Position numbers and translations under genes: made by a program
The notes under the pieces: model-generated
Databases searched by the model: none
Seen by the model: only the letters and a program-made list of their open reading frames with translations
What the model was told of the DNA's origin: nothing
Assembly: GCA_046483985.1 (NCBI GenBank)
Contig: JAWOCD010000110.1
Location: 32,001-96,000, forward strand
DNA from: Promethearchaeia archaeon
GTDB lineage: Archaea > Asgardarchaeota > Lokiarchaeia > Sigyniarchaeales > SOKP01
DNA: 64,000 bases
Reading direction: 5' to 3'
Shown here: positions 1-64,000 of the stretch, piece after piece
How positions within the stretch are numbered: position 1 is the stretch's first letter
Layout: every line of letters starts with the position of its first letter

Positions 1-43
1 GAAATTTTATTAGAAATGGAAAACTCATGAGAATAAAGAGCTA

Positions 44-676
44 ATGTCAGAACGTCACAAACAAGATAAATATTATAAGAAGGCCAAGCGACAGAATTAT
101 CGAGCACGTTCAGCTTATAAATTATTAGATATTCAGAAACGTTTTTCAATTTTCGAACGGGCATTTTATATTATTGATATTGGGAGCCACCCGGGATCTT
201 GGCTACAAGTCGCTCAAGATTATGCGGAGCAGAATATAGAGAAATACAAAAATGATAGATATTACTCATTAGATCATTACAAGATTCTGGGAGTAGATAT
301 AAAACATGTATCCCCGATTGAGGGAGTAGAAACGCTAAAAATGGACGCGACCGATCCTGAATTTAAACAAAAAATTAGAGATTTCTTTTCGGGAAAAAAG
401 GTTGATTTACTTCTCTCGGATGCAAGTATTAAAAAAATCGGGAATCAATTTAGTGATCATGTGCGGCAGATTAATCTTTGTTCTAAGATTTTGGACTTGG
501 CTTCAGAATTCCTAAAAAAACAAGGGAGATTCGTTGTAAAAGCATTCAGAGGACAAGATTTCTCAAAATTCCGTAATAGTGTGAAATCTGTCTTTCAAAA
601 TGTAAACGTATATAAGCCTAAAGCTTCTAAAAAACACAGTAATGAGATTTATATCGTAGCAAAAAAGAAAAGATAA
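44..676 (+). CDS. rlmE: 23S rRNA U2552 2'-O-methyltransferase (RlmE/FtsJ)
   Basis: YRARSAYKL, DIGSHPGSW, LLSDAS, FVVKAF and SNEIY give the K-D-K-E tetrad. Confidence 0.95.
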   Translation: MSERHKQDKYYKKAKRQNYRARSAYKLLDIQKRFSIFERAFYIIDIGSHPGSWLQVAQDYAEQNIEKYKNDRYYSLDHYKILGVDIKHVSPIEGVETLKMDATDPEFKQKIRDFFSGKKVDLLLSDASIKKIGNQFSDHVRQINLCSKILDLASEFLKKQGRFVVKAFRGQDFSKFRNSVKSVFQNVNVYKPKASKKHSNEIYIVAKKKR

Positions 677-677
677 A

Positions 678-1304
678 TTATGATTCTTGGTCCAATCTTG
701 CTTTTATTTCTTCGAAATTTATATTGAATTCCTTTTCGCCTTCCATGGATACTTGAATCCAACGCATTAAGAAGGGACAATGCTTAGGATTAAAGATTTC
801 TTGGTTTGTATCATTACATCTTTCTGTGAAAGGACAAATAAAACACGGAACTCTTCGAAATAGGTTCCATACAAAATCATCTTTCTTCCTATTAACCTTT
901 ACCCCTCCTAATTCAACCTCATTTGTTAATTGTTGATTCCATCGGATAATTTTAGTCCACGAACCTTCCATGAGATCACGCTTTACCTTAACAGTATCTC
1001 GTAACTGGAGCACTTCCAAAATATCATCTAATTCTTCGTATGTATTTCCTACTTTGTCTTGTAGTTCTCGAAATTCAACCTTTCCTTCTTCTTTTATTAT
1101 CTCTAATACTTCTTTCTCTTTTTTATTTAACTTTCGATTCAATAACTTTTTACGTGCTTCCATTCGTTCCTTTCTACGTTCAGCATCTGACTTTTGATCT
1201 ACTTCTGCCTCAAGACGTGCCTTTACTTTGCATTTATGACGTGAAAGATACACGTACCATTTCCCACAGTATGGGCACTGTTCTTTCTTTTTTTTACGAG
1301 CCAA
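678..1304 (-). CDS. RPC34/TFE-beta-like protein (winged helix + C-terminal Fe-S motif) with N-terminal C2HC finger
   Basis: C-terminal PCFICPFTERC...NPKHCPFLMRW resembles the C34 [4Fe-4S] motif; central wHTH; N-terminal CPYC-x9-HKC; TTG start. Confidence 0.7.
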   Translation of the reverse strand: MARKKKKEQCPYCGKWYVYLSRHKCKVKARLEAEVDQKSDAERRKERMEARKKLLNRKLNKKEKEVLEIIKEEGKVEFRELQDKVGNTYEELDDILEVLQLRDTVKVKRDLMEGSWTKIIRWNQQLTNEVELGGVKVNRKKDDFVWNLFRRVPCFICPFTERCNDTNQEIFNPKHCPFLMRWIQVSMEGEKEFNINFEEIKARLDQES

Positions 1305-1470
1305 TTTTTAATCATTCCGCAATAGATTTTTATTAAAATAATTCTCTACAAATTCTTCTTTTATAAAAAGAATTGATCAAAATTAATCTTTTGGTTTTGA
1401 ATGAGCTAACTTTTAAGAAATATTATAATTATAATCATGTTAGACATTTTTCAACTTTGAGTAGAATGAC

Positions 1471-2334
1471 ATGAAGCTTAAAAATATTTTAAATATTAAG
1501 GAACGAAATCTGATAAAAAAAGATAAATTGATGCAAAAGATCCAAACTTCTCAAAAATTTCACAACTTGTTCATTCCAACGAATTCTCAAAATTTTGATG
1601 GGATATTAGGAAATGGCTTTTTAGTAGGTGCGAAATATTTGATGTTTGGGGCGAACCGAACGGGTAAAACCCAATTTGCTCATCATATATGTGTCCAGTT
1701 TTATAAGGTATTGCAAAACTCGTCCTTTAAAAAACAGATTTCCAAAAAATATAATCTTCAGGAGGAATTCATTTTTGATGAGGGGCGAATCTATTTTTTG
1801 GATTGTGAGAACACATTTCGACCAGAGCGGATTGAAGGTATTGCAACAGCCCAAAACCTTCCTTATATGGAAATCTTGAATATGATTCAAGTATCAAAGA
1901 TTTATAACCTTAATGCACTTCTAAAAAAAATCAAAGAAATTCGAAAGATACCATCTGATCGGAAACCTCTTCTTTTGATAATTGATTCAATTAACAAATA
2001 TTATCGGGGAGGGATTACAGATGAGATGTTAACTTTTCATAAGACTCAAGAACTTATGAAAGAACTCCTAACAGAAATTCATATGCTCCACGAAACTACG
2101 CGGGTTTCCATCCTTGCAACGGCGCAAGTATCCGCTGTATTTGCGGAAGAGGCCTTGATAAAGGAACTTCCCACGGGCAATAGATTCCTAAACCAAATCT
2201 TTTCCGAATATGTGTATTTACAAGTAGATGACCGAGACCTGCGGTACGCGCAGTTAGTAAATTCCTCCCGCTTTCCAGAAAAACGACTCAGATTTCAGCT
2301 TACCGAAAAAGGCATAGAGGATTATAACATTTAG
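1471..2334 (+). CDS. RadA/Rad51 paralog ATPase lacking the N-terminal HhH domain
   Basis: Walker A GANRTGKTQ, DCENTFRPERI, Walker B LLIIDS, LVNSSRFPE. Confidence 0.85.
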   Translation: MKLKNILNIKERNLIKKDKLMQKIQTSQKFHNLFIPTNSQNFDGILGNGFLVGAKYLMFGANRTGKTQFAHHICVQFYKVLQNSSFKKQISKKYNLQEEFIFDEGRIYFLDCENTFRPERIEGIATAQNLPYMEILNMIQVSKIYNLNALLKKIKEIRKIPSDRKPLLLIIDSINKYYRGGITDEMLTFHKTQELMKELLTEIHMLHETTRVSILATAQVSAVFAEEALIKELPTGNRFLNQIFSEYVYLQVDDRDLRYAQLVNSSRFPEKRLRFQLTEKGIEDYNI

Positions 2335-2347
2335 AATACCCTTGAGG

Positions 2348-3265
2348 TTAATCTTGATTTAAGGTATATTCTTTAGATTTTTTCACTAATTTTATAAAAT
2401 CTTCTATGGTTATTGCGGAGAATTCTTCTAATCTTTTCTTAGGCTCCACAAAATAGCACTGATTCGGTATTTCATCAATGACCCTTTTGATTAGAAGACG
2501 AGCATAGTGCAATTTTTTCTTTTTTATTTTGTTTGCTTTTTTATCTGTGTGGAATTCCGATTTTGAATATTTTCCCACAGATGATCCAAAATCCATCCCG
2601 AAAAAGCAAATTTTTTGTGAAGGCAAGAGGAGATTTTTTAGGAAGAATATGATCCGATCGCCGTCTGTAAATCCCCCGGGATTAATGATTAAGTGTTCTG
2701 CTTTTACTTGTCCAGTACCTATTATCTTATGTTTTTTCCTAATTTCCTCCTTAAACATTCTTAATTTCTCTGTATTGTCTCCGTGTGCATGAACAATGAG
2801 GTACGTTCCATAGCGAAATTCCTTTGAGGTTATTCCATCTAAGTCGGTGAATATCCCATCAAGGAATATTTTTTTTTTTCTTAGAAACACAGATCCGCCA
2901 TCTGCGGCTAAATTTATCGTGTATTTGAATATATTTTTATGAGAGGTTTGAATCAATTTGTTGATACAAGATTCCAATGAAGGACCCGCACCGAAGATAC
3001 ATATCACTGGTTTCTTTTGTATTTGGTGGTGAAATGCGTGAATTATCTTTTCTCTATCCCAATCTTTTCCCTTTTTTTCTAACAACCGATTCAGATATTT
3101 TTGAGCTTCTTTATCCTTTTGTTGGTCGAAATTGAAGTCTTGCACTATCTGATAGTATGTTTCCTTAAAAGCGCTAAAATTATTTAGTAGATCTGCATAC
3201 TCTCTGCTTTTTGCGGGTCTTTTTTTCATCTTTTTGGATGTATATTTTTTATCTATATTGCTCAA
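2348..3265 (-). CDS. mptE: 6-hydroxymethyl-7,8-dihydropterin pyrophosphokinase (MptE/DUF115)
   Basis: GAGPSL, AADG, TDLDG, HAHGDN, GGFTDGDR motifs. Confidence 0.85.
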   Translation of the reverse strand: MSNIDKKYTSKKMKKRPAKSREYADLLNNFSAFKETYYQIVQDFNFDQQKDKEAQKYLNRLLEKKGKDWDREKIIHAFHHQIQKKPVICIFGAGPSLESCINKLIQTSHKNIFKYTINLAADGGSVFLRKKKIFLDGIFTDLDGITSKEFRYGTYLIVHAHGDNTEKLRMFKEEIRKKHKIIGTGQVKAEHLIINPGGFTDGDRIIFFLKNLLLPSQKICFFGMDFGSSVGKYSKSEFHTDKKANKIKKKKLHYARLLIKRVIDEIPNQCYFVEPKKRLEEFSAITIEDFIKLVKKSKEYTLNQD

Positions 3266-3418
3266 TTTTTCTTATCAATCTTTTTTTTCAAGACTATTTA
3301 ATATTCAAGTGAATTTAAAATTTGGAAAAATATATTTAAATTTTATTTTATTATTGTAAAACATACCAATTAATTAATTGAAAAAAATTAACTTATAAAA
3401 AACGAGATGTATTAAGAA

Positions 3419-3838
3419 ATGAGCGAAATTAAAGACGGATTGCACTATACTAAGACGCACCAATGGTATAATCCCGATACGAACAAAGTTGGACTCACAG
3501 CATACGCAGCAGATTCTTTAGGAGAGATTTCATTTGTTGATTTGGATGCCATTAGGGGAGAAGATCTTTCTCAAGTTGAGATGGATGGGGATGAACCTTC
3601 CAGTGCTCCTATCGATGCAATGGTAGAAAGTAACAAAGCCGTTGGCGATATCTTCAGCCCCCTTTCAGGAAATGTAACAGCAATTAATGATGAATTATTA
3701 GACTTTCCTGAAAAAGTAAATGATGATCCTTATGGAGAGGGTTGGCTTTTTGAACTCGATCCTTCGGACTTTGATGGCGAGAAAGGGGAACTCCTTTCAG
3801 CCGACGAATATGCTGAATTTGTCGAAGGGTTAGATTAA
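3419..3838 (+). CDS. gcvH: Glycine cleavage system H protein (lipoyl carrier)
   Basis: ESNKAVGDIFSPLSG lipoyl-Lys motif; VNDDPYGEGWL. Confidence 0.93.
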   Translation: MSEIKDGLHYTKTHQWYNPDTNKVGLTAYAADSLGEISFVDLDAIRGEDLSQVEMDGDEPSSAPIDAMVESNKAVGDIFSPLSGNVTAINDELLDFPEKVNDDPYGEGWLFELDPSDFDGEKGELLSADEYAEFVEGLD

Positions 3839-3936
3839 ACAAAAGCAATTTTAAGTATTAATTAATTTTCAATTCTCTCTTTTTTTCTTTTTTTTTACTA
3901 TTAGAAGTCTTAAATCCTATTAGCCATATTTAACTA

Positions 3937-5166
3937 GTGAATGTAATGAATTCTCAAGATTTTCAAATTGGATTAATTATTAATCCTATATCTGGGATGG
4001 GGGGTTCCGTTGGATTAAAGGGAACCGACGGCCGAAACATTCTTAAAAAAGCGGTAAAGATGGGCGCAAAACCCAATGCTACCAATCGCATGGAACATGT
4101 ACTCCAAGAATTGGAGATAATTAAATCCAAGTTAAGGTTTATCACATGTCCAAATGGAATGGGAGAAAGCGTGTTAAAAAAGGCAGGATTTAATTATACC
4201 TTAGTAGATTCGGTTCCTGTACCCGACCTAGAGCAAATAAAAGTAAAAGCGGAAATATCCGAGGATTCAAAACAAAAAACAATTTCAGCATTTAGTGAAA
4301 TAAAGGATATTTACGATACTCGGGCCTACCATACGAAACTTGCTGCAAAGATTATGAAGCAGATGGAACACATTAGACTAATAATCTTTGTTGGTGGGGA
4401 TGGCACAGCCAGAGATGTGTATGAAGAAGTCGATCAAGAGCTCCCGTGCTTGGGTATTCCCGCTGGAGTGAAGATCTATTCCAGTGTCTTTTCTTTAAAC
4501 CCCGAGAAAGCGGCCTCGTTAATCATGCGATATTTATGGGATGAAGCCGGGTTGAAAGAAGCAGAAGTATTGGATATCGATGAAGAAGAATTTCGAGAGG
4601 GGCATCTTGTGTCAAAATTATACGGATATCTCCTCACCCCCTTTGATCCCGGTTATAGACAACGTTCGAAATTAGGGACTCCGACTTCAGATTTGGATAA
4701 CCAAGAACGTATTGCAAAGCGTGTTATTGAACTCCTTGAAGACGATACATACTATTTTATCGGACCCGGAACGACCACAAAAGCGATCACCGATCGGCTT
4801 GACCAAGAAAAAACTGTGTTGGGGGTTGATTTATTACATAATCAGGAGATTATTGCAAAAGATCTAAATGAAACTCAAATTTTGAATTATATCAATGAAG
4901 GTAGTCCGGTAAAAATCATTATATCTCCGATCGGTCGTCAAGGGTTCATATTTGGCCGTGGAAATCTGCAATTTTCCCCTGAAGTGTTGCAAAAAGTGGG
5001 GTCGAAAAATATTATTATTCTCTCTACGCAATTCAAACTCCAAAAAATACCCAATCAGATTCTTCGATTAGATACCCGAGATCCTCAAGTTGATAAAGAA
5101 TTTGAGGGATTATACAAAGTAATCACGGATTATGACCAAATAAAGATATGCCGTGTTAAAAAATAA
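3937..5166 (+). CDS. ATP-NAD kinase family protein (COG3199-like)
   Basis: INPISGMGGSVGLKGTDG, GGDGTARD, GIPAGVKIYS, GFIFGRGNLQ. Confidence 0.88.
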   Translation: MNVMNSQDFQIGLIINPISGMGGSVGLKGTDGRNILKKAVKMGAKPNATNRMEHVLQELEIIKSKLRFITCPNGMGESVLKKAGFNYTLVDSVPVPDLEQIKVKAEISEDSKQKTISAFSEIKDIYDTRAYHTKLAAKIMKQMEHIRLIIFVGGDGTARDVYEEVDQELPCLGIPAGVKIYSSVFSLNPEKAASLIMRYLWDEAGLKEAEVLDIDEEEFREGHLVSKLYGYLLTPFDPGYRQRSKLGTPTSDLDNQERIAKRVIELLEDDTYYFIGPGTTTKAITDRLDQEKTVLGVDLLHNQEIIAKDLNETQILNYINEGSPVKIIISPIGRQGFIFGRGNLQFSPEVLQKVGSKNIIILSTQFKLQKIPNQILRLDTRDPQVDKEFEGLYKVITDYDQIKICRVKK

Positions 5167-5214
5167 ATTTTTGAGAGGATTCTACGGGGAAAAAGCATAT
5201 AACGTAAATTTTGC

Positions 5215-5745
5215 TCAAGCGTCAATATTGCCAGTCTTCACGCCAATCATATATTGAAGTAATACGAATGTGACAATAATAAACAGAAACCCAATGACTA
5301 AAATACGTAAAGCAATCTTTCTATCATATAGATGTTTACTGGCTTGATATAGCAAGATGAACCCTGTGGAATTAAGAAAGAGTAAGATGGAGGCAACAAT
5401 TGATTCGATGATAAAGGCATCACTCGTTGATGTGTATAAAAATATAGCATCACCGCTCCTATCTGCTCCAAGTGCGGGTACGTCCTTGTATACCAAATAT
5501 ACCACGCCCGTCTGCAAGATAAAAAGGATAGTATAAATTACGATAAGGGCCAAAGTTTTTGAAGGCATCGGAATAGAAATGCGCCGAGTTTTTAATTTCG
5601 GGAATTTTATTTTAGGTTTTCGCAGCGCCTTTCCGAATATCCATGGAGTTTTTTCTTTTAATTTCTCTCCAATGGTTTCTGAACCGATACTATAATCATT
5701 AACTTTTTTACTTCGATTCTTAATCTGCCTTCTCTTTGACGACAT
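5215..5745 (-). CDS. Oligosaccharyltransferase accessory subunit, OSTC/DC2 (OST3/OST6 family)-like
   Basis: Three TM helices; TGVVYLVYKDVPALG...FIIESIVASILLFLNSTGFILL resembles the DC2/OST3 C-terminal region. Confidence 0.65.
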   Translation of the reverse strand: MSSKRRQIKNRSKKVNDYSIGSETIGEKLKEKTPWIFGKALRKPKIKFPKLKTRRISIPMPSKTLALIVIYTILFILQTGVVYLVYKDVPALGADRSGDAIFLYTSTSDAFIIESIVASILLFLNSTGFILLYQASKHLYDRKIALRILVIGFLFIIVTFVLLQYMIGVKTGNIDA

Positions 5746-5840
5746 TTCAATCTCATATACAAATTATAATTGATATCTAGATAGAGTAATATGTTTCTAT
5801 TTAAAATATTTTATTGAAATAATGTGAAAATGTTTGGATA

Positions 5841-7367
5841 TTAATTGGAGAGGGAAGATTTAAGATTTTTAAGAAATCCGATAATGAATTTCCACATCTT
5901 TTCCACGCTTTTGACTTGTAATTTTTCATCGGGAGAGTGCGGATTTTCTATCTGTGGGCCGATAGATATTAATTCGGTTTCGGGGAAGCGGTCCTTCAAT
6001 ATTCCACACTCTAAGCCGGCATGGATCGCTCGCACTTGTACTTTTTTACCGAATAATACTTTATAGGTCTCTTTTGCAACATTTAAAAGGGTGGAATCGA
6101 AATTAGGAGTCCATCCAGGATAATCACCGATATGGCTTACTTTTATTCCAAGATCGGCTAACTGAAATAACGCTTCTATTTTTTCATAAATAATACGCTT
6201 AGAGAGAGGGTCCATGCTTCTCTGACTCGTCGTAACTTTAAAGGATGTATCGGTCGTTTTCAAGGCCGCTAAATTTGTAGATGTATATACTAACTTCTTA
6301 ATCTCCGGATGCATATCAATTACTCCGTTTGGGCACACATATAGCATATGTAATAGCTGATTTTGAACTCGTGTTGGAAAAATCAAATTTTCTTTACTTT
6401 CTTTACTAATTTCGTAAGAGAGGGTCATATTGGATTCTCTTGTTCCTATTTCCAACTCAATTTCCTCAAAAATATCTTCTAAAAGTTCTTGTATCTCTTC
6501 CTTTTCTTTCATTTTAAAGAAGAAAAAAGCTTTTGCTTCCCTGGGAATTGCATTCGGACGATTCCCTCCATTCACGGAACTTAAATAAATGGTATATTTA
6601 TTATTGACTTTCCAGAGTATTTTGGCGATAAGTTTTATGGCGTTTTCATGTCCTTTGTTGATATCAACTCCCGAATGCCCTCCCCGTAATCCCGAAATCG
6701 ATAAATTGATGGCCCCCATTTTTTCTTTCGTCTTATTTTCTATTTTCTCCAAATCTATATCTAATTCACCAATCGTACTTATCCCCCCGGCACACCCTAT
6801 AGTGAACGTATCATCATCTTCTGAGTCTAAGTTTATTAAGAAGGCGAGATTTGAAATAAGAGTGGGATCGATATCAAATGCACCCTGTAATCCTGATTCT
6901 TCATCGACCGTGCAGAGGCATATTATTTTACTACCCCCGAGATCTATTTGCGCATTTGCAATACGATCCATTAAGACTAAAATATAAGCAAGCCCCACAC
7001 CGTTATCTGCCCCCAATGTGGTACCCTTTGCGGTTATCCACTTCTCACTTTCCAACTCAATAACTTTCAAATCAAGGCCGTCTTTTTTAAAGTCAAATTC
7101 CACATTTTCGTTTTTCTCACAGACCATATCTAAATGGGCTTGAAGAACAACGGAATTTGCATCCTGCTCTCGTGAATAATCATACAAATAAATAAAAAGG
7201 TTTCCAGCTTTATCGATTCTATGCTCGAATCCAAAATTCTCAGCTTTTTTTACCATATACTCCCGAATTTTCTCTTCATATTTCGAACATCGGGGGATCT
7301 CACTTATTTGCTGAAAATAGCCCCAAAATTCTTGGGGTTTACTTAAATCATTCATTTCCAATTTCAT
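5841..7367 (-). CDS. pepD: Aminoacyl-histidine dipeptidase (M20C)
   Basis: LQAHLDMVCEK, TTLGADNG, DEESG, NLDSE, GGHSG, IHAGLECG, HSPDE. Confidence 0.93.
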   Translation of the reverse strand: MKLEMNDLSKPQEFWGYFQQISEIPRCSKYEEKIREYMVKKAENFGFEHRIDKAGNLFIYLYDYSREQDANSVVLQAHLDMVCEKNENVEFDFKKDGLDLKVIELESEKWITAKGTTLGADNGVGLAYILVLMDRIANAQIDLGGSKIICLCTVDEESGLQGAFDIDPTLISNLAFLINLDSEDDDTFTIGCAGGISTIGELDIDLEKIENKTKEKMGAINLSISGLRGGHSGVDINKGHENAIKLIAKILWKVNNKYTIYLSSVNGGNRPNAIPREAKAFFFFKMKEKEEIQELLEDIFEEIELEIGTRESNMTLSYEISKESKENLIFPTRVQNQLLHMLYVCPNGVIDMHPEIKKLVYTSTNLAALKTTDTSFKVTTSQRSMDPLSKRIIYEKIEALFQLADLGIKVSHIGDYPGWTPNFDSTLLNVAKETYKVLFGKKVQVRAIHAGLECGILKDRFPETELISIGPQIENPHSPDEKLQVKSVEKMWKFIIGFLKNLKSSLSN

Positions 7368-7496
7368 ATTAAATTTAACTCCATTGATAATTTTGGGAAT
7401 AACATCTGAGCTATATTATCAAATTATTTATATTGATACTCTTTTATTAATTACTAGAGTAGAAAATAAAAACAAGTCCTCAAGAGAGATAAGAAC

Positions 7497-8720
7497 GTGA
7501 GTTTTAAAGATCTTTATTCCGAAGTCAAAAAACGGAAAATGCAAGCTCTAAATAAGAAAGATGTGGTGAAAGCCGTTGAAAAACATGGAAAAATTCTTGC
7601 TGTTGACGGAAAATTCGAAAAAGTGAAAAAAGTCATTAAACACATATATGCCTCTGAAAAGGAGATTATTAAAACCAGAAACTTAAAAGATATTCTTAAA
7701 ACAGATCTCAACCGCTTTGACGTGGTGTTATTAGGATGTCCTGGAAATAATATCCCGCGGGCTGCACATCCCAAAATTAAAAGGTATGTGGAACAAGGGG
7801 GATGGCTTATTACCACCGATTGGGTAATAAAAAGTATTATTGAACCAGTCTTTCCGGGATATATTCGTTGGAACGGCAACAGATCTGATGATACGGTCGT
7901 GTCTTGTCAAATACTGGAACCAAATCATCCGTTTCTTGACGGAGTGATCAGTGAAATCAGCAAAAGCAAGTGGCAGGAGTCTGCGAAAGACGTAAAAAAA
8001 AAAGAATTTAAATGGTGGCTTGAAAACAGAAGTTTCCCCATCCAAGTTGTGAATCATCAAGCGGTGCGGGTATTAATTGCCTCTTGGGAGCTAAAAAATA
8101 AATACGGCGAGGCTCCGGTTTTAGTCTATTTTGATTATGGAAAACAAGGGGGGAGAATTATTCATATGATAAGTCATACGCATTTACAAAAAGGAGGAGA
8201 AAAAGGAAAGTATGCCTCTGCACTTATATTGACTAATATCTTAGATGAGAAAGTTGCCAGGAAAATGGGCATATCAAAAGGTCAACCTGCTAAACCAGCT
8301 CAACGTTATCAAGATCCTTCTTCTCCCAACCAAAATCAAAATTATGTGACACCGCAAATGCCCCCAGCTCAATCAAATCCCCCATCAAATCAATCTGCTT
8401 TTGAAGAAAATTGGGTTTTCTCTTCGCAGAACCAATCGGACCAAAATGATTATGTAACTCCCGATAACATCGGCTCTGAAGGAGGGAAAGGGGCTGAAGG
8501 CGTGGACTTGACAGGCACCTCAAAAATTGTGGAAACCGATGTAAATGATCCTAGTTTTTCCTTTGCTGATGAATGTGCTTATTGTGGATATGATTTTGGG
8601 GAATATCAAGGAAAGGTGTTCACTTGTAATGAATGCGGAACGCACTATCATGAAAATTGCATTAACCAACAAGTGCAAGAGGGGGTATGTAAAAAATGTG
8701 GTAGGATCCTCCTTTGGTAA
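7497..8720 (+). CDS. GATase-like alpha/beta domain + low-complexity linker + C-terminal C4HC3 (RING-v/PHD-like) finger
   Basis: DVVLLGCPG/YVEQGGWLITTDW; Q/P/N-rich linker; CAYC..CNEC..H..C..CKKC. Confidence 0.6.
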   Translation: MSFKDLYSEVKKRKMQALNKKDVVKAVEKHGKILAVDGKFEKVKKVIKHIYASEKEIIKTRNLKDILKTDLNRFDVVLLGCPGNNIPRAAHPKIKRYVEQGGWLITTDWVIKSIIEPVFPGYIRWNGNRSDDTVVSCQILEPNHPFLDGVISEISKSKWQESAKDVKKKEFKWWLENRSFPIQVVNHQAVRVLIASWELKNKYGEAPVLVYFDYGKQGGRIIHMISHTHLQKGGEKGKYASALILTNILDEKVARKMGISKGQPAKPAQRYQDPSSPNQNQNYVTPQMPPAQSNPPSNQSAFEENWVFSSQNQSDQNDYVTPDNIGSEGGKGAEGVDLTGTSKIVETDVNDPSFSFADECAYCGYDFGEYQGKVFTCNECGTHYHENCINQQVQEGVCKKCGRILLW

Positions 8721-8768
8721 ATCACACCACTCATTTATTTATTATTCTATAGTTTTTCAAATTAAAAT

Positions 8769-9530
8769 ATGAAAGTTACCTTTTTGGGAACTGCGGGAAG
8801 TACTATTTCAGCACATAGAACCTATCCTTCTATCTTGATTAATGATGATTTTTTATTGGATTGTGGAGAAGGGACCACTCAAAAATTAGTTAGCTTGGGA
8901 TATATTGACGATATTTCGATAATTTGCATTACTCATCTTCACAATGACCATTTTCTAGGAATATTTTCGCTGCTTTGGTATTGGTATATTAATCAACGAG
9001 AAAAACCGTTGCATCTGATTTCCCCTCCCAATATTCAGAAGACGATAGAACAGATTTTAGATTTAACCAACACTCCGGAGAGTATGCGAAAATCATTTGA
9101 AATTCACTATAGCCCATTAAAAAATATAGAGGGAATGCAAAAATTGGATACTAAATACAAGATTAACGCCCTTAAGATGGAACATCTGGATCCGACCTTT
9201 GGATTCAGAATTAGCCACCGGGGTCGCATTGTTGCTTATTCTGGAGATAGTAGACCCAATGAAAATTTGGTAAAATTGGCTAAGAATTGTAACCTTCTAA
9301 TTGGAGAAGCAACCTATTCTGATTCTCTTAAGGATCTTGCAGAAGAGCACTTTCATTCGACGCCATCACAGATGGCACGTGTTGCACAACGAGGGGGTTG
9401 TAAAAAATTAGCATTAGTTCATATATCTCCCTTCTTTCATGGAAAATTACAGGATTTTCAAGAAAACGCGGCCCAAATATTTAAGGGTGATATAATTATC
9501 CCCCAAGATCTCGATGTACTTGAATTATAG
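8769..9530 (+). CDS. Ribonuclease Z-like metallo-beta-lactamase
   Basis: FLGTAG, DCGEGT, THLHNDH, YSGDSRP, EAT, HSTP, LVHIS. Confidence 0.88.
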   Translation: MKVTFLGTAGSTISAHRTYPSILINDDFLLDCGEGTTQKLVSLGYIDDISIICITHLHNDHFLGIFSLLWYWYINQREKPLHLISPPNIQKTIEQILDLTNTPESMRKSFEIHYSPLKNIEGMQKLDTKYKINALKMEHLDPTFGFRISHRGRIVAYSGDSRPNENLVKLAKNCNLLIGEATYSDSLKDLAEEHFHSTPSQMARVAQRGGCKKLALVHISPFFHGKLQDFQENAAQIFKGDIIIPQDLDVLEL

Positions 9531-9569
9531 ATATTAAGCATTCTGTGTTGTCTAAGGTGTGTATAGCAC

Positions 9570-9614
9570 ATTAGGGAGCACGAATCCATCGCCCGTTAGG
9601 GCGTGGTAGTTCAA
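9570..9614 (+). mobile_element. IS200/IS605-type right-end relic
   Basis: ATTAGGGAGCACGAATCCATCGCCCGTTAGGGCGTGGTAGTTCAA: subterminal hairpin ending in TCAA; similar copy at 38205-38248 (-). Confidence 0.65.
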
Positions 9615-9775
9615 ATTAGAAGGCTGAAAGACATTAAAATCAATTTTAAGGAATTAGTTCATCTTTTGTGGAGATTTGTAAAAAGTAACTTCCCTAACTG
9701 AATGTAGAGAAAAATTGAAAAAGAAAAAAAAGAAAAAAGAATTAAAATGGGGATATACAATTTTGTAAACGATTT

Positions 9776-9973
9776 TTATACTTCTGTAATAATGATGGCT
9801 TCTTCAGGGCATTGTGTTTCGCAAGCTCTGCAACCAACACATTCATCTCTCCTTTCTTCAATAACCGTTACCTTTCCGCCCTCTGGTTCTCCAAAATTCT
9901 CGGAGGGACAAACTTCATAACAAGTACCGCATCCTGTGCAAGCATCCATATCAATCTCTATATCAAAGCTCAT
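9776..9973 (-). CDS. 2[4Fe-4S] ferredoxin
   Basis: Two CxxCxxCxxxCP motifs. Confidence 0.93.
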   Translation of the reverse strand: MSFDIEIDMDACTGCGTCYEVCPSENFGEPEGGKVTVIEERRDECVGCRACETQCPEEAIIITEV

Positions 9974-10198
9974 AAAATGTCACTTCTTCTAATTAATATT
10001 TTAAAATTACTTAATTATTAAAATAATATAAATAATATAAATTTCGTTCTAGGTCTAATATAAGAGAATTGAAATTTTTCTTCTAAAAATAAAACTCCAC
10101 TTTTAAATAAGTTTCCGGGATTATTTCTTTTATAAACCTAATTTAAAATAAAATAATTAACTACGCATATATAAGTAGTGTAAACGGAGTAAATCAAT

Positions 10199-11314
10199 TT
10201 GCTTGGAGAACAACTTTGGAATTATAAAACACAAGGAGCAATTCTCGGTATTAAGGCGATTAAAATATCAAATAGTGGGGATAAGAGATTAATTGCCCAT
10301 TCGAAATCGGGAGATCTTTTCATTTTTTCATCGGATGGGACTTTATTATTTCAAGATACTATTACAGAAGATACTTCTATATGGTGTTCCGAGTTTTACG
10401 ATCTCACAGGAAATGGGAAGAAAGAAATTATTTTAGGAAGTTATGATGGACTTCTTAGGACATTTCAATTTTCTGACGGAAATAAATTAGATCCGCTCTG
10501 GGCTCATCGATTTGGAGGCTCAATCAGCGGAATTCTCATAGAAGATATTAATAATGACGGTAAAAAGGAATTAATTGTTTATTCTCTAGATCAGTCACTC
10601 CGAGTCTTAAAGGCTACCGATGGCTCCTTAATCTGGGGGCAAATGTTTGAAGAAGGAATCGGAGATATTGTTGTCTGGGAGGGAAAAACGAAAACTACTC
10701 AAAAAGAGATATATGCGGCCGGAAATGATCATACCATTCGAGCTTTCAAGGGGAACGATGGTGCACTATTATGGTTTAAACGGTTTACCAATAAAGTCCG
10801 GTGCGTTGATTATCTTCGTCACAAAGGGAGCGATTATATCTTTTGTGGAGGGGATGATAAAACATTACATATTCTTAGGCGAGACACACAAGAGGAAATA
10901 AAAACTATGTCCTTTGACGACTATGTGTGGAAAGTGTTGAGTTACCCCCCGCAAGAGCATGAGCATATGATAATCTCTTCATATTCTTTTGCCTATTTTG
11001 ATGACTCAGTTTCCATCGATGAGATTTCTTTTACCTCAAAAATGATTGAAATGAATCGTGCGCTTGAGATCGAGTGGGAGGTTGCTTCTAAAAACGTTGA
11101 GTGTATTGATTATTTGGAGTTGAATTCATCATCTTTCCTTGGAGCAGGGACCACAAAAGGGAAATTTCTCTTGATAGCTCCTAGAACGGGGAATATTGAA
11201 TTAAGTATGCGAAAGGAAAGCTGTCTTAACTCCTTTACGCTTTTTCCTTCCGATAAAACCATTTTTACTGCCCATGACGATGGGAATATATATGCATACA
11301 ATCTTGAGATTTAG
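10199..11314 (+). CDS. Beta-propeller protein (WD40/PQQ-like with FG-GAP-like DxxxxGKKE blades)
   Basis: DLTGNGKKEIILGSYDG and DINNDGKKELIVYSLD repeats; no signal peptide. Confidence 0.75.
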   Translation: MLGEQLWNYKTQGAILGIKAIKISNSGDKRLIAHSKSGDLFIFSSDGTLLFQDTITEDTSIWCSEFYDLTGNGKKEIILGSYDGLLRTFQFSDGNKLDPLWAHRFGGSISGILIEDINNDGKKELIVYSLDQSLRVLKATDGSLIWGQMFEEGIGDIVVWEGKTKTTQKEIYAAGNDHTIRAFKGNDGALLWFKRFTNKVRCVDYLRHKGSDYIFCGGDDKTLHILRRDTQEEIKTMSFDDYVWKVLSYPPQEHEHMIISSYSFAYFDDSVSIDEISFTSKMIEMNRALEIEWEVASKNVECIDYLELNSSSFLGAGTTKGKFLLIAPRTGNIELSMRKESCLNSFTLFPSDKTIFTAHDDGNIYAYNLEI

Positions 11315-11615
11315 CGTAAGTGCCGGATGCTTTTTCACTGTTCACGGAAACCATTTCAGATTCAAGAAGAAATCTTAGAAAGATTACAGGAAAAGCGAGA
11401 ATTGTCTCCAATTTTCATCATTTTAATCTTGAATTAGCCGACAATCAGATAAATAACCTTATGTGATGCGGTTATTTTAAAGAAATTAGGCATTGACCTC
11501 CTAAAATGAAGTGGCTGGAGATATCCCAATTTCAGAAGAAATAAAAAGTAAAAGAAAAAAATAGAAAAAAGATTGTGGTAGCTTTAATTTTTGGTAAGTA
11601 CACTATATTAGACCT

Positions 11616-11987
11616 TTACGGACTTGGTTGTGGATTCGATTCGCTGGCTTTTTCTTCTGGTTCTCCTTCCTCTTCAACTTCTACTTCTTCTTCCATTTCT
11701 AACTCTGCTTCAAGTTCTTCAAGTGGAACTGGTGCAGGAGTAGTAAGCATACTATATCCAATCCAAACTGCAATAACGCAGACAAGGATTACTAAGATCC
11801 AAAGCGGGAGAACAGTAAATAGACGCCAGTCTAATAGGTCCACTCCAAAAATCCTAAATACAATTCCATGAGGCTCTCCACCTATTGTAGCTAGGTAGAG
11901 GTCTACGATGGAACCGAGAGTATAAACAATAGCGACAACTACGCCGAGTATCGCCACGATAAGGCCGATTATTTTATCCTTCGACAT
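11616..11987 (-). CDS. Conserved archaeal two-TM membrane protein with acidic tail
   Basis: MSKDKIIG start, two TM helices, WIGYSMLTTPAPVPLEE motif. Confidence 0.7.
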   Translation of the reverse strand: MSKDKIIGLIVAILGVVVAIVYTLGSIVDLYLATIGGEPHGIVFRIFGVDLLDWRLFTVLPLWILVILVCVIAVWIGYSMLTTPAPVPLEELEAELEMEEEVEVEEEGEPEEKASESNPQPSP

Positions 11988-12378
11988 TTTTTTGTTTGTT
12001 TTTTTTTTAATAATTTTATTTATATTAGTAATTTATTTATAATCAAATAAAAACCATATTATCCTTAATTGTTAAAATCTAAAATTATATCTAAAAATTC
12101 CTCTATTTCGTCTTCATCACACTCTCCAACTAGGAATTGGAAAACGATTAAAGGAAAACCATACTTGCCTATACGATCTTTACGGGAGGCAATTACGGTT
12201 CTGCTTGGACATCTGGTAAAGATTAGAAAAAATAAACCAAAATCCTCAGAAAGCTATGGGAATAGACGTGCTAAAATCCAAAATAATTTATATAGGATCC
12301 TTGCTAATCTTACAAATTTATTTTATTCTTTATAAATGTTAAATTTCAGAAAAAGTATTTTAAAAAAAGATTTGAAAA

Positions 12379-12696
12379 TTATTTGGATTTAATCATTATC
12401 AGCATCATTTTGTACTTTTCGATAGCTTTTAGGGCATGGGGTTCATTGGCAGGCATAATAATGGTCTCCCCTTTTTTTACATTAAAAGGCTCCCCATCAA
12501 TAGTTATTTCCACTTCTCCATCAAACACATATACAAGAGCATCATAGGGGGTTGTATGCTCCCTTAATCCTTCTCCCTTGTCGAATGCAAATAAGGTAAT
12601 TGTTCCAACCTCTTTATCAATGATAGTCTGACTAACTACTGAATTTTCTTGATACTCGACTAAACTTTCTAATTCTTTAATTTGTGCTGGTTCCAT
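12379..12696 (-). CDS. Cupin domain protein
   Basis: FAFDKGEGLREHTTP, GETIIMPANEPHAL. Confidence 0.9.
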   Translation of the reverse strand: MEPAQIKELESLVEYQENSVVSQTIIDKEVGTITLFAFDKGEGLREHTTPYDALVYVFDGEVEITIDGEPFNVKKGETIIMPANEPHALKAIEKYKMMLIMIKSK

Positions 12697-12728
12697 ATTT
12701 TTTCCTCCTTGATTAGTTTATAATTTTT

Positions 12729-14633
12729 TTATATCCCTAATTTATCCCGATTAGTTTCTATATGGTCCATCATTGCGTCTACAGCATCTTCGGTATCCGT
12801 TTCCACATGTAGAATGCCGCCGGTAATATCTTTGCAACCTTCCGTTAGCAATTTAACCAAGTCCGGACCGCCAGTTACCGTTGGAATGGGATTTACATAG
12901 GTGTATAAGCCAAAAGCAAGCGCAAAAATGGCATCGATCGTCGCCTTTTGTTCCATATATTCGGGAGCAACTGCAACAATAGGTAAATCAGGTATAGAGA
13001 CTCCCCCCAAGGCATCAGAGACAGCACCTATAAGATCGGCAATCCTCCCAGTATCTGTACACGTGCCATAACTCAACACGGGCGGTATACCCAGTTTTTC
13101 GCAAAGCGCCTCAAGCCCCGGTCCAGCTAATTCCTTTGCTTCTGGAGAACATAATCCAGCAACTTGTAAGGCAGCATTTCCACACCCCATAGAAAGGACT
13201 AATATATCCCTTTTGATAAGTTCTTTTGTAATATCAACGGTATGCACATCTTGTCCCTTATCTCTTAGACTTGTACAAGAAACTAATCCCGCAATACCTT
13301 TTATTGTTCCTTCTTTAAGAGCATCTAGTAATGGCTCCAAAGATCCTCCAAGGGCTTCAAGGATGCTTTCTGTAGAGAATCCCACCATTGCTTCATTAGT
13401 TTCTAATCCAGATACTGGTTCAACTGTATTGTGTCGTTCCTCAAAGTTATCTAATGCCATTTGTAAAATTTTTCTTGCTTGATCTTCGGCCTTTTCTGGA
13501 ATATAGTCAACCCTCTCATCAATGCCCTCAAAAGAGACAACTTCACTTGCGGGAAGTAATTTAAACTTATATTTTTCTGCATAGATCGGATCAATTGGTA
13601 ATGAGCAGTTCATATCTGCGACAAATACGTCAACACACCCACTTGCTAGAATTGCTTCTTGCATTATCCAATTTCCTGTAAATCCATAAAATACATCATC
13701 CATTTCCCACCTTTGGATCATCTCTTGACCTGTTTCTATGTTTGCGATTATTCTCAATCCCTTCGCTCCAACTTCTTCCGCTTTTTCTTGCCATTTTGAT
13801 TTTCTCGCTTCTTGTACCAATGCAAACCCTAAGAAAGGCTCATGACCGTTGGGAAGCACATTTACATAATCAGGATCCAGGACTCCCAAATTAACCCTCA
13901 TATTATGGGGTTTGGGTATGTTAAACAAAATATCTTGGCAAAATTCATTAACAATTTGACTCTGATATGCCATTGTAATCCCCAATCTCATGGCCTTTAA
14001 TGCTAAACTTGCGTAATATCCATCAACATTCGTCAAACAAGAACTTGTCGAGAGCATCATTTCTCCATAAATTCCTCCTGGAAAAATATCTAACTTTTTC
14101 CATGCTTCTTGCCTTTCCTTTGGTGCTAATATTTCTACGATTTTACTATGTTCATGATAGGGACGATTGAAATCTTTCTCAACAAAGTCACACAATCTTA
14201 AGGCAACATCTACATCGGAACCAGATGTTTCTACCCCTAATCTTTCTGCAAAATCTTGTAATTTCTCCGGCTCGCTTATTTTATAAGGAGTGTTTCCTTT
14301 AGCTGTTGCCCTCAATGTCCTAATCGTCGTAGCTGTATGATATTGATACGTAGATGCCCCCATAATATTCCTTAAAAGCATCTTCCTCATTGCCATCCCA
14401 TCTGCGGTGATTCCACATACCCCTCGTTTATCTAATGACGCATCTGCTCGGCAAGGGCCGTTAGAACATAGATCACACCGAGCCCCCTTCATACAGTAAG
14501 AACATCGCTTATCGGGATCATCACCGAATCCTTGGGCTACATATCGATCCCAGACATTTATCATGCCATCATTTTTAATTCGATCATAGACTTTCTGAAC
14601 CGACTTATGGTAAGATATTCTTTCCTTTTCCAT
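12729..14633 (-). CDS. cooS: Ni-CODH catalytic subunit homologue, non-canonical (clade D-like)
   Basis: CDLCSNGPC..RGVCG (B cluster), NGHEP, DMNC, VSC, MGC, GTCTD, MEQKA. Confidence 0.9.
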   Translation of the reverse strand: MEKERISYHKSVQKVYDRIKNDGMINVWDRYVAQGFGDDPDKRCSYCMKGARCDLCSNGPCRADASLDKRGVCGITADGMAMRKMLLRNIMGASTYQYHTATTIRTLRATAKGNTPYKISEPEKLQDFAERLGVETSGSDVDVALRLCDFVEKDFNRPYHEHSKIVEILAPKERQEAWKKLDIFPGGIYGEMMLSTSSCLTNVDGYYASLALKAMRLGITMAYQSQIVNEFCQDILFNIPKPHNMRVNLGVLDPDYVNVLPNGHEPFLGFALVQEARKSKWQEKAEEVGAKGLRIIANIETGQEMIQRWEMDDVFYGFTGNWIMQEAILASGCVDVFVADMNCSLPIDPIYAEKYKFKLLPASEVVSFEGIDERVDYIPEKAEDQARKILQMALDNFEERHNTVEPVSGLETNEAMVGFSTESILEALGGSLEPLLDALKEGTIKGIAGLVSCTSLRDKGQDVHTVDITKELIKRDILVLSMGCGNAALQVAGLCSPEAKELAGPGLEALCEKLGIPPVLSYGTCTDTGRIADLIGAVSDALGGVSIPDLPIVAVAPEYMEQKATIDAIFALAFGLYTYVNPIPTVTGGPDLVKLLTEGCKDITGGILHVETDTEDAVDAMMDHIETNRDKLGI

Positions 14634-15334
14634 ATTTTATACACTTAGACAATTTCTAAACACTATTGAATTTACGATTTATTTTAAGTATGTTTTATTT
14701 TTACTAAATCATAAAATATTTTCTTATAATTTAAAAAATAACTCGAACATGTTCGGTTAAAAGGGAAGATTGGAATTCTAATTAATTTATTACAAGGATT
14801 TATTGATGAATTTAGTGAACGTAAAATTAATTACCAGGATCCTCCCAAGCTTTATATCGCTCTTACAACCAATAATTTCTTCGGTTCAGAATACTTATAC
14901 GATTTGTTATCCCCAAGGAATACCTGAACCTTGCGAATAGAGAAATTTGAAGACACACTAAGAAATTTAGGAAATAACAACTAATGAAGTGTTAGTAAAA
15001 AATTTAAATGAAAAGATAGAAGGTCTGATGAAAAGATGGGCGGTGTAATGGACACTAATCCTACTATTAAAAGAACGGTTGGAGAGATTCTGCAAAAAAA
15101 GCCGATAAGAGAAGATGTGAAGCCGGATATAAAATTATGGCTACCCATGTCATTATCGGAAAATGCACCTTCAAAAGCCAAAACCGTGGAGGATAATTAT
15201 TCGAGAGGATTTCGGATTCGATCAACGCATTCATTTTGATATCCGAATAAAATGATACAAGCAAACTTAAGACTACAAAAACCCTTATATGGGAATAGAA
15301 TTTAATTATTTTTAGCGATATAATATTAAATGTT

Positions 15335-16291
15335 ATGACTCAAAAAAATTATGTCTTAATTATTGGATCCAGTAATATGGACCTCAACATCTATTCCGAG
15401 CGCTTTCCAAAACCTGGAGAGACCGTGACAGGTGGTACTTTTAAACAATTTTTAGGAGGAAAGGGAGCGAATCAGGCGGTGGCTGCCGCTCGCTCTGGGG
15501 CAGATACCGTATTTATCGGAAAGATCGGCCAAGATAAGTTTGGCGACCAAATGATGGACCAACTGCAGAGCGAAGAAATTAATATTGACCATATTATACG
15601 AGATCCCGAAGAAGCAAGCGGGGTTGCCTTTATTTTGATAAATAACAAAGGGGAAAATATGATAAGTGTTGCACCTGGAGCAAACGCCAAATTATCTCCC
15701 GAAGATCTTAATGACCAAAAGGATATCATTAAAAATGCGTCGGCAATTGTAACCCAGATGGAAATTCCCCTTAAAACCATCGAAAGAATCTATGAATTTG
15801 CCGCGGAGGGAGATACAATAAAGATTTTGAACCCTGCCCCCTTAAAACCGATCCCCAAAACCATTTTACAGAATGTTGATGTCATCATTCCTAATGAGGG
15901 CGAGCTGTATCGTCTCTATAAACTTCTGGGTTTAGGCGATATCTCAGAGAGCTCAAAGGAAGCAATGATAAAAGCTTCGAAAGATATCTCCACGCTTGGG
16001 GTGCAAACCATAATTACTACATTAGGAAAAAGGGGCTCCTTACATTTTGACGCAAGAAAAGAAATTGCTAAAATATTTCCGGCGATAAAGGTCCAAGCAA
16101 AAGATACTGTGGGTGCGGGAGACTGTTTTAATGGAGTCTTAGCCAGCATGCTGACGCAAGGAAAATCCTTTCCAGAGGCAATTAAACATGCAACTGCAGC
16201 GGCAGCTGTCGCCGTGACGCGTGAAGGTGCCCAAAATTCGATGCCAACTCTCAATGAAATTAAGGAGATGGTAAAGAATTTTAATTTTTAA
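15335..16291 (+). CDS. rbsK: Ribokinase
   Basis: GSSNMD, GGKGANQAVAAAR, NPAP, PNEGE, DTVGAGDCF. Confidence 0.93.
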   Translation: MTQKNYVLIIGSSNMDLNIYSERFPKPGETVTGGTFKQFLGGKGANQAVAAARSGADTVFIGKIGQDKFGDQMMDQLQSEEINIDHIIRDPEEASGVAFILINNKGENMISVAPGANAKLSPEDLNDQKDIIKNASAIVTQMEIPLKTIERIYEFAAEGDTIKILNPAPLKPIPKTILQNVDVIIPNEGELYRLYKLLGLGDISESSKEAMIKASKDISTLGVQTIITTLGKRGSLHFDARKEIAKIFPAIKVQAKDTVGAGDCFNGVLASMLTQGKSFPEAIKHATAAAAVAVTREGAQNSMPTLNEIKEMVKNFNF

Positions 16292-16348
16292 GCATTTTTA
16301 TATCATAGTTTAATTTCAACACTTGAAAATACCTATTGGTGTCTGGAA

Positions 16349-17014
16349 ATGAAAAAAGAACTACTTCAGCCGGAACGAGGGACCAAGCTTCGGAGAAATA
16401 AGGAGGATTCATTAACCATTACCATCGATAATAAGTTCCTCCCAAATATATTTATAATCAATGAAACTCGGTTTATCACCGACAACGTTTCTCCGGCAGA
16501 TCTGATTATCAAGCCGAATCATCATTACATGTTGATTAACAAAAACGATGAGCCACTCCCGATACACTACAGTGAAGATATTGGAACCCATCCTATTATA
16601 TATGATCCCTATAAATATGAACAAGCCGAACATAAAAAGCTCTCTGCTGACACATTCCTTGAGAAATATGATATCCCCGAAGGGTACATCGATGTCCTTC
16701 CTAAATGGTATAGTTTCAAATTTACATATCCCGAGTATAATTTGATTTTTATTCGACCTGAATTGGGCATTTCCTTCCAAATTCATCAAGAGCGTTCAGA
16801 GCAATGGGAAATTTTGAAGGGGAGTCCAATTATTCTTAATGGAAATAGGGTATACTATAATGTGGCGAATGGAAGCATATTTGTGATTTCTCAGCAAGAA
16901 TATCACACCGTGATAAATCCCCATTCTGATAATTTTGTATTACTCAAAGAACAGTGGAAGGGAAATTTTGCTGAAGAAGATATTACGCGGGTCTTTAATC
17001 CAAATCACTATTAA
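16349..17014 (+). CDS. Cupin protein, type II mannose-6-phosphate isomerase-like C-terminal domain
   Basis: ISFQIHQERSEQW...H...EEDITRV. Confidence 0.65.
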   Translation: MKKELLQPERGTKLRRNKEDSLTITIDNKFLPNIFIINETRFITDNVSPADLIIKPNHHYMLINKNDEPLPIHYSEDIGTHPIIYDPYKYEQAEHKKLSADTFLEKYDIPEGYIDVLPKWYSFKFTYPEYNLIFIRPELGISFQIHQERSEQWEILKGSPIILNGNRVYYNVANGSIFVISQQEYHTVINPHSDNFVLLKEQWKGNFAEEDITRVFNPNHY

Positions 17015-17228
17015 TAAGAAGAGATATTAGTCAAAGCCATCGATAAAAAAAGATTTTGGATTGAAATCCAAACGAAACCTTATAAGTTTTATGCTTTTTG
17101 CTTGTTTTTTTCCATATCTTTGAGAGAGTAATAATAAAATTAATAAAATTTCTTCTACTATTTCATTACAAGTTTACAAATTTTATAAAAAAAAATAATA
17201 GTTGTATTATATTTTAAATTGATGTGTT

Positions 17229-17753
17229 ATGGCTCCAGAAAAAGAACCTGAACAAGAAAAGAAGGATTCTTCAGCAGATGGAGAAAGTGCTGAGGAAGAA
17301 GGAGAAGCGGAAGAGGCTGATAAACGTATTGATGCAAAACAAGAATTAAACAAGCTAAAATTCAAATATCGCGGTTATACTATTGAAGAATTGAAAAAAA
17401 TGAGTATGGATCAATTTATCCAACTTTTACCCGCACGAGCACGACGTTCCCTAAAACGTGGATTACCTCCCCGTCAAAAGAAATTACTCCAAAGATTAAG
17501 ACGGGCATATAGAGCAAAAAAGCGAGGGAAGGATTTAATCATCCGTACTCATGTTCGCGACATGCTTATCTTTCCAGAAATGATCGGATTATCTATTGGC
17601 GTATTTAACGGACAACGGTATAAAGTCGTGGATATCAAGCCAAATATGATCGGTCATTATTTAGGGGAATTTGCCCTAACTCGGCAGCGTGTGGAGCATG
17701 GAACGCCAGGAATTGGAGCAACACGAAGTTCAAAATATGTGCCACTAAAATAA
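17229..17753 (+). CDS. rps19: 30S ribosomal protein S19 (uS19), acidic N-extension
   Basis: [35 protein letters not shown]. Confidence 0.97.
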
Positions 17754-17787
17754 TTCAATATATATAATTTAAGTGTGATTAAGCAGA

Positions 17788-18267
17788 ATGCCGTCATGGA
17801 AATATTCCTTTGAGGAGGCTCGTTATGACAGTGAAAGGTTAGCGAAAGCAGCCGGAAGAGATTTGCGAATTAAACCCAAACACTCGCGGGAAATTTGTAA
17901 TGTAATTAAAGGAATGAAAGTGTATGAAGCCAAATCATTTCTCGAGCAAGTCATAATGAAAGAGCAATCCGTGCCCTTCCGACGTCATAAAAAGAAAGTA
18001 CCACATAGAAAGGACTTAAAACGCTTCAAATGGTATGCCGGAAAATATCCAGTAAAAGCTGCAGCGCGGATTTATGAAGTTTTAACCGCAGTTGAGTCTA
18101 ATGCAGAATACAAAGGTTTAGATGTAGATTTATGCAGAATTATTCATGCTGCCGCCCAACAAGGAAGAAAAATAAAGCGATATATTGAGCGAGCGCATGG
18201 TCGTTCGACAGCCCGATTTAAGCGCTTAACACATATTGAATTAGTGATTTATGAAATTCCAGCTTAA
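17788..18267 (+). CDS. rpl22: 50S ribosomal protein L22 (uL22)
   Basis: KHSREIC, GKYPVKAA, RAHGR; operon position. Confidence 0.97.
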   Translation: MPSWKYSFEEARYDSERLAKAAGRDLRIKPKHSREICNVIKGMKVYEAKSFLEQVIMKEQSVPFRRHKKKVPHRKDLKRFKWYAGKYPVKAAARIYEVLTAVESNAEYKGLDVDLCRIIHAAAQQGRKIKRYIERAHGRSTARFKRLTHIELVIYEIPA

Positions 18268-18325
18268 ATTAAATGTGAAAAATGATTGTATTAGTAGAAA
18301 AAAATATGGAGAAACGACTTAAATA

Positions 18326-19162
18326 ATGCCCTTAGCAAAAAAATTTATTGAAAACGGAATAAAATTGATGCAAATTAACGAATACCTGAGGTCCGAGTTA
18401 GATAGAGCGGGTTTTGCAGGTATTGATTTTAACAAGACTCCATTAGGAGTACGCATTACTCTCAGAACTTCTCGGCCAGGACTTGTAATCGGTAAGGGAG
18501 GAAGTCGTATTCGTGAAATTACAGAGGAACTAAAGAATAATTTCGGTTTAGAAATGCCTCAAATTGAGGTTGAAGAGGTCAAAAGACCAGATCTTAATGC
18601 CCAAATTATGGCGGAACGTTTAGCATATTCTCTCGACAGAGGGAGACACTATCGGAGAGCGGGCTATTATATCTTACGTAAAATAATGGATGCGGGCGCA
18701 TTGGGAGCTGAAATAACAATATCTGGAAAGGTGACTTCTCAAAGATCGAGGACGCAAATCTTTAGATCAGGAATAATGACGAAGAGTGGTCATCCCGCCC
18801 AAGAGGCAGTAGATAAAGGTTTATCAACATGTATACAAAAATCTGGCGTATTAGGTATTATTGTAAAAATTTTACATTCAGATTATGTAGCTGGTGACGA
18901 AGTAAAAATCAAACATAATTTACTGGAAAAAGCGCAGAAGGAGAAAAAGAACGAAAAAGCCAAGAAGGCGGCTAAGGCTGAGGCAGAAGCAAAAGCTGAA
19001 GATGAAGAATATGAGATCGAAGAGGAAGAGCGAGAACTAACCGCCGCAGAGCGGGAATTATTTGATGATATTGATGAGGAAGAGGAAGATATCAAAGAAA
19101 TTTCATTAAAACCTTCAGAAAATGAAGATGAAGAAGAAAAGAATGAAGAAGAATCAGAATAA
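18326..19162 (+). CDS. rps3: 30S ribosomal protein S3 (uS3), acidic C-tail
   Basis: RPGLVIGKGG KH domain; GVLGIIVKI. Confidence 0.97.
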   Translation: MPLAKKFIENGIKLMQINEYLRSELDRAGFAGIDFNKTPLGVRITLRTSRPGLVIGKGGSRIREITEELKNNFGLEMPQIEVEEVKRPDLNAQIMAERLAYSLDRGRHYRRAGYYILRKIMDAGALGAEITISGKVTSQRSRTQIFRSGIMTKSGHPAQEAVDKGLSTCIQKSGVLGIIVKILHSDYVAGDEVKIKHNLLEKAQKEKKNEKAKKAAKAEAEAKAEDEEYEIEEEERELTAAERELFDDIDEEEEDIKEISLKPSENEDEEEKNEEESE

Positions 19163-19178
19163 AAAGGTGAGATAATAA

Positions 19179-19382
19179 ATGGGAATAATTAAAGCTTCAG
19201 ATGTACGAGAAATGTCAGTAGAAGAGCGTCAGAGGGCGCTTAAAGAATTGCGAGAAGAATTAATGATGTTACGCTCTATGCAAACGGGAGGAGGTCTCCA
19301 AGATAACCCCGCAAAAAGTAAGATCTTAAAAAAGCAAATCGCTAGAATCTTGACAGTAATGAATGAGAGTAAGGAACAATGA
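19179..19382 (+). CDS. rpl29: 50S ribosomal protein L29 (uL29)
   Basis: KKQIARILTV. Confidence 0.95.
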   Translation: MGIIKASDVREMSVEERQRALKELREELMMLRSMQTGGGLQDNPAKSKILKKQIARILTVMNESKEQ

Positions 19383-19693
19383 AGTATAATCCTAATTATT
19401 TAATTTATCATGATCTCATTGGAATTCATAGTTATGCACGAAATAAATTCCATTCACATCAGTCACAATTCGCAGATATTGGTGTCGTGATTGATGACAC
19501 GGAACAATTATTATTTACCAAAATAAATGAAACAACTAAAAAATATATTAAAAAAGATTATTTATTTCGGTTTTCCCTGCCCGAAACTACGTGGGGAGAA
19601 TCAGTTTTATTAGAAGTGGACGGGACAAGGATAGTTGGACGTCCCGAAAACCGATTAAGATCATTAAGAAAAAAGAGATGGTATAAAATATGA
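19379..19693 (+). CDS. rnp1: RNase P protein subunit Rpp29
   Basis: HDLIG, GVVIDDT, VDG..IVGRPENRL; position between L29 and S17. Confidence 0.92.
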   Translation: MKYNPNYLIYHDLIGIHSYARNKFHSHQSQFADIGVVIDDTEQLLFTKINETTKKYIKKDYLFRFSLPETTWGESVLLEVDGTRIVGRPENRLRSLRKKRWYKI

Positions 19694-20037
19694 GTAGAAA
19701 TATAGGAGTACCGAATGTAAGTCCTCCACCAAAAATATGCTCGGACAAATATTGTCCGTTTCATGGAACAACCCGTATTCGGGGGAAGATCACCACTGGG
19801 GAAGTGGTGAGTAAAAAATCCAATAATACGGTTATCATTCGACAAGATTATGTACATTTCGTCCCCAAATATCAACGATATGAGCGCAGAAATACTCGAA
19901 TTACGTGTCATTTACCCGGGTGTTTAAATGATAAAGTAACAGTGGGCGATGATGTAATTATAGGTGAATCACGGAAGATTTCAAAAACCAAGGCTTTTAT
20001 TGTATTAGATAAAGTTTCAAAGGAGGAAGTGATTTAA
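19690..20037 (+). CDS. rps17: 30S ribosomal protein S17 (uS17)
   Basis: DKYCPFHG, PKYQRYERR, ESRKISKTK. Confidence 0.97.
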   Translation: MSRNIGVPNVSPPPKICSDKYCPFHGTTRIRGKITTGEVVSKKSNNTVIIRQDYVHFVPKYQRYERRNTRITCHLPGCLNDKVTVGDDVIIGESRKISKTKAFIVLDKVSKEEVI

Positions 20038-20038
20038 A

Positions 20039-20470
20039 ATGGGTACACGTAGAAAAACGGGTCGAAAACGATTAGTAAAGCCCCGTACTTCCTATGGAGT
20101 TCAAAATGGCTCAAAAATCTTCATTACCGATAATTCTGGTGCCAAAATTGGTGAAATTTTAAATGTGGACCATTCTAAAACCCGTTTACGAAGGCTTCCC
20201 AAAGCGACTGTCGGGGACGTAGTTACTGTATCAATTAAGAAAGGAAAAAGTGAGCTTCGGGGTCAGATTATGAAAGCGGTGATTGTCAGACAAAGAAGAA
20301 TCTACCGGAGACCCGATGGAACTCGCTTAAGCTTTGAGGATAACGCGGGAGTCATTATTATGGGGGATGGATTGGGTTCACCAAAAGGTACTGAAATTCG
20401 AGGACCTATTGCTCGGGAAGCCGCAGAATTATTTCCACGCATAGCATCCATCTCATCATTAATTATTTAA
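20039..20470 (+). CDS. rpl14: 50S ribosomal protein L14 (uL14)
   Basis: DNSGAK, FEDNAGVI, GPIAREAA. Confidence 0.97.
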   Translation: MGTRRKTGRKRLVKPRTSYGVQNGSKIFITDNSGAKIGEILNVDHSKTRLRRLPKATVGDVVTVSIKKGKSELRGQIMKAVIVRQRRIYRRPDGTRLSFEDNAGVIIMGDGLGSPKGTEIRGPIAREAAELFPRIASISSLII

Positions 20471-20509
20471 TTATGTAACTAAATTATATATGAAAAGTGA
20501 ATAAGATAT

Positions 20510-20965
20510 ATGAAAATTCCCAGCAAAAAACCTAAAAAACAAAGGAAGTCCCTCAAAACTGCAAAAAATCATCAGAGATCGAAATTGTTATCCACTCGAT
20601 TAGCCGATTTTCTGCAGGAAGAGTATGGAGTTAAACAATTACCGCTTCGAGTTGGCGACTCAATTCGCATCGTCAAGGGAGAGTTTAAGGATTTCGAAGG
20701 TGAGGTGGTTGAGATTGATTCCAAGAAACAGAGAGCTAAAATCAAAGAAGCGGTCTTTGAAAAAACAGACGGAACTGAATTTCATCCGTCTATCCATATT
20801 TCCAACCTAATTATTACCAGTTTCAAAGAAGAAGGAAAAAAGATGGATCCTTGGAGAGCGCACATGATTGAACGGAAAGAGGCGTTTCTCTATGATGAAG
20901 AAATCTTAGCACCAAAAAAAGAAAAAGCAAAAATGGAAAAAGGAAAAAAAGAGGTTAGAGAATAA
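20510..20965 (+). CDS. rpl24: 50S ribosomal protein L24 (uL24)
   Basis: KOW motif RVGDSIRIVKGEFK; IHISNLII. Confidence 0.96.
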   Translation: MKIPSKKPKKQRKSLKTAKNHQRSKLLSTRLADFLQEEYGVKQLPLRVGDSIRIVKGEFKDFEGEVVEIDSKKQRAKIKEAVFEKTDGTEFHPSIHISNLIITSFKEEGKKMDPWRAHMIERKEAFLYDEEILAPKKEKAKMEKGKKEVRE

Positions 20966-21720
20966 TGACGAGACATTCAGGTCAAAAAAGATTAAAACGA
21001 TTTAATACTCCAAAGTATTTCCAAATTAAGCGAAAACATGGAAAATTTACGGTGAAACCATCTTCAGGACCTCACCCCAGTAAGTTTTGTTTGCCCCTTT
21101 CACATATCCTCCGAGATATTTTGAAGATCTGTGATAGTTTTAGAGAAGCGAAAAAGCTTCTTCAATTGGGGGTAGCCAAAGTGGATGGTCGTGTGGTACG
21201 TGATGTGGCTTTTCCATTAGGGTTAATGGATGTATTAACACTTAAAGATAAATTATATTATCGTGTTCTTCCGCATTCACATTATGGATTAATTTTACAA
21301 GAAATTGACGAAGCCGCCAGCCAGTTTAAAATCTGTCGAATAAACGAGAAAACGACCGTCAAGGGCGGAAATATTCAATTAAATCTCCATGATGGAAGAA
21401 ACATTTTGATTGAAGTGAAGGATCCGGAAGAACCAAAAGAAGATGTCTATCAACGAATGGATGTTCTAAAAATATCCGTTCCGGAACAAGAAATTTTACA
21501 AACAATCAAATTACAAACAGGCGCAATTGGGCTGATCATCGATGGATTGAACATCGGGAACTTCGGCAAGATTGTGGAAATTTCCAAGCGATTTGGACCT
21601 AATGCAAGTACTGTAACTATTGAAGATGAGGAAGGAAATTTGATTCAAACTTCTTACGATTATATCTTTCCCTTAGGAACCGAAGCGCCTGAAATTGAAA
21701 TAGAAAAGGAATCTGAATAG
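20965..21720 (+). CDS. rps4e: 30S ribosomal protein S4e
   Basis: GPHP, KVDGRV, FPLGLMDV, NLHDGRN. Confidence 0.97.
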   Translation: MTRHSGQKRLKRFNTPKYFQIKRKHGKFTVKPSSGPHPSKFCLPLSHILRDILKICDSFREAKKLLQLGVAKVDGRVVRDVAFPLGLMDVLTLKDKLYYRVLPHSHYGLILQEIDEAASQFKICRINEKTTVKGGNIQLNLHDGRNILIEVKDPEEPKEDVYQRMDVLKISVPEQEILQTIKLQTGAIGLIIDGLNIGNFGKIVEISKRFGPNASTVTIEDEEGNLIQTSYDYIFPLGTEAPEIEIEKESE

Positions 21721-21745
21721 ATAAATATAAATGGTGAAATAAAGT

Positions 21746-22327
21746 ATGGCAAAAACGACTCAACAATTAAGTCCCACGGACTATGATGAAAAGTGGAAAA
21801 ATCCCATGAAACGTCCGTTTCTTGAGAAATTAGTGCTTAGTATCGGTGTCGGAGGTGGAGGGGAAGAATTAGAAAGAGCGGTTGCTGTCTTGCGTACGAT
21901 CACAGGAAAAGAACCGAAGCGTACACTTTCTAAAAAGAATGTTAAAGAATGGGATGTGAGGAAAGGTCGTCCCGTTGGCTGTAAGGTTACAGTTAGGAAC
22001 GAGGAAGCGGAGAAATTACTTAAACGCTTATTAATCGTTAATAACAATAAAATGCTCAGAGAAAGTTTTGATGACCGGGGCAACTTTGGCTTCGGGATCA
22101 AGGAACACATTTCCATCCCGGGCATAGAATATGATAATGCAATCGGGATATATGGATTAAATGTAACAGGGCGAATTGTTCGTCCAGGGATGCGTGTACA
22201 GACTCGGCGAATACGCAGAGCAAAAATCCCAAAAGATCATTATGTGTCAAGAGATGAGGCACAATACTATTTAAAGAAAAAGTTTGATATAGAAATTGTC
22301 GAAGAACTAGAATTAGATTATATTTAA
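21746..22327 (+). CDS. rpl5: 50S ribosomal protein L5 (uL5)
   Basis: NPMKRP, GCKVTVR, GNFGFGIKEHI. Confidence 0.97.
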   Translation: MAKTTQQLSPTDYDEKWKNPMKRPFLEKLVLSIGVGGGGEELERAVAVLRTITGKEPKRTLSKKNVKEWDVRKGRPVGCKVTVRNEEAEKLLKRLLIVNNNKMLRESFDDRGNFGFGIKEHISIPGIEYDNAIGIYGLNVTGRIVRPGMRVQTRRIRRAKIPKDHYVSRDEAQYYLKKKFDIEIVEELELDYI

Positions 22328-22357
22328 ATTTATTATATTAAAAAGAGGAAGATTATT

Positions 22358-22507
22358 ATTCCACAAAATAAAAAATATGGAAAAGGAACTCGAACTTGTC
22401 GGCGCTGTGGCACAAATCGCGCCATTATTCGGCGTTATGGGTTAAATATCTGCCGCAGATGTTTTAATGAGGTTGCCGAAAAAATAGGGTTCGAAAGTTT
22501 CCATTAA
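22358..22507 (+). CDS. rps14: 30S ribosomal protein S14 (uS14, Zn-binding); not in ORF track; probable ATT start
   Basis: Hand translation: (M)PQNKKYGKGTRTCRRCGTNRAIIRRYGLNICRRCFNEVAEKIGFESFH; lies between L5 and S8. Confidence 0.93.
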   Translation: MPQNKKYGKGTRTCRRCGTNRAIIRRYGLNICRRCFNEVAEKIGFESFH

Positions 22508-22528
22508 CAAAAAGGAGGTTTATTAAGA

Positions 22529-22912
22529 ATGGTTAATCCACTAGCAGACGCAATGAATATGCTTAAGAATGCCGAAGCGGCACGTAAAAAAGAAGTAATT
22601 ATTAGTCCTGCGTCCAAATTAATTCAAAGGGTCCTTAGAATTTTCCAAAAATATGCTTATATCGGGGAATTCGAAAGATATGATGATGGACGACAAGGAA
22701 AGTTTAAAGTATCCCTTTTAGGAAAAATTAATGAGTGCAAAAAGCTCCTTCGGCTAAATTATAAAGTTGATCAATTATCAAAATTAGAAAGAAAAAATTT
22801 ACCTGCCCCAGGCTTCGGCTTGGTTATAATCAGTACCAATCAAGGATTAATGACAAGCAGAGAAGCGGGAAAAAAAAATATTGGGGGAGTAGCAATAGCA
22901 TTTGTATATTAA
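22529..22912 (+). CDS. rps8: 30S ribosomal protein S8 (uS8)
   Basis: LLGKINEC, LPAPGFG, STNQGLMT. Confidence 0.97.
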   Translation: MVNPLADAMNMLKNAEAARKKEVIISPASKLIQRVLRIFQKYAYIGEFERYDDGRQGKFKVSLLGKINECKKLLRLNYKVDQLSKLERKNLPAPGFGLVIISTNQGLMTSREAGKKNIGGVAIAFVY

Positions 22913-22932
22913 TGTAGCGAGGATGATTAAAA

Positions 22933-23517
22933 ATGGTAAAAGTAGCATTTTTTAGAGAAACAATCGACATCCCTGAGGATGTAGATGTGCAAGTTGAAGA
23001 AAATAGTAAAGTTACGATTAAAGGCCCAGAAGGAGGACCGTTGGAAAAGGATTTTTCTCATGCTCGAGGCATTAAAATTTCTAAAGAGAATGATCAATTA
23101 GTATTTTCAGCCAATTTCCCGAAGGGATCTACCGTTAGCTTGGCTAATACTATCATTAATATAGTCCAAAACATCATTAAAGGGGTACAAAAATCCTACA
23201 AATATGTATGCAAGATATGTAGCTCTCACTTTCCTTTCACCGTTGAGGTTAAAGAGCGGAAAAAGGAATTACATGTTGTTAATTTTCTCGGCGAGAAAGC
23301 TCCACGTGTGATAAAATATAAACCATCGTTAATGGATGTCGAAGTAAAAGATGATGATGTTTATTTAATTGGACCCGACAAGGAACTTTTAGGCCAAGTT
23401 GCTGCAAATCTCAAGAAAATATGTCATATTAAACTAAAAGATCCCAGAATCTATCAAGATGGAGTTTATTTATTCCAAAAGAAGTTAGGAAACAAAATTT
23501 TATGGGAAATACGTTAA
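22933..23517 (+). CDS. rpl6: 50S ribosomal protein L6 (uL6)
   Basis: SHFP, NFLGEK, DPRIYQDGVY. Confidence 0.97.
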   Translation: MVKVAFFRETIDIPEDVDVQVEENSKVTIKGPEGGPLEKDFSHARGIKISKENDQLVFSANFPKGSTVSLANTIINIVQNIIKGVQKSYKYVCKICSSHFPFTVEVKERKKELHVVNFLGEKAPRVIKYKPSLMDVEVKDDDVYLIGPDKELLGQVAANLKKICHIKLKDPRIYQDGVYLFQKKLGNKILWEIR

Positions 23518-23594
23518 TAAAATTAAATAATACAAAATATTTTTAATCAGCAAACTCATCAATATTGAATTATGTTTATGAAAGAGTGTCTAAA

Positions 23595-24128
23595 ATGAGT
23601 AATGAAAAAGAAAGATTAATGAAACTTCGGAAGAAATTAAAGAAAAAGAAACCGTCGTTTAACCGGGTGGAATCGTGGCGCCATAAACGCGTTAAGGATT
23701 CCTGGAGGAAAGCGCGTGGTATCGATTCCAAAACAAGGAAAAAAACAAAATCCGGTGTCAAATCGCCTAATGTAGGCTATAGAAGCCCGAAAGCTGTGCG
23801 TGGCTTACATCCCTCTGGCTATGAAGAAGTACATGTGATTACCAAGAAAGATATTGAAGGATTGGATCCTAACAAACAAGCATTGACTCTTTCTGGGAGA
23901 TTAGGCGCCCGAAAACGTATGGATTTGATCGATTATGCCCAAAAAAGAGGCTTTAAAATTTTGAATTTGGGTGTTTCAGAAGCAGAGTTAGAAAGTATTG
24001 AGGAAATGTTGGAGACCTCTATTGAGGATATTGAAGGCTTTGAAGATTTTGATGAGGAAGAATTGGGAGGATTTGAGGAAGAAGATTTTGAAGATTTTGA
24101 TTTTGAAGATTTTGATGAGGAAATATAA
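23595..24128 (+). CDS. rpl32e: 50S ribosomal protein L32e, acidic C-tail
   Basis: WRKARGIDSK, RGLHPSG; ATG at 23595 preferred over the upstream TTG. Confidence 0.95.
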   Translation: MSNEKERLMKLRKKLKKKKPSFNRVESWRHKRVKDSWRKARGIDSKTRKKTKSGVKSPNVGYRSPKAVRGLHPSGYEEVHVITKKDIEGLDPNKQALTLSGRLGARKRMDLIDYAQKRGFKILNLGVSEAELESIEEMLETSIEDIEGFEDFDEEELGGFEEEDFEDFDFEDFDEEI

Positions 24129-24153
24129 ATACCGAAAGGAGGAATGAGAAGAA

Positions 24154-24609
24154 ATGAATTTAAAGGCTCAAAAGCGAATGGCTGCGGATATTCTCAAATG
24201 TGGGGAATCTCAAGTATACTTTGACCCGTATTTAATCGAGGATATCAAATTGGCCATCACTCGAGATGATATTCGGAGTTTAATTAAAGAGGGGGCAATT
24301 CGCAAAAGATATGAAAAGGGAATTTCAAAAAGCAGAAAGAAAAGACAACATCAACGGAAAAAAAAGGGAAGAGCTCGCGGTTTGGGAAAAAGAAAAGGCA
24401 CGAAAAAAGCCCGGACCCCGAAAAAAAAATCGTGGATTCAAAGAATTCGCCCACAAAGAAAAGAGTTAAAAAAATTACGTGATCGAAAATCCATAACACG
24501 TTCGACATATCGGGATTTATATAAGAAAGCAAAAGGTGGGATGTTTGATAGCGTCCGGCAACTTCACAAGTATATAGAGGAAAATGACTTAATGCGGAGG
24601 GGAAGATAA
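24154..24609 (+). CDS. rpl19e: 50S ribosomal protein L19e
   Basis: QKRMAADILKCG, AITRDDIR, KAKGGMF. Confidence 0.97.
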   Translation: MNLKAQKRMAADILKCGESQVYFDPYLIEDIKLAITRDDIRSLIKEGAIRKRYEKGISKSRKKRQHQRKKKGRARGLGKRKGTKKARTPKKKSWIQRIRPQRKELKKLRDRKSITRSTYRDLYKKAKGGMFDSVRQLHKYIEENDLMRRGR

Positions 24610-24611
24610 AA

Positions 24612-25205
24612 ATGGCAAAAGGACCGAGATATAGACGACCATTCCGAAGAAGGGTAGAAGGAAAAACGAACTATCATAGAAGATTAAAATTAATCAAGTC
24701 CCGAAAGCTTCGGTTAGTAATTCGGGTTTCTTCTAACCATGCAAGAGTGCAAGTAGTTAAATCAAAAATCGGAGGCGATGAGGTGCTAGTTTCAGCCTTT
24801 TCAAAAGAGCTTGTGAATGATTATGGATGGGATGCAAATACTGGAAATATTCCTGCTGCCTATTTAACGGGTTATTTGGCTGGAAAACGAGCACAAGAAG
24901 AGGGCATTGAAGAGGCAATTCTTGATTTAGGTCTTTTTTATCATCGAAATCGGGTATTAAGTGCGTTTAAAGGATTTTTAGAATCTAAAATTTTAGTTCC
25001 TTATAGAGAGGACTTTTTTCCGGATGGATTAAAAGACCAGATTGATGGCGCTCATATTCAAAATTATGCGAAAACTCTTAAAAATTCAGATAAAGAAGAA
25101 TATGAAGAAGTATTTTCAGGGTATTTACAAGAAAAAAAAATGGATCCTACTAAATTTACGAAACATTTTCAAAAAATTTTAAAAAAAATAGATAAAAACT
25201 TTTAA
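24612..25205 (+). CDS. rpl18: 50S ribosomal protein L18 (uL18)
   Basis: RRRVEGKTNY, PAAYLTG. Confidence 0.97.
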   Translation: MAKGPRYRRPFRRRVEGKTNYHRRLKLIKSRKLRLVIRVSSNHARVQVVKSKIGGDEVLVSAFSKELVNDYGWDANTGNIPAAYLTGYLAGKRAQEEGIEEAILDLGLFYHRNRVLSAFKGFLESKILVPYREDFFPDGLKDQIDGAHIQNYAKTLKNSDKEEYEEVFSGYLQEKKMDPTKFTKHFQKILKKIDKNF

Positions 25206-25217
25206 ATGTGAAATAAT

Positions 25218-25832
25218 ATGGCTAGAAAAAAGGAAAATCTTAAAAAATGGGTTCCGAAAACGAAACTCGGAGATCAAGTCAAAAATGGATTAATCACATT
25301 AGATAAAATTTACCAGAAAAATCTAATTGTGAAAGAGAAAGAAATCATTTCTATGCTTTTACCCGAACTCACAGAAGATGTCATTACAATTTCAATGGTT
25401 CAGCAAATGACTACTTCTGGCCAGAAAAGAAGATTTAAAGCAGTAGTAATTGTGGGAACTGAAGGATATTTGGGAATCGCGACTTCAAAATCTCCTGAAG
25501 TGGGACCCGCAATTCGTTCGGCGATTGATAAAGCAAAATTAAATTTAATACCAGTTAGGCGGGGCTGCGGTAGTAAAGAATGTGGGTGCGGCGGAAATCA
25601 TAGTATACCCTTCCGTATAGAAGGTAAATGCGGTTCAGTCCGTATCCATTTAATACCTGCGCCAGCTGGTGTTGGCTTAGCATGTGCTGATAAAGTTAAG
25701 CAAGTATTAAGCTTATGTGGTATCCAAGATATTTGGAGCAAGACATTCGGAGATACTCGTACGAGTGAAAATCTGGTAAAAGCCACGTTTAATGCACTTC
25801 GTAATGCACATAAATATTCCTATAATTTATGA
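25218..25832 (+). CDS. rps5: 30S ribosomal protein S5 (uS5)
   Basis: WVPKTKLG, RRGCGS, PAPAGVGL. Confidence 0.97.
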   Translation: MARKKENLKKWVPKTKLGDQVKNGLITLDKIYQKNLIVKEKEIISMLLPELTEDVITISMVQQMTTSGQKRRFKAVVIVGTEGYLGIATSKSPEVGPAIRSAIDKAKLNLIPVRRGCGSKECGCGGNHSIPFRIEGKCGSVRIHLIPAPAGVGLACADKVKQVLSLCGIQDIWSKTFGDTRTSENLVKATFNALRNAHKYSYNL

Positions 25833-25846
25833 GGTAAGTGATTGTA

Positions 25847-26371
25847 ATGGCTAAAGTTAAAAAGAAAAAAAAGTCGAAAAATTTACAAGATAATGCTCAA
25901 CTCTACTTTGTTGTGCGCATTAGAGGTGCTCCTGGTATGAGAAGGACAATCCTGGACACGCTCCAAATGTTGCGAATGCATAAGGTAAATCATGGTGTGC
26001 TTATTTGGGGCGAAAAAAGTTTTAAAGGAATGCTCCAGAAATGCAATAATTATATTACTTACGGGGAAATTGATGAAGAAACGCTTATTTCCCTCCTTAG
26101 AGAACGAGGTCGAATAATCGGAGATCGACGGTTAACTGATTCTGCCGTCGAAGATCTTATGGGATATGAAAGTATTGAAGATTTTGCAAGAGCATTATTG
26201 GATGGGGAAATTCAATATAAAGCTAATGATTTAAACAAAATCAAACCTGTATTTCGATTACATCCTCCCCGAAAAGGTTTCAAAGGTACTATAAAACGCC
26301 ATAGGAAAGAAGGTGGAGCTTTAGGATATATTGGAAAGGATATTAATCAACTTATACAACGTATGATATAA
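25847..26371 (+). CDS. rpl30: 50S ribosomal protein L30 (uL30)
   Basis: VVRIRG, YITYGE, FRLHPPRKG. Confidence 0.96.
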   Translation: MAKVKKKKKSKNLQDNAQLYFVVRIRGAPGMRRTILDTLQMLRMHKVNHGVLIWGEKSFKGMLQKCNNYITYGEIDEETLISLLRERGRIIGDRRLTDSAVEDLMGYESIEDFARALLDGEIQYKANDLNKIKPVFRLHPPRKGFKGTIKRHRKEGGALGYIGKDINQLIQRMI

Positions 26372-26375
26372 TGAG

Positions 26376-26867
26376 GTGGAAAAATTGAGAAAGCATAAGA
26401 AAAAAACAAAAAAGAAGCGAGGCTCTCGAGTTATGGGCTACGGAAGAGTTGGTCAGCATCGAAAGACTGGACAACGAGCCGGAAGAGGTAAGACGACCCA
26501 ATGGAAGAAGAGTAAAAAATCATATTATTTGAAACAGAAGGAGTTAGGTTTTCCAGATGAGGATTGGAAGGTAGGAAAGCGTGGATTTAAGCGCCCGCAA
26601 AAAGTAGTAAGGAGAAATATTACGAATATAATGAACGTCAAGGATTTAGATTTAAATCTTGAGGATTATATTGAAGAGGATGTTGCGGAGAAGTCTGGAA
26701 AAACCTATTCAATTGATTTAACTGATTTAGATATCCAAAAATTACTCGGACGGGGGAAAATTACCAAGCCCGTTAACATTAAGGTTCAAAAAGCTTCCAA
26801 AGGAGCCATTAAAAAAGTGGAGGAAGCTGGTGGTAAAGTGACCTTGCTTTCGGAATCTGAAGAATAA
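26376..26867 (+). CDS. rpl15: 50S ribosomal protein L15 (uL15)
   Basis: RGSRVMGYG, KLLGRG, AIKKVEEAGG; start may be TTG at 26385. Confidence 0.95.
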   Translation: MEKLRKHKKKTKKKRGSRVMGYGRVGQHRKTGQRAGRGKTTQWKKSKKSYYLKQKELGFPDEDWKVGKRGFKRPQKVVRRNITNIMNVKDLDLNLEDYIEEDVAEKSGKTYSIDLTDLDIQKLLGRGKITKPVNIKVQKASKGAIKKVEEAGGKVTLLSESEE

Positions 26868-27074
26868 TTCCTATTTTTATTTAATTTTCTACTTTTATTA
26901 CTATAGTCTTTTGCATAAGTTTTTTACATTTTATAATTCCAGTTTTTCTAATTTATAGTAACTTTAAATATCTACCCTTAATTCTGAAAAGAAGCGTGAT
27001 ATCTGGATATATATGATTAAAAATTATTATAGCAAAAGACTATAATACCTTTTACCCTTTTAAATCATCCATTA

Positions 27075-27791
27075 TTATAGATCAAGCATTTTATAGATAG
27101 TTTGTATTAATACGGGTAAAACAAAGATGAAGAGTAAAATATTTGCAATTAAATGAACTGTGGTAAATGAAATTCCAATTAGATATGTGGGCCAAAAGGC
27201 TTCTAATGTGCCAAAAAAGAAAAGTGCATGGATCATTGTGGTTGATATATCAAATATAAATGTTAATAATCCGCCTGTGGAGCCAAAAAGGAGTATAACC
27301 TTTAATTTATATAGATCCTTCTGGGGCTGAAAATATGGTTTATCTTTAATGAAATCCTTCATAAATCCCCCTATTAGAGCAATAGAAGCGTAATAGACAA
27401 TCTGAAATACAAGAAGCGGTAAAGGTGATGCTCCCATCGGGTTAAAAAAACAAAACAAAAAAGAACTCATCAATCCTATTACGGCTCCATCTTTTTTTCC
27501 CATAATAAATCCCGATAGAAAGAGCATTATAAAAACTAATTGAATATTGGGAATATAGATTAGTAAAAATCCCAAGACAATAATTAAAGCGGTAAAAATC
27601 GCCATTATGGTAAATCGAAAGGATTTTTTGTCTAACCACTTCGGATCACTCATTGTTTCCTTTTCTGTCTTTTTACGCGGGTATCTGACTTCCCTCTCTT
27701 CAAGGTTATAACTTGAAGTGGGGCAACCCTTCCCTTTTATCTTTTGATCCAAGGTTACACTTATTTCATTTTTATTGTTCTCTACTGTCAT
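27075..27791 (-). CDS. ECF transporter S-component (CbrT-like, possibly cobalamin)
   Basis: MAIFTALIIVLG..IPNIQLV AxxxA S-component pattern; about 6 TM. Confidence 0.75.
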   Translation of the reverse strand: MTVENNKNEISVTLDQKIKGKGCPTSSYNLEEREVRYPRKKTEKETMSDPKWLDKKSFRFTIMAIFTALIIVLGFLLIYIPNIQLVFIMLFLSGFIMGKKDGAVIGLMSSFLFCFFNPMGASPLPLLVFQIVYYASIALIGGFMKDFIKDKPYFQPQKDLYKLKVILLFGSTGGLLTFIFDISTTMIHALFFFGTLEAFWPTYLIGISFTTVHLIANILLFIFVLPVLIQTIYKMLDL

Positions 27792-28182
27792 GAGTCATCC
27801 GAGTCTAATTTTTCCTGACTATTTTAATAAATACACTTTCGTTTTTATAATATAGGATAAATTTCCTATTTGTAATGGATACAGAGATTATGTTTCCTAA
27901 AATCGATGAAAGTGATTATAATAAGATCACCCGAAATATGTTACTCAATAACAGTATATCTTTTATTATGAAGTGACATCAGTAGGGAATGAGGTGTACA
28001 ATAAGTCTCTTGAAAATGCCGGGATTCCCGTTTTTTAACATTTTATTTTTCACATTTATTTTTACACTAAATTTTTTTTATCAGCCAAAACCTAAATTTT
28101 TTATTTATTGGAAACTTTTTTCAAATAGGAAAGCTAACCTAGGATACCTTATCCTAAAAAATATTAGAAATTTGAATTAAAA

Positions 28183-28992
28183 ATGAAAAAGAAGAAATAC
28201 TGCATAATCTTAGCAATTTCGGTCTCGCTTTTATTAGGAATTAGTTTTTTCTTAGTTCCACAAGCACACGCAGAAAGCCAGGTTCCATCGGATTACTCTG
28301 AGGATTTGAGTCTAAATAAAACCTACATTTATAATGTTACTGGATTTGATTCGGTCCTTTATTTTTACGATTATCATTATAATAGTATCGCCAATGTAAG
28401 CTCAAATGATGGAGGGCAGATTTGGATCAATTTCACTGGGTTCTATGACAAAGACTCGGCAGATATGAATACATTTTCAGAGCCCGTTCCTTATCTCAAT
28501 ATATCGTTTTGGAAAAAAGAATCTAATTCTATGGTATTAAATGATACCATTTCAAATGTTTCTAGCAGCCTTGCAGGGTATGATTTAGCAATGGCGTTTA
28601 ACGATTTCAGGCCAGGTTTTCTCATTCCCACAGAGGATACCGACTCCGTAATTCAAAAAGCTGAAGATGAAGAATTGGGTTATATTAATGGAACGGTTGA
28701 GACTCAAGAATTTAAGTATTTATCCATGCTTGATATCACATTTAAAGCCAATAATACATCTCAAAATACAACTCTAATTTACGATACGGAAACAGGAATT
28801 TTAGAATATTGTGAGGTTGAGAGCACATTGGGGCCTAATTTTGGACTAGAACTGCATGAAATAAAAGATCTTGGCTACGAAGAACCCGCAATTTCCGGAT
28901 TTTCGGTAATATTCCTTCTGTTATCAATAGCAGTATGCTCTGGAATTATTTTGCTAAGATTGAGAAAGAGAAGAAAAAAATATCAATCTTAA
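28183..28992 (+). CDS. Secreted surface protein with C-terminal sorting signal (Loki-CTERM-like)
   Basis: Signal peptide ending AHA; many NxS/T sequons; ISGFS + TM + RLRKRRKK. Confidence 0.75.
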   Translation: MKKKKYCIILAISVSLLLGISFFLVPQAHAESQVPSDYSEDLSLNKTYIYNVTGFDSVLYFYDYHYNSIANVSSNDGGQIWINFTGFYDKDSADMNTFSEPVPYLNISFWKKESNSMVLNDTISNVSSSLAGYDLAMAFNDFRPGFLIPTEDTDSVIQKAEDEELGYINGTVETQEFKYLSMLDITFKANNTSQNTTLIYDTETGILEYCEVESTLGPNFGLELHEIKDLGYEEPAISGFSVIFLLLSIAVCSGIILLRLRKRRKKYQS

Positions 28993-29051
28993 AATTTTTA
29001 CATAACAAATAAACATCTATTATTTTTTTATTATTTTTTGGTTTAAAACCT

Positions 29052-29660
29052 ATGGAAAAAAGGAAAAAATATATTATAATAGCTTTTATTGGTTCTTTAT
29101 TGTTTTTGGGATTGATCCTCTATAATTTTAATGTTATTCAGATCAATCAAGATGAAAATGAAATAGAGGAAGGAGACAATGAGGATACCTCTGAAATTTA
29201 TGAACCTGAAGAGGGAAATTTCTCCGGTATAGCTTTAATCGTAGATTACAATAACGGTTCAAAAAAAGTCGAGGATGAAATCAATGTAGATTCGGGAAAT
29301 GATACTGTTTTTGATATTCTATTAGCCTATTGCGATGTCGAATACACCGAATATTCTAATGGAGAGGTCTTTATTGAGGGAATAGACGGAGTACGGAATA
29401 AAAATTCGAACAATTGGCTATATTGGGTTAACGGAGAATATGCTGAAGTTGGCGCTGCTTCATATCATGTTGAAGACGGTGATGAAATTAAATGGATTTA
29501 TGGAGATCAAAGCGATGAAAATGGCACCAGTGATAGTAATAATACAGAGATTTCGATATCTGGGTATTCAATTACGATAATTATTTCTGTGCTGTCTTTC
29601 GGTATGATTATCGGAATGTACCATTATAGAAGTGGCATGGTGGAAAATAAGAGTTTTTGA
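29052..29660 (+). CDS. DUF4430 / transcobalamin-like beta-domain surface protein
   Basis: TVFDIL, FIEGIDG, WLYWVNGEYAEVGA, DGDEIKW; C-terminal ISGYS + TM. Confidence 0.8.
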   Translation: MEKRKKYIIIAFIGSLLFLGLILYNFNVIQINQDENEIEEGDNEDTSEIYEPEEGNFSGIALIVDYNNGSKKVEDEINVDSGNDTVFDILLAYCDVEYTEYSNGEVFIEGIDGVRNKNSNNWLYWVNGEYAEVGAASYHVEDGDEIKWIYGDQSDENGTSDSNNTEISISGYSITIIISVLSFGMIIGMYHYRSGMVENKSF

Positions 29661-29698
29661 ATTTTTAAGAATTTAAAATAAGAAATTAGTAGTTTCCA

Positions 29699-30136
29699 TT
29701 ACATATCTTCTGCTTCTACTTTTTCCAAGAGCGGCTCCATTCTTTTAAATGCTTTTCTAATTTTATGGAAATAATACCCCAATTTATACCCTTTTTGACA
29801 ATTGGTAAAGAGCATGAAGTTGTTATCCTTTGCGCCTACTAAGATGATGGTATATCCTTCATTTCCTCGTATGACGATATCACGAAGTTCTCCTTGCTCG
29901 AGCCCTTCACTTATTTTTTGTCCTAAAGAAATAAGCGTTGCTGGACTTGCGCTATAGACATCAGCAACTACATCGGACGTTTCTGAACTTGCAATGCGGA
30001 GTCCTTGCTTCGACACCACTGCAGTTCCCTCTAAATCGGTACTGCTTTCTAAATCTTCGAGAGATTTCATAATCTCGATGAGGGTCTCTTTTCCTACATC
30101 AGGTTGAGAGAAATCGATTCTCTTTTTTTCTTCCAT
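29699..30136 (-). CDS. Roadblock/LC7 domain protein
   Basis: EGTAVVSKQGLRIAS, GELRDIVIRGNEGYTIIL, KLGYYF. Confidence 0.88.
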   Translation of the reverse strand: MEEKKRIDFSQPDVGKETLIEIMKSLEDLESSTDLEGTAVVSKQGLRIASSETSDVVADVYSASPATLISLGQKISEGLEQGELRDIVIRGNEGYTIILVGAKDNNFMLFTNCQKGYKLGYYFHKIRKAFKRMEPLLEKVEAEDM

Positions 30137-30201
30137 TTTTACGTCTCCTCGTACTATTATAAATATAGTTTTTAAAATTTTAAATGTTTTTTCTTGTATT
30201 T

Positions 30202-31614
30202 TTATTTGATATGAAAACTCCGTAATTCTTTCAAAATGACGGGCTCTGATTTGTCTATCTCCGAGATATCTTCTTCTGTTCCCACGATGACCGCGCCCTT
30301 TGTCCCAAAACTACCGAGAATTTTCGTAAAGGGAGCTTCCAGTTCTCTCCCGGTAATTTCTTTCGCTCCCTTGACACTTTGAGCTAATCCTTCACAAACT
30401 ATCCCTTCAGAATGCTCTAAATATTTGATTCGCCCTTTCTTATACTTGTATTTGTAGAATAATGGCGCTTGTTCGTGGGTTTTCAAAAGATTTGCTGATC
30501 CGATTATCCGCAAGGTGGTTGGGGGGAGGTCCAATCGGCTTAATAAGAATATGACTTTATTTTTTGGAATTAATATCCGCTTGTTAAACCGAAGAATAGC
30601 CCGAAATTTAGATTGGGTCTGAGAAATGGACTTTTTCAACCGTTTCCCCTCAATCTCTTTATAAGGATAAATATTAGCCACATCTGTTTCCATTCCAATA
30701 GTGACGTGCACTTGCGTTCCAAATTCTGTTTTTGGTTTGAAATGCTCCGTTTTATTCACAATAACTTCCGCAATAGTGCAGAATTCAAACGCGTTTTTAT
30801 TATCAGTTACATATGTTCCTCGGTAGACCTTATCAATGTCAATATTTTTGATATTAACCCCTACTCGATTACCTGCCTCGGCAAAATCAACATCCTCGTG
30901 AAAGATTTGGATGTTTTTAACTTTTCCGGTTTCATTTATAGGGAGTATGTAGACCTGTTGATCTTTTTTCAGCGTTCCCGTAATTAGCGTTCCCGTAATG
31001 ATCGGTCCTAAACCTTTTGCGGTAAAGTGGTGATCAATCGGAATGATCACATCTCCGTCTGTATCTCTGTCGATTTCTAACGATTTAATCAGATCGAAGA
31101 TTCCTTCTTTTAACTCTGTGAATCCTTTTTTTTCTTTTGCTGAAACAGCAAAAATGGGAACATTCTTGCCAAATGAAGTAGTTTTAAAGAATTCTTGAAT
31201 GTTTTCGATTTCTTTTTCAATATTGCCCTTGAATAGATCTATCTTATTTAAGACCACGATGATGTTTTCAATTCCTAAGGATTCGATCATGACTAAGTGC
31301 TCTCCAGTCTGAATCTGCGGCCCTTTGTTGATATCTATTACTAATAGTGCACAGTCAATTATTTCCACCGATGATGCGCTAATTTTAATTAAATCTGCAT
31401 GCCCAGGTCCGTCTACAAGCGTAATTAAATACTCATCCATAAGAAAACTGGTGAATCCGATATCAATAGTTATTCCCCGTTCCTTACTCTGTGGATGAGC
31501 ATCGATTCCTGCCGTAGAGATAATCTCGGACAATACTGAGGCAACTGCTGTTTTGCCGGAGTCAATATGACCAAATAACCCAAAGTTGATAGGAATTTTT
31601 TCTTCGATATTCAT
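30202..31614 (-). CDS. selB: Selenocysteine-specific elongation factor (archaeal/eukaryotic type)
   Basis: GHIDSGKT, ERGITIDIGF, DGPGH, NKID, DHHF; C-terminal domain with SFGTKG; near tRNA-Sec. Confidence 0.9.
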   Translation of the reverse strand: MNIEEKIPINFGLFGHIDSGKTAVASVLSEIISTAGIDAHPQSKERGITIDIGFTSFLMDEYLITLVDGPGHADLIKISASSVEIIDCALLVIDINKGPQIQTGEHLVMIESLGIENIIVVLNKIDLFKGNIEKEIENIQEFFKTTSFGKNVPIFAVSAKEKKGFTELKEGIFDLIKSLEIDRDTDGDVIIPIDHHFTAKGLGPIITGTLITGTLKKDQQVYILPINETGKVKNIQIFHEDVDFAEAGNRVGVNIKNIDIDKVYRGTYVTDNKNAFEFCTIAEVIVNKTEHFKPKTEFGTQVHVTIGMETDVANIYPYKEIEGKRLKKSISQTQSKFRAILRFNKRILIPKNKVIFLLSRLDLPPTTLRIIGSANLLKTHEQAPLFYKYKYKKGRIKYLEHSEGIVCEGLAQSVKGAKEITGRELEAPFTKILGSFGTKGAVIVGTEEDISEIDKSEPVILKELRSFHIK

Positions 31615-31740
31615 CTTAACTACTAATTATAATTAACCAATAAATAAAATCTTACAAAATTGGACTCACAAAATTTAATTAATTTAAATTTGATTTTAAT
31701 AATAACAACAAGATTAATAATGTTTTGAGGATTAAAAAAT

Positions 31741-32592
31741 ATGACTCGACATTGCCCGTATTGCGGGGAGCCAGTCAAAGATGATGATAAATTTTGTATA
31801 TCGTGCGGAAAACCTCTTATTTCCAACATTCCTTCCGAAGATAAGATAAACGAGAAGGAAAAGAAGAAGCAAAAAGAAGAAGAAACAAAAAGGGATAAAG
31901 AGGAGAAAGAAGAGGAGAAAAAAGAAAAAAAGAAAAATGAGAAAAAAGCAGACGAAGAGAAGAAAGAGGAAGAAGAGGATTTACCCGAATTACCAGAAGA
32001 GATTAAACAACAAGTAGAATATCGCCTTGATTTAAACAGGCTAAAGATCACTAAACAAAAACTGGGTAGAAAATTAGAGAAAATTGAAAAAGCAATGGAG
32101 GGAAATAAATACGATGTAGACGATGAATATGCTCAAAAAATAAACTCGCAGTTACAAGCTATAAAAGAGATCTCCAACGATCTAAAAGAAAAAGAACGGT
32201 CAATCGAAAGTAAGATTGATAAACCCTTTATTACGGAACAATTGAATTTTGAAATTGACACCAAAAAAGACCAATTAAAAAGCATTGTGAGGGATTATAA
32301 ACTCAAAAAATTAAAAAAATTCGCAATGAAGGACTTGAAGAAGCAATACAAAAAGGAGCTTAAAGATCTCAGAAAAAAGAAGGAAAATATCATTACCAAT
32401 ATAGAAAAATGGCTGGCAGAAATTTCAATGAAAAAGACCAAATTGAAGAAAGAACTTGAATATGAAAAGGCAAAATTTTCCGCGAAAGAGATTTCGGAGG
32501 AAGAGTACGAAAGAAGCAAAAAGGACTTCAAAAAAGATATGAAACTCGTTGAGTTGAATATTGAGACGCTCAAAGACTTAACATCTAAATAA
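31741..32592 (+). CDS. Zinc-ribbon + long coiled-coil protein
   Basis: CPYCG..FCISCG then K/E-rich helical region. Confidence 0.75.
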   Translation: MTRHCPYCGEPVKDDDKFCISCGKPLISNIPSEDKINEKEKKKQKEEETKRDKEEKEEEKKEKKKNEKKADEEKKEEEEDLPELPEEIKQQVEYRLDLNRLKITKQKLGRKLEKIEKAMEGNKYDVDDEYAQKINSQLQAIKEISNDLKEKERSIESKIDKPFITEQLNFEIDTKKDQLKSIVRDYKLKKLKKFAMKDLKKQYKKELKDLRKKKENIITNIEKWLAEISMKKTKLKKELEYEKAKFSAKEISEEEYERSKKDFKKDMKLVELNIETLKDLTSK

Positions 32593-32658
32593 TCCAAGCA
32601 CAAATAATTAAAATAATAATTAATTTCAATATCTATATATAAATAAAGAGCTGTTTAT

Positions 32659-32781
32659 ATGAGAAAAAGAATAACCACATTTATCCTATTTTTACTCTCA
32701 TTATCTTTATTAACTTTGGGCATAATTGAAGTGCAGTATAATTTGATAAACAAATTTTATCAAAAAATGGCGGCTTTTTAA
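32659..32781 (+). CDS. Putative small single-TM protein (40 aa); not in ORF track
   Basis: MRKRITTFILFLLSLSLLTLGIIEVQYNLINKFYQKMAAF; TATATA upstream. Confidence 0.5.
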   Translation: MRKRITTFILFLLSLSLLTLGIIEVQYNLINKFYQKMAAF

Positions 32782-32825
32782 TTAAGTTTTACACCTATTT
32801 TTAAAATAAGAAATGAATAAATGAA

Positions 32826-33131
32826 TTATTCGCCTAACCAGCGTCCCGTTTCTCGAGAAGATTCATCATTTAGAAAACCCTTTTTCTGATATAATTTTTC
32901 GTCAGATTTTTTAATCTTTTTGGCTTGCTTATAGTGTTTTTTGCAGAGATATATCTTATGGTGTCGATTCTCGGCATAATCCAATTTCGCCTTTTTTGCA
33001 TAGGGACCCCATTTATTTTCGGATAATGACCGAATTGCTTTTTTGGAACACCCTTTTATAGAACATCGCTTTGTTTTACCAGATGCTCTTTTCAATTCTC
33101 GCTTTTCTCGTAATTCTTTAGGCAGTTTCAA
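32826..33131 (-). CDS. Small basic Zn-binding protein (Cx4C...CxxH)
   Basis: RCSIKGCSKKAIRSLS...IYLCKKHYK. Confidence 0.7.
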   Translation of the reverse strand: MKLPKELREKRELKRASGKTKRCSIKGCSKKAIRSLSENKWGPYAKKAKLDYAENRHHKIYLCKKHYKQAKKIKKSDEKLYQKKGFLNDESSRETGRWLGE

Positions 33132-33214
33132 TTGACTCAGACCTCGAATAAAAACTTTAAGATTTATTATAAATTACTAAATACAATAAAGCTTAAAATT
33201 TTTTTGAAAATTGT

Positions 33215-33952
33215 ATGCCCCCTGACTCATTAATCTTTGATAAATCAGAAATTCAAAGGAAACTATTTGCCCTTGATTCCCCCAAACGGATCAAATTAAA
33301 GGGTGATGAGTTTTTTACAAAATCAGCGATATTATTTACCATTATTCGGAATGATACTCATCCTTACAAACTCCTTTTGATTCATAGGACGGATAGAGGG
33401 ACAAAACATCGTAATGAGATTTCATTTCCCGGGGGAAGACATGAACCTGAGACGGACGTCTCTCTCATTGATACCGCAATTCGAGAAGCCATGGAGGAAA
33501 TTGGAGTCTCAAGGACGGATGTTGAAATATTAGGATGTATGCACGATTTTCCCACATTAACTCGATATATCATCACCCCAATAATTGGCGTAATCAATAA
33601 AAATCAGAGATTTTGCAAGCAAGAGACCGAAGTAAGGAGGATTCTTAAAATTCCAATCGATTACTTTGCAGATAAGCACAATTTTAATGAACGACTTTTC
33701 ATAATCAATCATAAAAAGTTTCCCGTATATTATTACAATTATTTTGATGAGGTTCAAAAGAGAATATATACTATTTGGGGGGCGACAGCTCATATGATCC
33801 AAGAATTTCTCCATCATATTTATTCTGTTCAGTTATCTGAATCGGGTATTAAAAGATTCACCATTGAAAAAATAAAAAACTTGAAGAATAATCTCAAATT
33901 CAAGAGAAAACTATCAAACGGATTTAACCCTCAAAAAGATAAACAAAAATGA
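33215..33952 (+). CDS. Nudix CoA pyrophosphatase (NUDT7/NudL-like)
   Basis: HRNEISFPGG, TAIREAMEEIG, IWGATA. Confidence 0.88.
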   Translation: MPPDSLIFDKSEIQRKLFALDSPKRIKLKGDEFFTKSAILFTIIRNDTHPYKLLLIHRTDRGTKHRNEISFPGGRHEPETDVSLIDTAIREAMEEIGVSRTDVEILGCMHDFPTLTRYIITPIIGVINKNQRFCKQETEVRRILKIPIDYFADKHNFNERLFIINHKKFPVYYYNYFDEVQKRIYTIWGATAHMIQEFLHHIYSVQLSESGIKRFTIEKIKNLKNNLKFKRKLSNGFNPQKDKQK

Positions 33953-34611
33953 AAGAAGCGTTAATCCTTGATGAGGAGAAAATAAAAAACCGGTTGTATA
34001 ATTTTGAGGATTCAAAACGTCCTTGTTTTGATGATGCTCGATTTATTAAATCTGCGGTTATAATTCCCGTAATCTCTTATCCCGATAAACCCTTTGAAAT
34101 CCTATTTATAAAAAGAACTATTCATAAGGAGGATAAACACTCGGGGGAAATGGCATTTCCAGGAGGTAAATACGATCCTCAAGTGGATAAAAATCTTAAA
34201 GAAACTGCATTAAGAGAAACAGAGGAAGAAATAGGTATTTTTGAATCGAATATTTCCGTATTGGGATGCTTGAAGGACCAGATTACCCCCAAAAAGTTCA
34301 TTATTACCCCTTTTATTGCAATTATAGAGAACAATGTTCAATTCTTGAGCGACAATGCTGAGGTGGCTGAAATTATAAAAATTCCGATTAATTATTTTCT
34401 GAATGGAAAAAATTATTTAGAAAGGACGTATACTTTAAAGAATACGCTTATAGCGGTCGGTAAGTATAAATATTGGCATACTAACGGAAAAAAATACGTC
34501 ATTTTTGGAGCTTCTTGTCATATTCTCGTTGATTTTATTGAAACCATCTACCAGATTAACTTAATGAACAAAAAAGCTCGAAGATTGCAATGTGCTGATT
34601 TTTCTAAATAA
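33949..34611 (+). CDS. Nudix CoA pyrophosphatase (tandem paralog)
   Basis: HSGEMAFPGG, TALRETEEEIG, IFGAS. Confidence 0.88.
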   Translation: MKEALILDEEKIKNRLYNFEDSKRPCFDDARFIKSAVIIPVISYPDKPFEILFIKRTIHKEDKHSGEMAFPGGKYDPQVDKNLKETALRETEEEIGIFESNISVLGCLKDQITPKKFIITPFIAIIENNVQFLSDNAEVAEIIKIPINYFLNGKNYLERTYTLKNTLIAVGKYKYWHTNGKKYVIFGASCHILVDFIETIYQINLMNKKARRLQCADFSK

Positions 34612-34767
34612 ATACGTAATATTTTAAACTGAGAAGGAAATTAAACAATTTATAAAGCTAATTTACATATATATCCTTTTTTGACTTTTATTAAAAATTA
34701 ATAAAAAACAATTACTATCCAAATCACTATTTAATAAAATAAAAAATTATAAGATGGTAAAAATAAA

Positions 34768-35349
34768 ATGACTGCTGATAGCGAACTTGCAAACCCTGCC
34801 CCTCTAGGGCTGATGGGATTTGGTATGACCACAGTGCTTTTAAATCTGCATAATGCAGGGTTATTCCAATTAGACACGATGATTCTAGCGATGGGAATAT
34901 TTTATGGTGGTTTAGCCCAAGTAATAGCTGGTATATTAGAATATAAAAAAGGGAATACATTTGGAGTGACTGCCTTTACATCATATGGCTTCTTTTGGTT
35001 ATCTTTCGTTTTTCTAAATGTTCTACCAAACCTTGGATATTGGTCTGTAGAAGTTTCTTCAGTTTCGGATGGTTGGTATTTGTTCATGTGGGGTATTTTC
35101 TCATGCTTTATGTTTATAGGGACTTTAAAAAGCAATAGAGCATTACAGTTTGTTTTTCTTTCTGTATCTTTATTGTTTTTAATTCTCGCAGCCTCGAAGT
35201 TTTTGAATTCCTCTCTCATTGGCACCATCGGGGGAATCGAAGGTATAATCTCTGGCTCCAGCGCAATTTATTTAGCGATGGCAGAAGTTATAAATGAATC
35301 GCATGATAAAACAATATTACCAATCGGCGAACCTTCAGAAAGAGATTAA
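34768..35349 (+). CDS. satP: Acetate uptake transporter (GPR1/FUN34/YaaH)
   Basis: ANPAPLGLMGFGMTT, FYGGLAQ, SYGFFW. Confidence 0.93.
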   Translation: MTADSELANPAPLGLMGFGMTTVLLNLHNAGLFQLDTMILAMGIFYGGLAQVIAGILEYKKGNTFGVTAFTSYGFFWLSFVFLNVLPNLGYWSVEVSSVSDGWYLFMWGIFSCFMFIGTLKSNRALQFVFLSVSLLFLILAASKFLNSSLIGTIGGIEGIISGSSAIYLAMAEVINESHDKTILPIGEPSERD

Positions 35350-35498
35350 ATATTAAAACGACCACGAAGAAATAAAAAAAGAATACAATTATTTTTCTCA
35401 TTTTTTTCTCATTTCTTTTATTTTTCAAGACTAAAGAGATTTCCCGCCATCCTTGATCTTACATCTTATGCATGCGTTTCTTTTTCCTCTCGATATAT

Positions 35499-35526
35499 TT
35501 TAACGATCTGCGAAAGAAGTCCCCAT
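35499..35526. repeat. 28-bp dispersed repeat, copy 1
   Basis: TTTAACGATCTGCGAAAGAAGTCCCCAT, identical at 56996-57023. Confidence 0.85.
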
Positions 35527-35636
35527 TTTCATTTAATTTGAAATTATGAATTAAAATCGAAAATTTCTTTTACAATTTTTGATTATTAAGGATGAGAATT
35601 TTTGATAGTATATCAGTTCAAAAATTCAATTAATAA

Positions 35637-35729
35637 GGCCCTTGACGGTCGGAGTGGTCTCTGACGCCAGACTTCAAATCTGGTTATCCTGCGGAGGGAT
35701 AGGGGTTCGATTCCCCTCGAGGGCCGCCA
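35637..35729 (+). tRNA. selC: tRNA-Sec (anticodon UCA), 9/4 cloverleaf
   Basis: 9-bp acceptor GGCCCTTGA/TCGAGGGCC, 7-bp D stem, CCAGA-CTTCAAA-TCTGG, long variable arm, 4-bp T stem, G73 and encoded CCA. Confidence 0.96.
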
Positions 35730-35771
35730 TTTTACCTTGATATGAATAAATAACTATGTGTTGTCCTAATT

Positions 35772-37142
35772 ATGGTTGATTTAAGTAAGATAAATAAATA
35801 TTTCGAAAACTCGAAAATCCCCAAAAATATGCTCAAACGGGGTCAGCTTGTTTTGAATGAATTCTTGAAACCCATTAAAATCCTTTTCGAACAAAAGGCA
35901 CTTCCTGATGAGCCATGGAGTCAAGAGCAAATCAAATATTTGTTAGATACGCTTTCCCATATGGATACGGATAAGGACAGAAAGGCCGCCCGGGTGGGCG
36001 AACGGGAAGCACGAATTGCCTCGAAACTTAATCTAGAGATCTCAGCTGGCTTCTGTCATGGAATAGGTCGAAGTGGATTTTTAACTGATCCCCAACCGAA
36101 AGCTCCTGGGGGGTCCATCATGTATGATATTGCAAACTACGTTGCGCGTGACTTTTTACGAAAATTTGGATTGCCCAATATCAAAAAAGCAATTGTTGTG
36201 CCTATTGCAACTGGTATGTCTTTAGCTCTTTGTTTAGCCGCATTGCGTCCCGATTGGGATAATGGTTCTCTGCTTCATAAGAGAAAGATTTTGGTCCCCC
36301 GAATTGACCATAAATCCCTCATCAAGGGGATCAAATTGGTTGGAGTTACTCCAAAAATAATCGATGGGAGGATTTTCGGAGATAGTGTCCGTGTTCCTAT
36401 AGAAGATATTAAGGAGGCATTTGACGAGGACTGTTTTGGTATTATATCTGTTACCAGCTTTTTTCCCCCGAGAGAGCATGACGCCCTCAAGAAAATAAGT
36501 AAATTCGCCAAAAAGAAAGATTTATGTCACATTGTTATTAATGCCTACGGAGTACAGAGTCCAGAGTGGATGAAATTGATTCGCTCCGCTATCGATGCGG
36601 GACGAGTGGATGCCATTATTCAATCTACGGACAAAAATGTATTGACTCCCGTAGGCGGAGCAGTTATTGCCTCTCCCTCGAAAAAAGTTATTGACACTAT
36701 AAGTCAAACATATGCCGGACGTGCTTCTGCCACTCCCGTGGTAAATTTTCTCGTTTCTATTCTTTCTTTAGGAAAGCAAGGATATGAAGAACTAATAGAC
36801 AAACAGCAACGACATCATAATTTACTCAGGAAAAAACTACAAAAATTCGCCGAAGAAATCGATGAACGGATCTTGGATACATTTAATCCTGTAGCTATCG
36901 CTATGACTTTAAATCATCTGCCAGAGGAAAAGTTAACTCAATTAGGTGGAGCGCTCTATAATTTGAGGGTAACGGGACCGAGGGTCTATAATCCAGATGA
37001 AAAAATGTTCGGATTTTGTTGTGAAGATTATCCGTATCCCTATATCGTTATGAATGCGGCAATAGGCTCCCGCAAATCGGACATTTTAACCGCAATAGAG
37101 CGACTTAAAAAAGCCTATGCTCAAGTTAAAAAAACCTCCTAA
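35772..37142 (+). CDS. spcS: O-phosphoseryl-tRNA(Sec) selenium transferase SepSecS
   Basis: GEREAR, HGIGRSG, QPKAPG, NAYG, QSTDKN (PLP Lys), YAGRAS; follows tRNA-Sec. Confidence 0.95.
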   Translation: MVDLSKINKYFENSKIPKNMLKRGQLVLNEFLKPIKILFEQKALPDEPWSQEQIKYLLDTLSHMDTDKDRKAARVGEREARIASKLNLEISAGFCHGIGRSGFLTDPQPKAPGGSIMYDIANYVARDFLRKFGLPNIKKAIVVPIATGMSLALCLAALRPDWDNGSLLHKRKILVPRIDHKSLIKGIKLVGVTPKIIDGRIFGDSVRVPIEDIKEAFDEDCFGIISVTSFFPPREHDALKKISKFAKKKDLCHIVINAYGVQSPEWMKLIRSAIDAGRVDAIIQSTDKNVLTPVGGAVIASPSKKVIDTISQTYAGRASATPVVNFLVSILSLGKQGYEELIDKQQRHHNLLRKKLQKFAEEIDERILDTFNPVAIAMTLNHLPEEKLTQLGGALYNLRVTGPRVYNPDEKMFGFCCEDYPYPYIVMNAAIGSRKSDILTAIERLKKAYAQVKKTS

Positions 37143-37287
37143 ATGGAAGATTGACAACATCAAAATTTTTAAAAAATATAAATATTATCTAAGAATTTAA
37201 AATAATAATTCTTTGAAATGAAATTATAAAAATTATCAATACTTCTTAGAATTTAGTTCGCTTTCGATAATCAATGGTTATAAAAAT

Positions 37288-38004
37288 ATGAAAGAAAATA
37301 GATTACTTAACGAATTTCAAGGCACTATAAAATCTGAATGGAACAGTGCTGTGATTAACGAAGAATATTCTCCAATAAACCCCCGGGAATTGTTCGAATT
37401 AGCATATGATACCGCCAATAGCGTTCCGAACCGTAATATTTCGATGAGAATCTCCCAAGATGAAGATAAAGGAGGTCATTTTGTCATCTTATATCATTCA
37501 AAAAAGAAAATGTTTATCCATATCCAAGCTTTGGATGATCATCTGCGAGTGGCAATTTATACTAAAGATGACAAATGTAAAGAGAAGAAAGCAGAGATTC
37601 AGAGAAAGATCTCCGAACGAAAGGAAAAATTTGCAAAGAAGGATAAAAAAATCAAATCGCAACTCCTCAAAATTATTCTGGTGGAAAGAAAAATTGACGA
37701 AGCGGTGAATTTAGTGATGCTTCGTGATATTAGTCGGAAAGTCTATTTTGCAATTGGTGATGCTCGCGAATCCGCCGCAGTTGTCCCTCTTTTTATGGAA
37801 GCAGATGGTGCCTCCTTGGTTCAACTGGCATTGAATAAGTGGATGACTGCAGCTCAAAGATTACCGCCAGAAAAAGATTTCCCCGATGACCACGTAAAAG
37901 GCCTCATCAAAAATATGATGCAGATCAAAAGATGGGTTTTGAAATTAATAGATAGATTGATCTTGGAAGAAAATCTTACCAGCGAAGGCGGTAATAAGGA
38001 TTAA
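37288..38004 (+). CDS. Hypothetical protein
   Basis: 238-aa ORF with coding-like composition; no motif recognised. Confidence 0.7.
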   Translation: MKENRLLNEFQGTIKSEWNSAVINEEYSPINPRELFELAYDTANSVPNRNISMRISQDEDKGGHFVILYHSKKKMFIHIQALDDHLRVAIYTKDDKCKEKKAEIQRKISERKEKFAKKDKKIKSQLLKIILVERKIDEAVNLVMLRDISRKVYFAIGDARESAAVVPLFMEADGASLVQLALNKWMTAAQRLPPEKDFPDDHVKGLIKNMMQIKRWVLKLIDRLILEENLTSEGGNKD

Positions 38005-38204
38005 AGAGTTAAACCCATATTTTTTTAATGAATTAGCCCTTCACGTATTTCAATAATCGCGTAAGTCGTTCAACTAAGCTGTTAAAAATAATGGGGACAT
38101 ATTTCAGCCAATTTTTCCTTAAGGTTCATAAAATATTTATTTTTTCTTATTTTCTTCTTCATTCTACGGGATCTAAATATTATTTCTAATTTCCTAAGAG
38201 GTCC

Positions 38205-38320
38205 TTGAACTACCACCCCCTAAAGGCCTTGAATTCATACTCCCTAATAGACAATATAAGTTGGTTAAAACGTAAAATTAATCTCCTCTCTAAAGAATGG
38301 AGTTTTCTTTTGCTTTTTTG
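38205..38320 (-). mobile_element. Miniature non-autonomous IS200/IS605 derivative (PATE-like)
   Basis: Minus strand: TTTAT | CAAAAAAGCAAAAGAAAACTCCATTCTTTAGAGAGGAG (left-end-like hairpin) ... ATTAGGGAGTATGAATTCAAGGCCTTTAGGGGGTGGTAGTTCAA (right-end-like). Confidence 0.55.
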
Positions 38321-38439
38321 ATAAAAAAATTTTTATTCTTTTGTGTGTTTTGATTGAATATAGAAGATTTTAATACAAAATTGGTATAATGTCATATAGG
38401 GGATTTTTCCCTTAAAATAATGGATTATATCAATGCAGT

Positions 38440-38594
38440 GGTCCCGTTGCTTAGCTTGGTTAACATGCCCAGGTTTTTGAGCTTGGTCAACAAGCGCAGG
38501 TCTTATAAATGGCCCGCGGACATACAAAGAAACCAAATAAGTGTCCGTGTTCAGTAAAAACCTGAGATCCCGGGTTCAAATCCCGGCGGGACCA
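38440..38594 (+). tRNA. tRNA-Ile (anticodon UAU) with two BHB introns (about 38463-38491 and 38509-38559)
   Basis: Acceptor GGTCCCG/CGGGACC + A73; D stem GCTT/AAGC; anticodon arm CAGGT-CTTATAA-ACCTG after splicing; T arm CCGGG-TTCAAAT-CCCGG. Confidence 0.88.
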
Positions 38595-38784
38595 TGTTCT
38601 TTCTTTTCTTTTGGTAACAAAGCATTTCGATGTAATTTTTTACCAATGATTAGAAATTTTAAGGAATAAAATCAACTAAATAATAATAACTAAAAAAATT
38701 TAATAGTACTGGGTTGTATAAAGTTAGTATAAATACTATTAAAAAACATACTTAAATTTACTAACATTTAATAAGTGACTATTT

Positions 38785-39210
38785 ATGGCAGAGGATGAGA
38801 TGATATTAACACTTTTGAAGAATATCTATAGTCGCATTGCTCAACTTGGTAAGGCAATTCAAGGGCTAAAGACCACGTTGGATGAATTAAATCAAACCAT
38901 TGAAGATAAAACAGGTCAATTATCGAATAAATTAACTGAGTTTTCTGAAGAAATCGAAATCACACAGACCAAGCATCAGAAAACCATCTCAAAAATTGGT
39001 GAAGGAGCCACGAGAGAAATGGAAAAATTACAATCAAGCTTGGGATTAGATGCATTTGAAGGATTAGTGGAAAATCTGGAAAACTTTACGGAAATTGCGG
39101 GAGATGTCTTAAACCAAGATACGGTGAATCTCCTATTATCTGAAACCATTGACTCTGTCAAGACTTTAAAGGAGTCTGTTATGCAACCGGAAGAAGAACA
39201 AATAGAATAA
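38785..39210 (+). CDS. Coiled-coil protein
   Basis: Continuous heptad pattern, no TM. Confidence 0.8.
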   Translation: MAEDEMILTLLKNIYSRIAQLGKAIQGLKTTLDELNQTIEDKTGQLSNKLTEFSEEIEITQTKHQKTISKIGEGATREMEKLQSSLGLDAFEGLVENLENFTEIAGDVLNQDTVNLLLSETIDSVKTLKESVMQPEEEQIE

Positions 39211-39252
39211 ATGTTTTTTAAAAAAATAATACATAATATATGAGGTTTTTTC

Positions 39253-39666
39253 ATGTCAAATATCGATGATTCAGCACGAGAAATGATTCAAAATATCTCA
39301 AATTCATTAGAAGGAACGATTGCACAAATTAATAAAATGAATGAATCAATTAAACAATTAAATCAAAATTTTTCTGAGGAGATTGTAAAACTAGAGGAAA
39401 ATGTTCGATTAATCGTTGAGGTCTTGAAACAATTTAGAGTAAATTCAAGCCGTAGTATCCAAGAACTTGTTGATGATATAAATGATAAAATAAATGAATT
39501 ACATGAGAAAAAGGCGGTGGAAGCCATCTTAGAGGAGGAAAAAGAGGCAATCTCCAAAATCAAGGAAGCAGAACGAGCAGTTGGTAATAATTTGTATTAC
39601 GCTCAGCTACTCACCATTATTCAGTCAATTAGAGAGGAAACCAATAGAATAAGAAGAAATTTGTAA
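39253..39666 (+). CDS. Coiled-coil protein
   Basis: Continuous heptad pattern, no TM, similar length to the upstream gene. Confidence 0.8.
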   Translation: MSNIDDSAREMIQNISNSLEGTIAQINKMNESIKQLNQNFSEEIVKLEENVRLIVEVLKQFRVNSSRSIQELVDDINDKINELHEKKAVEAILEEEKEAISKIKEAERAVGNNLYYAQLLTIIQSIREETNRIRRNL

Positions 39667-39744
39667 AATATTTAACATTTTTAATCATTTAATAAATTTA
39701 AATAAAATTACTAAAATACAATAAATAATTAAGGAGAAAAATCT

Positions 39745-40644
39745 ATGCCAGCGGGTACTTTTGTCATTTTATTACCAAAAGATAGGGATTATGAAGTATT
39801 GGGAACGTATTATAAAGAGAAATTAGAAGAGCAAGATTTCCAAATTTCAAGCAACCTTTTTTTACGTTTGAATTTGAATCACGATAAAAACGAATTTAGT
39901 CTTATAAAATTAAAAGATCTAAATCTTGTTTCATACCTTCATCACTTTGAGGGAAAATTAACGAGGAAATATAACGGTTTTATCCTGGGGCTATTAATTG
40001 AAGAAGAGAACCCAGAAAAATATCGAACGGGTTTAAAGAATACTGCAAAGGCATTAGCAAGTAAAGATATTTTGGACTATTCTGAACAAGAGTTTAATGT
40101 TTTATTAAAAAAAACATACCAACAAAATCTTGAAAAAAGTTCCGATCGGTTGGAAGCAGACCAGATTAAGGAAAGTGTCATTAATAAAACTAAGGATATG
40201 TTAGGGGGCGGCAAAAAAGAAAGAAAAATCGCCCAAGAGTTATTGGAAAAAATAGAAGATGATCTACATTTAAGAGTTTCAAAATATTATAATTCTGCTG
40301 AACAATCAGTAAAAAAGAAAGATTATGGTAAAGCGGCAAAATTATACAAAAAAGCTGCAGAAGGGGCAGAAGAACTACGTGAAGAAGATTTAAAAAAAAC
40401 ATTCTTTGAAAAGGCAGAAAATGCAAAAAGAGTACCGGAAATGATAGAAGAGAGAGACGATGCGATTGAGGAAGCAAGGGATAATTTGAGGGATGAGGAT
40501 TTTAATGCAGCATCTCAGTGGTATAAGAAAGCAAGTAAAATTTCTAAGGAATTAATGCAAACTGAAAAGGAAGAAGAATATAGACTTAAAGCAAAAGCTT
40601 TGCAAGATTTTTATCGCGTGGATCAACGTTTTAAGAATGAGTAG
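39745..40644 (+). CDS. Longin/uDENN-like N-terminal domain + tandem MIT/TPR-like helical repeats
   Basis: MPAGTFVIL..VLGTYY..LVSY..FILGLLIEEENPEKY; DYGKAAKLYKKAA and DFNAASQWYKKAS repeats. Confidence 0.6.
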   Translation: MPAGTFVILLPKDRDYEVLGTYYKEKLEEQDFQISSNLFLRLNLNHDKNEFSLIKLKDLNLVSYLHHFEGKLTRKYNGFILGLLIEEENPEKYRTGLKNTAKALASKDILDYSEQEFNVLLKKTYQQNLEKSSDRLEADQIKESVINKTKDMLGGGKKERKIAQELLEKIEDDLHLRVSKYYNSAEQSVKKKDYGKAAKLYKKAAEGAEELREEDLKKTFFEKAENAKRVPEMIEERDDAIEEARDNLRDEDFNAASQWYKKASKISKELMQTEKEEEYRLKAKALQDFYRVDQRFKNE

Positions 40645-40660
40645 TTAATGAGGCTACATT

Positions 40661-41497
40661 ATGTCAAACCAAGACCCAATTGTTGGGATAATTACGGACT
40701 TTGGCGAAAAGGGGGCTCATTACGTTGCCAGTATGAAGGGTGTTATGCTTAGTTTATCAAAAGAAATTAAAATAATCGATATTTCTCACGATATTACCCC
40801 ATTTTCCATTCTTGAAACATCTTATTTTATTTTTACCACATATAAATATTTTCCACCTAAATCTGCGTTTTTAATTGTTGTAGACCCTGGGGTGGGAAGT
40901 TCAAGGAAGATTTTAGCGCTTGAAACTGACTCAATGCATTATTTTGTGGGACCAGATAATGGAATATTTACCCATTTACTATCTTCAAATGTCATTCGAA
41001 CAGCTGTTTCGGTTGAGAATAAGGAATATTTTCGAGATAAGGTTTCCCAGACATTTCATGGCAGAGATATTATGGCGCCTGTTTCAGCATATCTTGCATC
41101 AGGAATTGAACTGGATCAGCTAGGTCCCGAAATACCGCTTAAAGATCTCCATCAACTTTCAATTATATCTCATTATCGCCAAAAATCAAGGCAAATCGAG
41201 GGGATGATCCAACATATTGATTCTTTTGGGACTGCTACGACTAATATTAAGATGGATGATGAATTTAAAATTGAGAATACTTCAATCCAAATAAAACCAT
41301 CCTCGGAGATTACTCTTATTTACGAGAACAAGGAATATTCAGCTAACTTTAGCTCTCATTTTTCAGAGGTTGACCTTGGCGAATTACTGTTCTTACAAGG
41401 ATCATATGGATATTTGGAGATTGCAAAAAATCAAGGAAACGCTGCTGCTGAGATCGGACTTAGCGTAGGAGACCACATTATCTTGGATTTAAAATGA
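40661..41497 (+). CDS. SAM hydroxide adenosyltransferase / chlorinase-fluorinase family (DUF62)
   Basis: ITDFG, VVDPGVGS, GPDNG, TFHGRDIMAP, HIDSFG, LEIAKNQG. Confidence 0.93.
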   Translation: MSNQDPIVGIITDFGEKGAHYVASMKGVMLSLSKEIKIIDISHDITPFSILETSYFIFTTYKYFPPKSAFLIVVDPGVGSSRKILALETDSMHYFVGPDNGIFTHLLSSNVIRTAVSVENKEYFRDKVSQTFHGRDIMAPVSAYLASGIELDQLGPEIPLKDLHQLSIISHYRQKSRQIEGMIQHIDSFGTATTNIKMDDEFKIENTSIQIKPSSEITLIYENKEYSANFSSHFSEVDLGELLFLQGSYGYLEIAKNQGNAAAEIGLSVGDHIILDLK

Positions 41498-41509
41498 GGA
41501 GAGTTACTT

Positions 41510-42649
41510 ATGAAGGAAGAAATATTAGCATGTATAAAGAAGGGGGATGTGAAATACTTAGAATCGGGGCAAGTGAGCAAATACATTTTTCCCATGGAAC
41601 GGAAAAAAGCGCATGAAAACTCTGTGAGTCATTTAATTGTAAGAATCTTCATAGTGACCTACCAAAATGATGATATCTTGTATTTAGTTCAAAAGCGTGG
41701 GGACCAAAAGAAAAGTTACCCAGGATATTATACCGATTCTGCTTCGGGTCATGTAGAATATCAAGAAGGGCTTGATATGCATGCTATTAAAAATAATGCT
41801 CTCAGGGAATTAAAAGAAGAATTTGGGATAACTAAAGAGAATCTGACTGCATTGAAGTTTTACGATTTACAATATGAGAAAGATCCGTTTTCCCAAGAAA
41901 TTGCCTATATTTTCTTCGGATTGGTGAATCCGGACGTTAAGCCAAAACCAGATCCCTCAGAATTAAACCCAGAGAAGAGCATATTCTATACAGAATCCCA
42001 GTTAAGAGAAATTTTGCAAAAAAAGCACCTAGTAGATTATTCAGAAGAAATTTGGAACGATCTCTTGGAAATGGATATTAAATCTTTTTTTGAAGAAGAA
42101 GAACTTGTAAATACAGAGAACCGCCAAGCAACCGCTTTATTTTTGGGGAGATTCCAGCCGCTGCATAAAGGACATCTTTTTGTTATTAAAACACTTGCCG
42201 AAAAGTACCATTCGCTCAAAATTGGAATAGGAAGTTCCCAGTTCTCTCATACACAACATAATCCGTTCACTAAATATGAACGCAAACAATTTCTTAAAGA
42301 GTGTCTGGAGAAGCTAGGCATTTCTGAAGAGAGATATCACATCTATTTTATTCCAGATCTTTTTAACGCGAAAAAATGGGTGGATAAGGTCATAAATATT
42401 GTAGGAAATTTTGATATCGTGGTTTCGAATAGCGATTGGGTGAGATCGCTCTTTGAACAAAAAGAATACTCGCTTGCGGATAAGATTTTATTTAAAAAAG
42501 AAATCTACAATGGCACGAGAATCCGTAAACTTATTATTAATAAAGAAAAACAATGGAAAGAACTTGTTCCTCAATGTGTTCTGGATTTAATTAAAAAATA
42601 CCAAGGAGTAGAACGAATTCGGTCCGATTATCGGGTAGAAAAAATTTGA
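41510..42649 (+). CDS. nadM: Nudix (IDI-like) domain fused to C-terminal NMN adenylyltransferase
   Basis: QKRGDQKKSYPG..SASGHV..RELKEEFG; GRFQPLHKGH, GSSQ, HNPFT. Confidence 0.85.
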   Translation: MKEEILACIKKGDVKYLESGQVSKYIFPMERKKAHENSVSHLIVRIFIVTYQNDDILYLVQKRGDQKKSYPGYYTDSASGHVEYQEGLDMHAIKNNALRELKEEFGITKENLTALKFYDLQYEKDPFSQEIAYIFFGLVNPDVKPKPDPSELNPEKSIFYTESQLREILQKKHLVDYSEEIWNDLLEMDIKSFFEEEELVNTENRQATALFLGRFQPLHKGHLFVIKTLAEKYHSLKIGIGSSQFSHTQHNPFTKYERKQFLKECLEKLGISEERYHIYFIPDLFNAKKWVDKVINIVGNFDIVVSNSDWVRSLFEQKEYSLADKILFKKEIYNGTRIRKLIINKEKQWKELVPQCVLDLIKKYQGVERIRSDYRVEKI

Positions 42650-42797
42650 ACCACCACGCATTCACCGTAGTCCCTACGGCAGATTCATTATGAGTAAGGA
42701 ACTTGATAGTATTTTCTCCTAATTGCTTTTTGATATTTTTGGACGCATTTCCATCTCTATTATGATGCGCATTACAAGTAGGAAAACCCTTTTTCTA
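42646..42797 (-). pseudogene. tnpB: tnpB C-terminal relic with omegaRNA-like region and right end
   Basis: Minus strand reads RKRVF/(frameshift)PTCNAHHNRDGNASKNIKK...SAVGTTVNA, matching the TnpB CxxC..DRDxNAAxNI motif; ends GCGTGGTGGTTCAA. Confidence 0.75.
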
Positions 42798-42799
42798 TA

Positions 42800-44083
42800 C
42801 TAAATCATTTTAAATAGTTGTCTTAATGCCAGTGACATAATGTACTGTTGGATTTGCCTGGTCCCACCACCAATTTCTTGTATTCTTGAAATCCCTAATA
42901 GGTCTTCCATTAATGTATTATCGCAAACTCCTGCTCCCCCCATGAGATTTGCACATTCATAACATGTCCGTTCGGTCAGCTTTGAACTTTGATACTTTAA
43001 CTGAGATGCCGTCACTCCTAATGCAAGATTCACTTTTTTTGGCGGTGCGCCATCAAACTTCTCGAGCTTTTTATCAACAATTTCACATAAATGTAAGGTA
43101 GCCAGAGTTACAGTCATTACCCTTGACCACATCTCGGCGAGAGTGAAACCGACCCCTTGAAATTTTAATATTTCTTGATCAAATTGCTTTCGCATATTGA
43201 CGTATATATTTGCATGGGTAAGCGCATTCCATGCTTCCGCCAAATTTAAAATGACGATTCCCAACCGCTCTAAATTTAACCCTTCAAATAATAGTTCTTT
43301 CCCTTCTCCTGGCTCCCCTAATATATATTCTTCTGGGATCCTTAAATCATTAAATGTTTCTTTTCCGATATATATCCGTGGAGTCCAGGGGATATTAACT
43401 CTTTGTATGTTCCATCCATCCCATTCGGTATTAACTAAAAATTGCGCCATTTGATTTGAAGAATCTCTTTCTGTAGTTGCATATACAATAGCCCAATCCG
43501 ATTTTGGACCATTGGTCTGATAAATTTTTGTCCCATTCAGAGTAAAACTCCCATCCTTATCTTGTTCGCATAAAGTAGTCATGTGAACGGCATCAGAGCC
43601 CCGATCTGGCTCCGTTATACAGACGCATCCAACTTTCTTACCTGTGACTAAGTCTTTAAGTGCTTCCAATCGCACGGGAACATTTTCATGATGGAGAGTT
43701 AGTGGATTTATCGCTAATACAGTTGCTCCCATTCCCATTGCTAATTGAGGATCAAAGAAATCGGTGGCCATTACCCGTGCAAACTCTGCCATCATCCCGT
43801 AATGCTCATAATTGATATCTATCACCTCAAACCTATTTATATGCGTAATTAGCCCTTCTTTTCCAAAGTCTGGAATCCATTCGTAAAAATCTTCAGAATG
43901 ATCAATATTATTCTTTTTTTCATAGTTTGTATAGAATTTCTGAATTGATTTTAAAAAGTTCATATCCTTTGGCTTCAAGATCTTCATTAAATTATTGTTA
44001 AGAAACTTATAACGGTTCTTTAAACTCATCTTTTGTAAAATTTCACTATTAATGCATTGTACATCTCCTTCTTTTCCGGTCAT
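42800..44083 (-). CDS. Acyl-CoA dehydrogenase
   Basis: CITEPDRGSD, LNGTKIYQTNG, RKQF, MGGAG, EIGGGT. Confidence 0.92.
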   Translation of the reverse strand: MTGKEGDVQCINSEILQKMSLKNRYKFLNNNLMKILKPKDMNFLKSIQKFYTNYEKKNNIDHSEDFYEWIPDFGKEGLITHINRFEVIDINYEHYGMMAEFARVMATDFFDPQLAMGMGATVLAINPLTLHHENVPVRLEALKDLVTGKKVGCVCITEPDRGSDAVHMTTLCEQDKDGSFTLNGTKIYQTNGPKSDWAIVYATTERDSSNQMAQFLVNTEWDGWNIQRVNIPWTPRIYIGKETFNDLRIPEEYILGEPGEGKELLFEGLNLERLGIVILNLAEAWNALTHANIYVNMRKQFDQEILKFQGVGFTLAEMWSRVMTVTLATLHLCEIVDKKLEKFDGAPPKKVNLALGVTASQLKYQSSKLTERTCYECANLMGGAGVCDNTLMEDLLGISRIQEIGGGTRQIQQYIMSLALRQLFKMI

Positions 44084-44202
44084 GAAATTCCCTCTGTAGA
44101 TTGAATTCTTTTATTTAGGTTGGAATACTAATTATTATTACGATCATATATAAAATATTTAGCAATTAGATTTTTTTTCATGGATTCATTTTAAGGATTG
44201 GT

Positions 44203-45258
44203 ATGGATTTTTTAGAGATTGACGGCTCATTCGGGGAAGGAGGGGGCTCTATTTTACGATTAAGCTCAGCATTTTCATTATTATTTGAAATTCCTGTTCA
44301 TATTACCAATATCCGTGCAAACCGTTCAAAACCTGGACTCAGATTACAACATTTACTTGGTCTGAAAACATTGGCTGAATTGACTCATAGTGAACTCAGT
44401 GAGTGTCAAGTTGGTACTCAAGAGATCACGTTAATACCCCATAAAAAGGAGATCAAGAATAACATTAAAGTGGATATCCGAACTGCAGCTTCCATAGGTC
44501 TACTTCTTCAACCACTCCAAATCATGACTTTAGGATTAAATTCGGATGAAATAACGATAAAATTGAACGGTGGAGGGACTTACGGAAAATGGGCACCGAG
44601 CGTCAATTATTTAAATAAAGTAACTTATAGAATTTTTAAATATAGCGGCCTTGATATTAACATAGATATAAAAAAGCATGGATTTTACCCAAAAGGGGGT
44701 GCGCGTTCCCTTTGTACTATAAATCCGCCAAACCAGAAGAAGTTAAACCCGATTGACATTACGGAATTAGGAAATCTCTCCCAACTTCAAGGAAAAATTA
44801 TTGTCACCAAACACCTTCAAGGCAGAAAAATTCCAGAGAGGATAAAACGCTCATTTCACAAAGAAATCAATAAAAATCTTTCAATAGATACTAATATCTC
44901 CCATAAATATGTGGATTCGCTGAGTCCGGGGGTAGGATTAGAAATCTGGTCAAAATCCGATACAGGAGCTATTATCTCATCGGGCACTATCATCGGTGAA
45001 AAACATATTTCTTCCGAACAGCTGGGAAAAATGGCTGCAGGAAAGATTTTGCAGTATATCGAGCATAATATCCCAGTGGATAATTATTTGTCAGATCAGT
45101 TAATTCCGTTAATGGCATACATTGATGGCACATCGAAGATTAAGGTTCAGGAACTAAACAGTCATACCAAGACGAACTTAAAATTATTAGAGAAATTTGT
45201 CGAGAGAGAATACCATGTCCAAGAACTTGACACGGGTTTTATCATCGAGTATGTATAA
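44203..45258 (+). CDS. rtcA: RNA 3'-terminal phosphate cyclase
   Basis: IDGSFGEGGGSILR, IRANRSKPGL, GFYPKGG, DQL, SHTKTN. Confidence 0.93.
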   Translation: MDFLEIDGSFGEGGGSILRLSSAFSLLFEIPVHITNIRANRSKPGLRLQHLLGLKTLAELTHSELSECQVGTQEITLIPHKKEIKNNIKVDIRTAASIGLLLQPLQIMTLGLNSDEITIKLNGGGTYGKWAPSVNYLNKVTYRIFKYSGLDINIDIKKHGFYPKGGARSLCTINPPNQKKLNPIDITELGNLSQLQGKIIVTKHLQGRKIPERIKRSFHKEINKNLSIDTNISHKYVDSLSPGVGLEIWSKSDTGAIISSGTIIGEKHISSEQLGKMAAGKILQYIEHNIPVDNYLSDQLIPLMAYIDGTSKIKVQELNSHTKTNLKLLEKFVEREYHVQELDTGFIIEYV

Positions 45259-45280
45259 TAACTTAAAGTGAGGATCAAAA

Positions 45281-45862
45281 GTGTCTGTCCCCAAATATAT
45301 TCATGAGGTTTCCACTTGGCAAAAGGTTATCAAAATAATCTCTCTCATAGTAGCGATTTTATCCCTTGGCTATTGGATTGTTCACGTGTTTATCCAGTTA
45401 CCCGAGAATCCTTTTGAAATTTTTATCTATCCAGAATTCTTTCTGTTTATTATAGCGATTTCCGTATATACTTTTCTTTATCTACGTGTCTGGAAAGAGA
45501 GGATCTATAACCTAGAGACGGACATATTTGAAACTATTGCATACCGAAAAAAAACATCCATAAAAAATATCGCCCGAATCAAAAATTTGAAAGAACGTTA
45601 CGTGCGTGCGATCTTAGAACGATTGATCAAACAGAATAAGTTATTTGGGTCGATCAAGGATGGGCTATATATCTCTGATAGAACTATGAAACCTAGTTGC
45701 TCACTTTGTAATAAAGAAATCGAAGATCATCTCTTAATGGTTCTGTGCCCCTACTGTAAGCGACCATTCCACAAGGATCATATTATTGACTATATTAATG
45801 ATGTTGAGACAAAATGCCCAGAATGCAATACTCCTTTGAACATTTCCGATATTATAAGCTAA
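45281..45862 (+). CDS. Two-TM membrane protein with wHTH/PCI-like segment and C-terminal RING-like finger
   Basis: Two N-terminal TM; CSLC..CPYC..H..H..CPEC. Confidence 0.7.
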   Translation: MSVPKYIHEVSTWQKVIKIISLIVAILSLGYWIVHVFIQLPENPFEIFIYPEFFLFIIAISVYTFLYLRVWKERIYNLETDIFETIAYRKKTSIKNIARIKNLKERYVRAILERLIKQNKLFGSIKDGLYISDRTMKPSCSLCNKEIEDHLLMVLCPYCKRPFHKDHIIDYINDVETKCPECNTPLNISDIIS

Positions 45863-45950
45863 AGAAAATCATTTTCCACCACATACCAATAAAAATATAT
45901 AAAATTTAATGAATAATAATATATAATAAAAAATAGCTCTTTGAAAAAAA

Positions 45951-46907
45951 ATGTCAACTACATCCGACGCACTGCAACGATGTCCTCGGTGCGGAAATAA
46001 GAATAGAGCAAACTCTTATGCGTGCACTTTTTGCGGAAAACGGTTAAGAACAGAAAGTATTGAAAAGCTTCCAATCTTTAAACGATTTGAAGCCAAAGAA
46101 TGGACCCATCCGCTTCCGTGGTATCGTAAGATTTATAACTTATTCGTTAATCCTTCAAAGGCTTTTTGGGATATAAACCATAAGCGTTCTAAGGCCCCAG
46201 GAATGTTAATTCTGCTTTTTAATGCACTCTTATATGGTCTATTCGGACTTGCAATCTTTTCGCATTTTAAGATAGTTGCTATTGGAGATAACCCAATAAA
46301 CCCTTTCTCTCTCTATTTATTCTCGTATAATTTGAGCTTTTTCCTTTCATTCTTTCTGTTTGGATTGGTATATTATGCGGTATTTTTTACTCTCCTGACA
46401 TGGCTATTCACCAAAGGAGCAAATTACGCTGTTGATTTCTCTGGACGCTTAGAGTCTCGTTTTGGGAGTTCAAAAGAAGGACCAAAATACTCCCAAGAAC
46501 AAGTATCAGTATTTAGTATATACAAAGGCGGGACCTTATTACAAAAGCAAGAATCTCACAAATATAAAATGCTGTTTTCCGCATTTGCCCCATTCTTGCT
46601 TATCAATGCAATTAAGGTTATTATTACCCTATTTGCCTTTCCGAATGTCGAATTGACCGTTAATTGGCAGGAGTTTAATCTGGAAACGTACCAACTCTTT
46701 TTTAATTCCCCCATATGGATTGTGTTTGATGTATTAGATGCTTTAATAATTGCGCTTTGGATCCCTATTCTTATCTCTATTGGGATTCGAGAATTGTCAA
46801 ATTCCAGCACTTATCGGGTATTCATCTCATCATTAATCATAGGGATAGCAGTGGCGTTCATCTATTATCTTTTTAGACCTCATTTATTAGGAAGCGCACT
46901 ACTTTAG
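45951..46907 (+). CDS. Zinc-ribbon + Yip1-family membrane protein
   Basis: CPRC..CTFC; LFVNPSKAFWDI followed by about 5 TM. Confidence 0.75.
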   Translation: MSTTSDALQRCPRCGNKNRANSYACTFCGKRLRTESIEKLPIFKRFEAKEWTHPLPWYRKIYNLFVNPSKAFWDINHKRSKAPGMLILLFNALLYGLFGLAIFSHFKIVAIGDNPINPFSLYLFSYNLSFFLSFFLFGLVYYAVFFTLLTWLFTKGANYAVDFSGRLESRFGSSKEGPKYSQEQVSVFSIYKGGTLLQKQESHKYKMLFSAFAPFLLINAIKVIITLFAFPNVELTVNWQEFNLETYQLFFNSPIWIVFDVLDALIIALWIPILISIGIRELSNSSTYRVFISSLIIGIAVAFIYYLFRPHLLGSALL

Positions 46908-47078
46908 CATAATTAAATATGCTACAATTCCCACGGGAGAACCTAGGATCTTCATACAATTAATGAGATTAATAAGAATTCAAATGACAAAATTAATTAA
47001 TTGTCATCCTTTATATATACTATCTGTATTAAATTAAATTAAATTCATAAAAAAAGAGATTTTACATAGGTTATTATA

Positions 47079-47363
47079 ATGCCCCGACCTGGTCTACGCT
47101 CAAAAACCCAGAAGCGTAAAGAAGTAAAAACACCTGGCAAAAAAAATAACACTCATTATTGGAGAAAAAAACCAAGTAAAGCGCATTGCTTAATGTGCAA
47201 AGAACCCTTAAAATCTGTCCCTCGTAAAAGACCCTCAGAGATGAAAAAAACCAACAAAAGCTCACGTAGAGCAAGCCGATATCTATCTGGTCGTTATTGC
47301 CATAACTGCTTACAAAAACTTATACGGGAAGCTGTAAGGAAAGAGGCTCTCCAAGAACAGTAG
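47079..47363 (+). CDS. rpl34e: 50S ribosomal protein L34e
   Basis: KTPGKK, CLMC..CHNC. Confidence 0.95.
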   Translation: MPRPGLRSKTQKRKEVKTPGKKNNTHYWRKKPSKAHCLMCKEPLKSVPRKRPSEMKKTNKSSRRASRYLSGRYCHNCLQKLIREAVRKEALQEQ

Positions 47364-47490
47364 ATTTTTAAAACACTCATTTTTATACGACGTATTATTA
47401 CTTATAGTTTACCGAATCTTCTATTCTTTCTAATAAATTTTTTCATCTTTAGAATTTTTTAAAGACAAATCATTATAAATCTTAAAAACG

Positions 47491-48033
47491 ATGATTATTA
47501 CTATCTCTGGTCTCCATGGAACGGGAAAGTCCTCTGTCGGAAAAGCGATTGCGAACCAATTAAACTATGATTATTATTCCACGGGTCAAGCATTTCGGGA
47601 TCTTGCCGAAGAAAAAGGTCTTACCTTGGAAGAGTTTAGTGAATATGTTGAAAATAATCCAGAAATCGATGAACAGTTAGATAAAAAAGTACTTCGTATA
47701 GCAAAAGAGGGAGATATTGTAATTGATAGTCAACTGGGAGGTCATTTACTTCAAGATATTGCGGATTTTAAAGTCTTACTGACTGCTCCCTTAGAAATTC
47801 GCGTCAAACGGATGTCTGATCGGGATGGGACACCCTATGAAGCAAAATTGAAGGAAACGAAGATCAGAGAACGATCAGAATATGAACGTTTTAAAGAGTT
47901 ATATGGGTATGATCTCCGAGATAAAGAGCAGCTCAAAAAAATATATGATTTAATTGTTTCTACGGAAGGAGTCTCTAAAAAAAAAGTGATAGAAAAGATT
48001 ATGGCTGCTCTAAAGGATTTTAATAAGAAATGA
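47491..48033 (+). CDS. cmk: Cytidylate kinase (archaeal type)
   Basis: IITISGLHGTGKS; L34e-cmk-L14e synteny. Confidence 0.93.
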   Translation: MIITISGLHGTGKSSVGKAIANQLNYDYYSTGQAFRDLAEEKGLTLEEFSEYVENNPEIDEQLDKKVLRIAKEGDIVIDSQLGGHLLQDIADFKVLLTAPLEIRVKRMSDRDGTPYEAKLKETKIRERSEYERFKELYGYDLRDKEQLKKIYDLIVSTEGVSKKKVIEKIMAALKDFNKK

Positions 48034-48162
48034 CTTTACAAGAAACCAAAATCACAAAGATTTTATTCTAATCTACCTTTTTAATCATATTGAATTTTAA
48101 TATTACTGGTCTGTTTCCAGCATCAGTAGTATTAAACAATAAAAATAATTTGGTGACGAATT

Positions 48163-48435
48163 ATTTCCGTATATGATATTGGTAGAGTTTGTGTCAAAAC
48201 TATGGGTAGAGAAGCCGGTCAATATTGTGTTATCGTAGATATTATAGATAAAAGCTATTTATTAATTGATGGTATTAATGTGCGCAGAAGACGTGTAAAT
48301 TATAAGCATATTGAACCGACTCCTGATATTGTTGAGATTTCTAAGGGGGCTGATCATGAAGAGGTTATTGATGCGATTGAGGATGCCGACTTGGATGACA
48401 AGATGAGCGAACGAATAGAAATACCCTTAGATTAA
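48163..48435 (+). CDS. rpl14e: 50S ribosomal protein L14e; probable ATT start at 48163
   Basis: Conserved (M)SVYDIGRVCVKTMGREAG lies upstream of the ATG used by the ORF track; in-frame TGA at 48154. Confidence 0.92.
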   Translation: MSVYDIGRVCVKTMGREAGQYCVIVDIIDKSYLLIDGINVRRRRVNYKHIEPTPDIVEISKGADHEEVIDAIEDADLDDKMSERIEIPLD

Positions 48436-48480
48436 GACTGTAAGGTATACAATCTTTTGTTTTTCTTTTTTTTATTTTAT

Positions 48481-48563
48481 GCATCAGTCGCCTAGTGGTA
48501 TGGCGCTAGCTTGGAGAGCTAGTGCGCGTATAGCGCTCGTGGGTTCGAATCCCATCTGATGCG
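48481..48563 (+). tRNA. tRNA-Ser (GGA)
   Basis: GCATCAG/CTGATGC + G73; CTAGC-TTGGAGA-GCTAG; long variable arm; GTGGG-TTCGAAT-CCCAT. Confidence 0.95.
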
Positions 48564-48800
48564 TTCAATTCATCTATACACTCGCTTAAAGTTATGGAAG
48601 AAGTTTTAATTAAAAATCCCCCATGCCATCCTCATCAAACTCCGCCTCTTCCACGTGCGTTCCAACTGTACGGTCTCTGGGGGGAATCAGATTTCTTATT
48701 ATATATATCTTGATTTCAATTTTTATTAGCAAACCTTGTCTGGAGCTGGTTTTTTTGAAAATTGAAAAGTAGAAAAAATTAAAAAATCCTAATTCTCTAG

Positions 48801-49508
48801 CTATACTTCAGGGAATTCCATCGCGGAAGCCTTTTGTCCGCCCATCATTTGTTCCATTCCGCCAGATGCTTGATTTTGAATTCCGGCAATCCGCTGCAAC
48901 AGTGTATTGATTCCTAAACTGCATAAGAAATACCAGCTGGTGAAATTAATCCAACCATTTCTTTCCGAAATAGCTCTTACAGTTCCATAGACCGCCTTAG
49001 TCCATTCATAGGTTTCTCCACCGGTGGACGCCATGAGAAAGTCGCTTATGAAGGGCACATCCCAAGGATTCATCGGCGGCATCGCAACCGGTAATTGATA
49101 TGTTGTTCCGCCTACTTGAATAGAAAAGATTCCACGCAGTATTGCAAAGATGATAATCATAGGTAAGAAAGTAATACATGTCGGTTTTAATCTACTGAAT
49201 GCCATTCCTCGTTGGCTTTCTTGAATAAATTTATCCTTTCGTTCCCATTGTTTTCGCTCTTTTTGATATCGTGCCGGGTTGATATCTGCCAAATTGATGA
49301 TTTCTTCTTTTCGTTTTTTGTGCTTTTTGATGAGTTTTTGCTTCCTTTGGATCTCCTCCGTGTCTGTTAAGAGTTTCGTGAGCCCAGTACTAATTACGGC
49401 GACCGTTGAGGATAAAAGCATAATAAAAATCATTGAGCCGGGAGGATATTTTATTAACTCTATAAATATATTCTCCTCTGCAAACATGAAAATAAGCATC
49501 TTTTTCAA
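48801..49508 (-). CDS. EMC3/TMCO1 (DUF106, Oxa1 superfamily) membrane insertase
   Basis: TM-coiled coil-TM, KPTCITFLPMI, WYFLCS; follows secY. Confidence 0.9.
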   Translation of the reverse strand: MKKMLIFMFAEENIFIELIKYPPGSMIFIMLLSSTVAVISTGLTKLLTDTEEIQRKQKLIKKHKKRKEEIINLADINPARYQKERKQWERKDKFIQESQRGMAFSRLKPTCITFLPMIIIFAILRGIFSIQVGGTTYQLPVAMPPMNPWDVPFISDFLMASTGGETYEWTKAVYGTVRAISERNGWINFTSWYFLCSLGINTLLQRIAGIQNQASGGMEQMMGGQKASAMEFPEV

Positions 49509-49609
49509 CTATGTCAATTTTTTTTTAAAACGAATTAAATAAATATAGTATTAAAAAAACTCGTAATCCTAAAAATTTTCGGAATATTTTTGGATGAAAA
49601 AGCATAAGA

Positions 49610-51079
49610 TCAGCCTAATCCAAGAAAACCGCGCATTCCGGGATACTGCTCAGCAGCTGCTTCCTTGCTGATCGTTTCGGCATATTGGTGCATAATCTCT
49701 ACACCTAAAAGCAAACCTGTTCCTGAAGAGAGTGCGCCTAATCCGTCTGCGAAGAAACTTAATATAGCGAGTACTATACCATTCAAAATCACAAGCATCG
49801 GAATATAACGCTTTAAAATCCGTTCGATAATCTTCTCAGATTGCCGAAAACCTGGTACTTGCATCCCACTATCGAGAATTTGTCCTGCAATATCACGAGG
49901 GGCTAGTCCGCTTACTTCTACCCATATCTGACCTAATTTCACACAGAGGACGACAAGTATTACAAAGTAAATGCCGGCACGTATCGGATCTCCAGTGAGT
50001 TGATCCAATCCCTGGGGCGCAGTAAGGAGATAGATTAATCCCGATTTCGGCGTAAGCTGGCTCCCAAGCCCAGTTCCTGCACTACTTGCCTCAAATGTCC
50101 CTATAAGATCTATCCAGAAATCGTACCCCTGACCCCGCAACGCTGATCTGGGTCCTGCTAGTAATTGCCCGAAGAATAAGATGTTTGCATATAATGCGTG
50201 CACTAATATAACTGGAATTACGGACACATAAAAAAATTTGATGGGGTATTTCCCCTTAAAACCCCGATATCCAGCATATTGCAGTGGTAGTTCGATTCTC
50301 ATACTTATAAACCATATAACACCAAGAAAAATGATAATTGTTGTAATTACTCCTAAAAGAGAGGGCAATCCGGCTTCTCTGATAAAGAGATCTCCTATCC
50401 TAGTGTTTGAGTCCCCATCAAATAAAGCTGTGAAAAACGCAATGAAAATTCCCCTTTGTAATCCCCTTTCTCCTGCTTCAATAAAACTAAAAGAATTCCA
50501 GAAAATTTGACCGGCAACTCCTGCCGCAATGAAGAGGGACACACCGCTCCCTAATCCCCACCCTTTCTGTAAGGTTTCATCAAGCAATATAATAATAATA
50601 CCTGCAAATAGGAGCTGCAGAAAGATGAGCACAACGTTTTGTAATCCTAATTGTGTTACGTTCCCGAAGGCTCCCCCCAGAATATACGCAAGTGAATTGA
50701 AAATAGTGAGAAAGATTGCCAATACTTTTTGGGAACCACTAAACATGGAACGATCGTAAGGGTCATTCATGTCGACATCTATCATTTTACTCCCGTTCAG
50801 AAGTTGCATGATAAGTCCCGCAGTTACAATTGGTCCAATACCAAGCTCAGTAAGTGTTCCGCGCTCGCTTGCCAAAATGACCCGAAGCGAATAAAAATAA
50901 TCTGTTGATTCCTCAAGTTGGATTCCGTATAAAGGAATGTTTGACATAATTAAATATATAACTAAGACAACCGCAGTCCAGATAAACTTTTCTTTAAATG
51001 CTACTTCCCGTTGCGGTTGCTTAACTTCTGGCATTACCCGTACAAAGGGGGATAATGCCTTTAGGAACTTCCCAGCCAT
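49610..51079 (-). CDS. secY: Preprotein translocase SecY/Sec61alpha
   Basis: GTLTELGIGPIVTAG, GWGLGSGVSLFI, PIKFFYVS, VPGFR. Confidence 0.97.
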   Translation of the reverse strand: MAGKFLKALSPFVRVMPEVKQPQREVAFKEKFIWTAVVLVIYLIMSNIPLYGIQLEESTDYFYSLRVILASERGTLTELGIGPIVTAGLIMQLLNGSKMIDVDMNDPYDRSMFSGSQKVLAIFLTIFNSLAYILGGAFGNVTQLGLQNVVLIFLQLLFAGIIIILLDETLQKGWGLGSGVSLFIAAGVAGQIFWNSFSFIEAGERGLQRGIFIAFFTALFDGDSNTRIGDLFIREAGLPSLLGVITTIIIFLGVIWFISMRIELPLQYAGYRGFKGKYPIKFFYVSVIPVILVHALYANILFFGQLLAGPRSALRGQGYDFWIDLIGTFEASSAGTGLGSQLTPKSGLIYLLTAPQGLDQLTGDPIRAGIYFVILVVLCVKLGQIWVEVSGLAPRDIAGQILDSGMQVPGFRQSEKIIERILKRYIPMLVILNGIVLAILSFFADGLGALSSGTGLLLGVEIMHQYAETISKEAAAEQYPGMRGFLGLG

Positions 51080-51322
51080 CTCTCTCTTTACACCACTACA
51101 AAATCGTAATCTTTTTTTTGAAAAATTTTTAAGAATTATGTTCTAAAGCTAAAAATAGTAAAAAAAATTTATGATTTCCAAAAAGAGTCATAAAGTCTCT
51201 TGGGTTTAATCTGAAATTAGGTCTGGAAATGCTGAATGTAAGTAAAAAATTAAAAAAATGGAAAAATAAATGTTCTGTTTATTTATGAAAGTTGCTCATC
51301 TTTAAAAGGAAAAATTGTGAGT

Positions 51323-51637
51323 TTAGAATAACGAGCCAATACCAGCTACTTCTTCATCCTCTTCTTCTTCCTCTTCTTCTTCATCCTCTTCTGCTTCTTC
51401 CTCTTCCCCTTCTTCAGGTGCAGCTCCTCCAACAGGTGCAGCAGCCGCTGTAACGGGTCCTGCAGCTGCATTTTTAATGATCTCTTCGATATCGGTCTGC
51501 TTAAGTCCGGCAACTAATTTGGCAATCTGTTCCTCATCACCATCGATACCTGCAGCTTTAAGGACTTTTTTAATATTATCTTCCGTAATGCTCTTTTCCG
51601 CTTTGTGCAGGAGAAGTGCAGAATAAATTGATTCCAT
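51323..51637 (-). CDS. rpl12: Ribosomal stalk protein P1/L12
   Basis: YSALLLH, Ala-rich hinge, acidic tail GIGSLF. Confidence 0.96.
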   Translation of the reverse strand: MESIYSALLLHKAEKSITEDNIKKVLKAAGIDGDEEQIAKLVAGLKQTDIEEIIKNAAAGPVTAAAAPVGGAAPEEGEEEEAEEDEEEEEEEEDEEVAGIGSLF

Positions 51638-51695
51638 AAGCTTTTTTACCTCTTTTATTTTTTTATTTATAATTTTGTTTTATTTTTGCATTTAA

Positions 51696-52724
51696 TCAAA
51701 ATAATCCTCCAATATTAGGAGAATCTTCGTCTTCATCCTCATCTTCGTCACCATTACCGTCATCGCCACCAAATAGATCACCCATCCCAGCTTCTTCGTC
51801 CTCCTTTTCTTCCTCAGTTTTTTTCTCTTCTCTTTCAATAGACGATTCTTTCTCTTGAACACCAAAAACGAGGGAATTAATTGTGGCCGCAGTCGATTCA
51901 GCCTTTTTAATATATTCATCGATCATATCCCCTACAATGATTGGCATTTCAAACATAAGACCTAATCCTTGTCTATAGGCTTTCTGTAACAATGGTTCAA
52001 TGGTTTCTTCATCGACTATCTCCAGTTCAAGCGCAATAGTTAATGCCGTCTGGAAATGGGATGCAATATCTTGTTTGAACTTTCCCGTATCCATATAAAT
52101 TACGCTTTTTGGAAGAATTTCTTCGTCACACCATGCATAATGAATCTTGATAACAGATTCCACGGGTCTTATTCCCAATTTTTTTAACACTGCTGCTTCC
52201 TTAACCGATACTTTTTCTCCTTCTTCGTGGGTGACAGTATCTTCTCTAATCCATATAGTATCGTTTTCAATTCTCGTAGGGAGTTTTAATGTGACATTTA
52301 ATTCACTGATAACTTGTCCCGTAGGCAATCCTGTATCTCCCTTCTTAACGATAATATCTGAAGGGGCAGGTTCATTGGGGCTTGCTGCGATCATCCATTT
52401 ATTCTCTTCAAATAACTTCTTTAACTCGAAGATGTCCATATTGGTGAATAAAAGACTTGATTGTCCGGGGATATTTTTTTCTAATTTGTCTAAATTCTCC
52501 TTCCCCGATTCCTTTTGATATTTCTCGATTGCCCGCGTTTGGAGAGATCGTTTACTCATTCGAAGAATTGCATCTCCTCTCAATGTCTTTCGCATGGACT
52601 GTACTTGTCTATCTGGGATTTTTGATAATGGAATGACTGCAACATTATCATATTTTTTAAATAACTCTGTCAATTGGTTAACTTCTTTTAATTTCCATTC
52701 TGGTATGTTCTGGTTTTTAATCAT
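51696..52724 (-). CDS. rpl10: Ribosomal protein uL10/P0
   Basis: IPEWK, GDTGLPTG, acidic tail GGLF; ATG at 52724 preferred. Confidence 0.95.
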   Translation of the reverse strand: MIKNQNIPEWKLKEVNQLTELFKKYDNVAVIPLSKIPDRQVQSMRKTLRGDAILRMSKRSLQTRAIEKYQKESGKENLDKLEKNIPGQSSLLFTNMDIFELKKLFEENKWMIAASPNEPAPSDIIVKKGDTGLPTGQVISELNVTLKLPTRIENDTIWIREDTVTHEEGEKVSVKEAAVLKKLGIRPVESVIKIHYAWCDEEILPKSVIYMDTGKFKQDIASHFQTALTIALELEIVDEETIEPLLQKAYRQGLGLMFEMPIIVGDMIDEYIKKAESTAATINSLVFGVQEKESSIEREEKKTEEEKEDEEAGMGDLFGGDDGNGDEDEDEDEDSPNIGGLF

Positions 52725-52728
52725 TTCA

Positions 52729-53451
52729 TTACACCCCCAAATCATCCAAGAATTCATCATCAATTTTAACTGGTTTTCCCATTGTGCTTTTCACATACAT
52801 AGATTGGATGTTATTATATCGATGCGGCATTTGACTCACAACATAATCCACAATTGTTTCCATATTCTCGAAGAGTTTTTCTTCATCCATAGATTTCTTT
52901 CCAATTATTGTTTGAACGATTGGCTGTTGGCGGACTCTTATCTTAATTATTCGCTTATATCGATCCACCGCCGTTTTTAGATCTTCGGGTGTGGAGATAA
53001 TTCCATATCCATCTGGAAAAGGTTTTGGCATTTTTCCAGCAGGCCCAAGAAAACGGGCAAGATAACGAGCAACATTTCTCATCTGTTTGTCCTCGACAAT
53101 GAAAAATTCATAATTTTTTACGAACTTTTTTTTATCCCGTTTTTCCTCATGGCTGAGTGCTTCTAATTCGTCCTCATCTAACACTTTCACATCTAAATCT
53201 TTGGCTTCTAAATAAACTTCTCCGGATCCGATAACACAGATGCTTGGGTCTGACCTAATCTCATGCGGGAGTATCAGTTCTTTATCGATTCTTTGTTTTG
53301 GGTCATTTAAATCAAGATCTTTTAGGTTCATAATAAAATCGATTGTTTCATCGAAATTCCGTTTTTTGGGTTCATGTCCCTCCTTTCTAATTATTGCTAA
53401 TTCCAGCGCCGCGTCAATCGAACGCTTTAGTAATTTTTCATCTACCTTCAT
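52729..53451 (-). CDS. rpl1: 50S ribosomal protein L1 (uL1)
   Basis: KRNFDETID, LGPAGKMP, KSTMG. Confidence 0.96.
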   Translation of the reverse strand: MKVDEKLLKRSIDAALELAIIRKEGHEPKKRNFDETIDFIMNLKDLDLNDPKQRIDKELILPHEIRSDPSICVIGSGEVYLEAKDLDVKVLDEDELEALSHEEKRDKKKFVKNYEFFIVEDKQMRNVARYLARFLGPAGKMPKPFPDGYGIISTPEDLKTAVDRYKRIIKIRVRQQPIVQTIIGKKSMDEEKLFENMETIVDYVVSQMPHRYNNIQSMYVKSTMGKPVKIDDEFLDDLGV

Positions 53452-53454
53452 TTT

Positions 53455-53955
53455 TTATTTCTCGACCTCCTCGATTTTATCATCATATTCTCCCGATTCG
53501 ATTCTTTTTTGAATAACTCTGGGATCTTCCCCCTCCACTGTTAATCCTATGGAAAGTGCTGTACCCAATACCGTTTTTAATGCTCCTTTAAAGGTTTTAT
53601 CAAAAAACTTTTCTCTTTTTGCTTTTGCTACATTCATTGCCTGATCAATTGAAATATCTCCAGCTTTTTCCTCTGCGACATTTTCAGACCCCATACTTAA
53701 TCCCGCCTCTTTAAGTAAAAGAGAGGAGGTTGACGGAGTTTCTACGAATATTTCGAATTGTTTTGTACTTGGGTCACATTCAATGCGTACTGGTACAGTT
53801 AATCCTTGAAAAACCTCAGTCTTTTCATTTACTGCATCAACCACATCTTTGATATTAATCCCTGTGGGACCTATAGCGGGACCGATAGGTGGTCCTCCCG
53901 AGGCCTTCCCTCCTGTGACGAGTGCGTTAACGGTAACTTTCCCTTCTTCACTCAT
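53455..53955 (-). CDS. rpl11: 50S ribosomal protein L11 (uL11)
   Basis: GGKASGGPPIGPAIGP, GTALSIG. Confidence 0.97.
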   Translation of the reverse strand: MSEEGKVTVNALVTGGKASGGPPIGPAIGPTGINIKDVVDAVNEKTEVFQGLTVPVRIECDPSTKQFEIFVETPSTSSLLLKEAGLSMGSENVAEEKAGDISIDQAMNVAKAKREKFFDKTFKGALKTVLGTALSIGLTVEGEDPRVIQKRIESGEYDDKIEEVEK

Positions 53956-54008
53956 GATAACTCTTTTTTTTATTTAATTTAGAATTCAAAATTAATTATA
54001 AAAAGCAA

Positions 54009-54083
54009 AGGACCTATCAGATGGTACTATGTTTCATTCCAATATCTTTTTCTTGCTATATCGGAACCGTACAAATACGTCCT
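54009..54083 (-). promoter_or_regulatory. Candidate structured 5' leader of the rpl11-rpl1-rpl10-rpl12 operon
   Basis: Nested stems AGGAC/GTCCT, GTAC/GTAC and TTCCGATAT/ATATTGGAA; the G.U pair favours the minus strand. Confidence 0.45.
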
Positions 54084-54421
54084 AAGTTTTTAAGAATTAA
54101 TTTGAACTTAGTAATTTTTAAAATGAATTTAAATTAAAAAATTTTCTCTTTCCAACGAGCGGTAAAATTATATTTCCTTTAAAAACCTAAATTCTTTGAA
54201 AATCAATACAATTCTTATATCATCAAACATTTTTTAAAAAGAAAAAAAGTTTTAAAATTAATAAATAAATAAAACAAATTAAATAATAAAGTATGGGATA
54301 TCATTTAGGTATACTTTTAAATGAGTATCTGGACATTTTTTAAAAAAACTAATTGATTATTATGGTTTTTCATCGTATAAGAATTACAATTGATAATAAA
54401 CCATCGCGGAGGTTTTCTTAA

Positions 54422-56500
54422 ATGCCACGAGGTATGCTCATGGCACGATGGGATGACAGACTTGGAGTTGTATTGGAGGCAAAACATCCCGAAGATATAA
54501 CTCGGGGCTTGAGTGATGATGATCTACTCACAATCTTCTCAACTCACGCTATGTCCGAATCTGCAGGGATTTTATCGATGAGAATTAAGCGGTTCTCAAT
54601 TGTTTCATATTACACTGGAATTCCCGAGGATGAAATGGAAGATCAATATTTTGTGGCGCTTATTCTAAATGATCAAGAAAATCCAAACACCTTTGAGGAA
54701 TCACTTACAGAAATTGGAAAAATGGTAATTGATGCCTTTGGGCAACCGGGTTTTGAAGATTTTTATCGAGAAGCCTTTGACAGAGTCTCTAAGATGAAGG
54801 AAATCTCAGAAGAACAAAGATATGCCTTTATTTTCCGGGATAAAGTTCGAAATCTATGCCTTTCCAAGTTGACAGATGGTCCAATGACCAAGGAAGGCCT
54901 GGCAAAATGGTTATCAAAGGAAGTAGAATCAGAAGTTACAGATATTGATGGTCTCTTAGCGCCCCTCTTAAAAACCGATTTGGTAACGGAACTAAACATC
55001 TCAAAAGGAAAAAAAGTCTCTCTTGAGTACATTTTTTTGCTCCGGGATGTTGCGCTAATTCGAACTCCCCATGTGGATCTCTTTAAAGCCGCTAAATCTG
55101 AACAAATGAGTCCGGAATTGGCAGAAACTTATGTAAAAGAAGTTGAAGATTTCTTTAAAAACTACCGAATTACCGCAGAAGATTCCCGCCTAATCTCTGA
55201 ATTCATAAGTAACCCGGATACCTATGATATTATTAAAGTCTTACGGGAAGGATATATGACTCGGGAGGAAATACCTACAAAGATCGAACGAGATATGCCT
55301 AATATCGACCGACATCTGAAGCGATTAGCCGAGGATAATGTAATTCTACCAATAAAGGATAAAAAACAGAGAGTATGGGTCTTTCTTTTAAGTGACATTC
55401 AAGCAATTACTTTCTTCCCTGAATATATGGTGGATATCATCCGTCGTCGATGGAAAGAAGGGACTATTGCGAAAGAAATAGCATTAAAGCATTTAGAACT
55501 TCTCAGAGCAGAATATATCTCAACTCAAGCACCTAAATTCAGAGAAAAGATATTTGATGCAATTACTGATAACTACAATGAAGCAGAATCAAACATTCGA
55601 AAGAATAATCTCGATAAAGCTGCAAGTAACTTGGATGTATGCTCCTCACAAGCATATGATATGGGTGAACGGAAGTTAGGTGCCGAGTTACTTAACGCAG
55701 CAAAGCTTTTACGGGAAGATAAACAAAAATATATTGAGGAGCAATGGCAAGAAGATAAAGAAACAATTTTAACACACTTCGAACGGATTAAACAAAATTT
55801 AGAGGAAGCAAAAGGGAAAAAGCCAAAAAAGCAGAAGAAAATCGCGGTAAAAGATAAGGAAAAGGGCCCGAGCGAAAAAGGGGAAGAACTTGACAAGGGT
55901 AAAGGAAAAGAAATGAAAGAAGAGGAAGTTAAGGCAAAAGGGAAATTTTCTTTATCAGATTCAATGGAGGAAGTTAAAGAGGCAACCACAGAAGGCCAAT
56001 CCCAAGAAATTGAAGAGGCAACCACAGAAGGCCAACCCCAAGAAATTGAAGAGGCTGCCACAGAAGGCCAACCTCAAGAAATTGAAGAGGCTCCAAAAAA
56101 AACAGAAGAAGAACTGGAAGAAGAAAAAAGCCTAAAAACGGTAATCTCTGATTTAAAGAAAGAATATAAGAAGGCTCAGAAAGCTAAAGATTATACTGCG
56201 GCAGCAGAAATTGTCCAAAAATTAGCAGATGCATATAAAGAAGCGGGAGATATAAAACGAAGCCAAAAGTTAATCGAAAAGAAAAATGAGTTGACTATAA
56301 AGGCTTTAGCGAATATGCAAGAAAAGTTGCTTGATAAAGCAGAAGAAGCAAAAAAGCAAGGAGATATGGAAAAAGCAGCGAAATTTTATGCAGAATGTAG
56401 TTCTATCGCAAGCGATCTTTTCAAAGCGGGGAAAACGGAGCAAGCTGATGCAGTCAAAAAGTTCAAATCATTAGAAAAACAATGTCGTGAAAAAATGTAA
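54422..56500 (+). CDS. Longin/uDENN-like + tandem wHTH + MIT/TPR-like helical protein
   Basis: MPRGMLMARWDDRLGVVLEAKHP..IVSYY..FVALILNDQENP; two wHTH-like units ending FLLRDV and FLLSDI; C-terminal DYTAAA and DMEKAAKFY repeats. Confidence 0.65.
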   Translation: MPRGMLMARWDDRLGVVLEAKHPEDITRGLSDDDLLTIFSTHAMSESAGILSMRIKRFSIVSYYTGIPEDEMEDQYFVALILNDQENPNTFEESLTEIGKMVIDAFGQPGFEDFYREAFDRVSKMKEISEEQRYAFIFRDKVRNLCLSKLTDGPMTKEGLAKWLSKEVESEVTDIDGLLAPLLKTDLVTELNISKGKKVSLEYIFLLRDVALIRTPHVDLFKAAKSEQMSPELAETYVKEVEDFFKNYRITAEDSRLISEFISNPDTYDIIKVLREGYMTREEIPTKIERDMPNIDRHLKRLAEDNVILPIKDKKQRVWVFLLSDIQAITFFPEYMVDIIRRRWKEGTIAKEIALKHLELLRAEYISTQAPKFREKIFDAITDNYNEAESNIRKNNLDKAASNLDVCSSQAYDMGERKLGAELLNAAKLLREDKQKYIEEQWQEDKETILTHFERIKQNLEEAKGKKPKKQKKIAVKDKEKGPSEKGEELDKGKGKEMKEEEVKAKGKFSLSDSMEEVKEATTEGQSQEIEEATTEGQPQEIEEAATEGQPQEIEEAPKKTEEELEEEKSLKTVISDLKKEYKKAQKAKDYTAAAEIVQKLADAYKEAGDIKRSQKLIEKKNELTIKALANMQEKLLDKAEEAKKQGDMEKAAKFYAECSSIASDLFKAGKTEQADAVKKFKSLEKQCREKM
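55979..56092 (+). repeat. In-frame 36-bp tandem repeat x3 (EA[T/A]TEGQ[S/P]QEIE)
   Basis: GAGGCAACCACAGAAGGCCAATCCCAAGAAATTGAA and two near-identical copies. Confidence 0.92.
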
Positions 56501-56540
56501 TTTTTTTCTTTATTATTTCATTCCTATTTATTATTTTTTC

Positions 56541-56753
56541 TTATGAAAACCTGCAACATAACCTTCGTCCGAAACCAAGATTATGTTTCATATATTCATC
56601 TTCTAAGAATTTCATTAATCTCTCATATCCTATATCCATTTGTTCAGCAACATTTTTTATCTTTACACCGGGAGTTGCCATTAATTTAAATATTTGCTTT
56701 TTTTTATCATCATCAATTGGTTTTTTTTCTTTCTCCATATGTTCCAAATGCAC
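56541..56753 (-). CDS. Small HTH-like protein ending in CCRFS
   Basis: IKNVAEQMDIGYERLMK HTH-like segment. Confidence 0.6.
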   Translation of the reverse strand: MHLEHMEKEKKPIDDDKKKQIFKLMATPGVKIKNVAEQMDIGYERLMKFLEDEYMKHNLGFGRRLCCRFS

Positions 56754-56861
56754 TTTAACCTAAAAAAACTTAGCTTTTAGATCGATAAACATACTTTAAC
56801 GATCCTTTCTAAAGCAATGGAACGGATTTTCTACGACACACAGCCCTAAGATATGCCCACC

Positions 56862-56919
56862 AGCTAACGCTTAGTGGACTCGTAGGAATCCCCGACCTTT
56901 AGGGCGGGGAGACTTCAAT
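56862..56919 (+). mobile_element. IS200/IS605-type right-end relic (58-bp repeat, copy 1)
   Basis: AGCTAACGCTTAGTGGACTCGTAGGAATCCCCGACCTTTAGGGCGGGGAGACTTCAAT; near-identical at 63427-63484. Confidence 0.75.
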
Positions 56920-56995
56920 TATTGGGGTTCGATTTCTGTCTAACTTCTCTATTTACTTTCAATTCTAATTTTAATTTGTGTGGATCGCTTATCAA

Positions 56996-57023
56996 TTTAA
57001 CGATCTGCGAAAGAAGTCCCCAT
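56996..57023. repeat. 28-bp dispersed repeat, copy 2
   Basis: Identical to 35499-35526. Confidence 0.85.
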
Positions 57024-57041
57024 CCCTTTAGGATTAGAAAT

Positions 57042-59846
57042 TTATTCATTTCTAAAGCCAAACATATCAGTGCCGAGTAATTTTGCAACGAAGGGAATTA
57101 ACCAAAAGAGAAGTTTGTAAGATGTCTTTCCAATTGTTGAGGTTATGGATGTTTCTATAAAGTTCCTCAAACCAAATGAGAAACTAATCTTGCTTTTCCA
57201 TCCCTTTTCCCACACGGGCCGAGTAATAGGTCCTTGCCATGCACCTGGTGGGCTTCCGAACGATCGTACAGATTTCCAATTTTCGTTTTCTTTTTCCCAT
57301 ATCTTTTGAAGCGGCCAATTCTCAGGTTTCTTCTTGGAATACAGCCAAGTGGGATCCGAAATGAAGTCTTCAGATGTTCCGTCAGTGTATTCTATATGTA
57401 AGATAAAATTCAGACCGCCTATTCCCCTCGTCCAATTTTTTCCCTCTATACAAATTATATTTTCATTATTTTCCTTCATAAAATCGCTTACATCGAATAG
57501 CTGCACAGACTTTACCACCGGAAGGTGCGATAATGAAAATCGTGAAATCACTTCCCCAACATTTTTTCCATTCACAAAGATTCTCATATGATTTGCTGCA
57601 ATTCCTTGACAAGTTGCTTGTTCGATTTCTTTCGATGGCAATACGAAAGTTTTATAAAAGTAAAACCATTTTTGATTACCCCAAGAGGAGTGAAATCTCC
57701 TACCCGAACGCCAAATCCAATGCGCCTTTAATTGATGCATGCTCGGCGCTTTTTGACTCTCTAATGATGACAATGATTGTTGATAATGCCATTGTAACAC
57801 GTCAAATCGGTGCAGAGGATATTGTAACCCTTCTGGGACAGCTTGTAGAAGCCATAATTTCTCATATTTTGATTGAAGATCTTTAATATTTTTTTTTAGC
57901 CATTCAAAAAGGGATGTTAATATATTATAGAAGGTGAAAGTATCTTTTGTTTCTCCATAATATCTTTTTATGTCCATTAACTGGTTAGCGTTTAAAACTT
58001 CTGTGAATTTATCCAATAGGGATCTGTCAGTCTGATATGCAATTTTACTGCTTATCAACTTTACACCGTAATGTAAGGCTAATTGGGCTGCAAATCTGAT
58101 AAAATCGAGGTTATCTTGATTTTTTTGTATAATTTCTTTATTTTTTACTTTTTTAATTTTTTCTAATACATGGAGACTCTCGTTTATAAAACGAAAAGCA
58201 TAATTGATCTCTTCCTCGTCAATCTCTCGACAATGCGGATCCATCCAAAATCTGTTCATCATCCCGTTCGGAAATGATGGAAGGACTTCATTCTGTTTAT
58301 TTAAAATCTCCATGCATTCCATAATTCGATTATCCTCTGTTCCAAAGAATAACCAATTAAATGCAGTTTTAATATGAGAAACTTCCGCGTCTTTTGCGTT
58401 CCATGCTGCCTGTCCTTCTATTCCCAATCCGTAGTAGAGATTTTCTCTGAAATTTTCGTTGAAAAAATCTCCCCAACTGGTTGTGATATGTCCGATCATT
58501 CCCCGCTGTAATCCATCTTGTGCCATACATATCATATTTTTAGCAGCATAATCATAGTAGGGATAATGCCGGGACCAATCGAATGTTCCGGGGAGTCCAG
58601 CAATTGTGAATCCTTTCTCTTTTAGTTTTGATATGGTAGGATATTTTTCTTTATCCGAATACTCCCAGTATACTATTAATGGAATTTCTCCTTTTACTAA
58701 CTCGAGCGTTTTGGGATATTTGTAAATTACATCGTGGGCAATCGTAGGATAGGTTTTTCCATATTTTTTGGCGGTTCGAACAAGAAACAAATACCATTCC
58801 GCCAGCACTTCGGCTTCACCTTTTTCTTCAATATATTCTCTACTCTTCCCAAGCCCAAAATCATGTGATTCATCGCAAATAAGATGAAATGCTTCAGACT
58901 TGAAGGCTGGACAGATCTCAGAGAGTAAATCATCAACGAATTCTTTTGTATCGGGATTCGAAACATCAAAACATTGAGCGCCGGGAAACTCGCCGTATTT
59001 TCGGAATTTGCGAATGGTCAACAAGTTATCTTGGTGGCCGAATGACTCAAATGCGGGTTGTATTTCAATAAAATGATCCAGGGCATATTCTTCTAATTCA
59101 GAGATCATTTTTCTGGTCAACGGGGCCCTATTTTTTCCGATTCGAGGGTATTTTTCAAATTTAAACATATCTTCAATGTACAGAACTAATACATTTAGTT
59201 TTAAGGAACTCATAAACTGAATAAATTTTTTAAAGTTCTCCATGGTAGGTCTTTGACCGCGTGAGATATCATCTACAAGCCCTCTTATCTCAAAGTCAGG
59301 ATAATCGATTATTTCACAAGTAGGGTAATATATTTGAGAATTTTTTACTCTTAATAATTGACTTAAGGAGAGAAAAGCATAATAGGCTCCTCTCTTGGTC
59401 CAAGATTCAATTATTATCTCTCCAGATTTTGCAGATAAATAATATGCTTCACTTCGAGCATTATCTGAAAGGAGATCTTGAAATTGCTCATTTTTTTTTA
59501 TTTTCTCCTCCTTCTTTTGGGAATATTTCAGTTCAAAGGAGATTGGATCTGCACTTATGATATGTGTATTGAGCCATTGAGGGATATTTGCACAAAACTC
59601 CTCTCTCGTAAATTCGGGTTCTGGAATTGGAGGAAGATCACCTCTCCGGGCCATCTCCTCTTGGGAGATAAAAGCCCCTTTGATTTGAACATTTAAACTA
59701 ATCGAGAATGGATGCCATTTTCTGTTTGTAGAAAACTCCTTGGGAAGGGGCAGCATACTCTTCCGAATATCTCTCGGAGTAGAAAAAAGCCGTAGTTCTC
59801 CTTCTTTTTCTTTTATTTTCTCCCATGTAAGTTTAATCCGGACCAT
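57042..59846 (-). CDS. GH20 beta-N-acetylhexosaminidase with C-terminal beta-sandwich
   Basis: IIDYPDFEIRGLVDDISRG, FESFGH, catalytic HLICDE, TSWGD. Confidence 0.88.
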   Translation of the reverse strand: MVRIKLTWEKIKEKEGELRLFSTPRDIRKSMLPLPKEFSTNRKWHPFSISLNVQIKGAFISQEEMARRGDLPPIPEPEFTREEFCANIPQWLNTHIISADPISFELKYSQKKEEKIKKNEQFQDLLSDNARSEAYYLSAKSGEIIIESWTKRGAYYAFLSLSQLLRVKNSQIYYPTCEIIDYPDFEIRGLVDDISRGQRPTMENFKKFIQFMSSLKLNVLVLYIEDMFKFEKYPRIGKNRAPLTRKMISELEEYALDHFIEIQPAFESFGHQDNLLTIRKFRKYGEFPGAQCFDVSNPDTKEFVDDLLSEICPAFKSEAFHLICDESHDFGLGKSREYIEEKGEAEVLAEWYLFLVRTAKKYGKTYPTIAHDVIYKYPKTLELVKGEIPLIVYWEYSDKEKYPTISKLKEKGFTIAGLPGTFDWSRHYPYYDYAAKNMICMAQDGLQRGMIGHITTSWGDFFNENFRENLYYGLGIEGQAAWNAKDAEVSHIKTAFNWLFFGTEDNRIMECMEILNKQNEVLPSFPNGMMNRFWMDPHCREIDEEEINYAFRFINESLHVLEKIKKVKNKEIIQKNQDNLDFIRFAAQLALHYGVKLISSKIAYQTDRSLLDKFTEVLNANQLMDIKRYYGETKDTFTFYNILTSLFEWLKKNIKDLQSKYEKLWLLQAVPEGLQYPLHRFDVLQWHYQQSLSSLESQKAPSMHQLKAHWIWRSGRRFHSSWGNQKWFYFYKTFVLPSKEIEQATCQGIAANHMRIFVNGKNVGEVISRFSLSHLPVVKSVQLFDVSDFMKENNENIICIEGKNWTRGIGGLNFILHIEYTDGTSEDFISDPTWLYSKKKPENWPLQKIWEKENENWKSVRSFGSPPGAWQGPITRPVWEKGWKSKISFSFGLRNFIETSITSTIGKTSYKLLFWLIPFVAKLLGTDMFGFRNE

Positions 59847-59935
59847 AAATTAGTTGACCTTAAGTTCAATAATAATCCAATTTTACTAAATTATATTACA
59901 TAAAAAAATAATTAGTAAAGATTTTAAGGATTTTT

Positions 59936-60505
59936 ATGGAAACGGAAGACTCTGGAGAAGAGAAATCATTAGAAAATCAAGATTTAACGTCTGTAAATGT
60001 AAGTAAAAAAGTCGCATCAGCGGGAATCTTTATCGTTGTAGGGTTAATCTTAAGTTATCTGAATCCATTTGCTTATTTCACTCTATTTGGCACGAAAATT
60101 AATCCCTTTGCCCACATCATTAATGCTATTACTGGTGTATTGCTGGGCTTATCCTTTTCTCTGATTACCGCATTTGGAATTGCAATCTTACGGTTTAGTC
60201 TGGGGATCGGGTCTATTCATGCTTTTCATGGGGGGATGGCGGGAGCGTTAGTAGTGGGATCGATTGCTCGTTTAATCTGGAAGAGAAAACCAGAATTCGT
60301 GAAAAATGCGGCCTTTGCAGAACCTATTGGAACTATCTTTATTGGCGGTACAATTGCGCAGCTTATTGCCCCTATTGGTGGTATTGAAGGGTTTTTTGTT
60401 TACTGGGGTTTATTTGCTGCGAGTTGCATTCCGGGAGCAATTATTGGATTTATTGTCTTAAAAATTCTTGAACATTCAAATATCTCTCGAAAAGATTATA
60501 ATTAA
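59936..60505 (+). CDS. thiW: ECF S-component ThiW (thiazole/thiamine precursor)
   Basis: PFAHIINAITGVLLG, LRFSLGIGS, AEPIGTIFIG. Confidence 0.88.
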   Translation: METEDSGEEKSLENQDLTSVNVSKKVASAGIFIVVGLILSYLNPFAYFTLFGTKINPFAHIINAITGVLLGLSFSLITAFGIAILRFSLGIGSIHAFHGGMAGALVVGSIARLIWKRKPEFVKNAAFAEPIGTIFIGGTIAQLIAPIGGIEGFFVYWGLFAASCIPGAIIGFIVLKILEHSNISRKDYN

Positions 60506-60506
60506 A

Positions 60507-61109
60507 ATGAAATTTTCTCCAACTTTTTTTAAAGGTTGTCTGGGAAAAAGCACTATTTTATATGGAGAAAGCAACACCGGAAAGACTTACTATACTGCGG
60601 AGTTTATTAAATTCCTTCTGGAAACAAAAAAAACTTCTCAAGACTCGATAACTATTCTTGATTTTGCTCCGAAAAAGGAGATAATTGCGGATAAGAAAAT
60701 TGGCGGTAAAATCCGATCCTTTTATAATAAAAGTAAAACCTGTAAATATTATTCTGTAAAAGGTGAAATAATCCCAGCGCGCTTAATGGCTGAGAACAAG
60801 GAAGAACTTTATAAGTACAAGTGCCACAATCTGAAACTATGTCATACACTACTAGAGCAATATACGAATAATCCTACACCCTTTTTGGTCATAAATGATA
60901 TTTCCATTTATCTACATTTAAATAAAGTTAAGACCTTATTGAAGTATATAAGGCTGGCTGATACATTTTTCGGTAATAGTTATTATGGGACAGGTATAAA
61001 GTCGGATTTTTCACGGATATTAAGCATTTTAGAAAAGAAACGAGTAGAAAAATTGATTAGTTATATGGATACTAGTCGTCATTTAACAGAAAAGTTGGAA
61101 AATACATAA
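60507..61109 (+). CDS. Small P-loop NTPase (HerA-like N-terminus)
   Basis: ILYGESNTGKT, ILDFAP, LVINDISIY; ATG at 60507 preferred. Confidence 0.7.
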   Translation: MKFSPTFFKGCLGKSTILYGESNTGKTYYTAEFIKFLLETKKTSQDSITILDFAPKKEIIADKKIGGKIRSFYNKSKTCKYYSVKGEIIPARLMAENKEELYKYKCHNLKLCHTLLEQYTNNPTPFLVINDISIYLHLNKVKTLLKYIRLADTFFGNSYYGTGIKSDFSRILSILEKKRVEKLISYMDTSRHLTEKLENT

Positions 61110-61113
61110 GATC

Positions 61114-61548
61114 TTATTTTTTAGGAGGAAAAATTACATTTTCTGCCCCAGCATATTGATCTAAAAAATTCTGGACCAAATTTTGAAACTCCTTACCGAG
61201 AGTAATGAATTTCTGAAACTCTTCAACCTCAGAACCAAATTCTTGCGCTAAAATTCTATTTACAAGGCTAGTATTTTTATTAAATCCGTCTAGCTTTTTT
61301 GAATGATAATCGTCCACAGCAATAGTCCTGAAAGAATGTAAGGAAGCTAAAATCAAATTGGAAATGGTATTGTAATCGTTGGAGTTTTTTTTCGAAAATA
61401 GCTCTTGTACAAGCGTTAAAAGAATGTTAAACTTTTTCTTTTGGAGTTCTTTTTTTTGCTGTTTTTCATAGGAAGAATCAGAAATCTTATCCCCTTTTTG
61501 CTCCATTTTTATGTGTGTATAAAATTTCTTCAGTATTGATTCTGGCAT
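61114..61548 (-). CDS. Hypothetical helical protein
   Basis: 144-aa ORF with GGAG SD upstream. Confidence 0.6.
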   Translation of the reverse strand: MPESILKKFYTHIKMEQKGDKISDSSYEKQQKKELQKKKFNILLTLVQELFSKKNSNDYNTISNLILASLHSFRTIAVDDYHSKKLDGFNKNTSLVNRILAQEFGSEVEEFQKFITLGKEFQNLVQNFLDQYAGAENVIFPPKK

Positions 61549-61717
61549 AATTATTGCTCCGTTTTATTCAATCTTAAAATTCTTTTTCAAATCTAACTTT
61601 CTTACACAATAAAGTGTGATGTTCTTATTTATTTATTATTTATTTAAAAAATAAATTTTTTCCGCTTTCAAATTAAATTATAAAATTTTTAAGTACAAGA
61701 GGCTTAGAAATCCAATT

Positions 61718-62170
61718 TTACTTTTTCAAGTTTATAAAATTTGTTAATTTAAAGGTGTCAATAAAGGAACTTACATCCATTTGAGTTTTGACTCCATCTA
61801 TTGTCTTAATATTATTATTGATAAATCTCCATAACTTTTTCTCATTTTCCGCGATCAATTGTACGACCACATCATGGTCCCCTGTGGATGTGGCTACAAT
61901 CTGTACTTCGTCATATTTCGCAAGTATCTTCGCGATTTCTCGCATTTTTAAAGCATCTACGGATAACCCTAACCATGCAATTGTATGATATCCCACCTTT
62001 TTGGGATCAACTATAGCACTAAAACTCTTAATAATTCCTTCTTTTTCCAATTTCTTCACTCTTGAATGAACCGTGCTCGCTGCTAAATCAAGCTTGTCAG
62101 CAATTGATTTATAGGATATTTTATCATCTTTTTGCAGTAGATTGAGTATTTCTCTGTCTTTATTGTCCAT
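61718..62170 (-). CDS. Lrp/AsnC transcriptional regulator
   Basis: MDNKDREILNLL..SYKSIA..TVHSRVKKLEKEGII; TGDHD. Confidence 0.93.
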   Translation of the reverse strand: MDNKDREILNLLQKDDKISYKSIADKLDLAASTVHSRVKKLEKEGIIKSFSAIVDPKKVGYHTIAWLGLSVDALKMREIAKILAKYDEVQIVATSTGDHDVVVQLIAENEKKLWRFINNNIKTIDGVKTQMDVSSFIDTFKLTNFINLKK

Positions 62171-62760
62171 TATTCTTTTCTTATCCGCTGTTCACTAATT
62201 AATATTTTTAAAATTTACTCATTTATGAATGATGATAGAAAAAATAAAAATATATCGAATATCATTCGATGGTTAAATATTTTCATTTCATATCATAGTT
62301 TTACACCGACAAATTTCATCAACGATTTAAAATTAAAGGAAAGAATTATTGGATGTCATAAATTATCTGTTATGTATATATCTCCAAGGAAGTAGTGTCT
62401 TTAAAAGTGTCTTTAATAAATTGGTCAAAAAAATCTTTTCAAAAGAAATTAACTATGATCAAGAGATCTATAGTGTTTATTTCGTGGTGGCATTATTGTT
62501 TGATAAATTTATTTCCTTAGATGTGGCAGAAATCACTTTAAAAAAAAGAATAAAAGAATTAAAAACTAACATCTAAAATCTATTTCGTATAACGGGATTT
62601 CATTATCAAAATATTAGGTTTTTTATCTTTTTTATCGAATAGTAATTCATAAAAAGGATTTTCTTAAAATTTTATCCGATATTTATAAAAAATATGGAAT
62701 AATAATTTTATTGGAAACTTTATTAAAAATTATATTCAAATTATATATAAGGAATTCAAA

Positions 62761-63417
62761 ATGAAAAAAACGCATTTGGTCATTTTTGGCCCTCCTGGTG
62801 CGGGAAAGGGAACATTTAGTCAAAGAATAAAGAAAATTCTACATAATCTTGTTCATATTAGCACAGGAGACATTTTCCGGGAAAATATTAAAGATGGAAC
62901 AGAATTGGGAAAAAAAATTAAACATTATATGGATGAAGGGAAATTAGTTCCTGATAAAATTACAAATGCTGTGTTGAAAAATAAACTCGAAGACGTATCC
63001 GATAAATCATGGATTTTGGATGGATATCCGAGGAACTTAGAACAATGTAAATATTTAGATTCAATTACTGAAGTTGATAAAGCATTATATTTGGAATTAT
63101 CCCAAGAGAGAATAAAAAAGCGTGTATTGGGACGATTTAAATGTCCTCAGTGTGGAAATATCTATAATAAATGGACACTCCCTCCCAAAGAAAAGATCGG
63201 AGAAAATAAATGGATTTGCGATAAATGTGGAGCAAAAATGGAGTTTAACCAGAGAAATGATGATACCGAAGAGACTTTGGAAAAGCGCCTTGATATTTAC
63301 GAAAAAAATATTACACCCATTATCAATTATTATAATAATAAGGATAAACTGAAAAAGATTGATGCAAGGAAAACCTTAAAGTTTTCCGATGAGAAAGTCA
63401 TTGATATTGTAACTTAA
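62761..63417 (+). CDS. adk: Adenylate kinase, bacterial/eukaryotic type with Zn LID
   Basis: GPPGAGKGT, HISTGDIFR, GKLVPD, LDGYPR, CPQC..CDKC, QRNDD. Confidence 0.93.
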   Translation: MKKTHLVIFGPPGAGKGTFSQRIKKILHNLVHISTGDIFRENIKDGTELGKKIKHYMDEGKLVPDKITNAVLKNKLEDVSDKSWILDGYPRNLEQCKYLDSITEVDKALYLELSQERIKKRVLGRFKCPQCGNIYNKWTLPPKEKIGENKWICDKCGAKMEFNQRNDDTEETLEKRLDIYEKNITPIINYYNNKDKLKKIDARKTLKFSDEKVIDIVT

Positions 63418-63420
63418 AAT

Positions 63421-63484
63421 TCACTAAGCTAACGCTTAGTGAACTCGTAGGAATCCCCATCCTTTAGGGCGGGGAGACTTCAAT
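63421..63484 (+). mobile_element. IS200/IS605-type right-end relic (58-bp repeat, copy 2)
   Basis: TCACTAAGC-TAAC-GCTTAGTGA hairpin, then TCCCCATCCTTTAGGGCGGGGA hairpin and TCAA. Confidence 0.75.
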
Positions 63485-63571
63485 GTTTAATTTGTTTCTC
63501 GTAATTTTTTTTTAATTTGATTTATTTTCAAACTTAAACAACTATTAGTACTTAATAAGGATGTAAAAACA

Positions 63572-63997
63572 ATGATGGAAAGATCGCTCGTATTAATAAA
63601 GCCCGACGCCACTCGAAGGAAATTAATTGGAAAGATTTTATCTCGCTTTGAAGAGAATAATCTCACCATAAAAGCCCTTAAAATGCTTAAAATCTCTAAA
63701 GAGTTGGCAGAAAAACACTATGCAGAACATAAAGGAAAGGATTTTTATGACGATTTAATTAAGTTTATAACTTCAGGTCCTGCAATAGCATTAATTTTGG
63801 AAGGAAAAAATGCAATTTCTTACATTCGAGAATTGGTCGGAGCCACAAATCCAGCTGAAGCAAAGAAGGGAACAATTCGGGGAGATTTAAAAAAAGAGCC
63901 AGTTACATCTGTCACAGAAAATATGGTTCATGCCTCTGATTCTCTGGAATCTGCCAAACGAGAAATCACCTTATTCTTCGGGGAGAGATATCTTTAG
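63572..63997 (+). CDS. ndk: Nucleoside diphosphate kinase
   Basis: LIKPDA, GTIRGD, NMVHASDS. Confidence 0.97.
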   Translation: MMERSLVLIKPDATRRKLIGKILSRFEENNLTIKALKMLKISKELAEKHYAEHKGKDFYDDLIKFITSGPAIALILEGKNAISYIRELVGATNPAEAKKGTIRGDLKKEPVTSVTENMVHASDSLESAKREITLFFGERYL

Positions 63998-64000
63998 TCA

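Follow-up and report, generated by a model that had tools for sequence, protein, structure and literature searches.

The window and the tRNA-Ile(UAU) gene

The window is the whole 64,000-nucleotide stretch of DNA that was analysed. It comes from a genome of 4.06 Mb in 128 contigs (97% complete, 4.8% contamination), which we call the source genome (G000). The Rfam tRNA model RF00005 matches window positions 38440-38594 on the plus strand at 44.8 bits (gathering score, 29). The matched gene sits between two ORFs, and its alignment to the model contains a D-loop insert of 36 nt and a 52-nt insert that follows CUUAUA. ARAGORN did not call the unspliced gene. When both introns were removed in silico, a 75-nt cloverleaf with all stems paired was obtained, and ARAGORN identified it as tRNA-Ile(tat). 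When the D intron alone was removed, ARAGORN itself detected a 51-nt intron in the anticodon loop. The spliced tRNA has the loop CUUAUAA and the discriminator A73. By direct reading, the arms are intact: the acceptor stem is GGTCCCG/CGGGACC, the T arm is CCGGG-TTCAAAT-CCCGG, the D stem is GCTT/AAGC and the anticodon stem is CAGGT/ACCTG. The CCA end is not encoded in the gene. The parts of the locus are as follows.

38412..38419, plus strand: TATA-like A/T-rich box (TTAAAATA), lying 21-28 nt 5' of the first tRNA position (direct reading)
38440..38462, plus strand: exon 1, with the acceptor 5' strand, U8, the D-stem 5' strand and the D loop to A21 (Rfam alignment, orthologues without the D intron, in-silico splice)
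38463..38491, plus strand: intron 1, in the D loop at 21/22, 29 nt (strict hBHBh', direct reading, alignment A3)
38492..38508, plus strand: exon 2, with the D-stem 3' strand, G26, the anticodon-stem 5' strand and the loop CUUAUAA (Rfam alignment, in-silico splice)
38504..38506, plus strand: anticodon TAT (UAU), positions 34-36 (ARAGORN call after in-silico splicing; no variation among 50 distinct orthologues)
38509..38559, plus strand: intron 2, in the anticodon loop at 37/38 or 38/39, 51 nt (folds, in-silico splice)
38515..38549, plus strand: hairpin of intron 2 with a 9-bp stem, 38515-38523 paired with 38541-38549 (MFE folds of 17 orthologues)
38524-38526, plus strand: conserved ACA at the start of the hairpin loop of intron 2
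38560..38594, plus strand: exon 3, with the anticodon-stem 3' strand, the 5-nt variable loop, the T arm, the acceptor 3' strand and A73 (Rfam, in-silico splice)
38595..38616, plus strand: T-rich tract 3' of the gene (direct reading)

Boxes resembling TTTATAAAAT are present upstream of orthologues at a comparable distance, and we infer a promoter role for the box at 38412..38419. The T-rich tract is likely to be an archaeal terminator. A scan of the locus for bacterial-type terminators found nothing; bacterial-type promoter and terminator scans are uninformative for an archaeon. UAU results from any splice by which five or more bases of the loop are kept from its 5' side. The sole alternative 7-nt loop that can be obtained has a UAA anticodon, and it was rejected as a misfit with the 5-nt variable loop.

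Other features of the window are given below. A selenocysteine cluster occupies window positions 30202-37142; its genes precede tRNA-Ile(UAU) by approximately 1.3-8 kb.

12729-14633, minus strand: CODH/prismane gene
30202-31614, minus strand: archaeal SelB (selenocysteine cluster)
35637-35729, plus strand: tRNA-Sec (Rfam, 61 bits)
35772-37142, plus strand: SepSecS (selenocysteine cluster)
48480-48564: ordinary, intron-less tRNA-Ser(GGA)
49610-51079, minus strand: SecY

Structures of the two introns

The D-loop intron has a strict bulge-helix-bulge (BHB) structure that can be read directly from the gene. The central helix TGGT/GTCA is flanked by the bulges TAA and ACA, with GCT/AGC forming the outer helix; there is also an inner helix. 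Cleavage after the second bulge base releases an intron at 38463-38491 and leaves the mature D loop AGCUUGGUUA. This cleavage rule was checked on the canonical intron of tRNA-Pro(GGG) from the same genome. Five orthologues do not possess the D intron, and their D arms end in GGTYA|AAGC, which is the junction predicted by the BHB rule. When the gene was aligned with four orthologues without the D intron (alignment A3), the D intron appeared as a single clean insertion of 29 columns. Because the intron-less orthologues show exactly the predicted junction, the splice junctions in the D loop are confirmed.

The 5' side of the anticodon-loop intron is canonical. U33-U36 (TTAT) are paired with GTAA near the 3' end of the intron, and this helix is followed by the 3-nt bulge AAA, TGG/TCA, a CC bulge and the 9-bp stem CGCGGACAT/GTGTCCGTG. 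The 3' splice site has a relaxed form, in which C32 faces two A's and a clean 3-nt bulge is not formed. The run of A's allows the junction to be placed at 37/38 or 38/39, with an identical product either way. All 17 orthologues that were folded retain the 5' bulge and the 4-bp helix, and in each of them the TTAT helix is fully paired. The source genome encodes a catalytic domain of EndA (PF01974, 100 bits, G000:C32:38560-38793) within an ORF of 202 aa.

The original prediction had described an isoleucine tRNA with a UAU anticodon after removal of two introns, and ARAGORN arrived at the same tRNA on the spliced sequence. The claimed 29-nt intron at 21/22, with its TGGT/GTCA helix and TAA and ACA bulges, agrees with the strict hBHBh' structure and with the intron-less orthologues. 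For the claimed intron of about 51 nt in the anticodon loop, the TTAT/GTAA helix, the 5' AAA bulge and the 9-bp stem were found, but the second bulge of the claim gave way to the relaxed 3' site.

We also considered a reading of the anticodon-loop intron as an H/ACA guide RNA. This reading was rejected: the stem does not possess an internal pocket, and the ACA opens the terminal loop and does not lie 3' of the hairpin. The Rfam search of the tRNA-Ile(UAU) locus found no H/ACA family at E <= 1. It should be mentioned that the TGRCC segment of the intron could pair with GGUC of the anticodon stem; an alternative hairpin with the anticodon in an 8-nt loop would then be formed.

Conservation of the gene and of the anticodon-loop intron

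By BLAST, an orthologue including the introns was found in 23 of 24 genomes from the same family. In a wider BLAST sample, orthologues were found in 73 of 91 family genomes; the query for this count was 112 nt of the gene from genome G011 plus 13 nt of its 3' flank, and the matches span the anticodon and the intron. The exact 13-mer GCRGGTCTTATAA around the anticodon occurs in 54/61 family genomes, and the control with the reversed pattern was almost empty. Judged from these searches, the tRNA-Ile(UAU) feature is far beyond chance. In the pattern search, matches of GCRGGTCTTATAA in family f2 and on contig C94 of the source genome were discarded as chance hits. When CTTATAANTGRCC was searched outside the family with one mismatch allowed, the count did not exceed that of the control, and a ribosomal-protein gene accounted for the match that recurred there.

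Among 50 distinct orthologues, all 50 keep the loop CUUAUAA and the anticodon intron, which is mostly 44-60 nt long. The anticodon intron is also retained in the UAU genes of genomes G032, G038, G155 and G026. The introns of the D region are more variable in number (0, 1 or 2), and some orthologues carry extra introns in the T loop or variable region, up to four introns in one gene. The exons are near-invariant across the 50 orthologues and several families. The stem of the anticodon intron covaries among 17 orthologues, all of which fold to the same stem; for example, one pair is CG in 7, TA in 8 and TG in 2, and another is GC in 14 and AT in 3. The motif N-TGRCC-NNN-GGACA-N-ACA is kept in 43-48 of the 50 distinct introns (GGACA-N-ACA in 43-46), with free variation in the rest of the loop. 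Other families have a different stem sequence, yet their loop still opens with CAUACA or ACA.

A covariance model (R1) was built from seven orthologues. In the source genome, R1 gave 128.5 bits for the UAU gene and 56 bits for the next tRNA, and the gene is present as a single copy. With R1, UAU genes were also detected in three further lineages of the order: genus g8, family f2 (two complete genomes) and family f3. In the genes from genus g8, the anticodon stem is CTGGT.

The Trp(CCA) and Pro(GGG) tRNA genes of the source genome were used as intron controls, with a threshold of E <= 1e-8 in 24 family genomes. For Trp(CCA) a match was obtained in 1/24 genomes and for Pro(GGG) in 5/24, and three of the five Pro matches cover the 5' exon only. 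The Pro(GGG) orthologues of two relatives do not possess any anticodon intron. At the same threshold, UAU orthologues were found in 16/24 genomes, and most of the alignments run through the intron. By this comparison the anticodon intron of tRNA-Ile(UAU) is conserved far more than neighbouring tRNA introns, of which those of the Pro and Trp genes turn over. Because both the motif and the retention of the intron are conserved, the intron is under a constraint for which recognition of the BHB would not by itself obviously account.

At window positions 38510-38526 and in the orthologues, unpaired bases (the CC bulge in TGRCC and N-ACA) are conserved well beyond the presumed need of EndA.

Isoleucine and CAU tRNAs

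The other isoleucine tRNA of the source genome has a GAU anticodon (G000:C50:58164-58267). It shares with the UAU tRNA a common D arm and A73, and the D-loop introns of the two genes lie at about the same place. The acceptor stems of the two tRNAs differ. The tRNA-Ile(GAU) has an unusual T loop, ATCGAAG, and one UAU orthologue possesses the same T loop.

The tRNA census of the source genome relied on scans with three kinds of anchor: the T arm with the acceptor stem, the 5' half, and the anticodon arm. Looser scans gave mostly false positives. The census yielded about 46 tRNAs. Ala-UGC and Arg-CCG, both of which are expected, were not recovered. In this incomplete census, the CAU genes found are an initiator tRNA-Met (C37:91378-91511) and one elongator (C24:61353-61519). 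The genome-wide search with RF00005, in which 150 of 253 candidates were scored, missed the tRNA-Ile(UAU) gene.

We searched four complete or near-complete Asgard genomes that possess TiaS with R1. Among the 20 best R1 matches, there was no UAU tRNA. In three of the four genomes, the best matches include an additional CAU tRNA whose acceptor stem is Ile-like. A fifth TiaS-positive genome (G075) gave no R1 match at the threshold.

In genus g8, the tRNA-Ile(GAU) genes carry a 20-nt insert in the anticodon loop. Depending on where the insert is cut, the loop becomes CUGAUAA (GAU) or CUUAUAA (UAU), and by eye the insert shows no clear BHB. The two genes are the following.

G007:C27:104008-104102 (L124): g8 tRNA-Ile(GAU) gene with the insert
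G155:C2:369031-369125 (L126): g8 tRNA-Ile(GAU) gene with the insert

TiaS is missing from the family

Decoding of AUA without misreading of AUG has been solved in several ways. Bacteria use lysidine, and most archaea use agmatidine, which TiaS forms at C34 of tRNA-Ile2(CAU). Eukaryotes use inosine together with an intron-containing tRNA-Ile(UAU).

We searched for the kinase domain of TiaS (TiaS_TCKD, PF22641). In the source genome there was no match. In the source family (f1), PF22641 was found in 0/91 genomes, each of which is at least 80% complete, and in family f2 in 0/9 genomes. Among 40 relatives, 39 were without a match. The same search was positive in 4/4 archaeal control genomes. Across the sampled Asgard genomes, PF22641 was found in 158/301, and other families reach, for example, 63/71, 25/27 and 19/19. 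The loss of tiaS that the original prediction had singled out for a check was borne out by this absence from the source genome and its family. For the TiaS_FLD domain, a single sub-threshold signal of 16.5-18 bits was obtained in the source genome, at the N-terminus of an ORF of 486 aa (G000:C29). This ORF was not accepted as TiaS. A TCKD domain is lacking, NCBIfam gave no match, and the E value of the ORF in BLASTP against a genuine Asgard TiaS was 0.03.

In the order outside the source family, where the UAU gene recurs, the kinase domain was found in one sampled genome only. In this genome (G026, 66% complete), a UAU tRNA-Ile gene coexists with an ORF of 387 aa that matches TiaS_TCKD at 45 bits.

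G026:C52:8403-8553 (L125): UAU tRNA-Ile gene
G026:C79:19227-19409 (L002): TiaS_TCKD match

Because G026 has both, TiaS and the UAU tRNA are not strictly exclusive. This co-occurrence may reflect a transitional state, or else an artefact of binning.

Usage and meaning of AUA codons

In 1469 long ORFs of the source genome, AUA is used 21.7 times per 1000 codons. It accounts for 24.5% of the isoleucine codons and is about as frequent as AUG. The meaning of AUA was examined with the CODH gene in the window, which has 15 ATA sites. In 119 homologues, the residues at these sites are isoleucine in 75% and methionine in 0.3%. The ATT and ATC sites of the gene show a pattern like that of the ATA sites, and at the ATG sites methionine accounts for 82%. 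The CODH gene has homologues of 77-88% identity, and those with names are mostly from Promethearchaeota or Lokiarchaeota. It should be mentioned that the homologues used for this test are mostly Asgard proteins translated by the standard code. However, ATT or ATC should be the codon for about three quarters of their isoleucine residues. Because the ATA sites align with isoleucine and not with methionine, AUA means isoleucine.

A probable UAU-based decoder of AUA

The UAU anticodon, the missing TiaS, the frequent AUA codons that mean isoleucine and the contrast between CAU and UAU tRNAs together make it very probable that AUA is read by tRNA-Ile(UAU). Because TiaS is missing, the usual archaeal route is gone in the family. 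Therefore, the UAU tRNA would be the main, and probably the only, decoder of AUA. Our best reading is that a UAU-based decoder replaces TiaS and tRNA-Ile2(CAU), and we hold with considerable confidence that positions 38440-38594 encode the precursor of this decoder in a TiaS-less family of Loki-type Asgard archaea. In living cells, EndA and a ligase would excise the 29-nt D-loop intron and the 51-nt anticodon-loop intron. The mature 75-nt tRNA would then be charged by IleRS and would read AUA, and some modification of U34 or other adaptation would limit the misreading of AUG. A whole family of Loki-type Asgard archaea has dropped TiaS and, on this reading, depends on an intron-bearing UAU tRNA.

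An alternative, which we regard as improbable, would assign AUA chiefly to a CAU tRNA with a C34 modification made by some enzyme not related to TiaS; the UAU tRNA would then have a minor or redundant role. A third CAU gene could have been overlooked by the incomplete census, and in G026 the UAU tRNA stands alongside a TiaS-like match. However, an initiator and one elongator are the only CAU genes found in the source genome, and the family keeps the UAU gene almost universally with TiaS in none of its 91 genomes. Furthermore, the extra Ile-like CAU gene occurs in three of the four TiaS-positive genomes, where the best matches include no UAU tRNA.

Two further explanations seem to us very improbable. 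The gene might be a decaying or unprocessed relic from which no working tRNA is made; ARAGORN does not call it unspliced, and its 3' splice site is relaxed. Against this, the spliced product is a perfect cloverleaf, the exons hardly vary and the intron stem shows covariation in 50 distinct orthologues and several families, and a quarter of the isoleucine codons are AUA and need a reader. Alternatively, the UAU tRNA might be charged with another amino acid (for example, methionine), AUA having been reassigned in the lineage. Its acceptor stem is indeed unlike that of tRNA-Ile(GAU), but A73 and the D arm match the latter, and isoleucine prevails over methionine at the ATA sites just as at the ATT and ATC sites; this second scenario is as hard to credit as the first. 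Because ARAGORN overlooks this essential gene, AUA would be left without a reader in the genome annotation.

Comparison with known UAU-based systems

A UAU tRNA-Ile in the absence of TiaS has been described in Nanoarchaeum equitans and Candidatus Korarchaeum cryptofilum (PMC3919564; PMC6000648). The Korarchaeum gene contains an intron and resembles tRNA-Ile(GAU) from its own genome (PMC3919564; PMC6000648). The system described here is like these two in having an archaeal UAU isoleucine tRNA without TiaS, and like that of Korarchaeum in having an intron and a resemblance to tRNA-Ile(GAU). It differs from them in that it occurs in Loki-type Asgard archaea, possesses two introns (up to four in orthologues) and is a trait of a whole family or order. 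Moreover, both the sequence and the structure of the anticodon intron are conserved from family to family.

In ARMAN-2, -4 and -5, the pre-tRNA-Ile(UAU) has a 25-nt intron at 37/38 with a strict hBHBh' structure, which is cut by EndA in vitro (PMC3239211). ARMAN possess neither TiaS nor tRNA-Ile(CAU) (PMC3239211). The UAU anticodon, the intron at 37/38 and the absence of TiaS are common to ARMAN and the source genome. In contrast, the intron in the source genome is 51 nt long with a relaxed 3' site, and a second intron is present in the D loop.

To our knowledge, eukaryotic cytosolic tRNA-Ile(UAU) always contains an intron. In yeast, Pus1 makes the pseudouridines at positions 34 and 36 solely on the intron-containing precursor. 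The psi-A-psi anticodon of the eukaryotic tRNA is mentioned in PMC6000648 and PMC8879553. The Asgard tRNA is like its eukaryotic counterpart in the UAU anticodon and in an anticodon-adjacent intron that pairs with the anticodon and was never lost among the orthologues examined. However, its partner isoleucine tRNA has GAU, not AAU or IAU, and splicing would follow the archaeal BHB rule. The original prediction spoke of eukaryote-style decoding of AUA. This description suits the UAU anticodon and the retained adjacent intron; it does not suit the GAU partner, and a UAU strategy had already been published for Nanoarchaeum, Korarchaeum and ARMAN.

In the literature search, we found no paper that reports UAU-based decoding of AUA for Asgard archaea, and neither TiaS with Asgard nor agmatidine with Lokiarchaeota was found together in any paper. 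Loki-type Asgard archaea are hereby added to the known decoders of AUA that are UAU-based and independent of TiaS.

A possible link between the intron and anticodon modification

The conserved ACA of the intron is located 18-20 nt 3' of U34, and the bulge of the 5' splice site is 14-16 nt upstream of the ACA. An intron-linked modification of the anticodon is a reasonable hypothesis, which the unusual conservation of the intron would support. In one form of this hypothesis, the intron would be a functional element that, through its hairpin, the ACA and the conserved TGRCC element, recruits a modification enzyme to the precursor. This enzyme might be a pseudouridine synthase with a PUA domain (for example, Cbf5) or a different enzyme that modifies the anticodon, and U34 and/or U36 would be modified before splicing so that reading of AUG is blocked. 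We consider this form rather unlikely. Asgard archaea are relatives of the eukaryotic ancestor. If this form were true, the Asgard system would be an archaeal forerunner of the eukaryotic intron-dependent psi-A-psi tRNA-Ile. Because the intron is conserved far above neighbouring tRNA introns, a pre-eukaryotic intron-dependent modification of the anticodon may now be put forward as a concrete and testable hypothesis.

Interrupted tRNA genes in the source genome

Asgard tRNA genes have been described as heavily interrupted, with D-arm introns that are missed by tRNAscan-SE and with frequent intron gain (10.64898/2026.10.13.758758). Ile, UAU, TiaS and AUA are not mentioned in this preprint. The gene described here resembles those genes in having several BHB introns, including a D-arm intron missed by standard finders, and the source genome also possesses tRNA introns in the T loop and anticodon stem. 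In contrast to the frequent intron gain reported there, the anticodon intron of tRNA-Ile(UAU) is stably retained.

Several other tRNA genes of the source genome are unusual. The tRNA-Phe(GAA) gene (G000:C24:66556-66748, plus strand) has approximately four apparent inserts, located in the D loop, the 5' strand of the anticodon stem, the T stem and the T loop. It was missed by ARAGORN, by the Rfam-based genome search and by most scans, and was recovered by a special scan only. The genes for Lys-UUU, Thr-CGU and Ala-GGC tRNAs possess T-loop introns of about 37 nt with similar sequences (…AAGATTATCCGTTTCGGGTAAATT…), and this similarity hints at intron copying between tRNA genes.

G000:C37:41308-41411: Lys-UUU tRNA gene with a T-loop intron
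G000:C37:40035-40136: Thr-CGU tRNA gene with a T-loop intron
G000:C99:45532-45665: Ala-GGC tRNA gene with a T-loop intron

Furthermore, a tRNA-like element of 100 nt is present at G000:C56:8115-8214 on the minus strand. Its T arm is perfect and its acceptor stem has 7 bp, but the 5' half is atypical and a long hairpin lies inside the element.
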